From: Paramoeba atlantica
Taxonomy: Eukaryota > Protista > Discosea
Length of the DNA stretch: 64,000 nucleotides
Reading direction: 5' to 3'
Assembly: GCA_977017575.1 (NCBI GenBank)
Contig: CDRNVI010000044.1
Location: 434,001 to 498,000 of the forward strand
The number at the start of each line of letters is the position of its first letter. The first letter of the stretch is position 1. A model generated the notes under the pieces. That model made no database searches and was not told where the DNA came from. It worked only from the letters and a program-made list of their open reading frames with translations. Below are positions 1 to 64,000 of the stretch, in pieces. A program made the translations under genes and the position numbers.

Positions 1-324
1 CTACCTTTTATGCTCGCGAGCGGCTTCTTAGCTAACTCTGATAGACTGGATCCAGGATTTTTGTGGTTAAATGCAATCTCATTTATTCGCTACACCTTTA
101 TCATACTTATGAAAAACGAGTTTATCCCATCACTGAAGTTTGAATGTCCCCCATCGCCGGAGCCCTGTTTGTTTCGTGATGGTGCCGATGTCATTCGATA
201 TTTTGGATTCGACGAGTATCCGATCTGGCAAGAGGCCCTCATACTGCTGGGTATGATGATTGCGCTGCGGGCCGCTACCGCTGTTGCGCTCACTGTCTAC
301 GCACGGAAGAAAAGAGGAGTGTAA
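1..324 (+). CDS. ABCG-family transporter, C-terminal membrane region (partial, 5' end outside window)
   Basis: FLANSDRLDPGFLWLNAISFIRY...MKNEF, extracellular Cys pair, and terminal TM helix IWQEALILLGMMIALR, as in ABCG/White C-termini; frame is open to the window edge. Confidence 0.8.
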   Translation, partial: LPFMLASGFLANSDRLDPGFLWLNAISFIRYTFIILMKNEFIPSLKFECPPSPEPCLFRDGADVIRYFGFDEYPIWQEALILLGMMIALRAATAVALTVYARKKRGV

Positions 325-876
325 AAACGTTAACGAAAAATATAATCTCACTTTTTCATAATGACTGAGATCTCCGAAATTTTCTTAGAATATTTGAGAG
401 GTTAGACTTCAACTGGGAGACCGCAAATAGAATTCTCTTCCAGTATACGGTGGGGACATGATGCTGGATTGCATGAATTTTTTTTGTAGTTGGCTTGTCG
501 GAAGTGTCAATGTAGTGTATAGTCTCGTCGTATTGCTGCGTGATAAAAGAATTCGGTTGTTTATTGAATGTTTGCGTTTCTACAGTTTTTTTACGATTAG
601 ATTTTATCGATACGATTAGATTTTATGCGATCCTCCGTGGTGCCGTAGTGTGCAAGTAATGTGCCGTATTGTGCATTTGTATATAATGAATTCGTTTTGT
701 TATGTAAATAAAACTCCACTAGTACAGTAGCAGAGCTTTCTTCTCTAATTTCGTTTATCTCTTATGCGAAAGTATTGTTTTTCCAAAGAAATGAGAAACC
801 CTCTGAGAGAGAAAGAGGAAATGTTCATTCTACGTATCATTTTCTTAGATCCCCTTTACTTTTATCCGACTTAAAA

Positions 877-1515
877 ATGGATGAAGTCTCGCGTGTGTTT
901 CGTGTATACGTGAACACGTGCGAAATGCTCACCGACCGCGGATACTTCCTTCCAGAGGAGAAACGTGTCACCTCGATGGAGGAGTTCACCACTAGGTTCT
1001 GTGCGATCAACTCTTCAACGGGGACCACTGTTCCTCAACGCTCCCAGCTCACTTTTTTGTGTGCCAAAACAGCCGACCCTGAGGACATCCTTTTTGCGTG
1101 CTTCGCGGAGGAACGAAAAGTTGGGGCAAATCTGTTAAAAGACATTACTGCTCAAGCAGCGCCTCAAAACGCTCGGGTCATTCTGCTGGTGTATCCGGAC
1201 CAAATGTCCCCGATTGCACGACGCGCAGTGAGCCAAGTTAACAACACCGGCGACCTCCGTATTGAGCCCTTCCAGGAGGACGAACTCATGTTTAACGTCA
1301 CCAAGCACGAACTAGTCCCGACCCACATCCCGTTGTCGGATGTAGAAAAAAAGGATTTGCTGCGGACGTTTCGGCTCCGTGAGACACAGCTGCCGCGGAT
1401 GTCCGCGTTGGATCCCGTCGCACGGCATTTTGGTCTCACTCGAGGTCGGGTGGTGCAAATACGACGGCCCTCGGAGACGGCAGGGGAATACGTCACCTAC
1501 CGATTGGTAGTGTGA
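877..1515 (+). CDS. RPB5: RNA polymerase common subunit RPB5
   Basis: RVYVNTCEMLTDRGY, FQEDELMFNVTKHELVPTH, LPRMSALDPVARHFGL, IRRPSETAGEYVTYRLVV; ATG at 877. Confidence 0.95.
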   Translation: MDEVSRVFRVYVNTCEMLTDRGYFLPEEKRVTSMEEFTTRFCAINSSTGTTVPQRSQLTFLCAKTADPEDILFACFAEERKVGANLLKDITAQAAPQNARVILLVYPDQMSPIARRAVSQVNNTGDLRIEPFQEDELMFNVTKHELVPTHIPLSDVEKKDLLRTFRLRETQLPRMSALDPVARHFGLTRGRVVQIRRPSETAGEYVTYRLVV

Positions 1516-1753
1516 TAAACACAAAGAGGAGCACGTATGAAAACAATGTTTTTCTTGTTTGTGGGTAAATGTATTCAAAGTAGAGAGTACATTTCTTTGT
1601 ATTTTCCTTTCTATTTGAATGAAGGACAAAAAAAAGTGGACGTATTAAAAAACGTAAGTTTACTGAACTAGCGTTCTGGCTTAAGGAAACGTTTGTTCTT
1701 CACTTTTTATCCTCGCGCATAAAAAGGTCTCCTTTTCTCAACTTCTTTTCTCC

Positions 1754-3103
1754 ATGCGTTTCATATTGTACTTACAACCCGAGGAAGCAGAGGAAATTAC
1801 CTTCCACCTCCAAAAAGCCATACACGCCGCCTCCGACACCTCCCCCCTTCACAACGCCACCGTGGAGTGTCATTTCCCCCAGGACTACATCCACCAATGC
1901 ACCCTGGAGGCCGCCTCTCTCTCCATTTCCGACGAAGATGACATCCTTTTCGTCGACCCCCTCGCCCACCCTCGCTACCTCTCCACCGTAACCTACGCGC
2001 TTTACACCAAACGTATTCCCGTGTTAGTGAAACAACAATCTGAGGAAACGGAAGGTAAAAATGAAGAAAATGATAAAAATGAAAAAAGCGAAAAAAATGA
2101 AAAAAGCGAAAAAATTGCAGAAGGCGAAAAAAATGAAAAAAGCGACAAAAAGGAAAAAAGCGACAAAAATGAACAAAACGACCAAAATGAAAGAAGCGAC
2201 AAAAATGAACAAAACGACCCAAATGAAGAAAATACCCACAACCACAACCCCCCCACCCCCTCCCTCCTCACCCCCCACCCCCTCCTCCACTTCACCACCT
2301 CCCTCCCCCAATCCCTCCACTTCCTTACCCACTTCCCCGCCCCCGGCACCCTCATCTCCCTCGAGGGCGGGGACGGCGCGGGGAAGCAAACCCAGACCGC
2401 CCTGCTCGTCGCCGCGCTCCGCCGCACCGGCCGTCCCGTCCACACCCTCGACTTCCCCCACGACCCCAGCTGCTGCGGGAAGACCATTCGGCGCATCCTC
2501 CGCGGGGAGTTCGGGTCGATGGGGCAGGTGGACCCGCTGCTGTTCGCGGCGCTGTACGGGGTGAACCGGTGGGACAGCGCGGGGGTGCTGCGGTTCTGGC
2601 TCCGCAAAGGGGCGGTGGTGGTGCTGGACCGGTACGTGGAGGCGAATTTTGGGCACCAGGCGAGTCGGGTGGGGGGGGAGGGGGCGCGGGAGAGGGTGGT
2701 GGGGTCGCTGGGGGCGTTTGAGCATGGGTGGTTGGGGCTGCCGGTGTCGCAGTTGGTGCTGTATTTGGATTTGCCCCCGGAGGTGGCGTTGCGGGCGATG
2801 CGGGAGGATGGCGCGAGGAGGGGGTTGGATATGCATGAGAGTGCGGGGGTGGCGTATAAGGAGAGGGTGCGGCAAACGTTTTTGTGGTGTGCGCAACGGG
2901 ATCCGAAGAAATGGGTGGTGATACCTTCGTTGGAGGAAAACGGTGAGGTGACGGAGGGCACGGGGATGCCGGTGCGACGGTCAAGGGAATGCGTACATGC
3001 GCAGTGTATGGAAGTTGTCGAGGCTTTGCTGAAGAGAAAACAAATGCATCATGAAGGCAAAGAAAGAAAAAACAATCCCGTGGCTAAGGCGCAAATGGGG
3101 TAA
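1754..3103 (+). CDS. TMK: Thymidylate kinase with N-terminal extension and an E/K/N low-complexity linker
   Basis: P-loop ISLEGGDGAGKQTQ, LDFP, LDRYVEANFGHQ, LYLDLPPEVAL, LDMHE; A-rich 9-nt-period repeat at about 2050-2235 encodes EKNEKSEK... Confidence 0.9.
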   Translation: MRFILYLQPEEAEEITFHLQKAIHAASDTSPLHNATVECHFPQDYIHQCTLEAASLSISDEDDILFVDPLAHPRYLSTVTYALYTKRIPVLVKQQSEETEGKNEENDKNEKSEKNEKSEKIAEGEKNEKSDKKEKSDKNEQNDQNERSDKNEQNDPNEENTHNHNPPTPSLLTPHPLLHFTTSLPQSLHFLTHFPAPGTLISLEGGDGAGKQTQTALLVAALRRTGRPVHTLDFPHDPSCCGKTIRRILRGEFGSMGQVDPLLFAALYGVNRWDSAGVLRFWLRKGAVVVLDRYVEANFGHQASRVGGEGARERVVGSLGAFEHGWLGLPVSQLVLYLDLPPEVALRAMREDGARRGLDMHESAGVAYKERVRQTFLWCAQRDPKKWVVIPSLEENGEVTEGTGMPVRRSRECVHAQCMEVVEALLKRKQMHHEGKERKNNPVAKAQMG

Positions 3104-3399
3104 TGATGTGGGAGGTGGCATGAGTGATTGAAATTTTACCTTAAAGAATCAACAGTTGAAGTTTCGGCCAAATTTTCTCTTCCATGTAAAAGGAGGACGC
3201 ACCACGTAGCAAGCGCTTTTATGTAGAAATGTCTTCTACGGTTTACTTGGGCGTTTATGTTTTTATGTGTGCTTAATGTATGTGTGCCTACTACATGTTA
3301 CGCTATTCTTTTCGTACCAGGAATATCACGTAATTTTTTTGCCCCCCCTTACTCTTTATTTTCACTCAAGATTTCACCCCAGAAACCCCTGTCTTCCCC

Positions 3400-5064
3400 A
3401 TGCATTGGTATGGACCCACGTGCCTTCCCACGCGAAAAATCCTTACTTCACGCGAGCGCAAAATCATCGACCTCGCCTCCGCCGTCTACGGACGTGGCAT
3501 CCAATTCATGAAAAGCTGCCCCTCCCTGGAACACCTCCCGAGCGGACTGCAGTCTCACCCAGAGGTGTGCCTGGTGGGTCCGACCAACAGCGGCAAGTCC
3601 AGCATTATCTACGGACTCACCGGGAAGGCAAAACTCGCCCGGGCCTCTGGAAAGCCTGGAAACACATCTAATTTGCGGTTTTATCACATCGGTGGGTGTT
3701 TTTTGCTCGCCGACGCGTGTGGGTATGGAGTCCGACGTCACCAGGGGCCGCGGTGGAGGGCCCAGAGTCTCACGCACAGCGCCTTTATGAAACAGTACCT
3801 CGCAACCCGAGTGAATCTCCAACACGTGTATTGGGTTCTTGACGCTTCTCACCGTTTCCTGCCCATGACCTGGCGCGATGTGGAGTATTATATTTGGATG
3901 AGGAGGTACAACGTACCACACACGATTGTAGCGACAAAAATAGATCGCATCGATCCCGGCCACCTCTCACGTTGGATGCAGGTCGTACGAGCGGTATTGT
4001 GCGAGTGTGACGACGCGCTTGAGTTGCCACGTCCAAGGTATCGCCCTATGCTTGGGATTAGCTCCCACACTGGGCACGGGATAAAGGAACTTATGTTTGA
4101 CATGGTGTATCACGCCGCAAATGATTTATCCGAGAATCAACTTTGTTTGAAGGCGTTTAGTCAACTTACGTACACCCCGATGAGGACGACGACGGCTCTT
4201 GCAGCTGAGGGTCATCTCTCTCCTCGCTCCCAACTTGAGTGCGAAAGTTTTCATCGACGAAATCCACATTCTGTTTTAGATGAGGAAAGGTATGCGCAGC
4301 AAAGTGCGTCGTCCCAGTTACCTGTGAATCGGTTTCAGAATATGATTCTTGCCACACCCGAAAATGTAAACAGTGGAGAAACGAGTGCACGAAAGGCCAG
4401 CGACAAAGTTGTAGTGAAAAGTTCGTCACAACCTGATGTAATCCCCTCCTTGCCTCCCACTCTTGCTGGACGTTCCGTTTCCCCAACTTTACATGGAATC
4501 TACCAAAAGACAGCAAAAAAAGCGAATGAAAGTGACATCATGGAAACGCTGTCGCATTCGACTCTCTCGGAAGACGAGAAAGCGGGTTTTACGAAAGACA
4601 CTTACATATCCCGTTTCGGAGATAAGGACAATGCGGTCCTATCGGGCCTTGATCGACACTTAGAAGATATGGACCACACGATGGAGCGATTCTCCAAGGA
4701 CTATTTGGAGCCTTCTATGGTTTTCACCGACGATGCCTTCCTACAGCCAGCGAAACGAACACACTTGTCCCGTGTCCAATCTTGGCGGGAAAACGAAAGG
4801 CAAAGCTCAGAGGCACGTGATAAGAGGAAGCTTATTATTGATAAGTTGGCGAATCCACGAAAGTACCAATCGCACGTCGTTCTTGTAAATGCCGAGATCG
4901 ATAGCCCTTTCACGCGCTACGAACTCCATGCCCCAACCATAGGCGTTGGTGTTTCACCCACGGAAAACCTTTGGGGCAGAAAAGCGTTGTGTTCTCGAGA
5001 AAAATTATACGGTCAATCGGTTGGGCCCGGGACTTTAAGGGGTTGCAATATTAGAAAGCTATAG
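3400..5064 (+). CDS. EngB/YihA-like GTPase with long C-terminal extension
   Basis: G1 VCLVGPTNSGKSS, G2 GKPGNT, G3-like LADACGYG, G4 VATKID. Protein-like sequence continues upstream of the ATG (FTQDFTPETPVFP) past a T7/C7 homopolymer, so the true start may be earlier. Confidence 0.8.
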   Translation: MHWYGPTCLPTRKILTSRERKIIDLASAVYGRGIQFMKSCPSLEHLPSGLQSHPEVCLVGPTNSGKSSIIYGLTGKAKLARASGKPGNTSNLRFYHIGGCFLLADACGYGVRRHQGPRWRAQSLTHSAFMKQYLATRVNLQHVYWVLDASHRFLPMTWRDVEYYIWMRRYNVPHTIVATKIDRIDPGHLSRWMQVVRAVLCECDDALELPRPRYRPMLGISSHTGHGIKELMFDMVYHAANDLSENQLCLKAFSQLTYTPMRTTTALAAEGHLSPRSQLECESFHRRNPHSVLDEERYAQQSASSQLPVNRFQNMILATPENVNSGETSARKASDKVVVKSSSQPDVIPSLPPTLAGRSVSPTLHGIYQKTAKKANESDIMETLSHSTLSEDEKAGFTKDTYISRFGDKDNAVLSGLDRHLEDMDHTMERFSKDYLEPSMVFTDDAFLQPAKRTHLSRVQSWRENERQSSEARDKRKLIIDKLANPRKYQSHVVLVNAEIDSPFTRYELHAPTIGVGVSPTENLWGRKALCSREKLYGQSVGPGTLRGCNIRKL

Positions 5065-5639
5065 ATTCACAAATGCAGATTAGGGCCCCACATCAAAATG
5101 AGATCGCTTGCGCATCAAAGAAATGCGCGCGGTGGCACATCCTTTAATGCTTGTACACCCCATGGCAAAAATGAAAATCATCAGTGTCTCTTTCATCGAC
5201 CATACCCCCCCCTTTTTTGGGGATTTTATCACCCGGCTTGATTCACCCCCACCCGCATGCCATAAAGAAGAAAGAGGCAGAGGTTGTAAACAACCCCCGC
5301 AATATCTTTACCTCAAGACTTGCAGTCCCTGAATGCGAGACAAACTTTGGAAAACGACTCTTCAACTTCTTCACTTTGCTGAATCTGTGGTTCTGGGGAT
5401 TCTAAGGTTCGAGGAAAAGTGGAGGCTAAGTGATCTGATAGGGTGTGAGTGATTTCTGAGAGTTCTGCATGAAAAGAGCGGTCTGTTACACATTTACTTT
5501 ACCCCTCCTGCTTATGAGTTCCCCCAATTCTGGTACGCTTATGAGTTCCTTTTTCTAAGGCGAATGTTTTGTACCCACTTTTCGCGAAGCAATCTTTTTT
5601 TTGCACTGAACAAAAATTCATAAAAACCCCAACATGGAT

Positions 5640-7357
5640 CCAATCCAATCCAAAAAGGCCGGTATAAATCGGCTAGAAACACTACCGTTTCGTATTTCGT
5701 GAGGACACCTTTCTCTTAGGTGAATCCTCCCTCTGAATACCCACCGTTTCATGTAGTACCCTTGGTCCTTCATGATCTTTATTTTTTCCAACACCATGCC
5801 CCCCCAGTAATAAGTCCTCACTCTCTTCGGATGATTTCACTCCGGAATCTCTAGGAAGTAATACACCTTTTTTTGTTGATTGGTTCCCCCCAGTATTTGA
5901 TATCTTGCGTTTGTTAGCAATATTATTACCGTTACTCTTGGGATTATAAATTTCTCGCATTTGTGAAGGGTTTACGAGCTCCGTGGTATGGCCATTCAAT
6001 GTATTTTTCCTCTTTGTTTCCGGAGAGGATGTCGCAAATTTGCGAGAGCCAGCAAGTGCTAGCGCATCGGCTTTCTCGTTATGGACATTTCCATTGTGTG
6101 ACTTTACCACATTGTGTGACACAACATATAATATTTTTAGCTTGTAGAGAACGGACCTGAAAATCTATGTCTTCTAGCAACTTTCCGTTTGGCACACTAC
6201 CATACCCAATCACACGACTTCTGAGACGCATGTGGTGGAAAAAGTTCCAAACGTAGAATGAATCCGTATGTATCATGATGGCATCAATTCCTGGTGGGAT
6301 TCTCTTGATCGCCTCATAAAAGGCTTCTGCTTCAGCTATCTCGGCCGAAGGAGCCTCAAGTCGTAATGATATAAACTTGTCTTGTGTCCACTTTTGTCGG
6401 ATTACTAGGCCCGCTCCGCTTCTGTATTCTTGTTTAGTTTTAAGTAAGCGGACAGACCCATCGATGTAAATGTGTATCTCTTTATCTTTGATGGGAAATG
6501 GTTCTCTATCTTCTTCCAAAAACTGTAAATCATACAAGCTTTCTTTTTCGATCGCGTCTTTGTAAAGGCTTTTCCATTTTGATGTTTTAACGCGAACGTA
6601 ATCAGGGAGTGGTTCTAATATTTGGTGTAAATTTTCAGAGTTTTTTCCAATGAATGCGGTCTTGAGAGTGCACCAGAGCTTCCTCCAGAGTTATCCCCAG
6701 ATCTCTGATGCATGATTCAGCTGGTGACATGGAGCGCGACGTTTCCTTGCTTTTCCATTGTATAAGTTCTCTAAACATCGAGGAGTGTCGAAGAATATGT
6801 CCTACAAGCTTTGCGCGGCTGACACGGTGTATTGTTGAAAAGCGCGGTGTACCACAATATAAAGATTCCAATGGGTAGCAGTGACCAAATTCATCCAGCT
6901 TTGCACATTGGCACGCGAATCTACGCATCATGTTTATTTCGACCTCAATAGAGCGAATCATGGCATTAGGAATTGTTATTGAAGCTGCTCCAAATGTGAG
7001 TATGGGGTAAACGAGACAATTGAACAAGCGTAGTTTCGTCTCTGCGTTCAATGGTGAATCCCAAATTCCTCGTAGTTTGCGGAACGCTGCCCACGTTAGT
7101 CGTAATCTATCTTTCACGGATGAGGAAGAATCGGCAGCGTCCTGCATGTTCCCAAGATACCGGTATTTATCGACATACGGGATTTTCCCAAAAGAAATAG
7201 TACGAAGATCGCGAGTTCCGCCAGGAATTTTTCCGAATGCCAACCAAGCAGTCTTAGTCTGACCAACGGCAATGTGTAGATTAGCCTGTTTTGCCTCATT
7301 TGCTGTTGATTCAATCATTTGAGAAAGTTCACGCTTTGTGGAAGCTAGCAGGGCAAT
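5640..7357 (-). mobile_element. Non-LTR retrotransposon copy A, 3' part (RT end, thumb, RNase H), frameshifted
   Basis: IPYVDKYRYLG, RAKLVGHILRH, RNase H HIYIDGS...AEAEA...IHTDS...VKSHNGNVHNEKADALA across ORFs 6635-7318, 6079-6537 and 5682-6122; colinear with copies B and C. Confidence 0.9.
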
Positions 7358-7449
7358 TGCGGTAGTTATAAAACTACCGCTCTACCCTCGATTAATGAAA
7401 AAAAAGCGAACAAAAACAGTGAAAATATAAAGGGGAACACAGTAATATA

Positions 7450-8190
7450 CAGGGGTGTAAATTTGGATGTGGGGGGGTCTAAAATTTATAAAAATTGGCC
7501 AATTTCGGAAAATAATAGCGCATTCGAGAGCTCTCGAACAGGGCTCATGAACGTAACATGACCGAACTAGGCACAAGGGGGTATTACCCCCTAGACAAAG
7601 AACCCCCAAATGCTATTTGCAACTTTCTAAAGCAATAGCAAATATCAAAAAAAAAAATTATTAATTGCCATTATCGTCGTTTTATCTCAATTACAATACG
7701 GCATCGCTTTCGAAAGCTCTGCATGGCATTTTCAGGGGCCTTGAAACGCTGCTTCGATCGCAATGATCAAATCTGCGCGATTCCGAGGGGCTCAACCATT
7801 TTTGAAGTCGCCCACTATGGAAAATAAATTTTTAGAGCGAAAAAGATTGTGTTGTTTCGTAATCGGCAACAAGAACCATGCACCAGCTTGCTTTTATGTG
7901 CCCAGGCGAAGAATAAGCCCTTTCGTAGTCTTTGTATTCGGGCGATCGCCCACAACCCCGTCTTTGTTGCATGAATCAGGGGAGAAATCAGAAAACCTGT
8001 GAAAAATGCAAGATTTTGTCTCCCAAAAAAATGAGTTTTTTTATGTGCACTTGAAAATCTAATTAACGCAGATGCCGTACATGCACGTTCATGAGCCCTG
8101 TTCGAGGGCTCTCGAATGCGCTATTATTTTCCAAAATTGGCCAAGTTTTACAAATTTTAGACCCCCCCCACATCCAAATTTACACCCCTT
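7450..8190. mobile_element. Non-autonomous TIR element (MITE), about 740 bp with about 110-bp TIRs
   Basis: 7450-7560 is the near-perfect reverse complement of 8080-8189; the left end is TA-CAGGGGTGTAAA; the left-arm sequence recurs at 43798. Confidence 0.8.
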
Positions 8191-8705
8191 TAATAGAAGA
8201 AAAAAATATAAAAGGGGGCTCCGGTGGTCCAAAACTGAAAAAAAAAACCTGAAAAAGGGGGGTCCAGGGGGGTTCGAATTTTTTCGCAAAAAAAAATTGA
8301 AAAAAAATTGAACTCGGCGAAAAAAATGACAAAAAAAATATTTTTCCAAAATCGTTTCCCCTATTGTATTTTGATAGTTTGGGACCTAAACTAGCTTTCT
8401 CCGCATTTGTTTTCGCAAGGTATCCCTTCTTCGAACTGTGGTGCGCCCCCCAAAATGACCCATTTTTGACTAAAAAAGGTGAAAAAGTATTTTTCGGACC
8501 TAAAGGGGCATTTTTGTGTCGAAAGAATGGTATGGTTGGAGTCGCATTCTCCACCCAATACGTTCGGTAGGCTTCCATTCATGCCTACGAGTGATTTCCC
8601 ACGCGCAAATGTCGGATTTAGTGCTCTGACAGCAAAAATACGCGAAAATCACCCCATTTTTACCCAAAATTCGGCTGTTTTTGGCTATAATCTTTCCGTT
8701 TTCCA

Positions 8706-8800
8706 GGCTCTTCGTTAAACGTGGCGGTAGTCTTCGACGCGAAGCGCGCAGTATGAGTGACTTCTAAGTTGAAAACAACCACCGCGTTTAACGAAGAGTT
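8706..8800. repeat. About 95-bp hairpin/MITE family (GGCTCTTCGTTAAACG...CGTTTAACGAAGAG)
   Basis: Terminal inverted repeats; related copies at about 48895-48970 and 58285-58308; adjacent 8585-8705 also recurs at 58148-58258. Confidence 0.7.
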
Positions 8801-9030
8801 ATATTGTCAGCGTAATTAATGTCCCGCAACCTTACTTCCTTGATCCCCCTACTTTTGATTCCGCTGGTTTGAAGAACATTGCCTAAGGGTTTGTTGTCTA
8901 AGGCTCTATATAGAATACGGTCTACAACATGGACGAAAAGATACGGCGCTAAAACATCACCCTGGAGAATTCCAGTTTCGATCGGAAAAGGATCCGTGTT
9001 CCCATGCGGCGTCCGAACAATTCCCATCAA
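8797..9030 (-). pseudogene. Reverse transcriptase fragment of the same LINE family
   Basis: VRTPHGNTDPFPIETGILQGDVLAPYLF...DINYADN; truncated by the hairpin element. Confidence 0.9.
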
Positions 9031-9285
9031 TTCAGTGTATACATAATTGTTCGAGTCAGAAGGGGCCCGACGTGAAAAGAATTTAATGCAGCTCTAATGG
9101 CTTGAAAGGAAACTGATGGGAAAGCCTTTGCGAAATCAACACCCGCACTCAGCCTGCTCTAACAGGCTCGCTCACTGAGTGAATAAACATTTTAGAGCCA
9201 GTATTATTGTCAAGGAAAACCCCCCGAGGTTCGCGCCGCGAGCCTGAATTTTCGCGTTTTTATGGCTCGAATTCTGATCTTGTAC

Positions 9286-9327
9286 GCTTATGAGTTCCTT
9301 TTTTTCAAAACCGGGGAACTCATAAGC
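9286..9327. repeat. Dispersed palindromic repeat GCTTATGAGTTCC-N16-GGAACTCATAAGC
   Basis: Perfect 13-bp stem; related copies at about 5509-5555 and 16926-16970. Confidence 0.75.
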
Positions 9328-10020
9328 AGGGGGGGTATAGTATTTGAATGGTGCGTCATATTGTGTGTAGTGAAACAGTTGCGGGTGTGAATGGGGTGGA
9401 TTTTGTGGAACGCACTTTAAAGAATGTATCAAAACAGAATGATACAGATATTGTGTTGTTTATTCATGCACTTAGAGTGAAGAGATTTGCCCTACTCAGA
9501 GTGCAGACATTGTCCACTTAGAGTGCAGACATTCCTTACCCGCATACGACGGGTGGATCACGTGAGGATTTGCCCTCGCTGGAGGAAAATGGGTGCAGAC
9601 AGCTGACTTCCGAGGTGCAGAGAGCTCGGTTGCCTTGTGCAGAGCCGGATGCGTAATCCCCATATTACAGTTTCGGGGGTTCAAAAACTGTCTCAACAAA
9701 AGCCTTTTTGGGAGGCATTGAAAAATGATGAAATCCGAAATAAGTTTGTTTCAAAAGTAAAGGAATCATTAAAATCTGTGCCAAAAAGAATTCGGTCGGA
9801 GGATCAGAAGTCCGAAAACGCGCCAAAAATGGAAATAGATAAGGCCAGCGAAATATCTTGGACAAGACTCTCTTCTGCTTTTAGAGTGTCCGCATCTAGT
9901 CTGCCCAAGAAAACTAGTAACGCAAAAGAAATTCGCATTGATGCTGAAACATATCTATCCGGATTTGACATGAAGTCTCTGCTGAAGATCGTGGGCAATA
10001 AAACTATGTTTGCACTCGAC

Positions 10021-10351
10021 GTTGGCACTCGACGCCTTGCGGCCCGAGCACGGGTACCCAACCGTAGCTACCAGGACGGGCGTCCACCCCGTTGCATCGT
10101 GTAGGCTGTGTCTCAAGCCTCCTTTGCGTAGGCAGCTCGCAATTTAGCGGCTGCGCTGGAGCCTGGTTCAGCTCGACGGTTCCGGGTCGGTCCTCCAGGG
10201 GAGCGGGGTTGGGTGTGGGCCTTGAAGGCACTCCTGATCGCTTTCCCTTTGTAGTGAGGCCGCCAGGTTGCGAGTTTTGTCGATAGCGGGAATCGAACCA
10301 ACAACCTGCAGGTTGTAAGGCCCACCGTCTACCAACTACGCTCGCACCGCC
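10021..10351 (-). mobile_element. tRNA-headed SINE-like element inserted antisense in LINE copy B
   Basis: 5' tRNA-like head with A and B boxes; the 3' about 120 nt is shared with 16388-16513; it interrupts LINE homology between ...NKTMFALD and ...VKNHF. Confidence 0.7.
10278..10351 (-). promoter_or_regulatory. Degenerate tRNA-derived Pol III internal promoter (SINE head)
   Basis: GGCGGTG...TAGTTGGTAG (A box)...CTTACAA...GGTTCGATTCC (B box)...TATCGAC; acceptor stem 6/7 pairs, anticodon and T stems imperfect. Confidence 0.7.
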
Positions 10352-13300
10352 CAACACAGGTAAACAGCAGCCTTAATATAGTGAAGAATCATTTCAGCAT
10401 GGTAGGGGGTAGTGTTTACAAAGGTCATGAAGCAATAAGTTTACCTACTGCACCAAAACGGTTGGCAAAAATTGATGATGGTGAATTTCGAGTGGAGGAA
10501 CTAACTGCTGCGATGGTAGAGATTAAGTCAGGAAAAGCTAAAGGCGATGATAATATCCCGGTTGAAGCTTTACGTGCTATTTCAGCTGATCAAGACTTGC
10601 GGAATGCTCTCCTGGATATAATGAACGAAGTGCGAAAAACCGGAAAAGCGGATGAATCTTTGAAATCGATATTGCAGGTCCCATTGCCAAAGAAAGGTAA
10701 CTTGCGCTCACTCACAAATTGGAGACCAATCTGTCTTTTGAATCATGTAGTGAAGATTTTGAATCGAATCATTTTAGACAGAATACAACCAGCAGTGGAA
10801 AGTTCGCTTCGCGGGAATCAATTCGGCTTTCGACCTAACCGCTCAACAGCTGGCGCTCAGGCAATGTTTTTAGAAATAATGGAAAAATCACGCCGAGGGG
10901 CTGGGGTGTTCGTCTGTTCCGTCGACTTTCAACAAGCCTTTCCTTCATTATCATTCGCTGCGATAAAAGAGACATTACGTGCTTTCGATATTCCCGAAAA
11001 TCTCAGTTCTACGATCATGTGTATTTATCAAAATCTCAAATCGCACGTGAAAACACCATACGGTAATACAGACTCATTTCCACTTTTACAGGGGACTCTT
11101 CAAGGTGACGTTCTGGCCCCATACCTGTTTATTATGGTTCTTGATCGTATTTTAGTTGAATCTATCGACATAAATCACTTAGGGCTTGCGACACATAGCT
11201 CAGGAACTAGGAGCAGAGGCCTTAAGGAACTGCGTGTTAAGGAACTGCGTGATATAAATTCTGCTAATGATATAGTTCTCTTCTCCGAATCCAAGGAGGA
11301 GCTAAGCACAATGTTGCACAAACTTAAAACTTCTGCAGAAAAAGCTAATTTGAAAATAAATGTCGGACCAAACAAAACGGCATGGATGACACTAGGCAAA
11401 GTTAAGGATGATGGAAGACCTCTGCAAATCAAAACTTAAGCGACACTCGGCGATATACCAAAAGTTACATCTTATCGCTACTTGGGTAGCACTCAGAACG
11501 AGGAGGATCGCAGCTCAAACTCACAAGAACGTGTACGATTAGGTTTGGCAATAATGCACAATCTCAAAGCCATATGGAGTTCTACTATGTCACCAAAAAG
11601 CAAATTACACATCTTTAAGTCTCTCGTTCAATCAGTGGTCTATTATAATCCAGGGACTTGGAATTTAAATCAGAAAGAGCTACATGAAGTGGAAGTCCAA
11701 ATGAACAGAATGAGGAGGGTCGTATTGGGAGTCAAGTGCTCGAAAGAGGCGCATTGCGGAGTAGACTCCCACTGACCTAAATCCCAATACTGTGATACAA
11801 TTACAACGTTCCTCGCTAGTAGGCCACCTTATTCGTCACCCTACTCCATTCGTAACTGCCGTACTATGGAGAACGAATGATGAGAGTTCCAAGCCCTCGC
11901 TATCAGAAAAATGTGCAAAAGAGTTACATTCTGACGTATCTGAGATTCTAAAACTTGGTCAAAATCGGTCTCAATGGTGCAAGAAACTTGAAAATCTTCA
12001 AAATCAACTTGAACCCAGGCCCTCGCACACTAAAACAACTTCAAAACTATGGGAAAATCTTTTTGTAAAGGGGGTAAACAAGGGGTGCTACGAAACCCTA
12101 CAATACATTGAAGAAGGGCGGCAACCATTTCCAATCGGGCCAAATGAAACACACATTTATACAGATGGAGCACGAATTGTTAAAAAGGATGAAACTCACA
12201 CAGGTTGTGGGCCGCGAGCCCTCCATGTCTATTGGGTTAAAACCTCCCCATGAATTCTCTCAATCTATTCAGGAAATAGAATCCTTTGCCGCGCACGAGG
12301 CTCTTCTCATCGCATTGTCCTACGACGGAGATGTCATTTTGCACACGGACTCTGAGTATGTTTGGGATTTCTTTCATGGAGCTGGTTCAGATTCATAGGA
12401 TTTAAATCGTTTGAGGGAGGCGCTATACTTCAGAAATTGCAAGAAACATATGTTTCGCTAAGAGGGACACAGCGTTTCTACTGCGTAAAAGTTAAAGCGC
12501 ATAACGAAAATCCACATAATTATATGGCAGACTGGGTGGCTAAACAAGCAAGTAAAATAAGCAAGGGAGAAAAGGCTTTGAGATTCTACGGCGAGATTCC
12601 TCATGCAGAAGACAAGCGCAAAAACCATACCAATGGTGATTCTAATGGCAGCAAAATGCAGCGCAAACTTAAATTGGTAACCTCTAGCCAAATATGCACC
12701 CATGGTGAGCACGTAAAAATATTGCCAAAAAGTAGGACAGTTAGCAAAGGCAAACGTGCAGAGATAGAAACGGAAACGAAACGCACAAGATCACAAGAAC
12801 GCGTACAGTCCAACAACACAAAAAGGCTAAAGGACATTGAGTCAAAGCAACAGTTGCCTCATGTAGCACGTATTGTTATTAGTGATCGGGTTAAATTTAG
12901 AGCTCCGCAAAGAAAGAGGAGTAATCAGTTATACCAGGAGAATGATGAGCCAAGCTATGAAAGTCTGGGCACAAAGGGGTCACGTCAAAAAACACTCAGT
13001 AAAAGAGAGAACTGCGTCAAAAAGACAGAAAACCGTCAGGGGAAAGACGATAGATCGCGCACTAAGAACGTATTACGAACACCAAAGAAATGATACCCCC
13101 CTCATACCCCCCTTTATCGCATTTTCTGAACAGGTGAGTGATAGTTTGATAAGGTGATATGCTGTTGTTTCTCGTGAAAATATTTTATTAGGTAAACCGT
13201 TTGTGCTGAAAATGAAAAGTCGATTTCATATCACAATTATTTGACTAAGTACTGGAACGTCATCCACCTCGAATGATTAGGATACATGGAAGTTGTTGCA

Positions 13301-13422
13301 AGATGTTTTTGAAAAGCTTCTGGTGAATATGTTAGTTTTGTGGACACCGCCAAAGTGTTTTATGGGTAGGAGAAATTTGTGAAGCTTTCAACTGGTACAT
13401 ATTAATTTATTATCCCAGTGAT

Positions 13423-13808
13423 GGTTGGTTGGTTGGTTGCTTTCGGGGGCAATCCGGGTGCAGAGAGCTGCGACAGAGCCGAGGTGCGGAGAGCTTGGCG
13501 ACCGTCAGGTGCGGAGAGCCGTAAACGCGGGCAGCGAGGGACACGTCTAGTGGTCCTCAAGGGAGGCCACCGTGACGCCTATCCCTCTCGGAGAGGTAAG
13601 GGTCGCGAGGAAAGAAGCCGAGAGAGGGAAGCACTCACTCCAGGGGAGTGCGTCGGGGAGGGGTGAAGGGATGAAGGAGCGCCCTCTGCTTCAGCGATCA
13701 AGAGGGACAGTTCCAGCCTTAGCGCCGGCCGGCAACGGGCATGAAAATACAGTAAGAGTATGCCCGTTGCCGGGGAAAGAGAGGATGAACAACAAGGTAC
13801 AGAAACTG
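13423..13808 (-). mobile_element. SL-capped short structured retroposon ending in (AACC)4
   Basis: Starts with CAGTTTCTGTACCTTGTTG (13808-13790); perfect 14-bp hairpin CCGGCAACGGGCAT/ATGCCCGTTGCCGG; three GCTCTC(C/T)GCACC repeats; microsatellite tail at 13423-13438. Confidence 0.65.
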
Positions 13809-13810
13809 AT

Positions 13811-14510
13811 GGTGTTGCTAATCCCTGGACAGTATGCTGCCCAGGGGCACAGCAACTCCCCATTATCTCGGCGTAGTAAACATTCTAAACAATCGTTAAC
13901 ATTCTTTATCGTTAACATTCTAAACAATAGGTCATAAAGATTTCGAATAACGGATCACAAATGTCACAAACAATCTGTCATAAGGCTGCGAACATCATAA
14001 AGATCTAAAATCCTGCATCTTAAAGAAAACTTCTAATATTAGCCGTGTGTTTTTTTTTCTTTTCTATCAACGCGACCCGCGTAATACATCCAATAATGCG
14101 GCGTTAGCAATATATTTACAACCTACAACTTACTCGCTTACTCGTCCCCCACGGCGGGATGTAATTTACCAACCATTTTTTTTTCTTTTTTGCAAAAGCG
14201 ACCAGGGCGAGATCTTGCTTCCCCTCACGGGACTTTACATCTTCTCGGGGAGGCCCCCAACACAAATTCTTTCAACAGATCCAAATCATTCGTGCGTACT
14301 TCGCACCGGATCTTCCGACTTCTGTTCAGCCTGCTCCTTCTCGTGCCACGAGATGCGCGAGAGCTGGGCATTTGCCTAGAGCGGCATGATCACGTTTTTT
14401 TTTCTCTCGGCGATTACAGTTCCAGGCAAGCCAAGGCGTGTTTACTACGCCGAGATAATGGGGAGTTGCTGTGTCCCTGGGCAGCATACTGTCCAGAGAT
14501 TAGCAACACC
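13811..14510. repeat. 72-bp inverted repeat pair (13811-13882 and 14439-14510), each a nested hairpin
   Basis: 70/72 identical; the right copy extends to a GATAATGGGG/CCCCATTATC stem (14454-14519). Confidence 0.85.
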
Positions 14511-15089
14511 CCCATTATCACAGACTTCATAAGCATCTTGGAACCGGGACCAAGCCCAGTACGCCTGGCAAGCCATGGCACCGAATAGCTCTTCTTTTTT
14601 CTCCTTTCTTCTTCTTATCTCTCAAAAGCGGGACCACATGCTTGCTCACATCGTTCGAAGATCAGTTTCGGACGTCATATCCCGAGTCACCTACCGTTCG
14701 TAAAGCACACTAACATTCACAAAGACCACCGCTACTAAAAGCTCTAAACTGCGGTACGTTTGACGGCGCGCTGGATCAAACAGCGAGGCGATCACATTTT
14801 GAAAAGTAGACTTCCTTATTTCTATACCCTCTTTTCTTCACTTTTTCAAAAGTAACAATTCGAAACAAAAGCTTCTTTTTCTCTCTCTGACAATCGTAGG
14901 AAATGTTCACACATTTCCAGAGCACCTTCATCCTACAAACATCAGTCAAGCTATGGATGGTGCCACCAATCCTCCTCTTCTTCCGTCACCTCAAAAAGGA
15001 CTTGAAACAATACATTAAAAAACAACATCAAATCGGATCTGAATCTCCGATACTCCGGTCGAAATCTCCTCATCACGCAGACAAAGTAC

Positions 15090-15515
15090 AAACCTCACTA
15101 CACCAATTGTAGCGGAAACAGAGCCATAAAAGGCCTAAAAGATCATAAAATCCGGAACGCAAAACAAGTCCAAAGGACCTCACTACACCAATTGTAGTGG
15201 AAATAGAGCCATAAAAGGAATCGGATCATAAAATCCGGAACGCAAAACAAGTCCAAAGGACCTCACTACACCAATTGTAGTGGAAATGGAGCCATAAAAG
15301 GCATCGGATCATAAAATCCGGAACACAAAACAAGTCCAAAGGACCTCACTACACCAATTGTAGTGGAAATGGAACCATAAACGGCCTCGGATCATAAAAT
15401 CCGGAACACTAAACAAGTCCAAAGGACCTCTCACTACAAGTGTAGTGGAAACAGAGCCATAAAGGGCCTCGGATCATAAAATCCGGAACGCGAAGCAAGT
15501 CTCAAAGACCTCACC
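15090..15515. repeat. Tandem repeat, about 83-bp unit, about 5 copies
   Basis: CCTCAC starts at 15093, 15178, 15261, 15344, 15427 and 15509; internal hairpins CACTACA/TGTAGTG and CGGAT/ATCCG. Confidence 0.95.
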
Positions 15516-15961
15516 ACACGACGGAACGGTTCACCGAGGAACGGCCTTTATACCAGGACCAAACCCAGTGACAGGCATGCCCATTGGCACCGCAGATCAA
15601 CTCCCTCCTCCCGTTCTTGTCATCATTCTAGGTTTTGAAACGTAAAACAAAACTCTAAGGGGTGTGTAATGTGTTAAGCATCTTTTATTAGATACGTCAC
15701 ACAGATGCGTAGCCGTAAAGGCATTGCATTAGAAATCCGCGAAAAAAAAGGAGTGCAAAACTGACCCGCCTGCGCGAGTCGTATAAGGTGCGTCACACAG
15801 ACAATTTCATTTTTTCTATCCACTTCGTTTCCTTTACTTCCAGTACACTGGAAAACAACACAAACAGCAGTGGTACAGTGTGATGATCAGCAGTCTTTGC
15901 CTACAATAATCATTAAATTTACGACTACAAGAAATCTACCCTTAATGATGATTCTAAGTGA

Positions 15962-16215
15962 TGTGCCAACAGTCAGTCCCGATGGATCTCGAGGCAAAGT
16001 ATAACCACCAACCGTCAGTTCCGAAGAACCTCGAGGTGAAGTGCCAACCGTCAGTCCCGAAGGACCTCGAGGCAAAGTGAACCACCAACCGTCAGTCCCG
16101 AAGGACCTCGAGGCAAAGTATAACCACCAACCGTCAGTTCCGAAGAACATCGAAGTGAAGTGCCAACCTTCAGCCCCGAAGGACCTCAAGGTAAAGTATA
16201 ATAATAATAATAATA
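15962..16215 (+). repeat. Tandem array of 36-42-bp units (6 copies) ending in (TAA)6
   Basis: CCAACCGTCAGTCCCGAAGGACCTCGAGGCAAAGT units of 42, 36, 41, 42 and 36 bp. Confidence 0.9.
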
Positions 16216-16387
16216 ATCGTCGTAGTCACAAAGGTCCTCGGGGTAGTGCATTTTGGCGCGGAACGGTATGTTTTCCCCCATCAGGGCTAAAACGAACCGG
16301 AATAAAATCACGAATGTGGTGCCAGGCTCGTTCCCACATGGAATGTCAACATGTAAATAAAATATGTATATCCTATCTTTGGATCGG

Positions 16388-16640
16388 AACCTAAATTTCG
16401 TGCTGCTTACGCAAAGGAGGCTTGAGACACAGCCTACACGATGCAACGGGGTTGGATCCCGTCATGTTAGCTACGGGATGTAGCCGTGCTCGGGTCGCAA
16501 GGCGTCGAGTACCTTCTGGGAAGGGGTGGCCTGAGACTGTACCCTAACGGTTGGCTCCGTGTTTTCTGTCTTCTTCTTCTTCTTCTTGAGCACGACACGC
16601 TTCAAACATTGTCCTCTTCTTCTTCTTCTTCAAACATTGA
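16388..16640 (+). mobile_element. 3' end (ORF C-terminus + 3'UTR + (CTT)n tail) of a non-LTR element, shared with the SINE
   Basis: KFRAAYAKEA-TGA followed by conserved hairpins; two (CTT)n tracts at about 16568-16630. Confidence 0.6.
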
Positions 16641-16689
16641 GTTCTTGTCACTCCGCCTCCGAGCAAAACGAAACTCAGTTACCTGAAAC

Positions 16690-16830
16690 CTGAGCTCTCA
16701 TTACCCAGTTTAAAGTAGGCGAAAAAACCCAACTCCGCGGCCACGTGATCATAAAGGTATATAACGTTGTTGTCACTTGGGAATGGTTCTGGGCCTCCCT
16801 CGGCGTACTTCACGGATGGAAGATCATTGT
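16690..16830 (-). pseudogene. LINE fragment at the thumb/RNase H junction
   Basis: LPSVKYAEGGPEPFPSDNNVIYLY resembles ETLQYIEEGRQPFPIGPNETHIY of copy B. Confidence 0.5.
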
Positions 16831-17599
16831 CTCGGTGCCAGCCGCTTAACCCATAACCAGTGTACATTTTAGGGTTCTCTAGCCCTGTTTTTTGCCATCA
16901 TTTCCCGGTAAACCGCGTGGCCTGGTACGCTTATGAGTTCCTTTCTCTCAAAACCGGGGAACTGACAAGCAGGGGCGTGAAATAAATTTATGAACGGGTC
17001 TCCCCAGTTGGAACTCTTTATATCCAGCGACCTGCAACGGAGCACCCTTGGGTAGAAAAAGCCAAACCTGGGTCCAAAACATCTGACACGGAAACCAAAA
17101 ACCAAGACGAAAACTGTTTGACCACGAGCGAAACCTCATAGATCGATGCTGCTCCCATAATTACAACAACAAAAACAAAGACACTGATATTTGAATATCA
17201 GTTAAAGGGTCTGTAATTTACACCATAAAATAGAACCCACCTACGTACAAGCTCACTTGGCATTTACGCGTAGAAGCATCTTCTACGACCATGAAATACA
17301 TACTTCCTCATTACTTTCTTTGGTAAATAACCCGTTAGGTGCGAATGCGGCTTCCGGCGCTTTGCTCTCATAACCATTTGACTTCCTTATCTGTTGGCTC
17401 TATATTCCTGTTTTTGCCTAGGGCAAAGAGCGATAAAGGTTAATAAATCCAAACCTTATTGACAAAATCAATATCCTATCTCTCTTCTTCATAAAACGTA
17501 TATTAATACTAATGGCATAGTGTATTTAACGACTTCCCTTAGCATGGTTTTGCTTTCCTCATTTGCTCAATGAGATCTCCTTGTAGATTTTTGCATCTT

Positions 17600-20500
17600 G
17601 CTCTCATCTCTCTCTAAGCGAGCGTTTCCTCTGAGGGGTTCTTCCCGTAAGTACTGATATGCAAACTGGGATCTCATTCTTGACGCATGTGTCACTCTTG
17701 CGCAGTTTTGTACCAACTTTTTCATTGGTTTTGGTCGATTTTCCTTTCGAACGGATGCGTTTCAATGTTTTTGATGAATGGGTTCTACTAACAACTTCAT
17801 TTTGAGAAAGAGCCTCAGATTTGGGGGGATGGGGTGTTTCCTCTTCAGCCCTCACCTGTGTAAATGCAAAAACTGCCAAAGTCCGTTTTTGTAACGATTT
17901 TGTCGTTAAAACTTTTTGTCTGTGTTCAGTGGGGTCATGTTTCGTCTTTTGGAGCAGGATTTTTCTTCCAAACCACGGAAACAAAAGGAGGCGTTTTCGT
18001 CAGACTGTTGAGAAGCTCTTTTCGCAAGCCAGTCCGATGTGTCATTATGTGGGTTCCCTTCATGCCCCCTAACCTTGATGATGAACACGCGTCGGTCCGC
18101 TTCTAATTGAAAGAAGACACGATGTATCTTTGATAAGAGGTCCGAATTTTCAAATTGGTGAAACCCGAATAGAGAAAACCTGTTCCGAATCACATGGAAA
18201 AATTCCCATACATACGCAGAGTCTGTGTGAATGATAATATCCTTCTCATGCTTCATTGCCATCTGCAGAGCCTCATAGACAGCATAAAGTTCCGCAGCTG
18301 TTATTGTGAGTGATATTTCTGACGGAGGTTTTAGTCCTACAAGTGTCTTTTCTACCCGATTGCCAAATAACACAATACCGCAACCTGATGAAATTCCTGT
18401 TTTCGTTGTTCTTAATGCGCCGTCTGTGTATAAATGCAAGGAATCCGTAAGGAAGTGAAAAGGCACCGCATCTTCTTCTACGAATTGTAATGACGAGTAG
18501 ACTTTTTGCTTCATTGAATCCTGTTTGGTTTTTTCCCATCTTGGAGATTCTATAGGAAGATAATTCGGACGTGGCTCAAGGCGCGCCTTTCAACGATCAA
18601 CATTAGAGCGCCAGCGTGTTCTGTCTTTAGAAATTTGAATAACATCGGGAACAGACAAGCTTAGATCATCGGAACAAGATTCAGACAGACAGGTTTGCGT
18701 CTTTCGTTCACGTTCTCGCCAGAGAATCGCCACACTGAAAGGAGAATCGTGTCGAAGAAGATGGCCTATAAGCTGCGCTCTCTGTATTTTCGCCACCGTG
18801 CTAAGCTTTGAATCATTTTGATACAGAGCTTCTGTTCGAATACCCCTTTTCCCATCCCAAGTACGGCCTACACCACACACCATTCTGCGCATTTTGTTTA
18901 CCTCAATATCTAATTCCCGGAGCCTATTGGTTGATATACCCCATGCTCCTGAATTATATTGCACTACTGGCATCACAAGTGTACGGAATACTGTCATACG
19001 GCTCGAGATTGGCAAAGGTGATTTCCAGATCGGCCTAAGTTTATGCATCAATGCCCACCCAAGTCTCATTCGTTCGTTGGGTGCAACATTTCGATCCTCG
19101 CTTTCCTGCGTGCTTCCTATTTGTAAACTCTGGGGATATGCCCTATACCCGGTATTATAAGTTCGCCCCCGCTATCAGAAACCTTTCCCATAGTCATCCA
19201 AGCAGTTTTATTGACCCCCAAGTTAATACCGAGGTTTGCCTTCCGAGCAGCTCGGTAAAGACTCTCTAACATGTCAGCGAGTTCTACTTTAGATGAGGCA
19301 AATAAGACTATATCATCGGCGTAGTCGATATCCGAGATACGCAAATGTTTCTCACCACGGCTTTTCGATCCTGTAGAATATGTTATTAAACCAGACCCTT
19401 TAGCATCGAGCGCTTCTGCCAATATCCGATCGAGTACCATGATAAACAGATAGGGTGCGAGAACGTCTCCTTGCAGAGTACCATTGCTAATTGAAAAAGA
19501 TTCCGTGTTTCCGTACGGTGTCCTTACGAATGATGTTAGACCGTCATACATACTCATAATCACTTTCGAAAGGTTTTCTGGTATATTGAAAGAATGAAGT
19601 GCTTCACGTATGGCAGAAAAAGAAACTGATGGGAAAGCTCGTTTAAAATCCACAAATGACACCGCAACTCCTTCACCCCTCAAGGCCTTGGCGGTGATTT
19701 CCAAGAAAGTAGCTTGAGCACCAGCAGTAGACCTATGTGGACGAAAACCGAACTGATTCGGCCTAAGCATGTTTTCTACCGCTGGTTGGATTCGGTCGAG
19801 TACCATCCGATTCATTATCTTTACCACGTGATTAACAATGCACACCGGCCGCCAGTTAGATAGAATACCCAAATTTCCCTTTTTTGGAAGCGGAACTTGA
19901 AGTATCGTTTTCCATTTATCTGAAACAGCCTCCGTTTCTCGGACATCATTTATTATTTGAAGTAACGTCCCCATCAATCCGTCATGCGAGTTCAAAGATC
20001 GTAGAGCTTCGACTGGGATGTCGTCGGAACCAGCCGCCCTTCCGGCCTTTACCTTCTGCAGAGCTTTGCGCAGCTCATGGAGGTTAAACTCTTTATCATT
20101 TATCCCAATCATGCTCTTTGTCGATAGGGGAAAATTCAAATTTTCTACTTTTGTCAGCTCTTGCTGTCCAATTGCCTGGAAATGATTCTTTACAGTAGAA
20201 AGGCTATCCTGAGCAGTATCTCCAAACAAAGAAAATTCCTTACGATTGTCTCCTACAATGTTACGTATGGTGCGATATGCGCTCTTTGGGCGTTTGTATA
20301 AATCTTCTTCTAGGACTTTACATTACTCCGTTATGCTTTTATTGATCTGTTCTGCATGTGCTTTCGCAAAAGTATCAAATTTGCGCTGATTCCTGGACAC
20401 CCTTAATATAGTTTTCATGTCAAAACTCCCGGGATCAGACGTATCATTCGCAGCTCTATTTATATTGTTATCAGTAACGCGTAGAGGTAGTTTTCCGGAA

Positions 20501-21885
20501 GCTTCCTTCACAGCCGTAGATAATTTATCCCACAGTAATGGTCCAATCTCATCATCTCTCGATCTCTTGTTTCCCCCATCCATTGCCACCTCCACATTTT
20601 TGATGAAGGCATCTTTTATGCCCTCATTTCGAAGAGATCCCCAAAACGGTTTTCGGTTTCCCGCATTACTTTTGGCTTTCCATCGTATTTTTAGCCCTGT
20701 AATAACAACACAATGTCGCGTAGCTATTGGTGCCAGGAGCACCTTCTGAGAACGAATGGCAGAACAAAAGCGATTGTTTGTAATAATATGATCCAGCTGC
20801 TTCGTGAGTCCAAGTGGATGCTTCGGAGTAGGGGGAAACCGATACGTCCATTTTCTCTCCGCACTGCAACATTCATGTGCGGATTTCGCTCCAATTGATA
20901 GTAGAAACTTCTTAAATTCTCGTGTACGTTTAGAAGAACACTTTTTCCCCATAGATGTTTGCAGGGGAGAGTTCATATCCCCACAGATGATTTTCAGCGA
21001 GCTTTCGGAGTCATGCCATGCGTCGAAGAGTTCTTCATCAAACTCAGATTGCGTAGTTTTCTTTGCTCCTGCTGTAGGAGAATAAACGTTGAATACGCTT
21101 GCATTAATATCTCCAACTTTCATTGTACCCTTCATTATACGATCATTGATTTTGTCAACATTCATTGGTAAAAGACTTAAAATCGCCATCCCGTTATACC
21201 CCTTAACGGCACTCATAAAATATAGATGAATATTCATGCCACCCAGATAGAGCCGACGGTGGATAATAGGCTCTTCGCTTTCAAACGACAAACGCGTTTC
21301 CTGCAGGGTCATTATGGTAACACCGTAACTCCGCATGAATGCCACGGCCTGGTATAGACGATAACTGCGACGTAGAGCAAATGCGTCCGCGGACTTGCAT
21401 TTCAATGTGTCCACATTTAGGGTGCTCACCACAAACCCCCCTCTCATAGCTTGAATCTTGGGTCTCTGCTCTCGGGCGCCACGCCGAAAACAGGTTTTGC
21501 GCTTCCGATTGCGTCCGTGTAATGATTTTGGGAGTATTCCAACCCTGCCTCCCAGCACATGGACACGTTCATCTCTCGGTGGAAACGGGAGGAGCCGTCC
21601 ATTCATCAAGTCGTACTTAACAAGCCAATTAGACCCGCCAAGCGAAGAATGAACAACCCCTTCCCAAAGTGTAATGCGTTCGCGGTAGGCCATGCGCCAA
21701 ACAACAGCCACACGTTTTCCAACTCCAAAAACCTTCGACATCTGCAAAAGGGCACGCTGCCGGAGTTTTGTTACACCCCCCCTCTGCTTTGGAGGCAGAA
21801 AGAGGTTGCCCCGACCACACCTGGCCGTTCGGAGTTTGTCACGAACTTCCAACAAACCATCTAACGGTCCGGAGGCCGCCGCCAT
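17600..21885 (-). mobile_element. Near full-length APE-RT-RNase H non-LTR retrotransposon, copy C (ingi/L1Tc/I-like architecture)
   Basis: APE: STLNVDTL, TLQETR, NVYSPT, ICGDMNS, QLDHII; RT with intact YADD; RNase H LYTDGA/AELYA/IHTDS/VRGHEGNPHNDTSD; one in-frame TAA at 20323 and frameshifts near 19117 and 18550. Confidence 0.95.
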
Positions 21886-21900
21886 TTTGTATCAACGTAT

Positions 21901-22536
21901 TAATACAAAAAGTGATCTTAATACAAAAAGTGATCTTAATACAAAAAGTGATCTTAATACAAAAAGTGATCTTAATACAAAAAGTGATCTTAATACAAAA
22001 AGTGATCTTAATACAAAAAGTGATCTTAATACAAAAAGTGATCTTAATACAAAAAGTGATCTTAATACAAAAAGTGATCTTTAATACAAAAAGTGATCTT
22101 TAATACAAAAAGTGATCTTTAATACAAAAAGTGATCTTTAATACAAAAAGTGATCTTTAATACAAAAAGTGATCTTTAATACAAAAAGTGATCTTTAATA
22201 CAAAAAGTGATCTTTAATACAAAAAGTGATCTTTAATACAAAAAGTGATCTTTAATACAAAAAGTGATCTTTAATACAAAAAGTGATCTTTAATACAAAA
22301 AGTGATCTTTAATACAAAAAGTGATCTTTAATACAAAAAGTGATCTTTAATACAAAAAGTGATCTTTAATACAAAAAGTGATCTTTAATACAAAAAGTGA
22401 TCTTTAATACAAAAAGTGATCTTTAATACAAAAAGTGATCTTTAATACAAAAAGTGATCTTTAATACAAAAAGTGATCTTTAATACAAAAAGTGATCTTT
22501 AATACAAAAAGTGATCTTTAATACAAAAAGTGATTT
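21901..22536. repeat. Tandem array TAATACAAAAAGTGATCT: 10 x 18 bp then about 24 x 19 bp
   Basis: Direct reading; the register switches at 22081. Confidence 0.98.
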
Positions 22537-23052
22537 TTGTAGCGAACCTCACCTCCCGAGCTTTATTTCCGTCCACAGCAACGGTTCATATTGTAATATT
22601 ATTTTTTACCACGGAACTGGGTTTTTCTGTGGTTTTTACTCGGTGTCGTGTAAGTCCTCGGAGTGCTTCTCCAGGCATGTTCTGCTATGGGCGTTTAACG
22701 AACTCGAAATAATATTATAGTATCCTATGCATCAGTTACATTAGCAACTAGCATTTAGGTATACACATTTTTTTATATTTTTTACTTTAAGCACTTTCTT
22801 GTTTATTAGTGTTAATAAATATAAACAAAAAATAAATATTATTAATAATAGTTTATTATTAGTGTTAGCTTCATGAAAAAAATCTTTGCTCAAGAACAGT
22901 TCCTTCACTCTCTTCCCCTCCGTCATCGACCCTTGCTTCGCTACCGATGTCATTTGTCAATTCACATAGCACATTGATAATGCGTACAGCACTTTGATGA
23001 TGCGTTATTTGGAAAATAAAGGTGTTTTCAAGAAATGGTGAACACTCATCTC

Positions 23053-23274
23053 TGCTCCCGGCGAGGTCCCGGTGTTGCGAGAGGCCTCCATACCCCACAA
23101 ATACCACCTCCCCCCCCCTATTTAGCGGGGGTCGCGCGAGCGACCCCTGATAAATGGGGGAACTTCCCCCATTTGAACCCTTCCCCCGGGGAAGGGTGGT
23201 AGTTGTTTTGGGGGAAATGAGAGGCCGAACGCATGGAGGGGCCGGCCGGGCCAATGAACCTAGATCTTGTTTAC
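23053..23274. repeat. Foldback (rod-like palindromic) repeat, copy 1
   Basis: Homologous to 47711-47939 and 48002-48093; central GGGGTCGC-GCGA-GCGACCCC hairpin. Confidence 0.85.
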
Positions 23275-23364
23275 ATTACAACCGGTTAATAATTTCACCT
23301 TTGTGCTTTCCCTCTAATAATTTCACCGGTGCTCGCTGTTTCCCGTCGCTGTCTAGGCGTTTGG

Positions 23365-24034
23365 TTTTTTTTTGGGGGGGGGAGTAGTATTGATTCTAAT
23401 GTTTATATCTACGTTTCGAACTTTCCACCACTTAAAACCTTTCACCCTACTTCCTTCCTTCCCCTACTTCCTTCCCCTCACCGCACTCACTTCCCTTCCC
23501 CCACTTACCCCCTACCGACTGACGCGTCCCTACTGACCGGCTCGCCCGCACTGTGGCCCATGTGGTCCAGGACCTCCGCTCCCACCCCGTTAGCAGTATA
23601 AGATACTTTGAGTTGCTGTACGAGGGTGGGAGACTTGAAGGAGACGAAACGCATAGCCGCCGTCACGCCGAGGGCAAAAAGCGGGAAGAGGGACATGGCG
23701 GGACGGACGCGGGGACAAGGAGAAACGGCGCCCGAGCCCATCGGTCTGGACCTCTGCCCCCACCCCGTGAGCAAGTATACAATACTTTGGGCTGCTGGCA
23801 CGGGGGTGGGGGACGCAAGAGAGGAAAACAACAGAACGACAAGCGCGCTTACACGGAAGGTCGAGGTGGGGGGATACGGCGCAGGGGGATGATGGGACGA
23901 GAGAGGGAGGGGGGATGCCGACAAGAAAGTGTGTATTTGAGGGGGGTGCCCTCCTATGGTCTGGAAGATGGTGTAGGGAAGAAAAAGGAAATAATTCAAC
24001 AAGGTACAGAAACTGTATCTTTATCGTTAAAGTT
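23365..24034 (-). mobile_element. Processed retrocopy of an SL-trans-spliced, polyadenylated transcript
   Basis: 38-nt SL-like exon at 24034-23997 not followed by GT, about 620 nt body, A9 at 23373-23365, flanking TTTGGTTTT direct repeat (23360-23368 and 24046-24054). Confidence 0.75.
23997..24034 (-). other. Spliced-leader (mini-exon) sequence AACTTTAACGATAAAGATACAGTTTCTGTACCTTGTTG
   Basis: Shares the AACT start, ACAGTTTCTGTAC core and TTG end with the T. brucei 39-nt SL AACTAACGCTATTATTAGAACAGTTTCTGTACTATATTG; the last 19 nt are identical to 13790-13808. Confidence 0.85.
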
Positions 24035-24189
24035 TTTTTTTTATATTTGGTTTTACGTTGGGAAACTGACATTCTGAAGGTCAAATCAAATTCTGGTCAA
24101 ATAAAAACACGTATGAGCTATCAATGTGCTATCAAAGTGCCGCTTAATAAGCATTATCAATGTACCGCTTAGTATGCGTTATCAATGTG

Positions 24190-24566
24190 CGGGCGCCGGC
24201 TGGTGGTTCACGGAAACCTTGCTACGCCCCGGTGGAAAAGTCACCCTCCAGGGCGGTAGCGAATATATCATTGAACTAAAGGCACCCTGGGAGGAATCTA
24301 TGGACGGGGAACATGAACGGATGAGGAACAAGTACAACGAACTGGTACACAGAAGGAGGCTAACTAACCCGAGGTGCCAACTTCTGATTTTTGAAATTGG
24401 TGCACACGGGTTGCCTAATACATCTTGTCGCACACTATTTTCGCGGTACAGCGGCGACAATTTTCTTGCATTTGCCTTTCTAGAACATACAAATGATTCA
24501 AAAGGCCGTGCGCGGCAGTTTTATCACGCGACGAGAGTGCATGGCATGGGAAGGGGGGACCAGTAG
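24190..24566 (+). pseudogene. Restriction-like endonuclease (PD-(D/E)xK) C-terminal fragment of an RLE-class non-LTR retrotransposon
   Basis: IIELKAPWEESMDGEHERMRNKYNEL...IFEIGAHG..NTS, then frameshifted AVRGSFI.RR...W, resembling the ELxxPWE...KY..L...EVG.RG RLE pattern. Confidence 0.75.
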
Positions 24567-24652
24567 TTTCGGTCAAAAACGACATTGTGAGACACGCATT
24601 GTCTGGAAATCTCTACAGGTATTGCCCTGTATGAATAACTTTTCTTCTAAAG

Positions 24653-24981
24653 CCCCGTCCGGGTTAATGTACCCCCCCGGTACAATAACTAGCTACAGGT
24701 ACAATAAAAATTCCGAAAAAGAATCAAAATAGTGCAAAAACAAATTTCGCGCCGCTTCGCGGCGCCGGGGCTTTTCTATTTTCATGTCTTCGCTAGTGGA
24801 AATGGTAAAATTGTAAACAATTTTAAAAATAAAATCTGTATAAAGGCCCCCCAAAAAAAATTGGCGCCGCTTCGCGCCGCCCTCTTTTGCGCAGGGGGGG
24901 GGTACAGTAAAACCAAGCGTTTCCACTTATTGTGCCCCCCGGTAAAATAGCGAGCTACAGGTACATTAACCCGGAACGGGG
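24653..24981. mobile_element. MITE-like element with 21-22-bp TIRs
   Basis: CCCCGTCCGGGTTAATGTACC / GGTACATTAACCCGGAACGGGG; internal direct repeats and GCCGCTTCGCG hairpins. Confidence 0.7.
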
Positions 24982-25429
24982 TTTATTACTTTACCCCCTA
25001 GTTATCTGTCGCTACGTTTCGAGAAAACGTGACAGATAAGTGATACAACCGCCGCAGCACTTTACTAATAGCCCAGTGGGCTTGTGGTGAAGTAAGGGGG
25101 GAGGTGAAGTAAGGGAGAGGTAACGAGATTAGCCCCTTTTTCGTTGTTGTTCATCAATTTGTTTTTCAATAAACAAGGGTAGAGCGGTATACAACCACCG
25201 CAATAGAATAAAAATGATAGTAACCCGCACGCCGCATAGAATGCAGCGCGTGAGGAGAAATAAAAACTCTTTGGTCTAAAAATTGGTTTTCCGAAGTGAC
25301 CGATTCAGAAGAATATCACGGCCCGTAATCCAGAATGCAAGTTTCTCTGCTCCGTTACTTCATTTTCATAAAATGAAGTAAAATAAAGTGAAAACACTTG
25401 AAATTTTACTCGCTACGCACTTTTACTCG

Positions 25430-25777
25430 CTACGCACTTGGACTTTTGTACTTTAAGTAACATTCCCTTAAAGTAGCCATGTAACTTTTGCATCTTTCAG
25501 AGACGAAAGCATTTATCATCATACATTCGTGAAATTTATCACTAGCTCCGACACATTCGGTTGGGAGTTGGCAAGCAGAATCAGCGTCTGGATCTACTCC
25601 CATACCCTTTCTATAGGAACGTAGGCACGAATAATAGTCAGAACGCTCGGGGCCACATGCAGAAACATCTCTATCAGGCGTATAATCAAATTCTTTGAGA
25701 CAGCTTCGCCAACGAGTAGCCTGATCCGCACACGGCCCCGTTTCATTTCCCTCGGGAATCTTTGAGTCGCCTCGCAT
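25430..25777 (-). CDS. Twin CX9C (CHCH) domain protein, probably mitochondrial intermembrane space
   Basis: CADQATRWRSC, CGPERSDYYSC, CVGASDKFHEC, CKSYMATLREC (four CX9C motifs); first ATG at 25777. Confidence 0.75.
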   Translation of the reverse strand: MRGDSKIPEGNETGPCADQATRWRSCLKEFDYTPDRDVSACGPERSDYYSCLRSYRKGMGVDPDADSACQLPTECVGASDKFHECMMINAFVSERCKSYMATLRECYLKYKSPSA

Positions 25778-25925
25778 TCTAAAAAACTTACCAAAGAAAA
25801 TTATTTCAATTGCCGATAAGCAAAGAAGACTCAATAACTGTCTTGAGAGATTGATGGAGACGTTACCCAACTCAATAACGTAATAATATTAGTAGATTAT
25901 ATTATCATGCGTTAGGTTTAAGATG

Positions 25926-28652
25926 TTAAGACGAAAATTTGAGATACAAGCGATCAACAGTGATTCTAAGAACGTCAAGAAGACTGCGTAACAAATGATT
26001 CTTCGTATGATCATTAGACGTATCTTCATGCAAAAATGCAGCGTTCTCGACTAATCGAACGGCTTCTTCAATGTACTTCTCAACGCGAATGTTATAGGTG
26101 GGAACTCGCTCCTTCAAATTGACTTGAAGTATATCGTTTTCAATTAGCTCGAAAAAAGATGTGATAAGTCCATTCAAGCCTAGTGATTGTGAAATGTCCT
26201 TGCCTGTTGTTTGTTTTGAAAAAATACTAGAAGTACGCTTTGAGTAAAGTATAATGAGGAGCCGTCTAATATAAGGTGACTTCATCAAAATACTATGATC
26301 TAAAGGAGTGAATTCAAGATGAAATTTGATTATGCACATGAGAGTTAGTAAAGAATCAGATAGTGCTCTCGGGGGACTTTGAAAAATGTTCGAGTACGTA
26401 GCACTCATGTACACATCAATTAGCGTTCTCAAATTGGAAGGCAATAAAAGGTGATGCAAAGCCGTGCGTGAAATATTCAGCAACGTATTAGTTGTGACTT
26501 TATGAGTGCAATATTCTAACAAAGGAGAACCAGAATCCAAACTTTTTCCCCGAGACAACACACCAGAAAGTGAAGAAGCCAATTGAAATATGAAAAACAT
26601 GACTTGAAGTTGGTGGTTATACATTTCCATGTCATTTCGTATATTTTCCGGGCTTGACGTGATGTGATCAAAGCTAAGATCAGCAGAAAAATGCTCAAGG
26701 AGGGGTGTATTCGGTTTATTAAAAATTTGATTTAGCACCATAAATGTGTGCGAGACAGGAAGAAAAAGCAGCACTGCAGTATGTAAGAGTAAATAGTCCA
26801 TCTGAAAAACACGGTCAAGAATGCTTCGAATCAAGGGCAAAATTTCGTCAAAAAAATCAGTTAGGACTAGGGAAGAATGCGCTCTTAGATTTCTCTTTTG
26901 AGCTGATGAGAACATTCTTGGTAAGATACATAATGGCACTGCCTTGTTAGGTGCTTCGTGAAGCCAATATTGCTCAACCGCAGTCGTAAGCAGACCCTCA
27001 TACCAACTAGTAAGATCGACGCGTATCATAGAGAGCAAAAAAATAATATGAGCCTCCTTTGTATTTCTATCATCAAATAATTTCTGCCATATCATTTTAG
27101 GAAGCGAACATGAAAGACGAACGCACAGTTCTAGTAAGATGTTTTGCAGTTGCGCAGAAAAACTAGTGTTGCCCCTCTCCTTCAGCGAGTTTTCAAACCG
27201 GTGAAGAAACAGAGTATACACGGGACCTAACGAAGGTGTAAGAAAAGCGTACCAAATATGACTACTTCGCGTTAGATTGGGTCTCGATTCGGTAGAGCTG
27301 CGTAACAAGTTACTAATCAATAGAGCAAGAAATTGAAACGAATTCCTTGGAGAAGCCATAAAACATGTATTCATATGCACAACACACCACGTGTGGTACA
27401 GGCATACGGACCACGCGCTTTCCGAAGCTCTTTGAAAACTGTTCACACATTCTCTAAATAAAAATTCAGAGGCGCGGACTAGCGATGAAGTAACTGGTGA
27501 GCATGTGTTGTGTTTCTTTAGCGCTAAAAAGATGTAATTTACGGTTTGAGAGTAAGACACTACAGAATGTGTCCAAGGTATATATTTTTCCGCTGAATCA
27601 TGCGTGTGGCATTCTCCAATCTGAAGCAACCCGACTAAACATTCCAGTATGTGCCGCTCAGAAAGCATACCACATACTGCGAACGTTGAGCCATCCTTCG
27701 TGGTTGTAGCATGCAGCGGCTCGACACATTTCAGATAGTGGTCATAAACTTTCGAAAAACGACAACTAGTCTGCCTAAGTACTAATGGGCCAGCGCTAGG
27801 CCCGCATTCAAAATCTACGTGATGCTGTGATACGTTTACATGACCTAGAGCTAAGCACAATGAATGTATGATTTCGCGACGAGTTAACTTCGAGTATATC
27901 GACTGCAAGGCTCGTTGCTTCCATACACGCATTTCTTCACGCAAGCCCTGATCAAGCAGGAAATCGGCTCGTTCTTCACAGTGCACTAAATTGCGCAGAA
28001 TGAAACCACTGGCGTCTCTGCTGAGATCTAAATTGGATGTCATTGCCTTCAGTAGGTGAGCTACTAAGATACGGACCGTGTGACTCGACGCATCGGATGT
28101 TGGAGATTTTGATTGAGATTGCATAGTTTCAACGGAGTGTATCATTGCAACAAGTGCTGCAGTAGTGTGGGGTATTCGGAGAGCATGTACTAAATCGCGT
28201 GCGGGAGAAACACGTGACAGCAGCACACAATATACTTTCCATGCAATCACAATAACATCCTTAAGTTCTCGTGAAGACAGAAGAGATTGATGAAACAGCT
28301 CAATACTGTGACACTGAAGTCTGTATACACACGGATCACGCGCAATGCATAGCTGACAGAGAACGTAACATTCGCGTTCCGAAATTGCCGCGTCATGACA
28401 ATCTGCGATCAAAAGACTGGTTTGTTTACTTCGATCCATGAGCTGTTGAAGGGACTTAACCAATTCTCTGTAATACACAGAAAGAGATTCATTTAGACGA
28501 ATACCCTCTATATCTCTGAGAGATTCTAAGAGAAAAAAGGAATTTCTCCCCGAAGGCTTGTTTTTCGCGAATTCAGAAAGACGAAGAGGAGTGGATAGTG
28601 AAGATGGCGATGAGATACGAGGTTCCAAAGTAGGGCTCGTTAGCTGTTCCAT
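25926..28652 (-). CDS. Hypothetical protein, 908 aa, helical/Leu-rich
   Basis: Long uninterrupted ORF co-oriented with its neighbours; no recognised motif. Confidence 0.8.
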   Translation of the reverse strand: MEQLTSPTLEPRISSPSSLSTPLRLSEFAKNKPSGRNSFFLLESLRDIEGIRLNESLSVYYRELVKSLQQLMDRSKQTSLLIADCHDAAISERECYVLCQLCIARDPCVYRLQCHSIELFHQSLLSSRELKDVIVIAWKVYCVLLSRVSPARDLVHALRIPHTTAALVAMIHSVETMQSQSKSPTSDASSHTVRILVAHLLKAMTSNLDLSRDASGFILRNLVHCEERADFLLDQGLREEMRVWKQRALQSIYSKLTRREIIHSLCLALGHVNVSQHHVDFECGPSAGPLVLRQTSCRFSKVYDHYLKCVEPLHATTTKDGSTFAVCGMLSERHILECLVGLLQIGECHTHDSAEKYIPWTHSVVSYSQTVNYIFLALKKHNTCSPVTSSLVRASEFLFRECVNSFQRASESAWSVCLYHTWCVVHMNTCFMASPRNSFQFLALLISNLLRSSTESRPNLTRSSHIWYAFLTPSLGPVYTLFLHRFENSLKERGNTSFSAQLQNILLELCVRLSCSLPKMIWQKLFDDRNTKEAHIIFLLSMIRVDLTSWYEGLLTTAVEQYWLHEAPNKAVPLCILPRMFSSAQKRNLRAHSSLVLTDFFDEILPLIRSILDRVFQMDYLLLHTAVLLFLPVSHTFMVLNQIFNKPNTPLLEHFSADLSFDHITSSPENIRNDMEMYNHQLQVMFFIFQLASSLSGVLSRGKSLDSGSPLLEYCTHKVTTNTLLNISRTALHHLLLPSNLRTLIDVYMSATYSNIFQSPPRALSDSLLTLMCIIKFHLEFTPLDHSILMKSPYIRRLLIILYSKRTSSIFSKQTTGKDISQSLGLNGLITSFFELIENDILQVNLKERVPTYNIRVEKYIEEAVRLVENAAFLHEDTSNDHTKNHLLRSLLDVLRITVDRLYLKFSS

Positions 28653-28910
28653 ATTGAAACCACCTTACATTGCAACAAATTCAGATAAGCACGTAAGACC
28701 CAATCATTCTAACAAATACAATAGGGCGTAATGTGTCACGTTAAAAGTTAATTCACATTGTGAATTGAAAACTTTGATTTAAAAGTACCGTCTAAATTCA
28801 ATGCAGATAACGTGTTGGGTAATGTGCAGTACGCATAAATTAGACACAAGGATAAGGGAAACATACTATTAGTGCATTATGTCTCCTTTATCCTTGTGTA
28901 CAATTAGTAA

Positions 28911-29153
28911 CTAATTGTGCTTAAAAAACTTAAAACTCAGCCAGCTAAAGTACGACCATATTACGAATATGGGAATAAACATGGGACCACAAAGAAGAAT
29001 GTAGTAGTACTCCATTGAAGAGGAATTTAGTGCACAGGCTTGCGTTTGGCGTGATTTCTGCCACACCTGCATGGAAAACCACACGGCATATGTCCAAAGA
29101 AAAATCAGACCAATCAGTTGAACGACGCAATGCTTGCGGGTTTGCACCGGCAT
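28911..29153 (-). CDS. PIG-Y/Eri1-like subunit of GPI-GlcNAc transferase
   Basis: 80 aa with two hydrophobic segments and C-terminal PIFVIWSYFSWLSFKFFKHN (human PIG-Y ends WTWMGIKLFRHN). Confidence 0.7.
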   Translation of the reverse strand: MPVQTRKHCVVQLIGLIFLWTYAVWFSMQVWQKSRQTQACALNSSSMEYYYILLCGPMFIPIFVIWSYFSWLSFKFFKHN

Positions 29154-29428
29154 AAAATGCGGTTTGCCAATATATTACATGTAGTAACAAAATGATGTAA
29201 TCATAAAATAAAAATGATATAATAAAAATAAATTGTGAATGTGGGAGTACTCCATCAATTGCGCTTTTGAATGATCAACACTAGACGAACATCCGTACAT
29301 CTTGATTTTATAAGAAACACTCTACTAGAAAAAATCATTGGCAACGAACACTTAGTACTTGTAATGTTCTTTCATTACCGAATATTCCATATTCGAGCCT
29401 TCGAACTGTGACTACATATAAAAATTAT

Positions 29429-29812
29429 CTATACGCTTTCCATCTGCTCTGATGCTGTCGGAGGTGAAGAGTACTTTGACGCACAAAGCGATGTAAGTTT
29501 ATCAACATTGATGCTATTGGAAGGAAGCTCTATACTACGTATACAACTACCGCGAATAAAAACTGGAGATAACATTCGTCGAAACATTGGGTATTCCTCG
29601 GTATCAATTGAAAGTTCTTTCAACCAAACATTAAGCGTTGTATCGACCTTGCCTAGCGTTCCAGGAATCTTCACTCCGTTTTTCAATTGAACAATTATCG
29701 ATTTACCCTGAAGACATGATAACGTTTGTTGAAACAAACTTGTAGGAAGGTCGAATTTAGGGCGATGTGTGCGTTCACGTTTGTTACGCACGTCTTTCGT
29801 ACGCTTTGACAT
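29429..29812 (-). CDS. Sm-like protein, LSm2-like
   Basis: LQGKSIIVQLKNG...GTLGKVDTTLNVWL...VFIRGSCIRSIELP (Sm1/Sm2 motifs). Confidence 0.75.
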   Translation of the reverse strand: MSKRTKDVRNKRERTHRPKFDLPTSLFQQTLSCLQGKSIIVQLKNGVKIPGTLGKVDTTLNVWLKELSIDTEEYPMFRRMLSPVFIRGSCIRSIELPSNSINVDKLTSLCASKYSSPPTASEQMESV

Positions 29813-30087
29813 TGGTATGGAACTTGTGATACTAAATTTACACAATTATATTTTTTTTCGGGAGACTGCCGCAGAAATAGTAGAGGATCACACTCATTAT
29901 GTTTGTACATTATACCCTCCTATCCCTGTTTGAAACTTTGTTGAGTAGTAAAGACGAGTTAGGTCGAATCCATCAGAAAATACTTGGTCAAAAACGAATA
30001 CCAATACATAGGAACCCAACATTTGCCTTGAGGCGAAACAGCCGTTTGAAGCCACCCACTCCCACCCTCTCTTCACCCCCACCCTCT

Positions 30088-31713
30088 TCAAAACCCAACA
30101 CGGCTTAAATCCACCGTTTTCCACCGTACCGCGGCGGATTGCATCCTGCCGTACAGCTCACTCGGGGCGCTCGGCGTCTCACACGCCCACGAAACCCCTT
30201 GAGCTCGCATCACGGCTCCCAGGATCCGTAGCGCCTGGGCGAGTTCCCTTTGCTTGACTCGATTGCGCTGCTGACTCATTAAATAGAGCAGGGCGTGTCG
30301 AGAGGCGTAGTGCAGGTCTGTGCGTAAGGCATGGAACTGCACGGTGAGTGTGTTGCGACCCATCTGGGGTTTATCCTCAGCCTGAACCGCCTTTCGCTGC
30401 GACCAGAATAACAGAAAAAATCCCCAGAGGTTTTGAAGAAGAATCCATCGAGGGGCCAACCGACGACGTACCGGGTGAAGGGTGGCATCCGCCACCGCGA
30501 GGTAGATACGACCGAGTTCGTGCACGATCGGAGGCCCTAGAGGGGAGGTGAGGATAAAACGTTTCACAAAGGTATGGCAACGGGCGTAGAAGGCGTCCTG
30601 ATGGGAGGGATCGAAATGGGATAAAATGTTGTGTTGTAGGCTTGTGGCAATGTGGACAGTGCGAGTAAAGGATAGAAGTTCCCAATCCATGCGGCTTAAC
30701 ACAACACGGTCGAGGACGAGCATTTGAAGAGGGGTGAAGTAGAGATCACCGGTGAACCAGTGTGTGAGCAGAGGGCCTCCGAGGTATTCTCGCACGCTTT
30801 CGCGATACGCGGGAGAGCGAGGGCTACAGAAACCAACAAAAAGAGGATTGCACCCCTTGCTCTCCACTGCGCCTTCCCCACCCAAGTCGTAGAGCCGACG
30901 TGAGCTCGGATCACGCAGTACGGTGTATGCAGCTAAAATTTCCTGGTATCGGATAGGGTCTTTTTCCGGAGGAAAGGCAGCGGAGAGTCTTCGGTAGGCA
31001 TCCTCAACTTCCGACGCAGAAGCTTTGCGTGTGATTCCCAATGTTTGGTAGTGGATTTCACCCACCAAACGGTGTTTGCTAAAAAACATTTCGCAGGATC
31101 GGTGCTCAACCTTTTTTGGGGAATATCGTAGGCGGAACAACAAGCGACCACGACGCATTAGTTTATCACGCAATGAATGAAGTTCAACGACCTTGTACGG
31201 AGCACAGTGCCTCCAGTACCCAACAATAGGATCGAAATAATAATATCCTGGACAGAAAATTTGAGTCGCTGCGCCAAAAAGCATATTACCGCAACTTTGT
31301 ATTAGACTCATCGGAATCAGTATGATGGCAATGCAGAAATAGGCCGTCGCTCTTCCAAGTGCATGAAGAAATCGTCCTCGGACCGAGTTGCACACGATGG
31401 AATAACCCATGATGTGTATCAAACTTACGCAATTCGTGGCTGTATACCACGCGGACCAACATAAATTTCGTTGCAAATGTGTTTCTAAACGAAACAGAGG
31501 ACTCAAAGGGGCTCGTAGGTAAAGTTCCTCTTCAGAAACTTCCGAGGATGCAACAGTTGATGCTTTTTCAAGAATTCGTGATTTTGATCGGAATACGTGC
31601 CAGGGAAATCGAGCATGCGTATGATGCCGTAAAGTGTAAAGCATTGTGTTCCATTCGCAGTCCAAACGACTGGAGTAGTTTGCCAAACGGATAAACAACG
31701 GGAGAGAACTCAT
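30088..31713 (-). CDS. DnaJ-domain protein (atypical J domain, PPEK in place of HPD)
   Basis: HYQTLGITRKASASEVEDAYRRLSAAFPPEKDP..YQEILAAYTVLRDP..RRLYD. Confidence 0.8.
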   Translation of the reverse strand: MSSLPLFIRLANYSSRLDCEWNTMLYTLRHHTHARFPWHVFRSKSRILEKASTVASSEVSEEELYLRAPLSPLFRLETHLQRNLCWSAWYTATNCVSLIHIMGYSIVCNSVRGRFLHALGRATAYFCIAIILIPMSLIQSCGNMLFGAATQIFCPGYYYFDPIVGYWRHCAPYKVVELHSLRDKLMRRGRLLFRLRYSPKKVEHRSCEMFFSKHRLVGEIHYQTLGITRKASASEVEDAYRRLSAAFPPEKDPIRYQEILAAYTVLRDPSSRRLYDLGGEGAVESKGCNPLFVGFCSPRSPAYRESVREYLGGPLLTHWFTGDLYFTPLQMLVLDRVVLSRMDWELLSFTRTVHIATSLQHNILSHFDPSHQDAFYARCHTFVKRFILTSPLGPPIVHELGRIYLAVADATLHPVRRRLAPRWILLQNLWGFFLLFWSQRKAVQAEDKPQMGRNTLTVQFHALRTDLHYASRHALLYLMSQQRNRVKQRELAQALRILGAVMRAQGVSWACETPSAPSELYGRMQSAAVRWKTVDLSRVGF

Positions 31714-32023
31714 GAGGCACTGTGGGGAGCTCTCAACGAAAAATATGAAAATACGTGTCGATCATGCGTAATCTGCATGTGGTTCGGCTTATAATCCCAT
31801 GTATTTGACAAAGTAATTATTCTTTTTCTATGTTTAGGTTTATAATAGAAACCTCGAAAAGCATTTTAGATAAATTGTACAAGTAAGATATTTTAAACAT
31901 TATAACAACAAAGTAGTTAAACGTAACGTTTCTAACGGCGCAGTCTCGAATACATCAGACTCTCTGATGTTAAATTTTTTAGGATTGCAGTGCAGTACCG
32001 TAAAAGTCGAATAGAAGGATCAA

Positions 32024-32293
32024 CTATTTGCCTGCTTCAGATGAAAACAGTGGATGATTACGCAAAATTTCAGGCAGAACAACATATCGAATGCGTCGAC
32101 CACGGACAAATATTTCGGAAGATTTGGTTGATTGCCCATTTTTTGGAAGACAAGTTGCATCCAGAAGAGTAATGTTCATGTTATCTTCAACATGCTTCAC
32201 GCGACCGCGATAATGGTCACCATTCATCAGTTCAACTTCAACTATGTGATCCGCCGCTTCGCGTAAAAGTCGCTCCGGTATGCTGGATGACAT
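32024..32293 (-). CDS. SmD3: Sm D3-like snRNP core protein
   Basis: IPERLLREAADHIVEVEL..G..YRG...VEDNMNI.L...IFVRGRRIRYVVLPEILRNHPLF. Confidence 0.85.
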   Translation of the reverse strand: MSSSIPERLLREAADHIVEVELMNGDHYRGRVKHVEDNMNITLLDATCLPKNGQSTKSSEIFVRGRRIRYVVLPEILRNHPLFSSEAGK

Positions 32294-32613
32294 GATAATT
32301 GTTAATGCAAAAAAATAATACTAAAAGAAATACTAAAAGCTTAATTAGTATGTATACAAAGACTCTCTTCCATGGTGTTTTGGTGTCCGCCTTGTCGGAT
32401 TATGTATAACTTGATAATAACAAACCAAAATGTATACAAAGAAACCTATCGCATCACGATATGTATCATCACCAAAACACCAGGAGTCTTGTAGGTTACT
32501 ATGAAAAATATTACGAGTGTCCTGGTAAAACGGTCGACAGAGTACAAAAACGCAGAAAACACTAAGAAAATGATTCGATCCGCAGAACTACATAAACTTG
32601 CGTTGGAGCGATA

Positions 32614-32889
32614 TTATACTGGGGTGACCAACACCACGCTATCCCCTTTTAATAAAAGTGTCTCTCCCTGAGAAACTCTGTCTCCGGACTTCCAGACCTC
32701 TACTGGATTGCCCAAAACAAGATTCATGAATTCATCCATGCCAAGAAGTTCACCCTCAAGGCTATAATTCGCACTGTGAAGCCATACGGACACACGTCTC
32801 TGCTGTTGGACCATCTCGAAAAGGACATGAGCTGGATCAGCAAGAGTTAAATCTTGTTCAAAAGCATCCCTTCCGGACATAATTGTCAT
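32614..32889 (-). CDS. SmE: Sm E snRNP core protein
   Basis: P..VLFEMVQQQRRVSVWL...LEGELLGMDEFMNLVL...LLLKGDSVVLV. Confidence 0.85.
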   Translation of the reverse strand: MTIMSGRDAFEQDLTLADPAHVLFEMVQQQRRVSVWLHSANYSLEGELLGMDEFMNLVLGNPVEVWKSGDRVSQGETLLLKGDSVVLVTPV

Positions 32890-33080
32890 TGAAAGATGAT
32901 TGATAAATTCAAATAAAAGCTCCTACGGCAAAGAGTATGCTGTTTGCTAAGAGAAAAACTAGTTCGGTCCATGAAAAACAGGAAACTTGGGAGTAAAAAA
33001 GAATTACAGAGAGGTAAAGCAAAGAGACTCGACGTATTTTTAAAATATTTCTAACATAGAAGTGTTTTTAATTACAGTTC

Positions 33081-34358
33081 TTAAGATTCAGATTGGATAC
33101 CGGTGAATAGCCTACAATTCAGTGTATGTTTCCCAAGAGGAAATGGAAGCACCACCTTCCTACCTTGAAGAAAACGCATAGCTTCGGAAATATCAGCATG
33201 ATCAAACTTTAAGGTAAGAGTCCTCAATTTTCGGTAATACCGAACACTCACCTCAGTGAAAAGGTGAAATTTAATGTAATTAATAAGAAATTGTGCTATT
33301 ATTTCCTGCTCCGCATGGGAAAAGGGGCGAAGTACAGAATCAGTCAACTCTAGGGAGGGATCGCGATTCGCATTCGAAACAGCTATTCCCATGTTGTCCA
33401 ATGCGATTATTGACCTATGATCACTAGAAAAATTTTCAACTGCATTTTTATTGGAACTGGTATGCTCCTTACCTTGCTTGTGTCGCAATGTTGGGTCAAA
33501 CGCTATTCCCTTTTGGTGAAACTCAGCGATTGAACAAGAAATGCAATATTTTGGGGTTATGTAAGTGCCGTTCAAAAGCTCGACGGCTTGCGCAGCACAT
33601 TCTGGTTTTTGATATGTGATCAGAGCATCTCCATTGCCACCAGAGTACAGTTTAACTTTTTTGGTACGAGTACGTGGATCTCTGCGAAGAGGTCCGACTT
33701 TCTCAAATAAATCAATCAACGTTGGGAGGTCGATCATTGTTGAGTCTTTAGGAAGACCTGAAACGTAGACGTTCGCATTAGCCTTAAGATCAAACCATTC
33801 AGAGGCGGACTTTATTTCTTCAGCTTTTGGGACCTTCTTCGAACTCAACTTACGTCGTTTCGTGCGCTTCACTTCGACGCGTGCTTCGCCGTCTCCGTTT
33901 GGAGCGTCATGAAGGCAGTATTCTTCTCCAGAAATTTCTTTTAAAGCTTTAGCTTCCTCCAAGTTATTTATCTCGTGTTCTCCACATTCAGATGCGAGTA
34001 TGTCGCACGGTTTACAAATATTCGCTATTTTGCAAGCGAGCAGGTACCTTTTAATCTGATCGAAATCTTGAGGACATGATGACGACGTGTCAAGCAGAAA
34101 TTGAAGTAAATCTTTATCCAAAGCTCCTCGTTCCTCATCTACATCCAAAAATTCCTTTTTATTGCCATCAGAAGCATGGTTTAGAACATCCAAAGAAAAA
34201 TTATTATCGGCAAGTACATACCATGCATGCAGAGAATTCGAGTTTATTTTTGATTCTTCGTATTCCCGGATGTCATCGCATGAAAACGGCCCCTCGACCT
34301 TCGGGATGTAATCGCGTCCGATATGATGAAAGTCAATACGAAACCAAAGACGGGTCAT
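33081..34358 (-). CDS. Tat-SF1/Cus2-like RRM splicing factor
   Basis: WFDLKANANVYVSGLP, FEKVG...DP.T...KVKLY, GDALITYQKPECAAQAVELLNG, ISCSIAEF. Confidence 0.8.
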   Translation of the reverse strand: MTRLWFRIDFHHIGRDYIPKVEGPFSCDDIREYEESKINSNSLHAWYVLADNNFSLDVLNHASDGNKKEFLDVDEERGALDKDLLQFLLDTSSSCPQDFDQIKRYLLACKIANICKPCDILASECGEHEINNLEEAKALKEISGEEYCLHDAPNGDGEARVEVKRTKRRKLSSKKVPKAEEIKSASEWFDLKANANVYVSGLPKDSTMIDLPTLIDLFEKVGPLRRDPRTRTKKVKLYSGGNGDALITYQKPECAAQAVELLNGTYITPKYCISCSIAEFHQKGIAFDPTLRHKQGKEHTSSNKNAVENFSSDHRSIIALDNMGIAVSNANRDPSLELTDSVLRPFSHAEQEIIAQFLINYIKFHLFTEVSVRYYRKLRTLTLKFDHADISEAMRFLQGRKVVLPFPLGKHTLNCRLFTGIQSES

Positions 34359-34631
34359 GAAAATTCTATGCGTTCTAAAAGCCCCCAGTACAAATTAAAT
34401 TGCTCAATTATCTTCAACCCGATAAAGGTACATTAAAAAGTATGAGTATTTTAGCAAATTAAGAAAACATGTGGAATATTTTAGCAAAGTAAAAATCAGG
34501 AAGAAAGAAGTCTAAGTCAAAATGCTTTTTTCAAGCACAAAAAAGTGAATAAGAGCTAAACTACCATTCATGAATATCTTTTTCTTTCTATTGAGAGAGA
34601 GCCTGGTTTGTAGAGATAGAATGTTCGTAAT

Positions 34632-35430
34632 GTTCAGAATAAGGGATGTAACTGATGGCTTGGATCATGATTTCATCACACAGGGGAAAACAAATTGGCA
34701 TCATGTTAAGAAATCACATTTTGACTCAAAATATCTCAAAATTTTTGAGATATTTTTCAAATAACGTTTTCCATGGAAAACGTTTATAAAACAAATGGGG
34801 GCTCACTCGCAGCCACTCAATTATATAAACCTAATTTCGACAGGTATTATTCACATGTGTGAGGAGTGTTTGCCTAAAAATACGGAATATCAAGTGCATA
34901 CAAGTGTATATCGTTCAGAATAAGGGATGTAACTGATGGCTTGGATCACGGTTTCATCACACAGGGGAAAACAAATTGGCATCATGTTAGGAAACCAGAT
35001 TTTGAGATATTTTTTAAAGGACGTTTTATATGACGAGGTTTCACTCGCAACCACTCAATAATAAATCTAATGACCAAATTCTTGTTACTCTTTGTTGGGG
35101 GTATGCTTTTTTGGTCTGAAAGGGCCTTTTTTGTTCATGAGTGCGTTGATTTTCTGCCCAGACAACCCCTCAACTACGCCATTCGCTCCCGCGTAACCCT
35201 CCTCAACCAGCCCAGACACCCCCACCCGCCGACCCGCCTAGCCACCCCCACCCCCTCCAGCCCCTCTCCCGAGCCATATCCTTGTTACTGGGGGTCAGCA
35301 CAAAAATGGCCAATTCTCTGTTACTGGGGGTCTATTACTGGGAGGTATACGATATACAGTATCGTTCAGAATAAGGGATGTAACTGATGGCTTGGATCAT
35401 GATTTCATCACACAGGGGAAAACAAAATGA
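34632..35430. repeat. Three direct repeats of about 75 bp (GTTCAGAATAAGGGATGTAACTGATGGCTTGG...)
   Basis: Copies start at 34632, 34913 and 35364; copies 1 and 2 share additional downstream sequence. Confidence 0.9.
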
Positions 35431-36068
35431 CATCATGTTGAGTAAGGAAGTAGATTTCTTGATCACTAACATCATAAACATATTTATAATGAGAATAACT
35501 GCAAACGTAAACGCAGAAGAAAAAAATCATGAATTCAGGGATCCCGATTTATACTTCGCTTGTCAGACCCTGAGGTGTCGCCAAAAGAGAAATTCTTATG
35601 CAATAAATTCTTATGGAAGTTACTGTTAGCATATTTTGCTATCTATTGCATATTTTTCTGTTAGCATAAAATGCTCGCATGGCTGTGACAAAAAAATAGG
35701 AACTCAAAAACTCAAACAGCTCTCAAAATACATCCTAATAACGTTTCTACCATGCGATTGCCACTTGGCGCAAGAAAACACTCATCGCCGCGAAGTGGAG
35801 CATGCTCATTGAAAGGAAAGAGGGAAAAACAGATTGCAAAAAATGCGGGAAGAGCAGACGTGACGCGCTGCAAACATTTTCGGGAGACAGAGAAGAGAAT
35901 GAGCTACATTGTATATGAAAGGCTTGTATATGATATCCAAGGAATCTACTTGCAGGGAATATGAAACGTTTCGCCAAAATATGGGGCCTGTAAATGAAAA
36001 AAAGAGTCTCGCAAGCCAACCTCTCGCAAGTAAACGTATTGTTCGCAGAATAACTAAATTCGTAGCTC

Positions 36069-37040
36069 TCATACTATCTTAATTGTAGGTTGCGAAAAAG
36101 GATTGTAGGAGCGAATAACTTCTACAGAGGCATCCACCGTAAGCTCGAGTTTGGACGAAAGCTCAGACGCAGTAATAACACCGCGAAGATAATTTCCATG
36201 AAGCCGCAACCTGCATAGCGATTCTGGCAAAGCAGATAAATCTATGTTTCCCCAAAAATGATTTTTCTCAACACAAAGATGTAAAAGTTGTGGCGGAAGT
36301 GACAGAAGAAACAGCTTCCCGCAAAAACAGTTTGAGGATAGGTAGACTCTCTGCACAGCTGAAGGGAGATGAGCCAAATCCAAGGGACCGTCCAGTCGAT
36401 TAACGCTGAGGTCTAACTGGAGAATAAATGATGGCAAAAATTGTAGGAACACATCTCCATTGAACGTGTTCTCCTGTGCTGTGAGCAAAGCAAGTTTAGG
36501 AGGGAGAGAAGTTAAGTCAATATGACCGTCCAATTGATTCGACTGAATTTGCAGAACACGTAATTCCGAAGGAAGTAATGTAAAATCAATTGACCTAGAA
36601 AAAGTATTCCTGCGTAAAAAACAAGTTTGCAAAGATCTATGTCGATCGCTTAGATTTATATCCCCTCCAAGTTCATTATCACTTAAGTCAAGGTAGCGCG
36701 TAGTGCTCGGTAGCCATTCCCAGCTGAGATTACCCCGCAGTACTCTCCGATGCTGATCTCTTAGAAGAGCAATAGAAACCAAATTTCCATTTTCAATCCC
36801 AAATTTTATACCTGCCCAACTTTGTAGAGGCGTTGAAAGCCTCCACGACATATCTTGCGTCGTAATTTTGTGGAAAAATTTGGTCACAGCAAGGGTAATC
36901 GTGCCGTAGCTAGATACTGCTGGCATTTCCGAGTGGCCAGAGGTGACGTCATTGGCTTGATATGTAATGCAATTACAGTAAATAACGAACACCCAATATG
37001 TAATGTTGCAGAACACTGAAAATGTATTACCTGTTCTCAT
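36069..37040 (-). CDS. Leucine-rich repeat protein
   Basis: WAGIKF cap followed by repeats LP..L..L.LS.N.L.G.IDL. Confidence 0.9.
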   Translation of the reverse strand: MRTGNTFSVFCNITYWVFVIYCNCITYQANDVTSGHSEMPAVSSYGTITLAVTKFFHKITTQDMSWRLSTPLQSWAGIKFGIENGNLVSIALLRDQHRRVLRGNLSWEWLPSTTRYLDLSDNELGGDINLSDRHRSLQTCFLRRNTFSRSIDFTLLPSELRVLQIQSNQLDGHIDLTSLPPKLALLTAQENTFNGDVFLQFLPSFILQLDLSVNRLDGPLDLAHLPSAVQRVYLSSNCFCGKLFLLSLPPQLLHLCVEKNHFWGNIDLSALPESLCRLRLHGNYLRGVITASELSSKLELTVDASVEVIRSYNPFSQPTIKIV

Positions 37041-37659
37041 TCTCCAATTTCTCGAAGCAGAAAGAGGTACGAGCGGCGTGCTGAACGGAGTTTCATATAG
37101 GAAAACGTGTAAATAGAAAAAGCTTAATAGTTGAACTGCATGTATTTACCAAATTCTTTCAAATTGTAAAAAGAATGAAAACCAGTTTTCAGGAACGTGA
37201 CCCAAACGCTAGTTTAAGTCACTAGAGCTTTGCATCACTAGCCCATAGAAAATGCGACTGTTTAAACAATATTCTATAAATTTTGAGGACGTACACGCGT
37301 CGATACATAGTATGCATAGGTATGTATCTACAGGTTTGTATATATAACGATCATGAGCAACACATTCATTATAAGGTAACAAATGTATACAACAAGATGT
37401 AAAAATTCACATGCAGAGAAAAATATCTAAACGTGTCAAAAAAAGAATCGTGTTTGGTGCAAAAGTGTCGATAGGTTTCTCAACTTGGACTCAGCTCAAA
37501 TCGCCTTCGAAAGACGTTTCTTTACCATTAAAAAAGAATCCTTCACACTTCCAAAATTTTCTCCGCATTCGATGTGAACGTAGTGAAAAACTTCCGTGCT
37601 CATTGCATCTTCACCATATCCGTCTCCGACCCCGAATTGGAAAGCGGTCCCACACACTG

Positions 37660-39861
37660 CTAAAATGCCGCAAGAAGCTGAATATGATCTTTTCCCCAAT
37701 CAAACGGCTCTCCTTGGCTACGCAAATACTTTCCTAGCAGCGACATACGCCTACACTGGTCCATGCGAAGTGCGGGCGTTAGATTAATTTCATACAACAC
37801 CATCTTCGCGACCGCACTCGTAATATCCCGTACCTCCCGGGAGACTAGATACCACATCAGGTCGACAAACCGCGCGCTGACATCCACCAGCGAGGTGTGC
37901 TCCGTTGGGTTAATACTCTCGGAGTCTAATCCGGATGAAGAATCTCCTTGCAGCTCCCGGCGTAACTTCACTACTCCTCGTACCGCAGAGACGGCCGTCC
38001 GGGTAAGACGCATTGTGTTTTGAAGCGATTTGGAAACCGACTTCACTTCTCCACGGAGCTGAGCCTTGAAGTCATGCGTGGCTCTCGCCTGGTACTTTCG
38101 ACTCACTCGGATGTATTCGCTACCGAGGAGATGCAGAACAGCTTTTCCTAATGGCGACTCGGCGATGGACTGTGTTTGGGTGAATAAAAAGTCCGTTGAT
38201 GTAGGCGTGATAATGTCCACGTACGGATTTAGGGGAAGCAGTAAACAGGTTAATTGCAATGCGAGCCTCGCACGCCGCATTTCTTGAAGTACCCGGAGCT
38301 CATCCCGTCGTAGAAGAACGCCTTCCATAAAATGCAATCCGAGAAGCGTCGGTCCTATAAAGCACTTGAGGGATTCCCCCCCAAGTGCTGTGAAGACACG
38401 ATCGGTAACACTCGCATTTAGCTTTTCTAAATCTCGGACTTGTTGCACGGCTTTTAGACCTCCTTGGTTGTACTTCTCCCGGAGGACATCATTGGAGAGT
38501 ACTTGATAGGCCTCGCTGATCTTTTGAAAAATAACTTTCGAGGTTTCAACGGTTTGAGGATTCCGATCCGGGTGGTGCAGCAGAGCTAACTGCATGTACG
38601 CCGCCTTGATTTTACTCCCGCTAGCATCGGGGCTAACACCCAATGTTTCATACAAGGTAAGATCGCAGTATTCGGACGTTGTCTTTTGCAAATCCTCTGG
38701 GGAGGGGGTATCCACCTGTGACCGCCTCTTTGCAACCTCCAAAATCTCCGACATTTTCCTCCCCGAGGTAGCCCAGTACGTGTTTTCCTTCACCACATCA
38801 TACTCGCACCACTCACAGCGATCATGGTCCCATACCTTCTCATTCGAGGCAAACTGATGAATCGCCTCCGGGGTATTCACCACGCCGCGAACCACCTGTG
38901 TGGCCCCGGCAACACACCCCGCAAGACTCATCACGGTACCCGCGGCGAGGCCTTTGACCAATCCCGTGGCCACGCCCCGTGCCCCGTGAGCGCGTCCGGA
39001 GGCCACGGGGGTGGCAATGGAGGACACCACTCCCCCGGCAACCCCAATGCCCACATTCTTCGCGCCGCTCCACAGACCCGAGAGCGCGCTGCGGGGACGT
39101 TCCACGGAAAAGATATCCGAGAGGGGTCCCAGGAACGTGTCCTCTGTGTCTTCTTGAGGATATGAAGAAGTGTGAGTGTCCCCCTCAGATCGGGGGCTCG
39201 GACGGTCATAGGGATCAAACAAAGACTGTAAAATTTCCCAAAATGGGGTTTCACTGTTCTTTTTGTCCCGTCGCTCACGAAGCACCGTGATGGTTTCTTC
39301 GCTAAGAGCCTCAAGGTGGGGGTGAGTGGATTCAGAGGCCGCTGGAACATAACTGCTGGATTGGAAACAACCCATGTGACGCTTGGAGGGAAGATTGGAT
39401 AGCTTACGACACACGTACAGTTTTTGGGTTGTGCTAGGAGTAGCGTTCTGTGTGAATGAGGAAGGACAGTCTGCACGGATACAACTGGATAATGACAGTG
39501 TAGGGCTCGCTAAAGAAACCCATCGCAGCTGCAAAATTTTAGGGGTTTCTGGATCATACGACGATACTCCGTCGGAGGCAGGAAAGAGCTCCAGCACCTC
39601 TGTTCCAAAGCCAGTCACTTGCTCTTGACTTAAAGAGGCCAGCGAGCATGCTGATAAATGCGGGGAGGATGGAACAGACGAATTACGTACAATGCAATAG
39701 TCGTCCGTTGCCTTCGAAGTTGGATGAAAAATTACTGCGTTTCGAGTGCTAGGAGAAAGTTTATTCCAGTTAATATAACATTGCGGCAGCATGAAAAAGG
39801 GATAAAACCAAATACTACAATAGTCTAATGATTGATTTGTCATTAAGGATTCTTCAAACAT
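37660..39861 (-). CDS. DnaJ protein with J domain and DnaJ-X-like C-terminal region
   Basis: LYETLGVSPDASGSKIKAAYMQLALLHHPDRNP...FQKISEAYQVLSN..LREKYN; upstream SGLWSGAKNVG...GVATG region. Confidence 0.9.
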   Translation of the reverse strand: MFEESLMTNQSLDYCSIWFYPFFMLPQCYINWNKLSPSTRNAVIFHPTSKATDDYCIVRNSSVPSSPHLSACSLASLSQEQVTGFGTEVLELFPASDGVSSYDPETPKILQLRWVSLASPTLSLSSCIRADCPSSFTQNATPSTTQKLYVCRKLSNLPSKRHMGCFQSSSYVPAASESTHPHLEALSEETITVLRERRDKKNSETPFWEILQSLFDPYDRPSPRSEGDTHTSSYPQEDTEDTFLGPLSDIFSVERPRSALSGLWSGAKNVGIGVAGGVVSSIATPVASGRAHGARGVATGLVKGLAAGTVMSLAGCVAGATQVVRGVVNTPEAIHQFASNEKVWDHDRCEWCEYDVVKENTYWATSGRKMSEILEVAKRRSQVDTPSPEDLQKTTSEYCDLTLYETLGVSPDASGSKIKAAYMQLALLHHPDRNPQTVETSKVIFQKISEAYQVLSNDVLREKYNQGGLKAVQQVRDLEKLNASVTDRVFTALGGESLKCFIGPTLLGLHFMEGVLLRRDELRVLQEMRRARLALQLTCLLLPLNPYVDIITPTSTDFLFTQTQSIAESPLGKAVLHLLGSEYIRVSRKYQARATHDFKAQLRGEVKSVSKSLQNTMRLTRTAVSAVRGVVKLRRELQGDSSSGLDSESINPTEHTSLVDVSARFVDLMWYLVSREVRDITSAVAKMVLYEINLTPALRMDQCRRMSLLGKYLRSQGEPFDWGKDHIQLLAAF

Positions 39862-40094
39862 TCTTCAAAGAGCTTGCTTCATTAGAGTACCAAAGCGTAT
39901 TGACTAGTAAATTTTCATGTCACTTGCTTACTATCAACCATTACTACGAAGCTGTACCCATTCTTGTGTACTACTGTAAAATATTCCGTTAAAATGCATG
40001 TAATATCACCCTCGATTCCCCACGATAAAATATCAATAATAGAGTATCAAAACAAAATTCATTTTGTTATTTCTTATAGAAAGAATCCCCCACT

Positions 40095-40838
40095 TCAGCG
40101 TGCGAGCTGTATTCCCACGTCCACAACGGAAGGAGGAGGCATTGGAATAAAGGATTGAAAATAATTGCTTTCTAAACTGAGATATTCAAGAGAGGGCGGA
40201 AGATTTCGTAAATCCGGTACGCCGACAAATTGGTTTTTATGCAACAGCAACCGTCTCATACTTTGTGGTAATGCGTGTAGCTCAAGCTCTCCTCTGAATC
40301 TATTTTTGCATAAACATAGGTAGGTTAGTGTGGCAGGAAGGCATGTTAACGATATAGTTCCTTCCATAAGATTTTGAGTCAACGCAAGACGAACCAAAGT
40401 GCACGGCAAACGTGTTAGATCTGCCGATCCGTTCAAAAAATTCTTAGAGATACGGAATGTTTGGATTAGATGAGGAAGGTCAGACAGTGTAATTTCTCCA
40501 TTGAACATGTTACACGAAAGATGAGCTTCGATAAGAGAAGATGGAAGCCGACTCAACACAACAGAGCCGTCGATTTCTCTGCCATCCCAATTTAGAGATA
40601 TGACGTTTTCCGCTGCATCGCATTTCACCCCTGACCACGCCGACGCGGTATTGTATGTGGTCCACGAAGGATGCTGAGTGCCAAAGCTAGAAATAAATCG
40701 AGACAGTTCATATTGAGGTGGTAGTACAGTCCCCCGAACTTTACTCGGAGACCTTACTGAGCTGTCAGAACATTCCAGTTCTAAAAAAGGAAAGAACCAG
40801 AACTCTTTCGAAAGGATTAACAAGTACGGGCAGAACAT
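40095..40838 (-). CDS. Leucine-rich repeat protein
   Basis: SAWSGVKCD cap; LP..L..L.L..N.F.G repeats; paralogous to 36069 and 51517. Confidence 0.9.
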   Translation of the reverse strand: MFCPYLLILSKEFWFFPFLELECSDSSVRSPSKVRGTVLPPQYELSRFISSFGTQHPSWTTYNTASAWSGVKCDAAENVISLNWDGREIDGSVVLSRLPSSLIEAHLSCNMFNGEITLSDLPHLIQTFRISKNFLNGSADLTRLPCTLVRLALTQNLMEGTISLTCLPATLTYLCLCKNRFRGELELHALPQSMRRLLLHKNQFVGVPDLRNLPPSLEYLSLESNYFQSFIPMPPPSVVDVGIQLAR

Positions 40839-41097
40839 TACGTTTTCCAAAAAAAAATATTAAGAAAGTTCAAAACTGTGAAAAATATTGCGTCGCAATA
40901 AAATTATAGTAGTAAGGGGGGTACAGTACCCATCCAGACGTTTATGCCATCCCCCCCGAACCTTTTTTGCGCAGCTTTTAGGGGTAGCTTGGGGAGGTCA
41001 CTCGCTCGGCGAATGTAAGAACGGCTTTCGCGCCCAAGTTGACAAGTGAACTTTTTTCGTCACACCAAATAATAAACCCCCCACAGCGAATAAGTCA

Positions 41098-42713
41098 CCC
41101 CCCTCTTTTTTTGTACAGGGGGGGTAAAGGGGGTTACGGCACCGCTTTGTCGTTCAAAATTTTGAGATCTCCACGTTCCCGCTGTTTTCAGCTCATTTTA
41201 AAAATTTCAAAATAAAATAAAATAAAAATTTTCACTTTTTCCCAAAAACGCCTAAATCCGCATATCGGTTGCCGAAAGGGGGACTTACAAACAGTGGAAA
41301 AGTTCTATTGAGGATGAGATACGGTCAAGGTGTATCAAAAAAGCAATTGTCTCGTGATTTTAACCTCCCAGTAAAGATTGTGAGAAAATACCTTAGCGAA
41401 AAAAACTTGACCCCAGAATACACTTTGAGCCCTGAAAGAAAAAAATGTATTGAATCTCGAAGAAATAGAATAAAGAAAATTATTGCCCCTCTCGATCCCG
41501 CCGGTGTGCCAAAAATTAACTCGGCTAGGCGAATAAAGGCTAAACTACACTGCCGCCAAAAATTTTTAATTGCTGTCGAAACCGGACAACTTTTAATTTA
41601 AAATTCAATAATTTTTGCGCCAATAATTTTTGTAGAAATGTGTACATGCACAAATCTTGGGCTGTGGGAAATTAAGCGCCCCGTCGTAGTGTTTTCACGT
41701 TCTTATTGACTACCGTGTGTTGGTGGGTTGCTCGTCTCATGACCTTCATCAGGTAGGAGTGAAATGGTGCGAGGGTGCATTCCAACAGAGATGAAGCCGA
41801 GGTATCTGATCGCGTGTGTCAACATTGTAAAGTTTATGAAGGTATACGTATTAATGAATGTTCATAAGCAGAAGGCATAAAAATTTATCATTGTAGTCTT
41901 ATTGGTAGATGAAAGCAAAGCACGTATTAAAGAAATGCAGATAATGTTGCGTAGAATGATGAATCACAAAAAATGGCCCTCGTTGACCATCTCGAATGGT
42001 TGACGAAAAATAAATAATAAATATAACGCAGACAAAAAACTACAATTTTTAATTTAAAAATCAATAATTTTTGTACCATGAATATTAGCGACAATAAAAT
42101 TTGGCTGGGGTGTAAGTGGGGGAGATACTAAAGTGTCTCAAAGCACGGTGCTTCATGATCTTTCAATCATGGGGTATAACTATAATGCTAGGCCCGTGTG
42201 CCAAGGACTCACAAAGTTACAAAAAAGAAAAAGAGTAGCCTTTTCAAAGAAATACAATATGGATACATCTCGCGTCGTCTTTACAGACGAAAAAATCTTT
42301 GATACTAATGATGGCCGAAAGAATATGTGGGTAGCACCCGGTGAAAAAGCCGGTCCACTTCAAAAAGTACGCTGGGCATACGATGTCAAGTTTGGGGTGC
42401 TATAGGAGTAGGGTGGAAATACTTAGTTGTTCTGGACTCTGACTCGTCTATCACGAGCATGTCCTACATTAAGACGTTAAAAAAGGTACCTTTCCCACGG
42501 AAGTGTATTTTTCAGCAGAACGGGGCCACGGTACACACCGCACGCGCCTCTAAGGAGTATATTACGAATAGAATGAAAGATCTATTGAAAAATTGGCCCC
42601 CCAATTCACCAGACCTTTCCCCCATAGAAAACGTCTGGTCTATGTTCCAAGAGGTAGTGGACGAGAAGACCCCATCAGTAGATATATCTTTTTTTGTTAA
42701 TTTTACGAATTAA
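41098..42713 (+). mobile_element. Tc1/IS630-like DD35E transposon copy 1, degenerate
   Basis: HTH N-terminus 41269-41547; VVFTDEK, VWGAIG (frameshift), FQQNGA, WPPNSPDLSPIENVW. Confidence 0.9.
41548..42112. mobile_element. MITE nested in the Tc1 transposase, TA target duplication
   Basis: TA-CACTGCCGCCAAAAATTT...AAATTTGGCTGGGGTG-TA; removal restores IKAKL-SGGDTKVSQSTV in frame; internal 30-bp direct repeat (28/30). Confidence 0.8.
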
Positions 42714-42784
42714 CACAGATTAATGTTACACAGACAAATGTCCCCCCTGTATTAGTGTAATACAGGTATTACCCACCTGTAATG

Positions 42785-44753
42785 TAAGTGATTTTTCAAA
42801 ACGTCGAGTTCCAACGTTATTAGTTACGAGTAAAAGTTTTCACAGAAGAACTTTTGACGATACCTTGTCTCTCCGCTCTTGCTTTAAAAGTGCAATTCAA
42901 ACGGTAATCAGTTGATAAATCATTATTTATCAATATAAATATCACAATTATACATACTTTCGTGCGTACCTGAGTACCGTACTCGAGTACGGTACTCGCG
43001 GTATTCATCGTTTTGAGTACCGTACTCGCTTTAAAATAGGGGTAAATTGAGATTTATGTTCTACGAATGTATTTCCTGATGTACTTTGCTGTTTGTAGAA
43101 ATGCTTTTCCATACTTGTTCTGTCCGGTAATGAGGTTTGCTGCATAATTCTTACTCCATAGTAGACTATTATGATCTTTAAATATATTTTAAGACTCTTT
43201 AAAACTCAAATATTATTTTTATATGCCACGAATCAAGCGGCCTAGGAATCGTACTACCGAAACCTCTTCGACAAGAAGTTCCCAAAATGACCTCCCCCGA
43301 GTCAGTGAGTAATCCCTCCGAGTCAGATAGTAACAGTGAACGCCACTCAAGCGACGCGCACACGGTACTTGATGACGAAGGAGTGCCTAAAAGAAGATTT
43401 CAATGTTGTTCGGCAACCCTACTTTCTTCAAATTTTGCACCTCCACTATTTGATTGTCCTTTTCCCCAAAAGCGGTGACAATTAAGTAGGGGGGTACAGT
43501 ATATGGTTCGTTCGCATTTTAGCAGAGTTGTGGCCAGAAATATGACCCCTAGTGAGTTTCTTTCAGCATTTCCTTCGCATTCCGTTTCTCTACATAAATA
43601 TGAAGCACGACTGGCTGATGAACTTTGGGAAATAGTGCGTTCGGACATTGATGCGCACATACTTTAGGCACATACTTTGTATATTTTGACATTGCATGCC
43701 CCACATGTGTGATGGGGGGATTGACCGGTGTAAGTCGGAGCACACACTTTTAAGCGTATTATACGTGGGACCTCATGAATATGTTTTGCCTCCCATACAG
43801 GGGTGAAAAATGTGGTGGGGGGGTCTAAAATTCGTAAAAATTGTCGAATTTTGGAAAATAATAGCGCATTCGAGAGCTCCCGCAGAGTTGTATGTTTTAG
43901 GATAAGCAGCTTCCGAGGGAGTTGGGAATACCCCCCTTTGATCGAAGGGTCAAAAACACGATTTGTAAACTCAAAAACTGTGACAATGGGTCAAAAGTTA
44001 TCCGTATCCGTTTTCACCCCTGTATATTCACCCAAACATCAGGCCTTTGATTGCAAAACAATGGCTGACACTCTAACGAGTTGCCTTCAAATCAATCTCG
44101 GCGACCACAGGGCCGTAAAGCTCACGCACCTTATGGAGGACGGGAGCGCAGTGAACCACGGCGACAGCACGCCGAAGGTCATTTGAGAAAAATTTATGAT
44201 CGCATTCATCCGGGACCGGAAAGAGATCTCCAGAATTTTCAAGAGCACTTGCTATTAGGATTTCCAGGAATATCGCTTCTATCATGCATCGGACACATGT
44301 TAAACAATGTGTGCAAAACGTCTCTCGAGTCGTACGAGGATACCCCGGTACTCGAATTTAACAAACACTTTGCACGAGCATTTTTCTCTGGGGGCAAAGC
44401 ACGTGCTATGAAGGGTAAATACAAAGGTCAAGTACTGGATACTCTTTTGGGGATATTTGATGAGAAAGTCTTTATTGCTGAGTCGACTCTCAAACAGTGC
44501 TACCGTGGACTCGGCGAAAATTCTCCAACTCGTTACAAGGAAGCTTTAGAGATTAAAATTTGTAAAAGCTTGACTGCGCTGAAAAAAGTAATCCCGCTTG
44601 ACTCCTGCTCACTTCTTTGCCGTTTAAAAGCTTCGAACTAAATTGCACTTTTAAAGCAAGAACGGAGGGACAAGGTATCGTCAAAAGTTCTTCTGTGAAA
44701 ACTTTTACTCGTAACCAATAAAGTTGGAATTCGACGTTTTGAAGAATCACTTA
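42785..44753 (+). mobile_element. hAT-like (DUF659-type) transposon remnant with about 113-bp TIRs
   Basis: TIRs at 42785-42897 and 44641-44753; MCDGGID (D1-like), LMEDGSAVN (D2-like), SCIGHMLNNV (CxxH). Confidence 0.6.
43798..44022. mobile_element. 225-bp MITE, TIR CAGGGGTGAAAA, TA TSD
   Basis: TACAGGGGTGAAAA ... TTTTCACCCCTGTA; left arm homologous to 7450-7535; removal restores LPPI-YSPKH in frame. Confidence 0.85.
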
Positions 44754-45364
44754 TTAGTTACGAGCAATTAAAAAATCACTTATTAGTTACATATCACCTA
44801 TTAGTTGCCAAAATCCTATGTAACTAATGTGCGCGGGGGGTCTACATAAAGTATGTATGGTTTCTGCTCTGAGCATTAGTTTACGAGAAATACATGAGAC
44901 AATACGGTATGCTTCTTACGTCATTATGGATAGTTTATTTTATTATACGAATATACGAATGTTTTATCGTTACGATTCCTATCTCTAACCATTCAAAATA
45001 TTCGACAAATTGTCATAACTTGTTCAAACATTTTTCTTTCTGCATAATAGTATACATCGTCGTACCCTCTTTATCACTACATCACTTTCCTAACTTCCGC
45101 TTTAGATTCGTACGAACTTTAAATTAAATATCAGAGAAGTGCTATGTAGGTCGACATAATTTTAGAGAAAATATCCTCTTGCATCCAACCGGGTCCTGTT
45201 ACGTGACCGTAAATCTTCCGCAAATTGCTTCCAATGCTCTTGAGGGCCTTTAAAGTACTGTCCTATACTACTAGCGCATGCCGTCCTATACTACTAAGCG
45301 CATGTCAAAATCTTTTTGACACAGAGTTATAGTTACACAGTTATAGTTACACAGTTACACAGAG

Positions 45365-47300
45365 TTATAGTTGTCGATAAAGGTTATTTACGACGTGTAA
45401 CCCACAAGTATTGTCGCCTGGTTCTTGCTGTGGACACTTCGGGTGCAGAAACGTGAAAGACTGTGGGCGATCATTCACATGAGCGGCACAGTACTGCCGA
45501 AACTTGTCCAAGTTATCCGAGGCTGCCTGCGGACTCATTCCACGAAAGCTGTCAAAGACACATATATAGTGCCCCACTACTTATTAAAAGTACAAAATGA
45601 TAAGTGTAATGCAAGCATGCAAACACTCTCTTGGGGAAGGAGGACGGGATGGGCAAAGTTCCATCTTGCATAAGCTTCGCAGTTCTCCAAACGCACCAAA
45701 ACTCCGTATCCTCGTCACCCGTAGTCGATTTGTATAAGTTAAAAACCTTGGTACATAATGCATCAACTGTGTGCCCATATAACATTGCTCCGCGTCGCCG
45801 CAATGGACGCCACGCATCGCGAACTGTTTCAGGGACAGCTATGTCAACGTCGGTTAGCACAGAATCATCTAAAGAGCTAGGCTTTCTTTCTGGCTTTGAA
45901 CATCTTGTAGAGTGAAGTAAAATATCGGAAGGCGGGAGAGTGGAAGAGATATCCTTTTGCGACGTCGCGGAAGAGCGGGTAGAAGAGATGAACCCTTTTG
46001 ATAAACAAGCTTGAAGTAAAGAAGACCCGAGCTCTGGCGTAATGGGCATCTTAACAGGTATTTTCTTTGGGGGGGTAGGAGTAGTGCCTTGAACGTAGAG
46101 GCTTGCGAGATCGGGGGTATTAAGCATGTTGGAAGTACTGTTGAAAGTAAGTGAATTTTCATGTGGCTCCGTAGTAGAGGTAGACTCCTGGGAAGAAGAC
46201 TCTGTGCCCTTCTCTTCGTCTTTTTTTTGTTTCACTCTTCGACAAATTTTTTGTCTGCCGTGTTTCTGTACCCCCATCTTCTTTTTTTGCTTCTAATCTC
46301 AAGGATACACCATCATAGGATCTATGATGTATCGATGTACAGCATTCCTCATTTGGCTGTGGTATGTGGCCCATGTTTTATCATGGGCTGACAAAATAAA
46401 ATCCATTGCCCTTTTTCAATTCTTTCTCGCGACTTTGAAAAAGCACGCCAAATCTTCAACTCCTCGTCATAGAAACGTTTAAAGTGAAAATTAAGAAATC
46501 GGTCGTGTACCTGAATGAGAGACGTGTAACCACCTGGAATGCGATGCATGTCGCAGTTGACAGGAACAGAGGTAGTTTGATGGGTCGTATGATCATCCAC
46601 AATTAGGGCGGTAGGGAGTTTCGAGTCATTTATTGAATCAATATATCGGGTGAGTATTTTTTCAAGTACGGGCTGGCGCATCCATCCAGTCTCCGTAACG
46701 TCAGCGTACACTTTGCTGGAAAGAGATGTAGAAAGTACCTTTACCTCCCTCAAAATTCTTGAGGTTTCCGAAGTTTTCGCTTGAGAACGAAATATTATAG
46801 TGGGAGGTAAAGGACAAACCGCACCTGTCTGTACGTTCACTATTCCGGCGAGAAAAACCGTCACTGCCTCCCCTTCATTTGTTTGAGAAATCTTTATTGA
46901 TTCAGTACCAACGGGAGCAAGGGTCATGCCATGCGGCTCCCCATCAAGAAAAACTGAAGTTTCGTCCCCCCAAAAAAACCAAAATTATATTGGCGAACGC
47001 GATGCTGCGTGTACAGCTGCCTCGACCAAGAGACGATTCTATCGTCTCTACAATCTGCAGGTGCGCCTCAACATCTGCAGGTGCAATAACGCGTTTTCTC
47101 CCAAAACGCTGCCAAGACCAAACAAAAGCATATTTAAAATTTTTGTAGATCCGTTCTTTCGATTTCTCGGACAAAGAGCCTTCCGATCTGCTTTCGAATA
47201 CTCCATGATGTTGCATGAGTTCGAATACAACATTTTTGTTAATGGAAATGTGTGCAGCCAACAACGTGTATGGACGCTACAACGTACCCTAATCTTTCAC
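45365..47300 (-). mobile_element. pogo-like DDE transposase followed by an Ulp1/C48 protease domain, frameshifted
   Basis: DETSVF, LPPTIIF, GWM, LIVDDHTTH, IPGGYTSLIQVHD..LN..FK; downstream HFVLLI / ICVFDS / CPQQEPGDNTCG. Confidence 0.8.
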
Positions 47301-47710
47301 TTTGAACTACTTTTACTTCCAATGAAGACTTCACATATAAGGGGTGACCCTTACAAAAATGCCCTAAAATGGCCACTTTTCGTGGAAATTGCTTAAAAAA
47401 GCCCATTTTCACCTGTTCTTGGCTAATTTGGCGGGGTCATCCCCTATATGCAACTTTTCCATTTTTAGAAAATGTGATGTGCGTATGTACTTCGGAGTCT
47501 TATCTACAAGGAAAAGGATTTGTAAGATCCAATACACGTGGGAACTTGCCAGGAGAAATTTTTCAAAAGTTAAAAAAAAATTAGAGCGGCTCTGCAATAT
47601 TTCTATACTTATGCAATATTCCTATACATCGGAACAGCACATTCACATGCATAAAGTTTTAGGCACGGATTTCAACTTTTGCCAAGTTGGTGCGGGGTGC
47701 TATGGGAGCG

Positions 47711-48093
47711 CACCTTTGCTCCCGGTGAGGCCCCGGAGTTGCGAGAGGCCTCCATACCCCACAACTACCACCTTCCCCCCCTATTTAGCGGCGGTCGCGC
47801 GAGCGGCCCCCTGATAAATGGGGGGAAGGTGGTAGTTGTTTTGGGGGAAATGAGAGGCCGAACGCACGGAGGGGCCGGCCGGGCCACTGAGTCACGTGAA
47901 AGTGTGACACCCAAAAACTAAACCTAGATCTTGTTTACCCGTCTACACAACAGAACCGTAAATGGCACGTAAAGATGGTTGGCCGAGGTACCCAATAAAT
48001 TCACCTTTGCTCCCGGTAAGCCCCCGGAGTTGCGTGAAGGCCTCCATACCCCATAACTACCACCTTCCCCCCCCTATTTAGCGGGGGGCGCGC
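47711..48093. repeat. Foldback repeat copies 2 and 3 in tandem (period 291 bp)
   Basis: CACCTTTGCTCCCGG at 47711 and 48002; ACAACTACCACCTTCCCCCC/GGGGGGAAGGTGGTAGTTGT stem. Confidence 0.85.
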
Positions 48094-49241
48094 GATTCAC
48101 TCGATCTGCTGATCGACAGCTTATCCTCCATCGAAAGGCTCTTTTTCGTATGATGAGGGGGTTCTGTGGCGAATGATGGGGTAGGGGTAGATGTTAAGGG
48201 GTTGGCGAGGGGTCCAACTCGGGAGGCTGGTTCTCGAGACCTGATCCAGCCTGTCAGTGGCCCAATTGACATGATAAATAGTAGTAACAGTAAAAAGTTA
48301 TTACATACCTGTATAAAAAATAGCAATTGGTAAAATGTCACGAATAATAAGCAAAAAGTAAAAAAAAGGCGCCGCTTCGCGGCACTCATACGTACCAAGC
48401 CTAAAAATTTCAACACTAAATAGGGGGGGTAGAACACTCAATAGTAAATAGGGGGGGACAGCACCTGAGTTCTCTTCCTTGGTTGATGACAAAAAAATGA
48501 CGGTTGAGGGAAGTGTAAGTTTCTTGGATGGAAGTATAAAAGGAGTCCTGATTCATTGTCTGGAATGAAAATGTAGGTATAAAGGGAAGAATCACCCTCT
48601 GAAATATAAAAGGGGGTGACAGTACTATCCAATTTCTTCCGATATAGCAATGATATTTTTCTAACTCCCGTATTTTGTGCTGCGGGTAACGCCGAGTACC
48701 ATGCGTACGGTACTCGGGTACTCAAGGCCCTTGGTACTCATTTGAGTACCTGAATACCTTACTCGCGAATGCATGATTATAGGCATCTTTTTTAGTTTTG
48801 TTCCAGGCTTCTCTCTCTTTGCAGAATTCCGCTTCATTTATGAATTTTGCAGTTTCTCTTGAGCACTCGTTTGGTGATTCATCGCTCATCTCGGAGGTAG
48901 TTTTCAACGCGAAGCGCGCAGCATGAGTGACTTCTACGTTGAAAACAACCACCGCGTTTAACGAAGAGCCTAAAATTACTGTCCCCCCTATTTAGTGTTG
49001 AGTGAAATTCGGCAAAATTCAACACTAAATAGGGAAGGGTAAGAAATCTCCTCCCTCAAAAAAAAAAGCGCGCCGCTTCGCCGCGTATTATTTTCAAAGG
49101 CATGATTGTAAAGGAGCATCCGGTTTACCATACCCCCACGGTATGGTACGAGATCGCATGTATGGTAACAGGGCACAGACTACAGGCTACAGGCTCAATG
49201 TAGGTAAATTGTTGGACTAAAATTGTAAAAAAGTGAGGGTA

Positions 49242-49859
49242 ACCGGCACTATAAATGTAGGTTAAAATCCATTTTTTTCTGATGATTTTTTTCCGCTCGA
49301 AAAAACTTTTACGTGACTTTTAAAAACGTTTCCACTCATACTCGTGACGTTCCAACTTATATTTCAATGCTTGGAATGCTCAATGGACCGCCCAGGATAT
49401 ACTACATTGGTCTACTTGGTATTGGTGACCTGTAAAAAGGATAAGGTGCGCTCCCAGGCGTTCCCAGACACTCCCATCCAGTTTGAACCCTCTTGGAAGC
49501 CACCACGGCTACCCCCTTCGCGTTGAGAACTGCTTCCGCGTTTAATGAAGAGACTAAAAAGGAAAAAATTGCGAAACGATCCAGAATAATCCAACTTTTG
49601 GGACAAATACCCGATTCTCCCCATATTTCGTATTCTCCCCATATTTCGTATTCTCCCCATATTTCGGACGTTTTTTGGGGTCTTACCATTAAAGGTAGGG
49701 GGCACATCTGATCGAAAAAACGTGTGGTCTGGTAAGTAAGCTAAAAAAATAAATAAGAAAAGAGATCAACGAAAGATCAAAAACTTTTTCTTGAGTCCTT
49801 TTGGGCATGATCGTTCAAGCAAATTTTACTTGTTTTCAACCTACATTTATAGTGCCGGT
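49242..49859. mobile_element. TIR element with perfect 22-bp inverted termini
   Basis: ACCGGCACTATAAATGTAGGTT / AACCTACATTTATAGTGCCGGT; contains a 3 x 18-bp tandem at about 49615-49668. Confidence 0.7.
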
Positions 49860-50363
49860 GAACCAAAAGTGATTACCAGCATAAGTTACCAGTGGACGTT
49901 AATAATATCACCAACAAAAAGTCATAGAAGTGAAAAAACGCTATAAATAGTAAAGAAAACAGACAAATAATGCTGTAGGGTTATGATCTACGTGGGCCAC
50001 CTCGAACAAGAAGTTGATATCATACATATGAACATGTATGTTGTCTGCCTGAAGAACTAAGGGGGGGTATGCTATCGGCCCCGGGTCACGATACCATACC
50101 CCCCGGTGTGGTACCAGGTCACAGGTATGCTAAATAGCAATAGTGATATTAAACAACCCATTCAACCTAAAAGGTTGAACGAAAAAGGTAGACAAAATCT
50201 TCTATGCTGCAAAAAGAGGAAATCAAAATTCGGACGTTAAAATTCGACAAGAGATTTGAGATGCACTGAAATCTTTTTTCCAGCCGCTTCAATGCGGTAT
50301 TTTACAAAAAAGCGCCTGTAAATCAATCGTTCATGAGCTGATTTCAGAAAGTTTATTCCGTTA

Positions 50364-50430
50364 CTGTGACCCCCCCACTTATAGTGCCGCGGTTTTCGAC
50401 CAAACGGTACTATATGTGGGGGGAGAACAG
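50364..50430. mobile_element. 67-bp mini-MITE, TA TSD
   Basis: TA-CTGTGACCCCCCACTTATAGTGCCG ... CGGTACTATATGTGGGGGGAGAACAG-TA. Confidence 0.7.
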
Positions 50431-50560
50431 TAATTATTATTGCAATGATTTTTACTAAATTCCTACTAAACTTTAAGCGTTAAGAGAAACATGAATCTTA
50501 TAGAAAAATATGGCTTTAATATAAAATGGTTTTTATAAATCCCTCCGCATCAAAAAGGTA

Positions 50561-51445
50561 CCCACCCTTATTTTTTGCACGAGTGGGGCTAGGGGGGTTA
50601 TCCCACCACTTTATCGTGCAAAATTTTGAGATCTGTTCGTTCCCGTTGTCTTTAGGTCATTTCGAAAAATAAAAAAAAGTTGAATTTATATTTTAAAGAA
50701 AATCACTTTTCATGCCAAGAAATACGTATCGACTCCCCAGGGGTGGTCTTACAGAAAGTGGAAAAGTGTTATTGCGCATGAGGCTTGGCCAAGGGGTTGC
50801 GATAAGGCAAGTAGCCCGCGAGTTTAATGTCAATGTGAAACATATTCGAAAATATTTGAAAAACAATTCGCCTGAAAATGTTTATACTCTGGGCCCTGAA
50901 GTAAAAAACAGAATCAAAAGACACCTTGTTGTTCTCCCACCCATCTCAATTACATGTGTTTCGTACATTAAAACATTAAAAAAAGTGCCATTCCCCTCAA
51001 ACTGTATTTTTCAGCAAGATGGGGCAACACCTTAGACTGCCAAGGATACAAAAGCGTACCTTGAGGACGGCAACATGAAATTATTGAAAAATTGTCAGCT
51101 CAACTCCCACGATCTCTCACCAATAGAAAACGTGTGGAGCATAGTACAAAATCTTGTAGATGAATACAATCCTGCAACTCGAAATCTCATAAAAAGCGTA
51201 CGTAAAGCTTGGCGTAAATTTTCTCAAGAATATATTGATGATTCGGTTTAGAGCTTCGATGCTCGCCTCAAAGCTTGTGTGGCGAGTAACGGAGAAAAAG
51301 TGACAAAATGGCAATCTCTACCTAAAATATACGTATTCGTTTCTTTTTGTCTCATTTCTTCACGCGCAAAGTCTTTGTGTTGAGATCTGCAAAATGCAAT
51401 AAAAATCAGCCCAAGCGGACAATTGGCTGAAAAGTTAAGGGTGGG
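50561..51445 (+). mobile_element. Tc1/IS630-like DD35E transposon copy 2, internally deleted
   Basis: TIR CCCACCCTTA/TAAGGGTGGG; GGLTESGKVLLRMR N-terminus shared with copy 1; FQQDGA...DLSPIENVW; in-frame stops. Confidence 0.9.
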
Positions 51446-51516
51446 TGCCTTATTGGTGCGGAGGGGTTTATTTAATAAAAATATAGTGTTTCGAAGTTTA
51501 TAGTACTATAATAGTA

Positions 51517-52116
51517 TTATAAAATAGTTGCGACCTCTGTTATTTTCGTGCACGCAACGTTCCTGTAGGCTAAAGTGGAAGGAATATTTTTCAGACACAA
51601 AGTACCACTCAAATGTTTGTTGTTCGAAATATTCAGGCCCGTAAGCTCGGATGGAAGGTTAGAGAAATCAACATTTCCAACAAAGTTATTGTCGCTCAAA
51701 TTAAGTATTTTTAGGCTGGGTGGAAGGTCAGAAAATTGAAGAGGCCCATAAAGTTTGTTGTCTTCTGCCCAAAACTTTTCTAATCCACGTGGAAGTGCTG
51801 ATAGTTCAAGTGTTCCCTCAATTTTATTAATCCTAACATAACCACTTCTTACTGTTTCTGGAATGTGTTTCCAATCCAACGTGCCCCGTAGTCCGCGATT
51901 GGTCCAGTTTATACAATCCACTTCATCTTCATCATTACAGTCTACCCCATCCCATTCACATGCAGGCGTGCTTGTACTCCATGAGGAATGAGGGTTCTGT
52001 ATCCCTTTTATCAACTTCTCGAGTTTGTATTCCACTGGCAAGTTAACACCGCGTATTTTCCCGAGTCGAGCCGACGGCATATCGTCCGCGGTGCTTGCAA
52101 CGGAAAAATAAACCAT
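51517..52116 (-). CDS. Leucine-rich repeat protein
   Basis: PACEWDGVDC cap; LPP.L..L.LS.N.F.G repeats. Confidence 0.9.
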   Translation of the reverse strand: MVYFSVASTADDMPSARLGKIRGVNLPVEYKLEKLIKGIQNPHSSWSTSTPACEWDGVDCNDEDEVDCINWTNRGLRGTLDWKHIPETVRSGYVRINKIEGTLELSALPRGLEKFWAEDNKLYGPLQFSDLPPSLKILNLSDNNFVGNVDFSNLPSELTGLNISNNKHLSGTLCLKNIPSTLAYRNVACTKITEVATIL

Positions 52117-52367
52117 GTTCTAGAAATATCAGATTAAAAAAAGGGTAGAGGAAGAGGACGCAGTAGACAAATATTGCATATGCAACTGTAGAACGAGACC
52201 GCAGTGTTCTTGCTTTACAAAGAGTAATGTTTTAAGGAAAAATAAATTGAATTGGAGACAAAATTAGGCTTTTCTAAATGGAGAGTCAACAATTTTACTA
52301 ACGTGTAAGAACGAGACTGGAAACCTGAATACGATTGATGGGGGGTTAAGTACTAATGCTTCAAGGA

Positions 52368-53831
52368 TTATCTTTTATGCCTATCCCTGGTAAGACTAGG
52401 AAACAATAACGAATAAACAATACCAAGTGCCAAGAACCCTAAAAGCAGGTAAGGCATAAACCGCATTATATGTCCGATCCCTCGAATGTGAATTACATAT
52501 ACGGAAAACATTGTATCTGCCGCTGTATTCGCTGCGTACTCACGAAACGAATACGCGCAAAATTGCGATAACGTAACGGAGCACAAAAGTATAATGAGAG
52601 TGTTAAACAAAAAAGCGTTCATAAGAGTGTCTCCGAGCTTCATCGGGTAGACGGATAAAAATGGCAACCTCACCCCCACCCGGAAAATGCCACGCACGAC
52701 GGCCCAAAGCAAGTAAAAACTCATAATCGCATACGCCCCCAGACCTAGCAAAGAGAAAACCGAGTCCAGTTGCACAAACACAACGTTTAGAAACGAGTGT
52801 AGGCGCGTAAGATTATGCAAAACGATATGCAAAACCCACAGGAGCGACAGCACGGCACACAGGATCCCCACCCCTAGGTGGAGGCCCGCGACCAGGGGTG
52901 ACCCTCCACGTTCCTTATACGCGACCTCCAGCGCCTTGTGTGCGTCTTCTACTTTTTGCACATCCCCACGCAATCGACTCACTTTCTTTTTCCATGAACG
53001 TTTCTTCTGGGTCGATGCCGAAGCCTCGCGCAGCCTTTGGCCCGCGTCTAGCAACCGTCGGGTCGCCTCCGCGAGATGCTGCCGGGCTGCGGCATAGGTC
53101 TCCAGGGAGAGTGCCCGGGGACGGTGAATCCAGGCCTCCATGTGGTCCATCGGAAGCGCAGCCAGCCCGATACCTCCAAAGATCACGAAACAAACCCACC
53201 CGAGCGTACTGAGCAACGCCACGGCGTACACAAAGACACTCGCACGGAGTTGTAACATTCCAGAGGTACGAGAGAAGACATTTGAAGAAACCGTTTTCTC
53301 TTCATCCGCTGCTCCGCCAGCTGCAGCAGCTTCTGTTGCTTTTAGAATCGCTTCAGAACTCTCTGCCACATAATGTTGATACGGAAGCTCCACGTACCCC
53401 ACAGTGAACCACAGAATCAGGGTTAAGGCAATAAAGCCTGTCAGTGCGAGTAGAGTGAACCCGATCGCTGAGGGAAGCTGTTTCAGCGCGGAGGACTGCT
53501 CCGGGTCCCAGGCTTCGTAGTAGAAGATACAGAAAGGGATCAGGACAATGGAAAACAGAGCTGTGCTCCAGAAGAGAATTTGCCACAGCATGGCGGTATC
53601 GATGCCCCCTCCGAGCGAGGCGAGTTCGGTAAAATTTTGTCGATTCGCGACATCGTAGGGGAGGAGAAGAACGTTAAGACCGGAGAGGGTGAGGCCAAGG
53701 ACCACGGCGGTTTTCGGGATCCACGCCTGGGCGTTCTCCTCGCGAGCGATGTAAAGGAGAAGGGAGTAGATGGAGAGACCCAGGAGGAGGACGACGGCCA
53801 CGGCAGCGACGACAACAAGCCACCAGTTCAT
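52368..53831 (-). CDS. LMBR1-family membrane protein
   Basis: VLLLPYDVANR, IPFCIFYYE, FGGIGLAALPMD, TLMNAFLFN; multiple TM helices. Confidence 0.9.
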   Translation of the reverse strand: MNWWLVVVAAVAVVLLLGLSIYSLLLYIAREENAQAWIPKTAVVLGLTLSGLNVLLLPYDVANRQNFTELASLGGGIDTAMLWQILFWSTALFSIVLIPFCIFYYEAWDPEQSSALKQLPSAIGFTLLALTGFIALTLILWFTVGYVELPYQHYVAESSEAILKATEAAAAGGAADEEKTVSSNVFSRTSGMLQLRASVFVYAVALLSTLGWVCFVIFGGIGLAALPMDHMEAWIHRPRALSLETYAAARQHLAEATRRLLDAGQRLREASASTQKKRSWKKKVSRLRGDVQKVEDAHKALEVAYKERGGSPLVAGLHLGVGILCAVLSLLWVLHIVLHNLTRLHSFLNVVFVQLDSVFSLLGLGAYAIMSFYLLWAVVRGIFRVGVRLPFLSVYPMKLGDTLMNAFLFNTLIILLCSVTLSQFCAYSFREYAANTAADTMFSVYVIHIRGIGHIMRFMPYLLLGFLALGIVYSLLFPSLTRDRHKR

Positions 53832-54074
53832 TGGTTTGGGAAGCCAGGAGGGCTACATGAAAAAGAGAAGGGAAAAAATGGAAAAAGAGCTTCGTATCGA
53901 AACAAATTCTGAGAGTTTGTATCAAATGAGGTGTCTTGTGTGTGAAAGAGTAATAAGATACATTGCACAGAGGAAAAGGATTGAGATTGAAAGAATACTG
54001 TATTGTACTCAAAACCATTCTAGGGGGTCTCCCTTGTCAAGAAATCCATAAGAGTGTCTAAGAACGGAGCCAGA

Positions 54075-55580
54075 TCAAATCATGAGAGAATCGATCCCAC
54101 TTTCCTTTGGTGGCGCATCCTCTGGAGGATTCACACCGATGAGCTCGGGGTGAAACCGTAGCATCTCCTCATACAACATCTCTTGAAGTCCGCGACTGCG
54201 TGCGAAGGAGGTAATCTCCGTAGAGAGCAGAGAGTCCAGCTCGGGGTCCGTGTAGGCCGCAGAGCACCGTGGCTCATCTCCTGTGTCATGCAACCCCTCA
54301 AAGAAGGGATGGGTCAGACAGTCCGCCGCACTTGGGCGTTCCGAAGGAACGAAGGACAAAAGCTGAGAGAGCAGATCAAGCGCCATCGGGTTCGCTCCCG
54401 GTGACAGTCGACGTGCAAGTTGGGAGCTCGTCGGGATGTAGTCCATCGCACGCATCTTAGCCAGATACGCCCGAGCCGATGGGGTGCCCAGATCCCCAAC
54501 TCGTGCCTCACTCGGGACTCCGAGAGTACAAAGGATTTGATCCAGCTGATCCTTTGCGTTGCTACCGCGCCACAGCGGCTTACGGTGACCCGCGTCCATC
54601 ATCATCTCTGCCATCACGCAGCCCAGAGACCAGATATCCACTTTTTCATCATACGCTTGTAAACCCATAATAAGCTCGGGGGCCCTGTACCACCGGGTCT
54701 CGACATACACCGTCATGTCATCATCCGAGATCTCACGCGCGAGGCCGAAATCACAAATCACGGTGTCACAGCTGTCGTTGACCAGAATGTTTTGAGGTTT
54801 AATATCACGATGAGCGATCCCCGCGCTGTGAAGGTAGTTCACCGCGCGCAGCAGACTGTAGAGAATGTACTGCACGTGGTCGTCCGTGAGCCCCTGTCGA
54901 GGGTTGCGTAACACCGTGTGTAGATCACTGGACATCAGTTGGTGTACGGTGTAGATCCGCTCAACGTTGCGAGAGCGCAGTTGTAGGATATCTTTTAGCG
55001 CGATGAAGTTTTCCATGGTCACCCCCTCGAGGGTGAGTTGATGTTGCAGAAAGCGGACGATGCGAATTTCACGTAAGGTGCGGGATGCAACGATGTCAAA
55101 ATCGGAGAGTACATGCGGAATACGTGAGGTAATCCGTGCGGGAAGAGTAATCTGTTTAATTGCAACGGTTCGTTTCGAAGGAAGGTGCTGCGCCTTCACT
55201 ACAACGCCATAGGAACCGTTTCCAATCTGCTTGTACACTTTGTAGTCGTTTGTAACCCAGAACTCCACGGGTTTTGTCTTGGACTGTGCTATGTATTTGT
55301 GAAAGACACGGTAAGGAGCCGAAGGTTGTTTGAAGTTCGGGTCAGTGCTCTTCTCTGCTGAAGTTGCCTTTATTTCAGTTTGAGGATCTTGACTTGCAGA
55401 ATCACCTTGGCTGACATCTGCGGCTGAGTCAGAGTCAAGGTCTACAGGAGCGACGGAGCATGGGACGGTAAAAGTTTGACCCGACGAACCCACTTTGGAC
55501 GCATCCGAACTCATTGAAGTTTCAGAATGTGAATGAACTTGATCAACCGCGACGGACACTGCATTGTAGGCTTCTGTCAT
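54075..55580 (-). CDS. MAP kinase (CMGC), TxY = TVY
   Basis: IGNGSYGVV, VAIKQI, RTLREI, HRDIKPQN, DFGLAR, MTVYVETRWYRAPE. Confidence 0.93.
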   Translation of the reverse strand: MTEAYNAVSVAVDQVHSHSETSMSSDASKVGSSGQTFTVPCSVAPVDLDSDSAADVSQGDSASQDPQTEIKATSAEKSTDPNFKQPSAPYRVFHKYIAQSKTKPVEFWVTNDYKVYKQIGNGSYGVVVKAQHLPSKRTVAIKQITLPARITSRIPHVLSDFDIVASRTLREIRIVRFLQHQLTLEGVTMENFIALKDILQLRSRNVERIYTVHQLMSSDLHTVLRNPRQGLTDDHVQYILYSLLRAVNYLHSAGIAHRDIKPQNILVNDSCDTVICDFGLAREISDDDMTVYVETRWYRAPELIMGLQAYDEKVDIWSLGCVMAEMMMDAGHRKPLWRGSNAKDQLDQILCTLGVPSEARVGDLGTPSARAYLAKMRAMDYIPTSSQLARRLSPGANPMALDLLSQLLSFVPSERPSAADCLTHPFFEGLHDTGDEPRCSAAYTDPELDSLLSTEITSFARSRGLQEMLYEEMLRFHPELIGVNPPEDAPPKESGIDSLMI

Positions 55581-55722
55581 ATGGGCTACACTCCTAACAT
55601 GATACTCTGTCGTTTACTGTAAAAGGTAAAGATTTAGATGCAAATAGTTGTACATAAAAATCAATTTCCCTTTTCGCTCCACAATACCACCCATACAAAA
55701 ATCTCAATACGTTTTCTACCCC

Positions 55723-56640
55723 TCATCCCATCCCTTTCGTAAAATACGGATGTCTCAACGCCTCCTCCGCCCGCATCCGATCTGTCGATTCCACACACAG
55801 CAGCCCCCGCAACAGCTGCTCCGCCTCCGGTCCATGCTCCGCCAACGGGGGAAACACCTGCGCGAGATTCCTCACCGCACTCCACCGGGGAAAACTCCCC
55901 CCTTTCCCCCGCGCAAACGCCGGGGTCCCGACCACCTGACACACCCGCACCAGCTGGTCCGCCTCGCACTCCCCGGGGAACAGCGGGTACCCGCACATCA
56001 CCTCCCCAATCACACACCCCGCGGACCACACATCCACCTTACCATCATAAGTGGCCCGGTGGAGCAGCACCTCGGGGGCGCGGTACCAGTAGGTCATCAG
56101 GCCGACCGTTAACGGGTCCTCCCCGGGACGAAACGGCATCGGGCGGGAACTGCCAAAGTCACAAATCACTAAGGCATCGTCGGGGTGTCGGAGTAACAGG
56201 TTTTGGGGCTTTAAGTCGCGATGCATGATGCCGTGGCGGTGGATGTGGAGGAGTCCGGAGAGCAGGTGGTGGGCGAGACGCCGGACCCGGGCGGGGGGGA
56301 GGGGACCGGAGATGAGTTGGGAGGAGAGGGTGGTGGGACTGATGTACTCGAGGACGAGCTCGACGGTCATCTCGGTGGTGTTGTGGAGGAGACCGAGGAG
56401 GGTGACGACGTGGGGGTGGGGGGGGAGGGCCTGGAGGGAGGCGATCTCGCGGAGGATGGTGGGACAGAGCCCGACCACAGAGCGTTGTTTTTGGTAAAAG
56501 GTTTTGATGGCGACCACGTGGGAGGGGTTGGCGCGGTCGGTGCATTTGAAGACGGCCCCGTAGCCGCCTTTGCCGACGATTTCTTCGGATTTGTAGAGTT
56601 TGGTGTAGTTCTCGCCGGGGGGGAGGGTGACGACGAACAT
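55723..56640 (-). CDS. Cdc2-related (CDK-like) kinase
   Basis: GKGGYGAV, PTILREI (PSTAIRE position), HRDLKPQN, DFGSSR, TYWYRAPE. Confidence 0.9.
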   Translation of the reverse strand: MFVVTLPPGENYTKLYKSEEIVGKGGYGAVFKCTDRANPSHVVAIKTFYQKQRSVVGLCPTILREIASLQALPPHPHVVTLLGLLHNTTEMTVELVLEYISPTTLSSQLISGPLPPARVRRLAHHLLSGLLHIHRHGIMHRDLKPQNLLLRHPDDALVICDFGSSRPMPFRPGEDPLTVGLMTYWYRAPEVLLHRATYDGKVDVWSAGCVIGEVMCGYPLFPGECEADQLVRVCQVVGTPAFARGKGGSFPRWSAVRNLAQVFPPLAEHGPEAEQLLRGLLCVESTDRMRAEEALRHPYFTKGMG

Positions 56641-57739
56641 GGGAGGGAGAGAGGAAAAGGGAAAGAGGCAAAGGGAAAGTCCCTGGATGAAGTCCCTGGG
56701 ATGAACCCAGGGGTCCGAAAAACTTGTAAAATTTATTTATAGCAAAAAAATTAAAATATAGTGCTATATTGATGCTACAAGTACTTCAAAAACTATAAAT
56801 AAATAGGCAACCAATTTCCGCTTTCAGACTGGTACCTCGCTCGTCAGGTGGTCTATGGCAGGGAATGATCAAAGGTCAAGAGGGTGTATCAGACAAGAGG
56901 GAGTATGTCAGACAGTTTTTTCAAAAACCCATCTTCTTTGCTGCGGATGCACACCAAAACGGGTTGAAGCTTGGCAAATATCCGTTGCACGTCCGAATAT
57001 TATGAACAAGTTAGAATACGCAATATGGGAAAATCACGGAATCAACGTCGCTGAAGCGTTGGTCTTAGAACTGGAAGTAAACAACTCGATGGATTTGAAG
57101 CCAACTTTAGTTACTATTGCATCTGATAATAATGTGGTAGGCCGTAGTTTGGGTTTTAACTCTTCTTGTGGCGTTGGCATAATAATAAGCGAATTAACAC
57201 AACGAATTATTCTTGAGGGAATGAAATAGTGCACTACAGGGACTTTGGTTTCTGAAATACCTTATCTCTCTGTCTTAGTCGGAACGTGGAGTGCTGGGCC
57301 ACCTCGTCTGATGCCACGTCTGAAGATGCCACCTCGTCTTACCTCCGAACCAAGCCCAAACGTTCGTGTTACACGACCCTCAATCAGTCAACAAACCTCT
57401 GTTGAACGGCCGAGCCGTCAAACGCCGATATGAAACTCTATAGGCTAAAAAACATCTATGTTTGAGGCAATAAATCACTAAGGAATACTTTATTACACAG
57501 ATGAAAATATTTAAAATGTTATCTGTCACTCTTCAATTGTCGAAAACTCTAGGTGAAAAATATAGTTTTTCAATATATACATGAAAAAAAATGTAGCATG
57601 AAAAAAAATATAGTACTATAAAGTACTATATTTATAGCTTTTGAAGTTTTTCGGACCCCTGGATGAACCCCTTCAGTACTATTTCGCTTATCGGTATGTC
57701 AAAAATCATTGAAAGCAATCCCCCGAAGGCAAGTGAATA

Positions 57740-58450
57740 AAACCGTTTTGAGCTTTGATCGTCGACTAGAAGCCTGCGTGAAGTACAAAAGAGAAAAAAT
57801 GGATAAGTGGCAATAGTTTATAGAAAATGTGCGGTCAATGGTCCAAGAGGTAGTGGACGAGCAGACTCCATCAGATAAACCTTCACTCTTCCGATGTGAA
57901 AAAAGTTCCTGTCAACGTTCAACAGACTAATTCTGTGAGAATAGTGACGAAAAACGACAAAAAAGCCGTTTTTCTGTTTCAATGTACAACTGAGCATTCT
58001 GAGAATAATGACGTTTACTGTATACGCAAGGCGTGGTATCGTTTCTCACAAAAAATGATTGATAAAACTGTTTTGAGTTTCGATGTTCGCCTTAAAGCGT
58101 GTATAAAATTGAACAGCGAAAAAGGAAGAATGGTGTACGTCTCATTCTCTACGAGTGATTTCCCACGCGCAAATGTCGGATTTAGTGGTCTGAAAGAAAA
58201 ATACCTCAAAATAGCCGATTTTTCGATCAAATCTTTCTGTTTTTTTCGGTTTTCCAGGCTAAATTTTCTTTTTTAGCCTATATTAAACAACCACCGCGTT
58301 TAACGAAGCGACAAATTCGTTAGAATTCAGTGAATTCTACACCCTAGTAGAATTTTACTAGGTGCGCAAAGTCTATTCACTGAGATCTGCAAAATGACGC
58401 AAGAATCAGCTCAATCAGACTAACCGTACCAATTTTAAAAGGGGAGCCTT
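57740..58450 (+). mobile_element. Tc1-like 3' fragments (copy 3) with an inserted repeat
   Basis: SFDRRLEAC, IENVRSMVQEVVDE, KAWYRFSQ..ID..VLSFD.RLKAC; 58360-58420 is homologous to 51363-51410. Confidence 0.7.
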
Positions 58451-58469
58451 TTTCGAGGGGTTTAAAACA

Positions 58470-59624
58470 CTACAGTTCTTTACAAAATTTGCATTGAATA
58501 AAGCGGCGCACCATCATCTGAGTAGTTTTTCGATTAAGTTTTGAGGTTTCAATGATGCGACAGTCAATAAGTGAAAAACCGCATGATATAAAGAAGTACT
58601 TCATTGATTCAGAATTAAAAAACGTCGTCAAGGTTCCGTCGGAACGAACTTTACTGCTTAAAAATATTTCCGGAGAGGTTGAGGGCGGTGGGGGATTCGA
58701 CTCAAAAGAAGAACGCACTTCAAGAGCAGAAATTCCTTCAGTGCTATATTTATGTGAGAGTAGCGTAGTATTGTGTTTCTTAGCCGTACTATCTCCCTCT
58801 GAGTAATCCCTAACAAATACTATACCCCCGCGACGAACACAACTTCCCACATTCCTCACAGCCTGTAAAAGTCGTTCAACAGGAATAGCGCTTAGAACGA
58901 AAATTATCGTAACAGCGTCATACTTGTTGCTAGGAAGCATATTAGTGGAAAATTCATCATCGAAGAAAGTCAATAATCGGGGAGATTTTTTAGTAATGTC
59001 ACACTGTTCGGTTGTAATGCTAGGGTGCAAGTTGAAAACGTAATTTTCTCTGTGGGGACATGATGTGGAGCATGGATGCACCAAACACTGCCTGACGCAG
59101 TTTTGCGCACTCGTTCGTGCGTTGTCGGAGTTGGTTACCTTATGTTCGAGTTCAGACAGCCGCTTTCGGATAATGTATAATCCTTCTCGTGAAATGTCAA
59201 TTGCGTGGATGTGCGTCAACAAAGTAGCCGCATTGTGGCCATATTTGTGTTGGTGTGACATGTCTTTTACGATTTTGTTTGTTTGAAGAGTCAAAGGGAG
59301 AACTGTGCTCCCGATACCGCAACCAACTTCTAGAAGGGTCCTAATTCTACTGTCTTCAGCGAAAAGTTCCGAAAACTCATCAGGAAGATAAAAGCGATCG
59401 GGATACGGCTTTCCTTCGGATTGACTGCGATAAAAGTAATCCCACGCAGGGGCTGAAATCCTTGGAGTATACATAAGACGTGCTCCATTCAAACCCACGC
59501 GATTGAAGCACTCACTTGTCGTTCCAACTCCCTTACGCAAACCCATTCTATACTCAAGAATACTCCCGCGCTTCCCTGTGTATGGAACATAGGGGTCTAT
59601 GAAAGGCTGAGCCTTGTGGCACAT
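58470..59624 (-). CDS. METTL2/METTL6/Trm140-like tRNA m3C methyltransferase
   Basis: WDYFY, DRFYL..EFSEL, LLEVGCGIGS, AIDIS, CDIT, IFVLSAI, VFVRDY..GD. Confidence 0.85.
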   Translation of the reverse strand: MCHKAQPFIDPYVPYTGKRGSILEYRMGLRKGVGTTSECFNRVGLNGARLMYTPRISAPAWDYFYRSQSEGKPYPDRFYLPDEFSELFAEDSRIRTLLEVGCGIGSTVLPLTLQTNKIVKDMSHQHKYGHNAATLLTHIHAIDISREGLYIIRKRLSELEHKVTNSDNARTSAQNCVRQCLVHPCSTSCPHRENYVFNLHPSITTEQCDITKKSPRLLTFFDDEFSTNMLPSNKYDAVTIIFVLSAIPVERLLQAVRNVGSCVRRGGIVFVRDYSEGDSTAKKHNTTLLSHKYSTEGISALEVRSSFESNPPPPSTSPEIFLSSKVRSDGTLTTFFNSESMKYFFISCGFSLIDCRIIETSKLNRKTTQMMVRRFIQCKFCKEL

Positions 59625-60202
59625 TTAAAAAATCAGTTTTAAACTGGAGTACCCATGCATACACGTACGTATATCCAGAATAAACTATCAGATTGGCATT
59701 AAAATGTTACATGCACAATATGTACAGTACATGTATGTACAGTATGTATTTATTATACCCAGTTTCACAGAAAGCAACTTAACTGATGAAAGCAACTAAC
59801 TGAGAAGTCGTGTGTAGTCTCTGCCATTTTCTAAACGTTTCACAAAAAGCACCCACAGCTCTTAGCACACATGCACGTACATGACATGTACGTGTATGTA
59901 TAGGCCCTAACAGCCTAAATGAAAAGTTAAAAACCGCATCACCACTTTAAAAGTTGTTGTATTGTCCGACGGATACGGCAGAATTCTCAAAGACTGTTAA
60001 AATGGAAGTTAATAAACGAGGTCAGTGATTAAAGGACTCTTTGGCATCATGTAACCTATCATACAAGGTATAAAACTGTTTGCAAGAAGGAACGAAAGAA
60101 TTCCCCGATACGTGTGCCAAAGAATAAATTCATAAAAATGCCGACAGCTTCCTCAAAAAAGCTTCAATGCAAAGCTAAGTTGAGAGATGTACTTTAGATT
60201 CG

Positions 60203-60673
60203 TTATTGAGGCCATTGTGAATTTGTTTCATTCTGAAAATCATTGGCTGTGTGAGCACGTTGAACAATGTCGTTAATGTTATTCGTGTGTCTGACAGTTT
60301 GACGCAAAGACTCCGTGATAGATCTAAAGATAGCTTCTTTATTCTGCATGCTGGTCGCAAGGGTATCCAATGCACTTTCAAGTTCACTGACATCTCCTGC
60401 GCTGTCGATTAAGTCATCCTCCGAACAAGGTTTGAGGAGGTTGCTCATCTTGCTATGCCTTAGGACTTGCAGCTCTGATATTTTTCGCACTTCCTTAAAA
60501 ATGTCCTCTTGAGATGCACGATCTCCGAAGGCATTCATCCTTCCGGAAGTAAACTCTTCGTCGATATCTTGCAGTTCCTGTTCAATAGAATGAGACTCCT
60601 GAGAAGCCATCATGACAATTACGAAAAAAAGAGTCTTGCTATGGAGCATAAAAAAGTGTGCTTTGGCGAACAT
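60203..60673 (-). CDS. Small hypothetical coiled-coil protein
   Basis: ORF co-oriented with its neighbours; acidic, heptad-like composition. Confidence 0.55.
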   Translation of the reverse strand: MFAKAHFFMLHSKTLFFVIVMMASQESHSIEQELQDIDEEFTSGRMNAFGDRASQEDIFKEVRKISELQVLRHSKMSNLLKPCSEDDLIDSAGDVSELESALDTLATSMQNKEAIFRSITESLRQTVRHTNNINDIVQRAHTANDFQNETNSQWPQ

Positions 60674-61070
60674 TGAAAGAGATGTATCGGCTCTAATAAC
60701 AATGTTACGAACTTCTTGATTTGAAAACTTTTAAATTATCGGAAAATGGTAACAAAAATTCACGAGTTCTACACAAATGTTTCTGTCTTCAGCTTTTGCG
60801 TCACAAATAAGAGCGTGTATTCAACACACTTTTTGAAGTATTCAATTACTTCTTATGCTATCTCATGCGCAGATCGCAGAACCCCATTCAGCCCCTGATC
60901 ACTGAACGGGTGCCTGCGACACCTGCGCATCCCCCCGTTGTGTGTGCCACAGCTATCACAACACAATGTACATTCAATGTATGTATAATACATACATTGA
61001 ATCCGTAATACAGTATTACGGAAGCGTGAAAATTAGTAGTAAAAGAAATCCACTACATTGCACGTGCCTA

Positions 61071-62630
61071 TTACACGTATAGCGTGTGACAGTGAACTGA
61101 AGACGGATTGACACCGTCCTCTAGATGCTCAGATGAAGTATTATAAATTTGTGATGTGTTCCAGCGCGAAAATGTTGGAAACGAAGTTGGTAAAGAATAA
61201 TCTGAAGCGCCGGAGACAGAACCCATTGCGGAACAAATAGGATCAATCTCATATCGAGAAGTAGTTTGCCTAGTCTTCGTTTGTAGCGTGAAACACCAAT
61301 CAGTAGAGGTAGTATTCAAAAAGTCAAAGTGTTTGTTGATGACCAACTCTTGAAATATGTTTTCTTGTTGAAGTTGCACAAAATCGCGTTTATCTTCATT
61401 TACGGAAGTAAAATTCATGCTCAAGAACGATTTGAGGAGAACTCTAATTAATAAATTATTGACCTCCGCACCATAATGGTGCCCGTCACTCAACAAGACA
61501 GGCCTTGGTCGATCTTGAAGCAATTTAGAGCCATTTTCAGAAAATTTCGCTTCTGCGCTTTGAATTAAAGATGTAATGGGATAAGTATCTATCATCCAGA
61601 TCGTGTTGAGTAGTCTTGGATACGAGGTATCGAAAGGCACAGAAGTTTGAGAAATGCCATTTTCTTGATTTTCTGCGTTATATCGGTAAGCGGCGCAGTA
61701 ATGCAGCGCACGATACAAATGCTGCCGTGACTCACTGAAGCAATGTAACAATTGTTCTGCCTTAGTTCGATTGACGTAAGAAGTGTCCGGTGGATAAAAT
61801 TTATTTAAATTCATGAAATAAAGGGCTGCGTCGGGAAACATTTCTGAGAGTAGTTTGAATTCCATTTGCAGCTTCGAAACGTAGAGGAATGGATCAGTGT
61901 CTCGATAAAGCATATGCCACGCCCCGCTATTTACCACTACGACGTCAAAGTGTGCTGGATTTATACGAAACAGAAGGGGGGCTGAACGATTAAAAAGACA
62001 CAGACCACTAGAGGTACGATCCGCTTCATCAAAAAAGGTGAAATAAGACTTTATGGCGTTGATCCAACCAAATGTTGACCACAGAAAAGTAACGCGAATA
62101 TTAGATTTGTTGAGAAAGTATTCGTGAGATCCATGACGCACTGTTTCAATTGCTGTGGTATTCCCTCCAAATAATTGAAGAAAGGCAACGACCAGTGTGC
62201 GTAAATGAGAATTTCCTACAAAAAGAAAAGACTTTCCAACGGCATTGGACAAAATCTGGTGAAGCAGCTCAGAACTCGGATTTTTCACATCGCCGTTTTC
62301 GCATATCTCAGAGAGAGATTTTAAAGAGTAGGGCAGCGTTTCGTATAAAGCATACTCCCACTTTGAATTGATCCAGAGTGTTTTCCCACCAGGAACTACC
62401 ATTGGGTTACCACACCCGGCAGAAAATTTGGCTTTGGTCGCTACATTCTGATGTGAAGACGAGGTTCGCTGCAAATCTAGATCGAACTTGTGCTTAGGTT
62501 TTTCATTAAACGTCCCTCCGTAACTTAGACTTTCATGATAGAAAAGCATTAACACAAATACGCAAGGAATGAAATCGGTAACGGTTATCCTTTCACCCGA
62601 AGACTCTGCATTACTGGCGCTTGATTCCAT
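61071..62630 (-). CDS. SGNH/PC-esterase-like protein with an N-terminal TM segment
   Basis: FLFVGNSHLR (GDS-like), VVVNSGAWH, LSDGHHY (DxxH). Confidence 0.7.
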   Translation of the reverse strand: MESSASNAESSGERITVTDFIPCVFVLMLFYHESLSYGGTFNEKPKHKFDLDLQRTSSSHQNVATKAKFSAGCGNPMVVPGGKTLWINSKWEYALYETLPYSLKSLSEICENGDVKNPSSELLHQILSNAVGKSFLFVGNSHLRTLVVAFLQLFGGNTTAIETVRHGSHEYFLNKSNIRVTFLWSTFGWINAIKSYFTFFDEADRTSSGLCLFNRSAPLLFRINPAHFDVVVVNSGAWHMLYRDTDPFLYVSKLQMEFKLLSEMFPDAALYFMNLNKFYPPDTSYVNRTKAEQLLHCFSESRQHLYRALHYCAAYRYNAENQENGISQTSVPFDTSYPRLLNTIWMIDTYPITSLIQSAEAKFSENGSKLLQDRPRPVLLSDGHHYGAEVNNLLIRVLLKSFLSMNFTSVNEDKRDFVQLQQENIFQELVINKHFDFLNTTSTDWCFTLQTKTRQTTSRYEIDPICSAMGSVSGASDYSLPTSFPTFSRWNTSQIYNTSSEHLEDGVNPSSVHCHTLYV

Positions 62631-63441
62631 CGCTCGATTCGTACTGAAGAGTCAGAAGAGCATGATTTACATGTATTGGATGTAGATGGGACGCATAAAA
62701 TAACGTTTCCAAAAACACTTGTATTCATCGCACGAATAATACAGTTGTACCAGTTCAATCATTAGACGTGATTAGTACTTATTTAGTAGTATAAGATTTA
62801 GTACTATAAGATAGTATTAGTACTGATGTATAGTATTAGTACTGTATTGCATGATGGATGAGAGACAACAAAATTAATAAAACAAAAAACATAGAATCAG
62901 AATATTTAAATGCGTTTGTATCAAGGCGGAGCCGAGCGATATGATACGCAACTTTCGCATACCATTCTACAGTATTAAAGGACAGAGCTTTCAAAAAAAC
63001 GTTAACAATTTTTTTTAGTGTAAATGTAAGATTTAAAATAAATGTAAGAAAATCGAAATATAATGAAATTTGAGCCCAGAAAAGGAAGACAAACGTTGCA
63101 TGAGGTAAGTAAAACGTATACTGTATATGACATCAAAGCAGTGAGTTACCGGGTCGAAAAAACTAGACAATGAATTCTTCAGACACTTTGAAAAGGGTAT
63201 ACTTTGAAAGTGTGCTTGAACTACATACTCTTAATTATAAAGAACTGTTCTCAAAAGCTCCACCATGACACACACGAAAAGTAATGCAAATAGAACAAAG
63301 TGCTATATTCTGTGAAAGAGTGCAGCCAAAAGACTCTTAGCGAAGAAATAACTTCCAAAAACGTTGTTATCTAAGGTTCAATTACCAAGGTTTCTTAATC
63401 TTCTCTGGTTCTCGAGTAGTTGCCTTCGACTTACTTATTTG

Positions 63442-64000
63442 TTAACTAGGAATAGGCGGAGCTTCTGAAGCGGGAGATTTACAGAAAGCTTCATCATTGC
63501 AGTGAACGAATCCAAGGGGAGTATGAGGATTATTGCAGTAAGCGTTAAACTCAGGGTTGTAAAGAGGACGCACTCGATTTTCCCTAAGTCTGGCACGAAA
63601 GTATCGTCTTATGACTCGTGAAGGTTCCATCTCGTGCAATCTTTCAGAAACTTGATTGCAAGAAGACAAATTAGAAATTCCGTTATGAGAAGTCTCCGAT
63701 GGAGGAGCCCAGTTTTCCCAAATTCTATCAGATTCTGCAATGATTTCTTCAGTAGCCTGCTCACATCCAGAGATGGCGCGAGAATATAATTTCGCCGTGG
63801 GAATTTTAGATGGGGCTGTTGATAAATTTGGAAATAGAACATCTACTGCGCGTTTATCTGAAAAATCCTTTGATTTGAATGTGTTCACGTTATCAGACAA
63901 TTTCGGCTCACTGGAACTTAGAGGGGCAACACCGGAAGCATTGTTACATGTCGCCTGCTTGGTGGCTGCTTGAGGGCTTGAGTGGTCGAACGGACATTGT
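63442..64000 (-). CDS. Hypothetical protein, partial
   Basis: Frame is open to the window edge; no recognised motif. Confidence 0.5.
   Translation of the reverse strand, partial: QCPFDHSSPQAATKQATCNNASGVAPLSSSEPKLSDNVNTFKSKDFSDKRAVDVLFPNLSTAPSKIPTAKLYSRAISGCEQATEEIIAESDRIWENWAPPSETSHNGISNLSSCNQVSERLHEMEPSRVIRRYFRARLRENRVRPLYNPEFNAYCNNPHTPLGFVHCNDEAFCKSPASEAPPIPS

Follow-up and report, generated by a model that had tools for sequence, protein, structure and literature searches.

A probable young SINE family with a tRNA-like head and a (TTC)n tail in a genome tentatively placed among kinetoplastids

What kind of element occupies positions 10,021 to 10,351 of the window, the 64,000-nucleotide stretch of DNA analysed here, and does it belong to a family or is it a chance neighbourhood of unrelated pieces? 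A preliminary description, made from the letters of the window, took it for a tRNA-derived SINE with a LINE-derived 3' end: a tRNA-like head with A and B boxes, a unique core, and a tail shared with 16388-16513 that would be the end of a LINE reading frame plus its 3'UTR. Part of that reading stands and part has to be replaced. We consider it very probable that the element is a real, young, non-coding SINE that depends on a LINE, with 10024-10351 as a damaged copy and 16391-16587 as an older copy that is truncated at its 5' end.

The genome searched was the window's own assembly (45.7 Mb in 248 contigs), and it contains 202 candidate places for the element. All 40 of the places that were scored show 96-100% identity over nt 1 or 2 to 328. 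A 28-nt motif from the head has 159 matches and a 28-nt motif from the tail has 115, each with up to three mismatches and each spread over dozens of contigs, while the reversed patterns of both motifs, which served as controls, have 0 matches in the genome. Given the identity of all scored places and the empty controls, these family matches are not due to chance. A full copy consists of a body of 409-410 nt followed by (TTC)n, the length of which ranges from 6 to more than 170 nt. In 29 other loci that were examined the flanking sequences diverge exactly upstream of GCGGTG, leaving sharp 5' ends, and all 29 copies finish with ...CTCCGTG followed by (TCT/TTC)n, about 82 nt beyond the point where the window copy stops. 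A decisive point in the preliminary description was whether any other copies join the head to the 3' part. The genome search answers it, as the two are linked in every one of the 29 loci, and this linkage, together with the sharp 5' ends, the target duplications and the (TTC)n tails of variable length, bears out the claim of a genuine retroposon family.

The 29 copies diverge from their consensus by 1.5-3.9%, an estimate that leans young, as these copies were picked by their similarity to the query. The element is short, non-coding, dispersed and present in many copies, and tblastx detected no coding similarity between the SINE and about 330 kb of LINE-rich sequence. The RNA fold of the whole element is no more stable than that of shuffled sequence (z = -0.92), and a scan of JGI metagenomes with the SINE head returned no match.

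How much of a tRNA is preserved in the head? In the window copy, which starts at 10350/10351 on the minus strand with GCGGTGCG, the head lies at the high-coordinate end and covers 10278..10350, that is element nt 1-73, as read directly from the sequence. On the same strand the B box, GGTTCGATTCC, is perfect and occupies 10289-10299, and an A-box-like sequence, GAGCGTAGTTGG, at 10332-10343 departs from the A box at T8. The preliminary description had thus been correct in proposing a tRNA-like head with both boxes. Read directly, the head consensus fits the canonical tRNA numbering from 1 to 73 without gaps, and 17 of the 18 invariant or semi-invariant positions are present, T8 being the one that has changed. 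The D loop has A14, R15, G18, G19 and A21 in place, and the anticodon loop consists of seven bases, CUUACAA, with Y32, U33 and R37. The T arm is intact: Y48 is followed by a T stem with all five pairs (G49-G53/C61-C65), and T54, T55, C56, R57, A58 and Y60 are all found. The D loop and the T loop are separated by 28 nt, the same spacing as in a genuine tRNA-Thr of this assembly. Two stems are broken, with 2 of 7 pairs in the acceptor stem and about 2 of 5 in the anticodon stem. On this base-by-base evidence the first 73 nt are shown to be a decayed class-I tRNA, and the element carries a tRNA-derived 5' head with internal A and B boxes that begins at its very first nucleotide. In the canonical register the anticodon would be UAC (Val), an assignment in which we place low confidence.

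Because the acceptor and anticodon stems are broken, tRNA detectors miss the head. ARAGORN reports 0 tRNA genes in the window, and the Rfam tRNA model is absent, both at the gathering threshold and at E ≤ 10, from the window copy as well as from a full-length copy near the family consensus (L015). With no tRNA call from either program, the caveat raised at the outset, that the head might be a functional tRNA sitting by chance beside the other parts, does not apply. At a relaxed threshold of 80%, ARAGORN does fold the window copy into a cloverleaf that covers precisely its first 74 nt (10351 down to 10278), but the anticodon loop is abnormal; the relaxed calls on other copies are mutually inconsistent and their anticodons differ. 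The head is accordingly neither recognised by standard detectors nor traced to a named parent tRNA.

The search for a parent extended over the whole assembly. A genome search with RF00005 recovered mostly tRNAs on contigs C137 and above and one kinetoplastid-style cluster (L047), and the best alignments of the head to the recovered tRNAs are generic matches of the D and T arms that point to no parent. Similarly, when the D and T loops of the head were searched as a pattern, no parent tRNA came back, only tRNA-Thr(CGT) on contigs C143, C149 and C185 and one site on C29. This latter site (G000:C29:485561-485610, minus strand) combines a tRNA-type D loop with a B box at canonical spacing, is neither the SINE nor an obvious tRNA, and could be another tRNA-like element. 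The tRNA genes of the assembly deserve a remark of their own. Contigs C137-C185 (L031-L060) carry many identical tRNA genes (Lys, Ser, Asp, Ile, Thr and others), on one strand and spaced by 10-50 kb. Unlike this arrangement, the cluster on C53 (L047) is compact and holds nine tRNAs on mixed strands. It is possible that the contigs C137-C185 belong to a second organism in the assembly, such as prey.

RNA polymerase III would start at the first base of the element, directed by the A and B boxes inside it. Inspection of the body consensus by eye shows no run of four or more T in the sense direction, which is weakly compatible with read-through by this polymerase. The alternative that survives best, which we nevertheless regard as unlikely, is a short retroposon that is not driven by Pol III. 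Its resemblance to a tRNA would be residual or coincidental, and its RNA would either be trimmed from polycistronic Pol II read-through or use the head as a processing signal only. Kinetoplastid genomes are known for polycistronic transcription (PMC7859406), and the window contains two spliced-leader remnants, at 13797 and 24004, both of which lend this alternative some weight, as do the failure of the tRNA detectors and the 2-8 extra bases found before nt 1 in some copies. Against it, none of the 29 copies begins with a spliced leader, and their 5' ends coincide with position +1 of the tRNA. In addition, the two boxes stand at canonical spacing, the B box flawless and the A box almost so, and the lack of T runs in the body speaks against this alternative as well.

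The wider setting of the window gives some indications about the host. From 19 to 63 kb all long ORFs lie on one strand, which fits polycistronic gene clusters. The two spliced-leader remnants end in ...GATACAGTTTCTGTACCTTGTTG, close to the spliced-leader motif TTACAGTTTCTGTACTT described for prokinetoplastids (PMC7859406). Exact look-up of four proteins from the window returned no match. An ENA assembly contains a protein 99% identical to a MAP kinase of the window, and the best named relatives of this kinase are those of EukProt PhM_4 (62%), Perkinsela sp. (58%) and PhF_6 (51%). According to the prokinetoplastid genome paper, PhM-4 (Papus ankaliazontas) and PhF-6 (Apiculatamorpha spiralis) are free-living prokinetoplastids. 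On this single MAP kinase gene we tentatively place the genome in a kinetoplastid near Prokinetoplastina.

Where does the element in the window begin and end? The copy at 10024..10351, on the minus strand, comprises nt 1-328 of the body and is 98% identical to full copies across nt 1-328. The end at 10021 that had been proposed for the element is not its true end: past nt 328 the sequence goes on in 29 of 29 other loci, each of which is longer and closes with (TTC)n. The window copy has neither the final ~82 nt of the body nor a (TTC)n tail, and the target-site duplication on its 3' side is missing too.

This loss can be followed in the surrounding LINE, a member of family F1 on the plus strand. 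Its upstream part, 9637..10013, has a frame that in intact copies runs uninterrupted into the RT frame, and its downstream part, defined by Pfam and by comparison with intact copies, runs from 10352 to 13440. The downstream part includes the RT at 10381-11439 (Pfam RVT_1, E = 1.8e-26), an RNase H region at 12362-13093 (RNase_H, E = 9e-4, below the Pfam cutoff) and, as seen in comparison with intact copies, a terminal hairpin with a (TTGG)n tail behind it, at about 13421-13440. The (GGTT)n run at 13421-13440 is this tail, and so the LINE's own. An intact copy of the host LINE (L081, on contig C42) aligns with the window up to 10013 and resumes at 10359; the 159 nt that it has between the equivalents of these two positions are absent from the window. 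In between, the window holds a filler of 10 nt, SINE nt 1-328, and CAACACA, which matches CAACTAC in the LINE. The filler (10014..10023), a near-duplicate of neighbouring SINE sequence at the junction with the host LINE, marks a secondary deletion.

The simplest history that we infer from this anatomy has two steps. The SINE would have inserted in antisense into the coding region of the RT/RNase H LINE, just upstream of the RT domain, and a later deletion, accompanied by a short templated duplication, would have cost the SINE its nt 329-410, its tail and its 3' target duplication, and the LINE ~152 nt. The deletion is apparent from the comparison with the intact host LINE. This particular copy is broken and contributes nothing beyond the family.

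Can the second occurrence in the window be understood in the same way? The preliminary description had noticed that the 3' part recurs near 16388-16513, and this is confirmed: a repeat search in the window pairs 10062-10147 with 16391-16476 (86 nt, 90% complementary), and BLAST with a full-length copy extends the match to 16587 by aligning element nt 205-436 with 16391-16587. The copy lies at 16391..16587 on the plus strand and corresponds to body nt ~207-410, from which two private internal deletions have removed parts. Over the first 136 nt it shows 89-91% identity to SINE copies, and it finishes with a (TCT)6 tail of its own at 16569-16587. One of its deletion junctions, searched as a pattern, occurs nowhere else in the genome. 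On the upstream side it abuts an unrelated repeat, element X (14087..16391, plus strand), which is not a LINE ORF, and nine other copies of X run on past the equivalent of 16391 with different sequence. Since the junction is unique and X continues differently elsewhere, the copy is an old, privately decayed, 5'-truncated SINE. Element X is itself a non-coding repeat of at least 2.3 kb, with internal tandem repeats of 83 nt and 119 nt, and the genome has it in at least 12 copies that are 82-98% identical.

Here the preliminary description departs from the present picture. It saw in the shared tail the end of a partner LINE's ORF together with the 3'UTR, and in 16388-16513 a copy of this LINE's 3' end. 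The copy at 16391 does come without the head and core of the SINE, as this would require, yet we find the idea very improbable. 5'-truncated SINE copies are common in the genome, with truncation points at nt 80, 155, 226, 315 and 330, and the boundary between core and tail at about nt 205 is merely the 5' truncation point of the second copy. The segment 16388-16513 is not contiguous with an upstream LINE ORF or 3'UTR: what lies upstream is the unrelated repeat X, and the ORF at 16041-16394 has no Pfam match and no RT domain. A separate family of LINE tails to which the copy at 16391 might belong was also considered and rejected on account of the same unique junction and unrelated upstream repeat.

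The coding argument for a LINE end had been that the two copies differ mainly at third codon positions. Three differences indeed share one codon phase of a frame that ends in TGA. However, one of these three is private to the window copy, which has GCC where the family consensus has GCT, and another (TTG to TTT) is non-synonymous, replacing Leu by Phe. Moreover, there are only 11 codons before the TGA, and differences are no rarer in these 'coding' 33 nt than downstream. Followed backwards, the frame meets no stop for 72 codons and reaches into the tRNA-like head, as the high G+C content of the sequence would lead one to expect, and the tblastx comparison mentioned above finds no LINE coding match. 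The shared tail is better described as part of the SINE, with a second copy that has lost its 5' portion and ends in its own (TCT)6.

If the tail is not a LINE reading frame, might the very 3' end of the SINE nevertheless be borrowed from a LINE? The LINE population of the genome is large and diverse, with 810 RT candidates, many of which have open frames of 1,300-2,800 codons. The 3' ends were read for eight families, a sample that does not extend to several RT families of the 47-53% identity classes. The terminal repeat is (TTGG)n in the host LINE F1 (L082 and window 13365-13440), in F2 (L096) and in F3 (L097), (TTG)n in F5 (L098), TCTTTG(TTG)n in F7 (L101 and, on the minus strand of the window, ~17165-17230) and (ATAGG)n in F8 (L083), while F4 (L100) ends in TCTTTG followed by TG/TTG repeats and F6 (L099) in poly(A). 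The 3' module of F1, F2, F3, F4, F5 and F7 consists of a pyrimidine-rich motif (mostly YTTAAC), a small hairpin, GTG and a family-specific microsatellite. The end of F8 has the motif and the hairpin without GTG, and at the poly(A) end of F6 the hairpin module was not seen. In the SINE the corresponding order is CCCTAAC, a hairpin closed by ACGG/CCGT, a G and (TCT)n. Its end is therefore alike in design to the modules of the resident LINEs but has its own stem and its own repeat.

No partner emerges from direct comparison. Blastn of the SINE against the 3' regions of the eight families finds no similarity, and pattern searches for a LINE hairpin followed by (TTC)n return only variants of the SINE, with no (TTC)n-tailed LINE among the eight families. 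Comparing the coordinates of the tail motif with those of RT and RNase H matches did not yield a partner LINE either. One candidate, a tail ~2.5 kb downstream of an RT on contig C30, was discarded, as it proved to be a 5'-truncated SINE beside an inverted duplication. Of the original proposal of a SINE with a LINE-derived 3' end, the SINE stands, whereas a partner LINE was not found among the eight families, with which the SINE shares the hairpin-plus-microsatellite design only. By this design, a LINE-derived 3' end of the SINE is plausible.

The copies themselves bear clear traces of how they have spread. Target-site duplications of 6-13 bp are specific to their sites and plain in many loci, for example 13 bp in L012, 11 bp in L014, 10-12 bp in L030, 9 bp in L019 and 8-9 bp in L015. 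Twelve tail matches without a listed head nearby are all SINE, five of them full-length or nearly so and seven truncated at the 5' end. One of these truncated copies, L085:617-775 (C14:143334-143492), has a 5' inversion like those attributed to twin priming: its first 15 nt are the reverse complement of an adjacent SINE segment, and it is flanked by an 11-bp target duplication, ATTGGATTAGC. Target duplications, a 3' repeat of variable length and 5' truncations are thus all present, as expected of LINE-mediated retroposition, and with the inversion they are the marks of LINE-type target-primed reverse transcription. Often the target sites follow directly on bases of the TTC, CTT or TCC type, and these bases blend into the tail. 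This suggests a mechanism in which the reverse transcriptase and endonuclease of a resident LINE would recognise the terminal hairpin and repeat, nick TTC-like targets, let the nicked strand pair with the (UUC)n tail for priming, and copy the SINE RNA into DNA.

That the copies are instead a satellite-like segmental duplication, dispersed or in tandem but not mobile, is hardly credible even though 10 of the 29 loci share flanks with another locus and the head motif is regularly spaced on several contigs, because the target-site duplications are unique, the flanks are of 19 different kinds, the tails vary in length over the range given above and the 5' truncations are graded. Counted by flanks, the 29 loci represent 19 distinct insertion sites, and the remaining loci are segmental or tandem duplicates. 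As many copies lie in such duplications, a part of the copy number does not stem from retroposition. The regular spacing of the head motif amounts to 3.4-6.5 kb on C61, C71, C10, C12 and C87 and to ~1-2 kb on C40. The standard tail motif is present on C40 and absent among the matches listed for the other five contigs. Either SINE copies sit inside tandemly duplicated units there, or a second family has the head in common.

How does this family compare with known systems? It resembles the tRNA-derived SINEs with a 'stringent' LINE-type 3' end in having a tRNA-like head with A and B boxes at the very 5' end, a unique body, and a terminal stem-loop with a short tandem repeat instead of poly(A). 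Target-site duplications and 5'-truncated copies are further points of likeness, and dependence on a LINE, inferred here, would be another. PMC2323293 gives as such 'stringent' pairs the tortoise Pol III/SINE with CR1 and the eel UnaSINE1 with UnaL2. Unlike in these pairs, no LINE with a common tail sequence was found here among the eight families sampled, the host is of kinetoplastid type and the head is too decayed for its parent tRNA to be named.

Within kinetoplastids the nearest comparison is with RIME, NARTc and SIDER, which are also short and non-coding and are mobilised by resident non-LTR retrotransposons. The preliminary description had rightly set these apart as LINE deletion derivatives (PMC2323293, PMC12278014). 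Bringaud et al. describe RIME and NARTc as deletion derivatives of ingi and L1Tc and contrast them with tRNA-, 5S- and 7SL-related SINEs (PMC2323293). In contrast to these ingi/L1Tc derivatives, whose parent LINEs are poly(A)-tailed (PMC2323293, PMC12278014), the SINE described here has a tRNA-like head and a (TTC)n tail. Nor do both of its ends appear to be taken from an autonomous LINE, as would be the case for such a derivative, a class with a conserved 77-79-nt 5' signature: neither blastn nor tblastx finds similarity between the SINE and the sampled LINE sequence.

A 2025 survey of 57 trypanosomatids found four retrotransposon clades, with non-autonomous elements that are only ingi-derived (PMC12278014), and the same four clades are known from Bodo saltans (PMC12278014; also PMC4728078). 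The prokinetoplastid genome paper does not mention transposable elements. We found no report of a tRNA-derived SINE in kinetoplastids in the full-text collection searched, which mostly excludes subscription journals. We lean towards regarding the element as the first tRNA-derived SINE family of Pol III type to be described from Kinetoplastea, from a lineage near the prokinetoplastids, and moved by a LINE that would recognise the terminal hairpin and (TTC)n. The element is a SINE of a familiar kind in a group from which none had been described. If this is true, kinetoplastid LINEs support classic SINE parasitism besides their own deletion derivatives, and a young SINE with a tRNA head and target duplications would bring the classic SINE design into a deep protist group. 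It would also offer a handle on internal Pol III promoters and on the recognition of LINE 3' ends in these genomes. For specialists this is useful and not startling, as this kind of element is familiar across eukaryotes.

Several smaller observations were made along the way. At 16612-16629 the window contains an 18-nt run, TCC(TCT)5, which is flanked by a direct repeat of 10-11 bp, (T)TCAAACATTG. By its arrangement this region (16601-16639) looks like the retroposition of a (TTC)n tail alone, with extreme 5' truncation. A SINE truncated at the 5' end at nt 226 is flanked, at L083:2270-2651 and in L088, by ~75 nt of host sequence in a perfect inverted duplication, an arrangement that occurs twice on C30 (C30:605270-605650 and C30:582400-582731). 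Finally, just upstream of the SINE head at L002:1461-1500 and, in reverse complement, in L010, a unit of 17 nt is present twice in tandem, and this unit resembles the first 17 nt of the head.

Follow-up and report, generated by a model that had tools for sequence, protein, structure and literature searches.

A spliced leader at the head of an A-tailed, probably non-coding retroposon family in a kinetoplastid genome

In the textbook view of kinetoplastids, the spliced leader (SL) exon is confined in DNA to the SL RNA genes. SL-tagged retrogenes were reportedly described in dinoflagellates by Slamovits and Keeling in 2008. Dinoflagellate genomes are known to contain such retrogenes ("recycled processed cDNAs") as well as relict leaders (PMC6050394, PMC5585692), and the dinoflagellate SL has been proposed as a promoter-like 5' module (PMC6050394). 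Two other described systems come from trypanosomatids: the RIME/NARTc/SIDER-type partners are LINE deletion derivatives that retain the 79-bp 5' signature of the LINE (PMC2323293), and SLACS/CZAR/CRE are LINEs that insert into SL RNA genes (PMC12278014). For leader-headed retroelements or relict leaders in kinetoplastids, our literature search, which was incomplete, found no publication. New here are a full-leader, A-tailed passenger family, its empty site, 3' transduction from one of its copies and a count of relict leaders.

The copy described below lies in a 64-kb stretch of DNA that was analyzed as a whole (64,000 nt, referred to as the window herein). Although we have no RNA data, we consider it very likely that this copy is a young, still polymorphic member of a non-autonomous retroposon family of at least 57 copies, whose RNA intermediate carried the SL at its 5' end and an A tail at its 3' end. 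The insert comprises ∼690 bases and, read on the minus strand, consists of a target-site duplication (TSD) copy, TAT, A10, SL, body, C9 and A9/TSD (Table 1). An earlier note on this DNA, made from the letters alone, had listed an SL-like exon, the lack of a GT donor, an A9 tract, flanking repeats and TAT plus extra A, and all of these were found where it had placed them. The A10 run occupies 24042-24033, and its last two A residues are possibly SL nucleotides 1-2. The SL is fused straight to AATTATTTCC (23996 downwards), with which the 614-nt body (23996-23383) opens; the SL is thus followed by AATTATTT, without GT, and the junction reads TTG/AATT, without AG. The A9 tract (23373-23365) holds only A5 of the tail plus 4 bases of the duplication, its last four A residues opening the second AAAACCAAA. 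An internal repeat proposed in the earlier note is real, with units of ∼65 nt rather than the ∼47 nt given there. A genome search found TAT + A10 + CTTT in no other copy, and we rejected inheritance of the filler from a source copy since no copy with such a filler was found.

Table 1. Features of the insert and its surroundings (window coordinates)
Feature	Position	Strand	Basis or remark
Upstream TSD copy, 9 bp; AAAACCAAA on the element strand (TTTGGTTTT on the plus strand)	24046-24054	-	Sequence and empty-site contig
5' filler between TSD and SL: TAT (24045-24043) and A-run	24035-24045	-	Sequence
DNA copy of the 38-nt SL exon; nt 3-38 certain (24032-23997, reading CTTTAACG...CCTTGTTG), nt 1-2 (24034-24033) merging into the A-run	23997-24034	-	Identity to the SL RNA gene exon
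Pyrimidine-rich 39-nt leader after the SL, AATTATTTCCTTTTTCTTCC...	23958-23996	-	First ∼20 nt common to leaders of SL-headed LINE families
150-codon frame, start ATA in the window copy	23505-23957	-	Weak constraint, no known domain
Hairpin repeat unit 1, stem CCCCCACCCC / GGGGTGGGGG	23748-23814	-	21 pairs predicted, of which 2 show compensatory change across unit types
Hairpin repeat unit 2, stem CTCCCACCC / GGGTGGGAG	23570-23634	-	Predicted pairing
3' body, purine-rich, poorly conserved, end ...AATCAATACTACT	23383-23540	-	Subfamily comparison
C9 run (23382-23374) and tail remainder A5 (23373-23369)	23369-23382	-	Sequence
Downstream TSD copy	23360-23368	-	Sequence and empty-site contig
Downstream flank transduced into the daughter at G000:C83:389094-389205	23255-23366	-	112 nt, 100% identical
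Neighboring LINE: APE endonuclease	20323-21885	-	Separate open frame
Neighboring LINE: RT	19117-20229	-	Separate open frame
Neighboring LINE: RNase H	17906-18514	-	Separate open frame

To establish whether the head of the insert is an authentic leader, we rely on the SL RNA genes of the same genome. The same 38 nt followed by GTATGAGAAGC occur 40 times genome-wide, at the exon-intron junctions of SL RNA genes, so that what the earlier note could only call SL-like is the real SL of this organism. Tandem arrays of 12 and 9 units, ∼2.56 kb apart, are found on contigs C97 and C107, and two of the 40 junctions, both on C11, carry a GTCC exon variant. In the array unit examined (L038, G000:C3:779248-782268), 5S rRNA genes lie between the SL genes on the opposite strand; a 2001 paper by Santana et al., cited in PMC2621209, links 5S rRNA genes with bodonid SL gene arrays in its title. 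Chance cannot explain an exact match of 36-38 nt to the SL exon, and the reversed-pattern controls for our genome pattern searches gave 0 matches. The last 20 nt of the SL occur 743 times, dispersed over the genome, compared with 40 SL gene junctions, which implies that most genomic SL copies lie outside SL genes. True SL RNA genes account for 40 of ∼750 copies, and most of the others head retroelements. Approximately 197 SL copies continue with GT, most of them being another repeat that starts with a partial leader. The window also contains a second leader fragment (the last 19 nt; 13790-13815, minus strand) joined to a different, hairpin-rich body, and this fragment belongs to a partial-leader family that elsewhere continues with GTACATTTT.

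A head equal to the SL exon could also belong to a SINE derived from an SL RNA gene, with its own promoter and never spliced, since SINE heads usually come from small RNA genes. However, similarity to the SL genes ends at the exon-intron boundary, with both the intron and the upstream promoter region absent, and the same exon-only head is found on many unrelated bodies. Moreover, the 3' tail is not common to the candidate driver LINE described below, and the classical features of a SINE are unmet: there is no LINE-derived 3' tail and no Pol III-type head, as no Rfam family was found in the element at the gathering threshold or at E up to 1. We regard such an origin as scarcely tenable.

The extent of copying at the 5' end is less certain. 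Reverse transcription had been proposed to have reached the AACT (cap-4) end of the RNA; we can follow it to SL nucleotide 3, and nucleotides 1-2, being hidden in A10, are not demonstrable. Across 93 sampled leader sites, nucleotides 3-38 of the SL are stable, whereas the two positions preceding CTTTAACG differ from site to site (AA, AT, CC, G, GT, TT, TGAA). This variation could be due to RT misreading modified cap-4 bases or to microhomology joining, both of which are inferred.

The insertion event itself is documented by one public contig from run X1, in which TCTAGGCG (23352-23359) is joined directly to 24046 onwards via a single AAAACCAAA. This contig represents the empty site. It unites the flanks of the 9-bp AAAACCAAA found at both ends of the insert and thereby confirms the TSD, which had been only a candidate; the evidence is good but thin, consisting of one contig and eight letters. 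The empty site also shows that the insert includes TAT and the A-run. With an SL head, an A tail and a TSD, the anatomy of target-primed reverse transcription is present, in agreement with the earlier proposal that a trans-spliced, A-tailed RNA was copied. It is nevertheless possible that the template was not freshly spliced but took over its SL from a source copy that already had one, since SL-bearing copies are themselves sources, as the 3' transduction described below indicates.

Sibling copies have TSDs of A(n)GAATC, A(n)TGAA and A(n)CCTGAATCG, have tails of A8 to A30, and show 5' truncation, with the break in the body or, within the SL, at one of its AA dinucleotides. The 3' end of other copies is a C(6-11) run, to which AATTATT(C/T)GC is added in some, and then A(8-30). 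Head-to-tail chains of element, A tail, leader and element are common. An A-run directly upstream of the SL was present in 19 of 23 family copies, in 17 of 28 copies of the LsmAD LINEs described below and at 1 of 40 other SL-headed sites. Around the insert, an ∼86-nt repeat unit with dozens of copies begins 92 nt downstream (flank 23188-23274), and the upstream flank at 24126-24200 contains a short "cacattgata" type repeat that is also found beside SL RNA genes at C3:782499.

The window copy has in turn been a source. On contig C83, the body and A12 are followed by 112 nt identical to the window copy's downstream flank (23366-23255), and these in turn by a further tail, A23. Genome-wide, the initial 92 nt of this flank were found only at the window locus and on C83, and the empty-site contig shows that the flank is native to the window locus. 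Since this unique flank was carried along with a new A23 tail, a transcript of the window locus read through the encoded A-run, received its poly(A) tail 112 nt further on and gave rise to the C83 copy. This conclusion is drawn from DNA, and none of the runs recorded as RNA contains the stretch. The C83 daughter opens with A25 and a short piece like the first bases of the SL, fused to body position ∼238. Four sites in its body disagree with the window copy and agree instead with other copies, so that either the transduction predates the changes in the window copy or the daughter is a template-switch chimera. If the transduction predates the changes, the window locus could be the master of the copies at C4:403544 and C94:69663.

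Among the public contigs listed, none bridges the 5' junction of the window locus, as would be the case if the SL-body junction were an assembly or cDNA chimera absent from genomic DNA. However, the same junction is found at no fewer than 46 independent loci with different flanks, and the window lies inside a contig of at least 790 kb. The 3' junction and flank, moreover, were copied into the daughter locus and appear in contigs of two runs; these contigs are indistinguishable from the C83 daughter and fit it equally. We therefore give a chimera practically no credence.

The body matches dozens of loci at 96-99%, ∼88% and ∼78% identity. By means of the frame-start motif, we identified 57 copies with the 5' region, including the window copy, in at least four subfamilies. 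In 46 of these 57, the exact SL end lies 15-45 nt upstream of ATG, and the remainder have a mutated or truncated SL. Between subfamilies, the SL is conserved at 100%, the next 40-120 nt at 82-94% and the hairpin units highly, with ∼78% identity over the whole element. The purine-rich 3' part drifts between subfamilies, and some subfamilies contain a third hairpin unit of 72 nt. The predicted RNA fold of the whole element was no better than that of shuffles (z = -0.85).

An SL, a short leader, an ATG-type frame, an A tail and a duplication are the anatomy of a processed mRNA copy, and the insert could accordingly be a one-off processed pseudogene or retrogene, in which a host mRNA was copied once by a LINE and an SL-less parent survives elsewhere. 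The earlier note had suggested looking for a parental locus with AG at the junction and no SL; in the assembly, we found no 5' leader of this family that is preceded by AG or that lacks an SL. A single copying event is also at odds with 57 SL-headed copies in several subfamilies, with the window copy being a source itself, and with a frame that has no homologue outside the family. A one-off retrogene is consequently very improbable in our judgment.

Whether the family encodes a protein required closer attention. The earlier note saw no recognizable ORF (at best ∼78 aa), which we could not uphold, as a frame of 150 codons is open in the window copy with ATA in place of the ATG found elsewhere. 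The frame has 141-174 codons and a CCATGG start in most copies; the start is ATG in 54 other copies, 2 more have a single mismatch elsewhere, and ATA is unique to the window copy. These features would suit a protein-coding multigene family (141-174 aa, two hydrophobic stretches) spread by retroposition: the frame remains open in all subfamilies despite 22% DNA divergence, no frameshifting differences separate the subfamilies, the repeat-unit insertion of 72 nt equals 24 codons, and the CCATGG start is conserved outside the window copy. On the other hand, comparisons between subfamilies give dN/dS values of 0.55-0.8, and the most closely related pairs values of ∼1 or higher. The reading frame differs between the two DNA repeat units, and the C/G-rich sequence keeps two minus-strand frames and one plus-strand frame open across the element. 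Several copies, including the window copy, have lost the start or the frame. In addition, no Pfam family was found for the frame, and a homologue search gave only 4 proteins, all of the same family. We therefore consider a coding family unlikely. Judging from sequence comparison, the body is probably non-coding, its conserved parts being the SL with the leader and the two hairpins. Taken together, the 57 copies in several subfamilies, the absence of an SL-less parent and the weak coding constraint make a non-coding retroposon, rather than a retrogene, the best fit, as the earlier note had guessed in closing.

A non-autonomous family needs a driver. When the sample of 93 leader sites was used to survey SL-headed bodies, many bodies were found to open a long frame with an LsmAD-like domain. 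More than 110 copies were scored for this LsmAD LINE group, and their open frames span 1199-1350 aa. Zinc fingers are located close to the N-terminus, and the N-terminal 487 aa and the C-terminal 333 aa align colinearly with a protein of 1278 aa in which RVT_1 occupies 518-722. It is through this colinear relative that the RT is tied to the LsmAD frames, because among the 150 of 1851 candidates listed in our RT census there was no positional tie to them. The C-terminal part contains CPxxGC...H...C and then RPAD...D...K (CCHC + PD-like), which by motif reading would correspond to a restriction-like endonuclease. PDB sequence searches and the protein atlas gave nothing useful for the LINE pieces. 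An RNase H suggested by a tblastn match in a sibling locus remained unconfirmed when the LINE frames of L103 and L003 were compared with the RNase H ORF. The relatives of the LINE C-terminal domain (P0011, P0014) include more remote, RT-bearing kin of these LINEs, some with the MLLE domain of poly(A)-binding protein and others with an N-terminal Prim-Pol; host modules for handling RNA and DNA seem to be exchanged within the lineage.

We consider LINEs with LsmAD, RT and restriction-like endonuclease the likely drivers of the family, their role in mobilization being inferred from shared habits only, namely the SL head, the A tail and the A-run targets. The leader (∼20 nt) is the only sequence that the body has in common with the SL-headed LINEs, and comparison of the element with the LINE 3' UTR revealed no similarity beyond the C-run and the A tail. 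Since passenger and LINE have no 3' sequence in common, recognition via the A tail is the simplest inference. No LsmAD LINE is found inside the 64-kb window. Adjoining the insert at 17600-22560 (minus strand) is an APE-RT-RNase H LINE without a leader head, preceded by ∼35 tandem copies of an 18-19-nt unit (21900-22560). That this neighboring APE-type LINE could equally be the driver is not excluded. In at least two places (G000:C1:50994-55838 and C3:645509-650332, among L014, L017, L018, L026 and L027), an LsmAD LINE, an A tail and a family member form a composite, in which the member has a 13-nt duplicated leader start. At a third locus (C3:∼818344-818984, L014), at least the LINE 3' end and the family member are in common. 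Apparently, the whole composite was copied together, either through read-through or by a segmental duplication.

At 70 sites genome-wide, a full SL is followed by a tandem relict of its own last 7, 8, 10 or 16 bases, compared with 0 for the reversed-pattern control. For instance, such relicts are found at G000:C20:57441-57481, C35:33558-33598 and C63:378798-378838. Each site has one or two tandem relict copies, and some sites have three layers. Five of the sites belong to the family, and the window copy has no relict. Only the 16-base relict (∼11 of 70 sites) starts right after the internal AG of the SL, as expected if the encoded leader were trans-spliced again; the commoner 10- and 7-base relicts, which do not follow an AG, may stem from RT slippage. 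The 30 nt searched upstream of encoded SLs contained no further complete SL (0 matches).

These observations lead us to propose, tentatively and with rather less than even confidence, that the SL is a heritable part of mobile elements. SL-bearing copies would be re-expressed, would receive or regenerate an SL and would be retroposed again, with the SL and the pyrimidine-rich leader acting as a 5' module that defines the start or works like a promoter, as proposed for the dinoflagellate SL, and the passenger, as a self-propagating lineage, driven via poly(A) by LsmAD LINEs. Because the junction lacks an AG, it is unexplained how such a copy returns to an RNA headed by one SL and no more. Conceivable routes are transcription beginning anew at the encoded SL, homology-guided template switching onto another SL-bearing RNA, and units bounded by A-runs on both sides.

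The pathway that we envisage would begin with transcription of a sense source copy inside a polycistronic unit, for which the daughter carrying the downstream flank is the evidence. The resulting RNA would have the SL exactly at the exon boundary, from which trans-splicing is inferred, whether in the same generation or in an ancestor. A LINE RT, by inference that of the LINEs with LsmAD and a restriction-like endonuclease, would then nick just before an A-run, prime on the A tail and copy up to the SL, steps whose hallmarks are seen in the insert and its siblings. Joining at the 5' end would be untidy, which would leave filler, truncation at AA and partial SL duplications. The outcome at the window locus would be the 9-bp duplication of AAAACCAAA.

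Several features make the window copy a useful handle: a TSD with an empty allele, an SL-headed copy that was transcribed and recopied, and a passenger that depends on mobilization in trans, for which its A tail is the probable route. Two questions thereby become testable: how mobile elements are expressed in polycistronic genomes poor in promoters, and whether RT can pass the hypermethylated cap-4 end, the latter being raised by the fact that the variable SL positions are 1 and 2.

Compared with mammalian L1-driven pseudogenes, Alu and SVA, the family has the same A tail, TSDs starting with A residues, 5' truncation and 3' transduction, and, like L1 passengers, it inserts into older A tails and has no 3' sequence in common with the LINE. 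Unlike Alu, SVA and L1 copies, it is headed by a trans-spliced leader and not by a Pol III gene or a cap-proximal UTR, and its likely driver differs from L1 in having an LsmAD domain and a restriction-like rather than an APE endonuclease. Closer to the host, trypanosomatid RIME/ingi, NARTc/L1Tc and SIDER resemble the family as short non-autonomous partners of LINEs with A tails in polycistronic units. In contrast to RIME, NARTc and SIDER, the body has only a leader of ∼20 nt common to the LINEs of this genome, the 79-bp signature not having been among the sequences compared. With SLACS/CZAR/CRE and NeSL-1, the system has in common a candidate driver LINE with RT and a restriction-like endonuclease, A tails and an SL-using host. 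Those elements occupy a fixed position inside SL RNA genes, whereas the targets here are A-runs; unlike in SLACS/CZAR/CRE, the whole SL exon is present at one element end only, with no intron after it.

The dinoflagellate SL-tagged retrogenes offer the parallel for the leader itself. In both systems, DNA copies begin with the SL. Relict SL pieces behind a full SL, which repeated rounds leave in dinoflagellates, are seen here at the 70 sites, although for most of them RT slippage is an alternative. In contrast to dinoflagellates, the carriers here are mobile elements and a probably non-coding passenger instead of host genes, no surviving host parent gene was found for the family, and most relicts start at non-AG positions. 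The A tails and A-run TSDs point to LINE-type insertion, and the organism is a free-living kinetoplastid. If the SL is indeed heritable in these elements, SL recycling would be known for the first time from outside alveolates, and for the first time with mobile elements rather than genes as its carriers. SL tags also offer a ready-made record of past retroposition in Euglenozoa, as they do in dinoflagellates.
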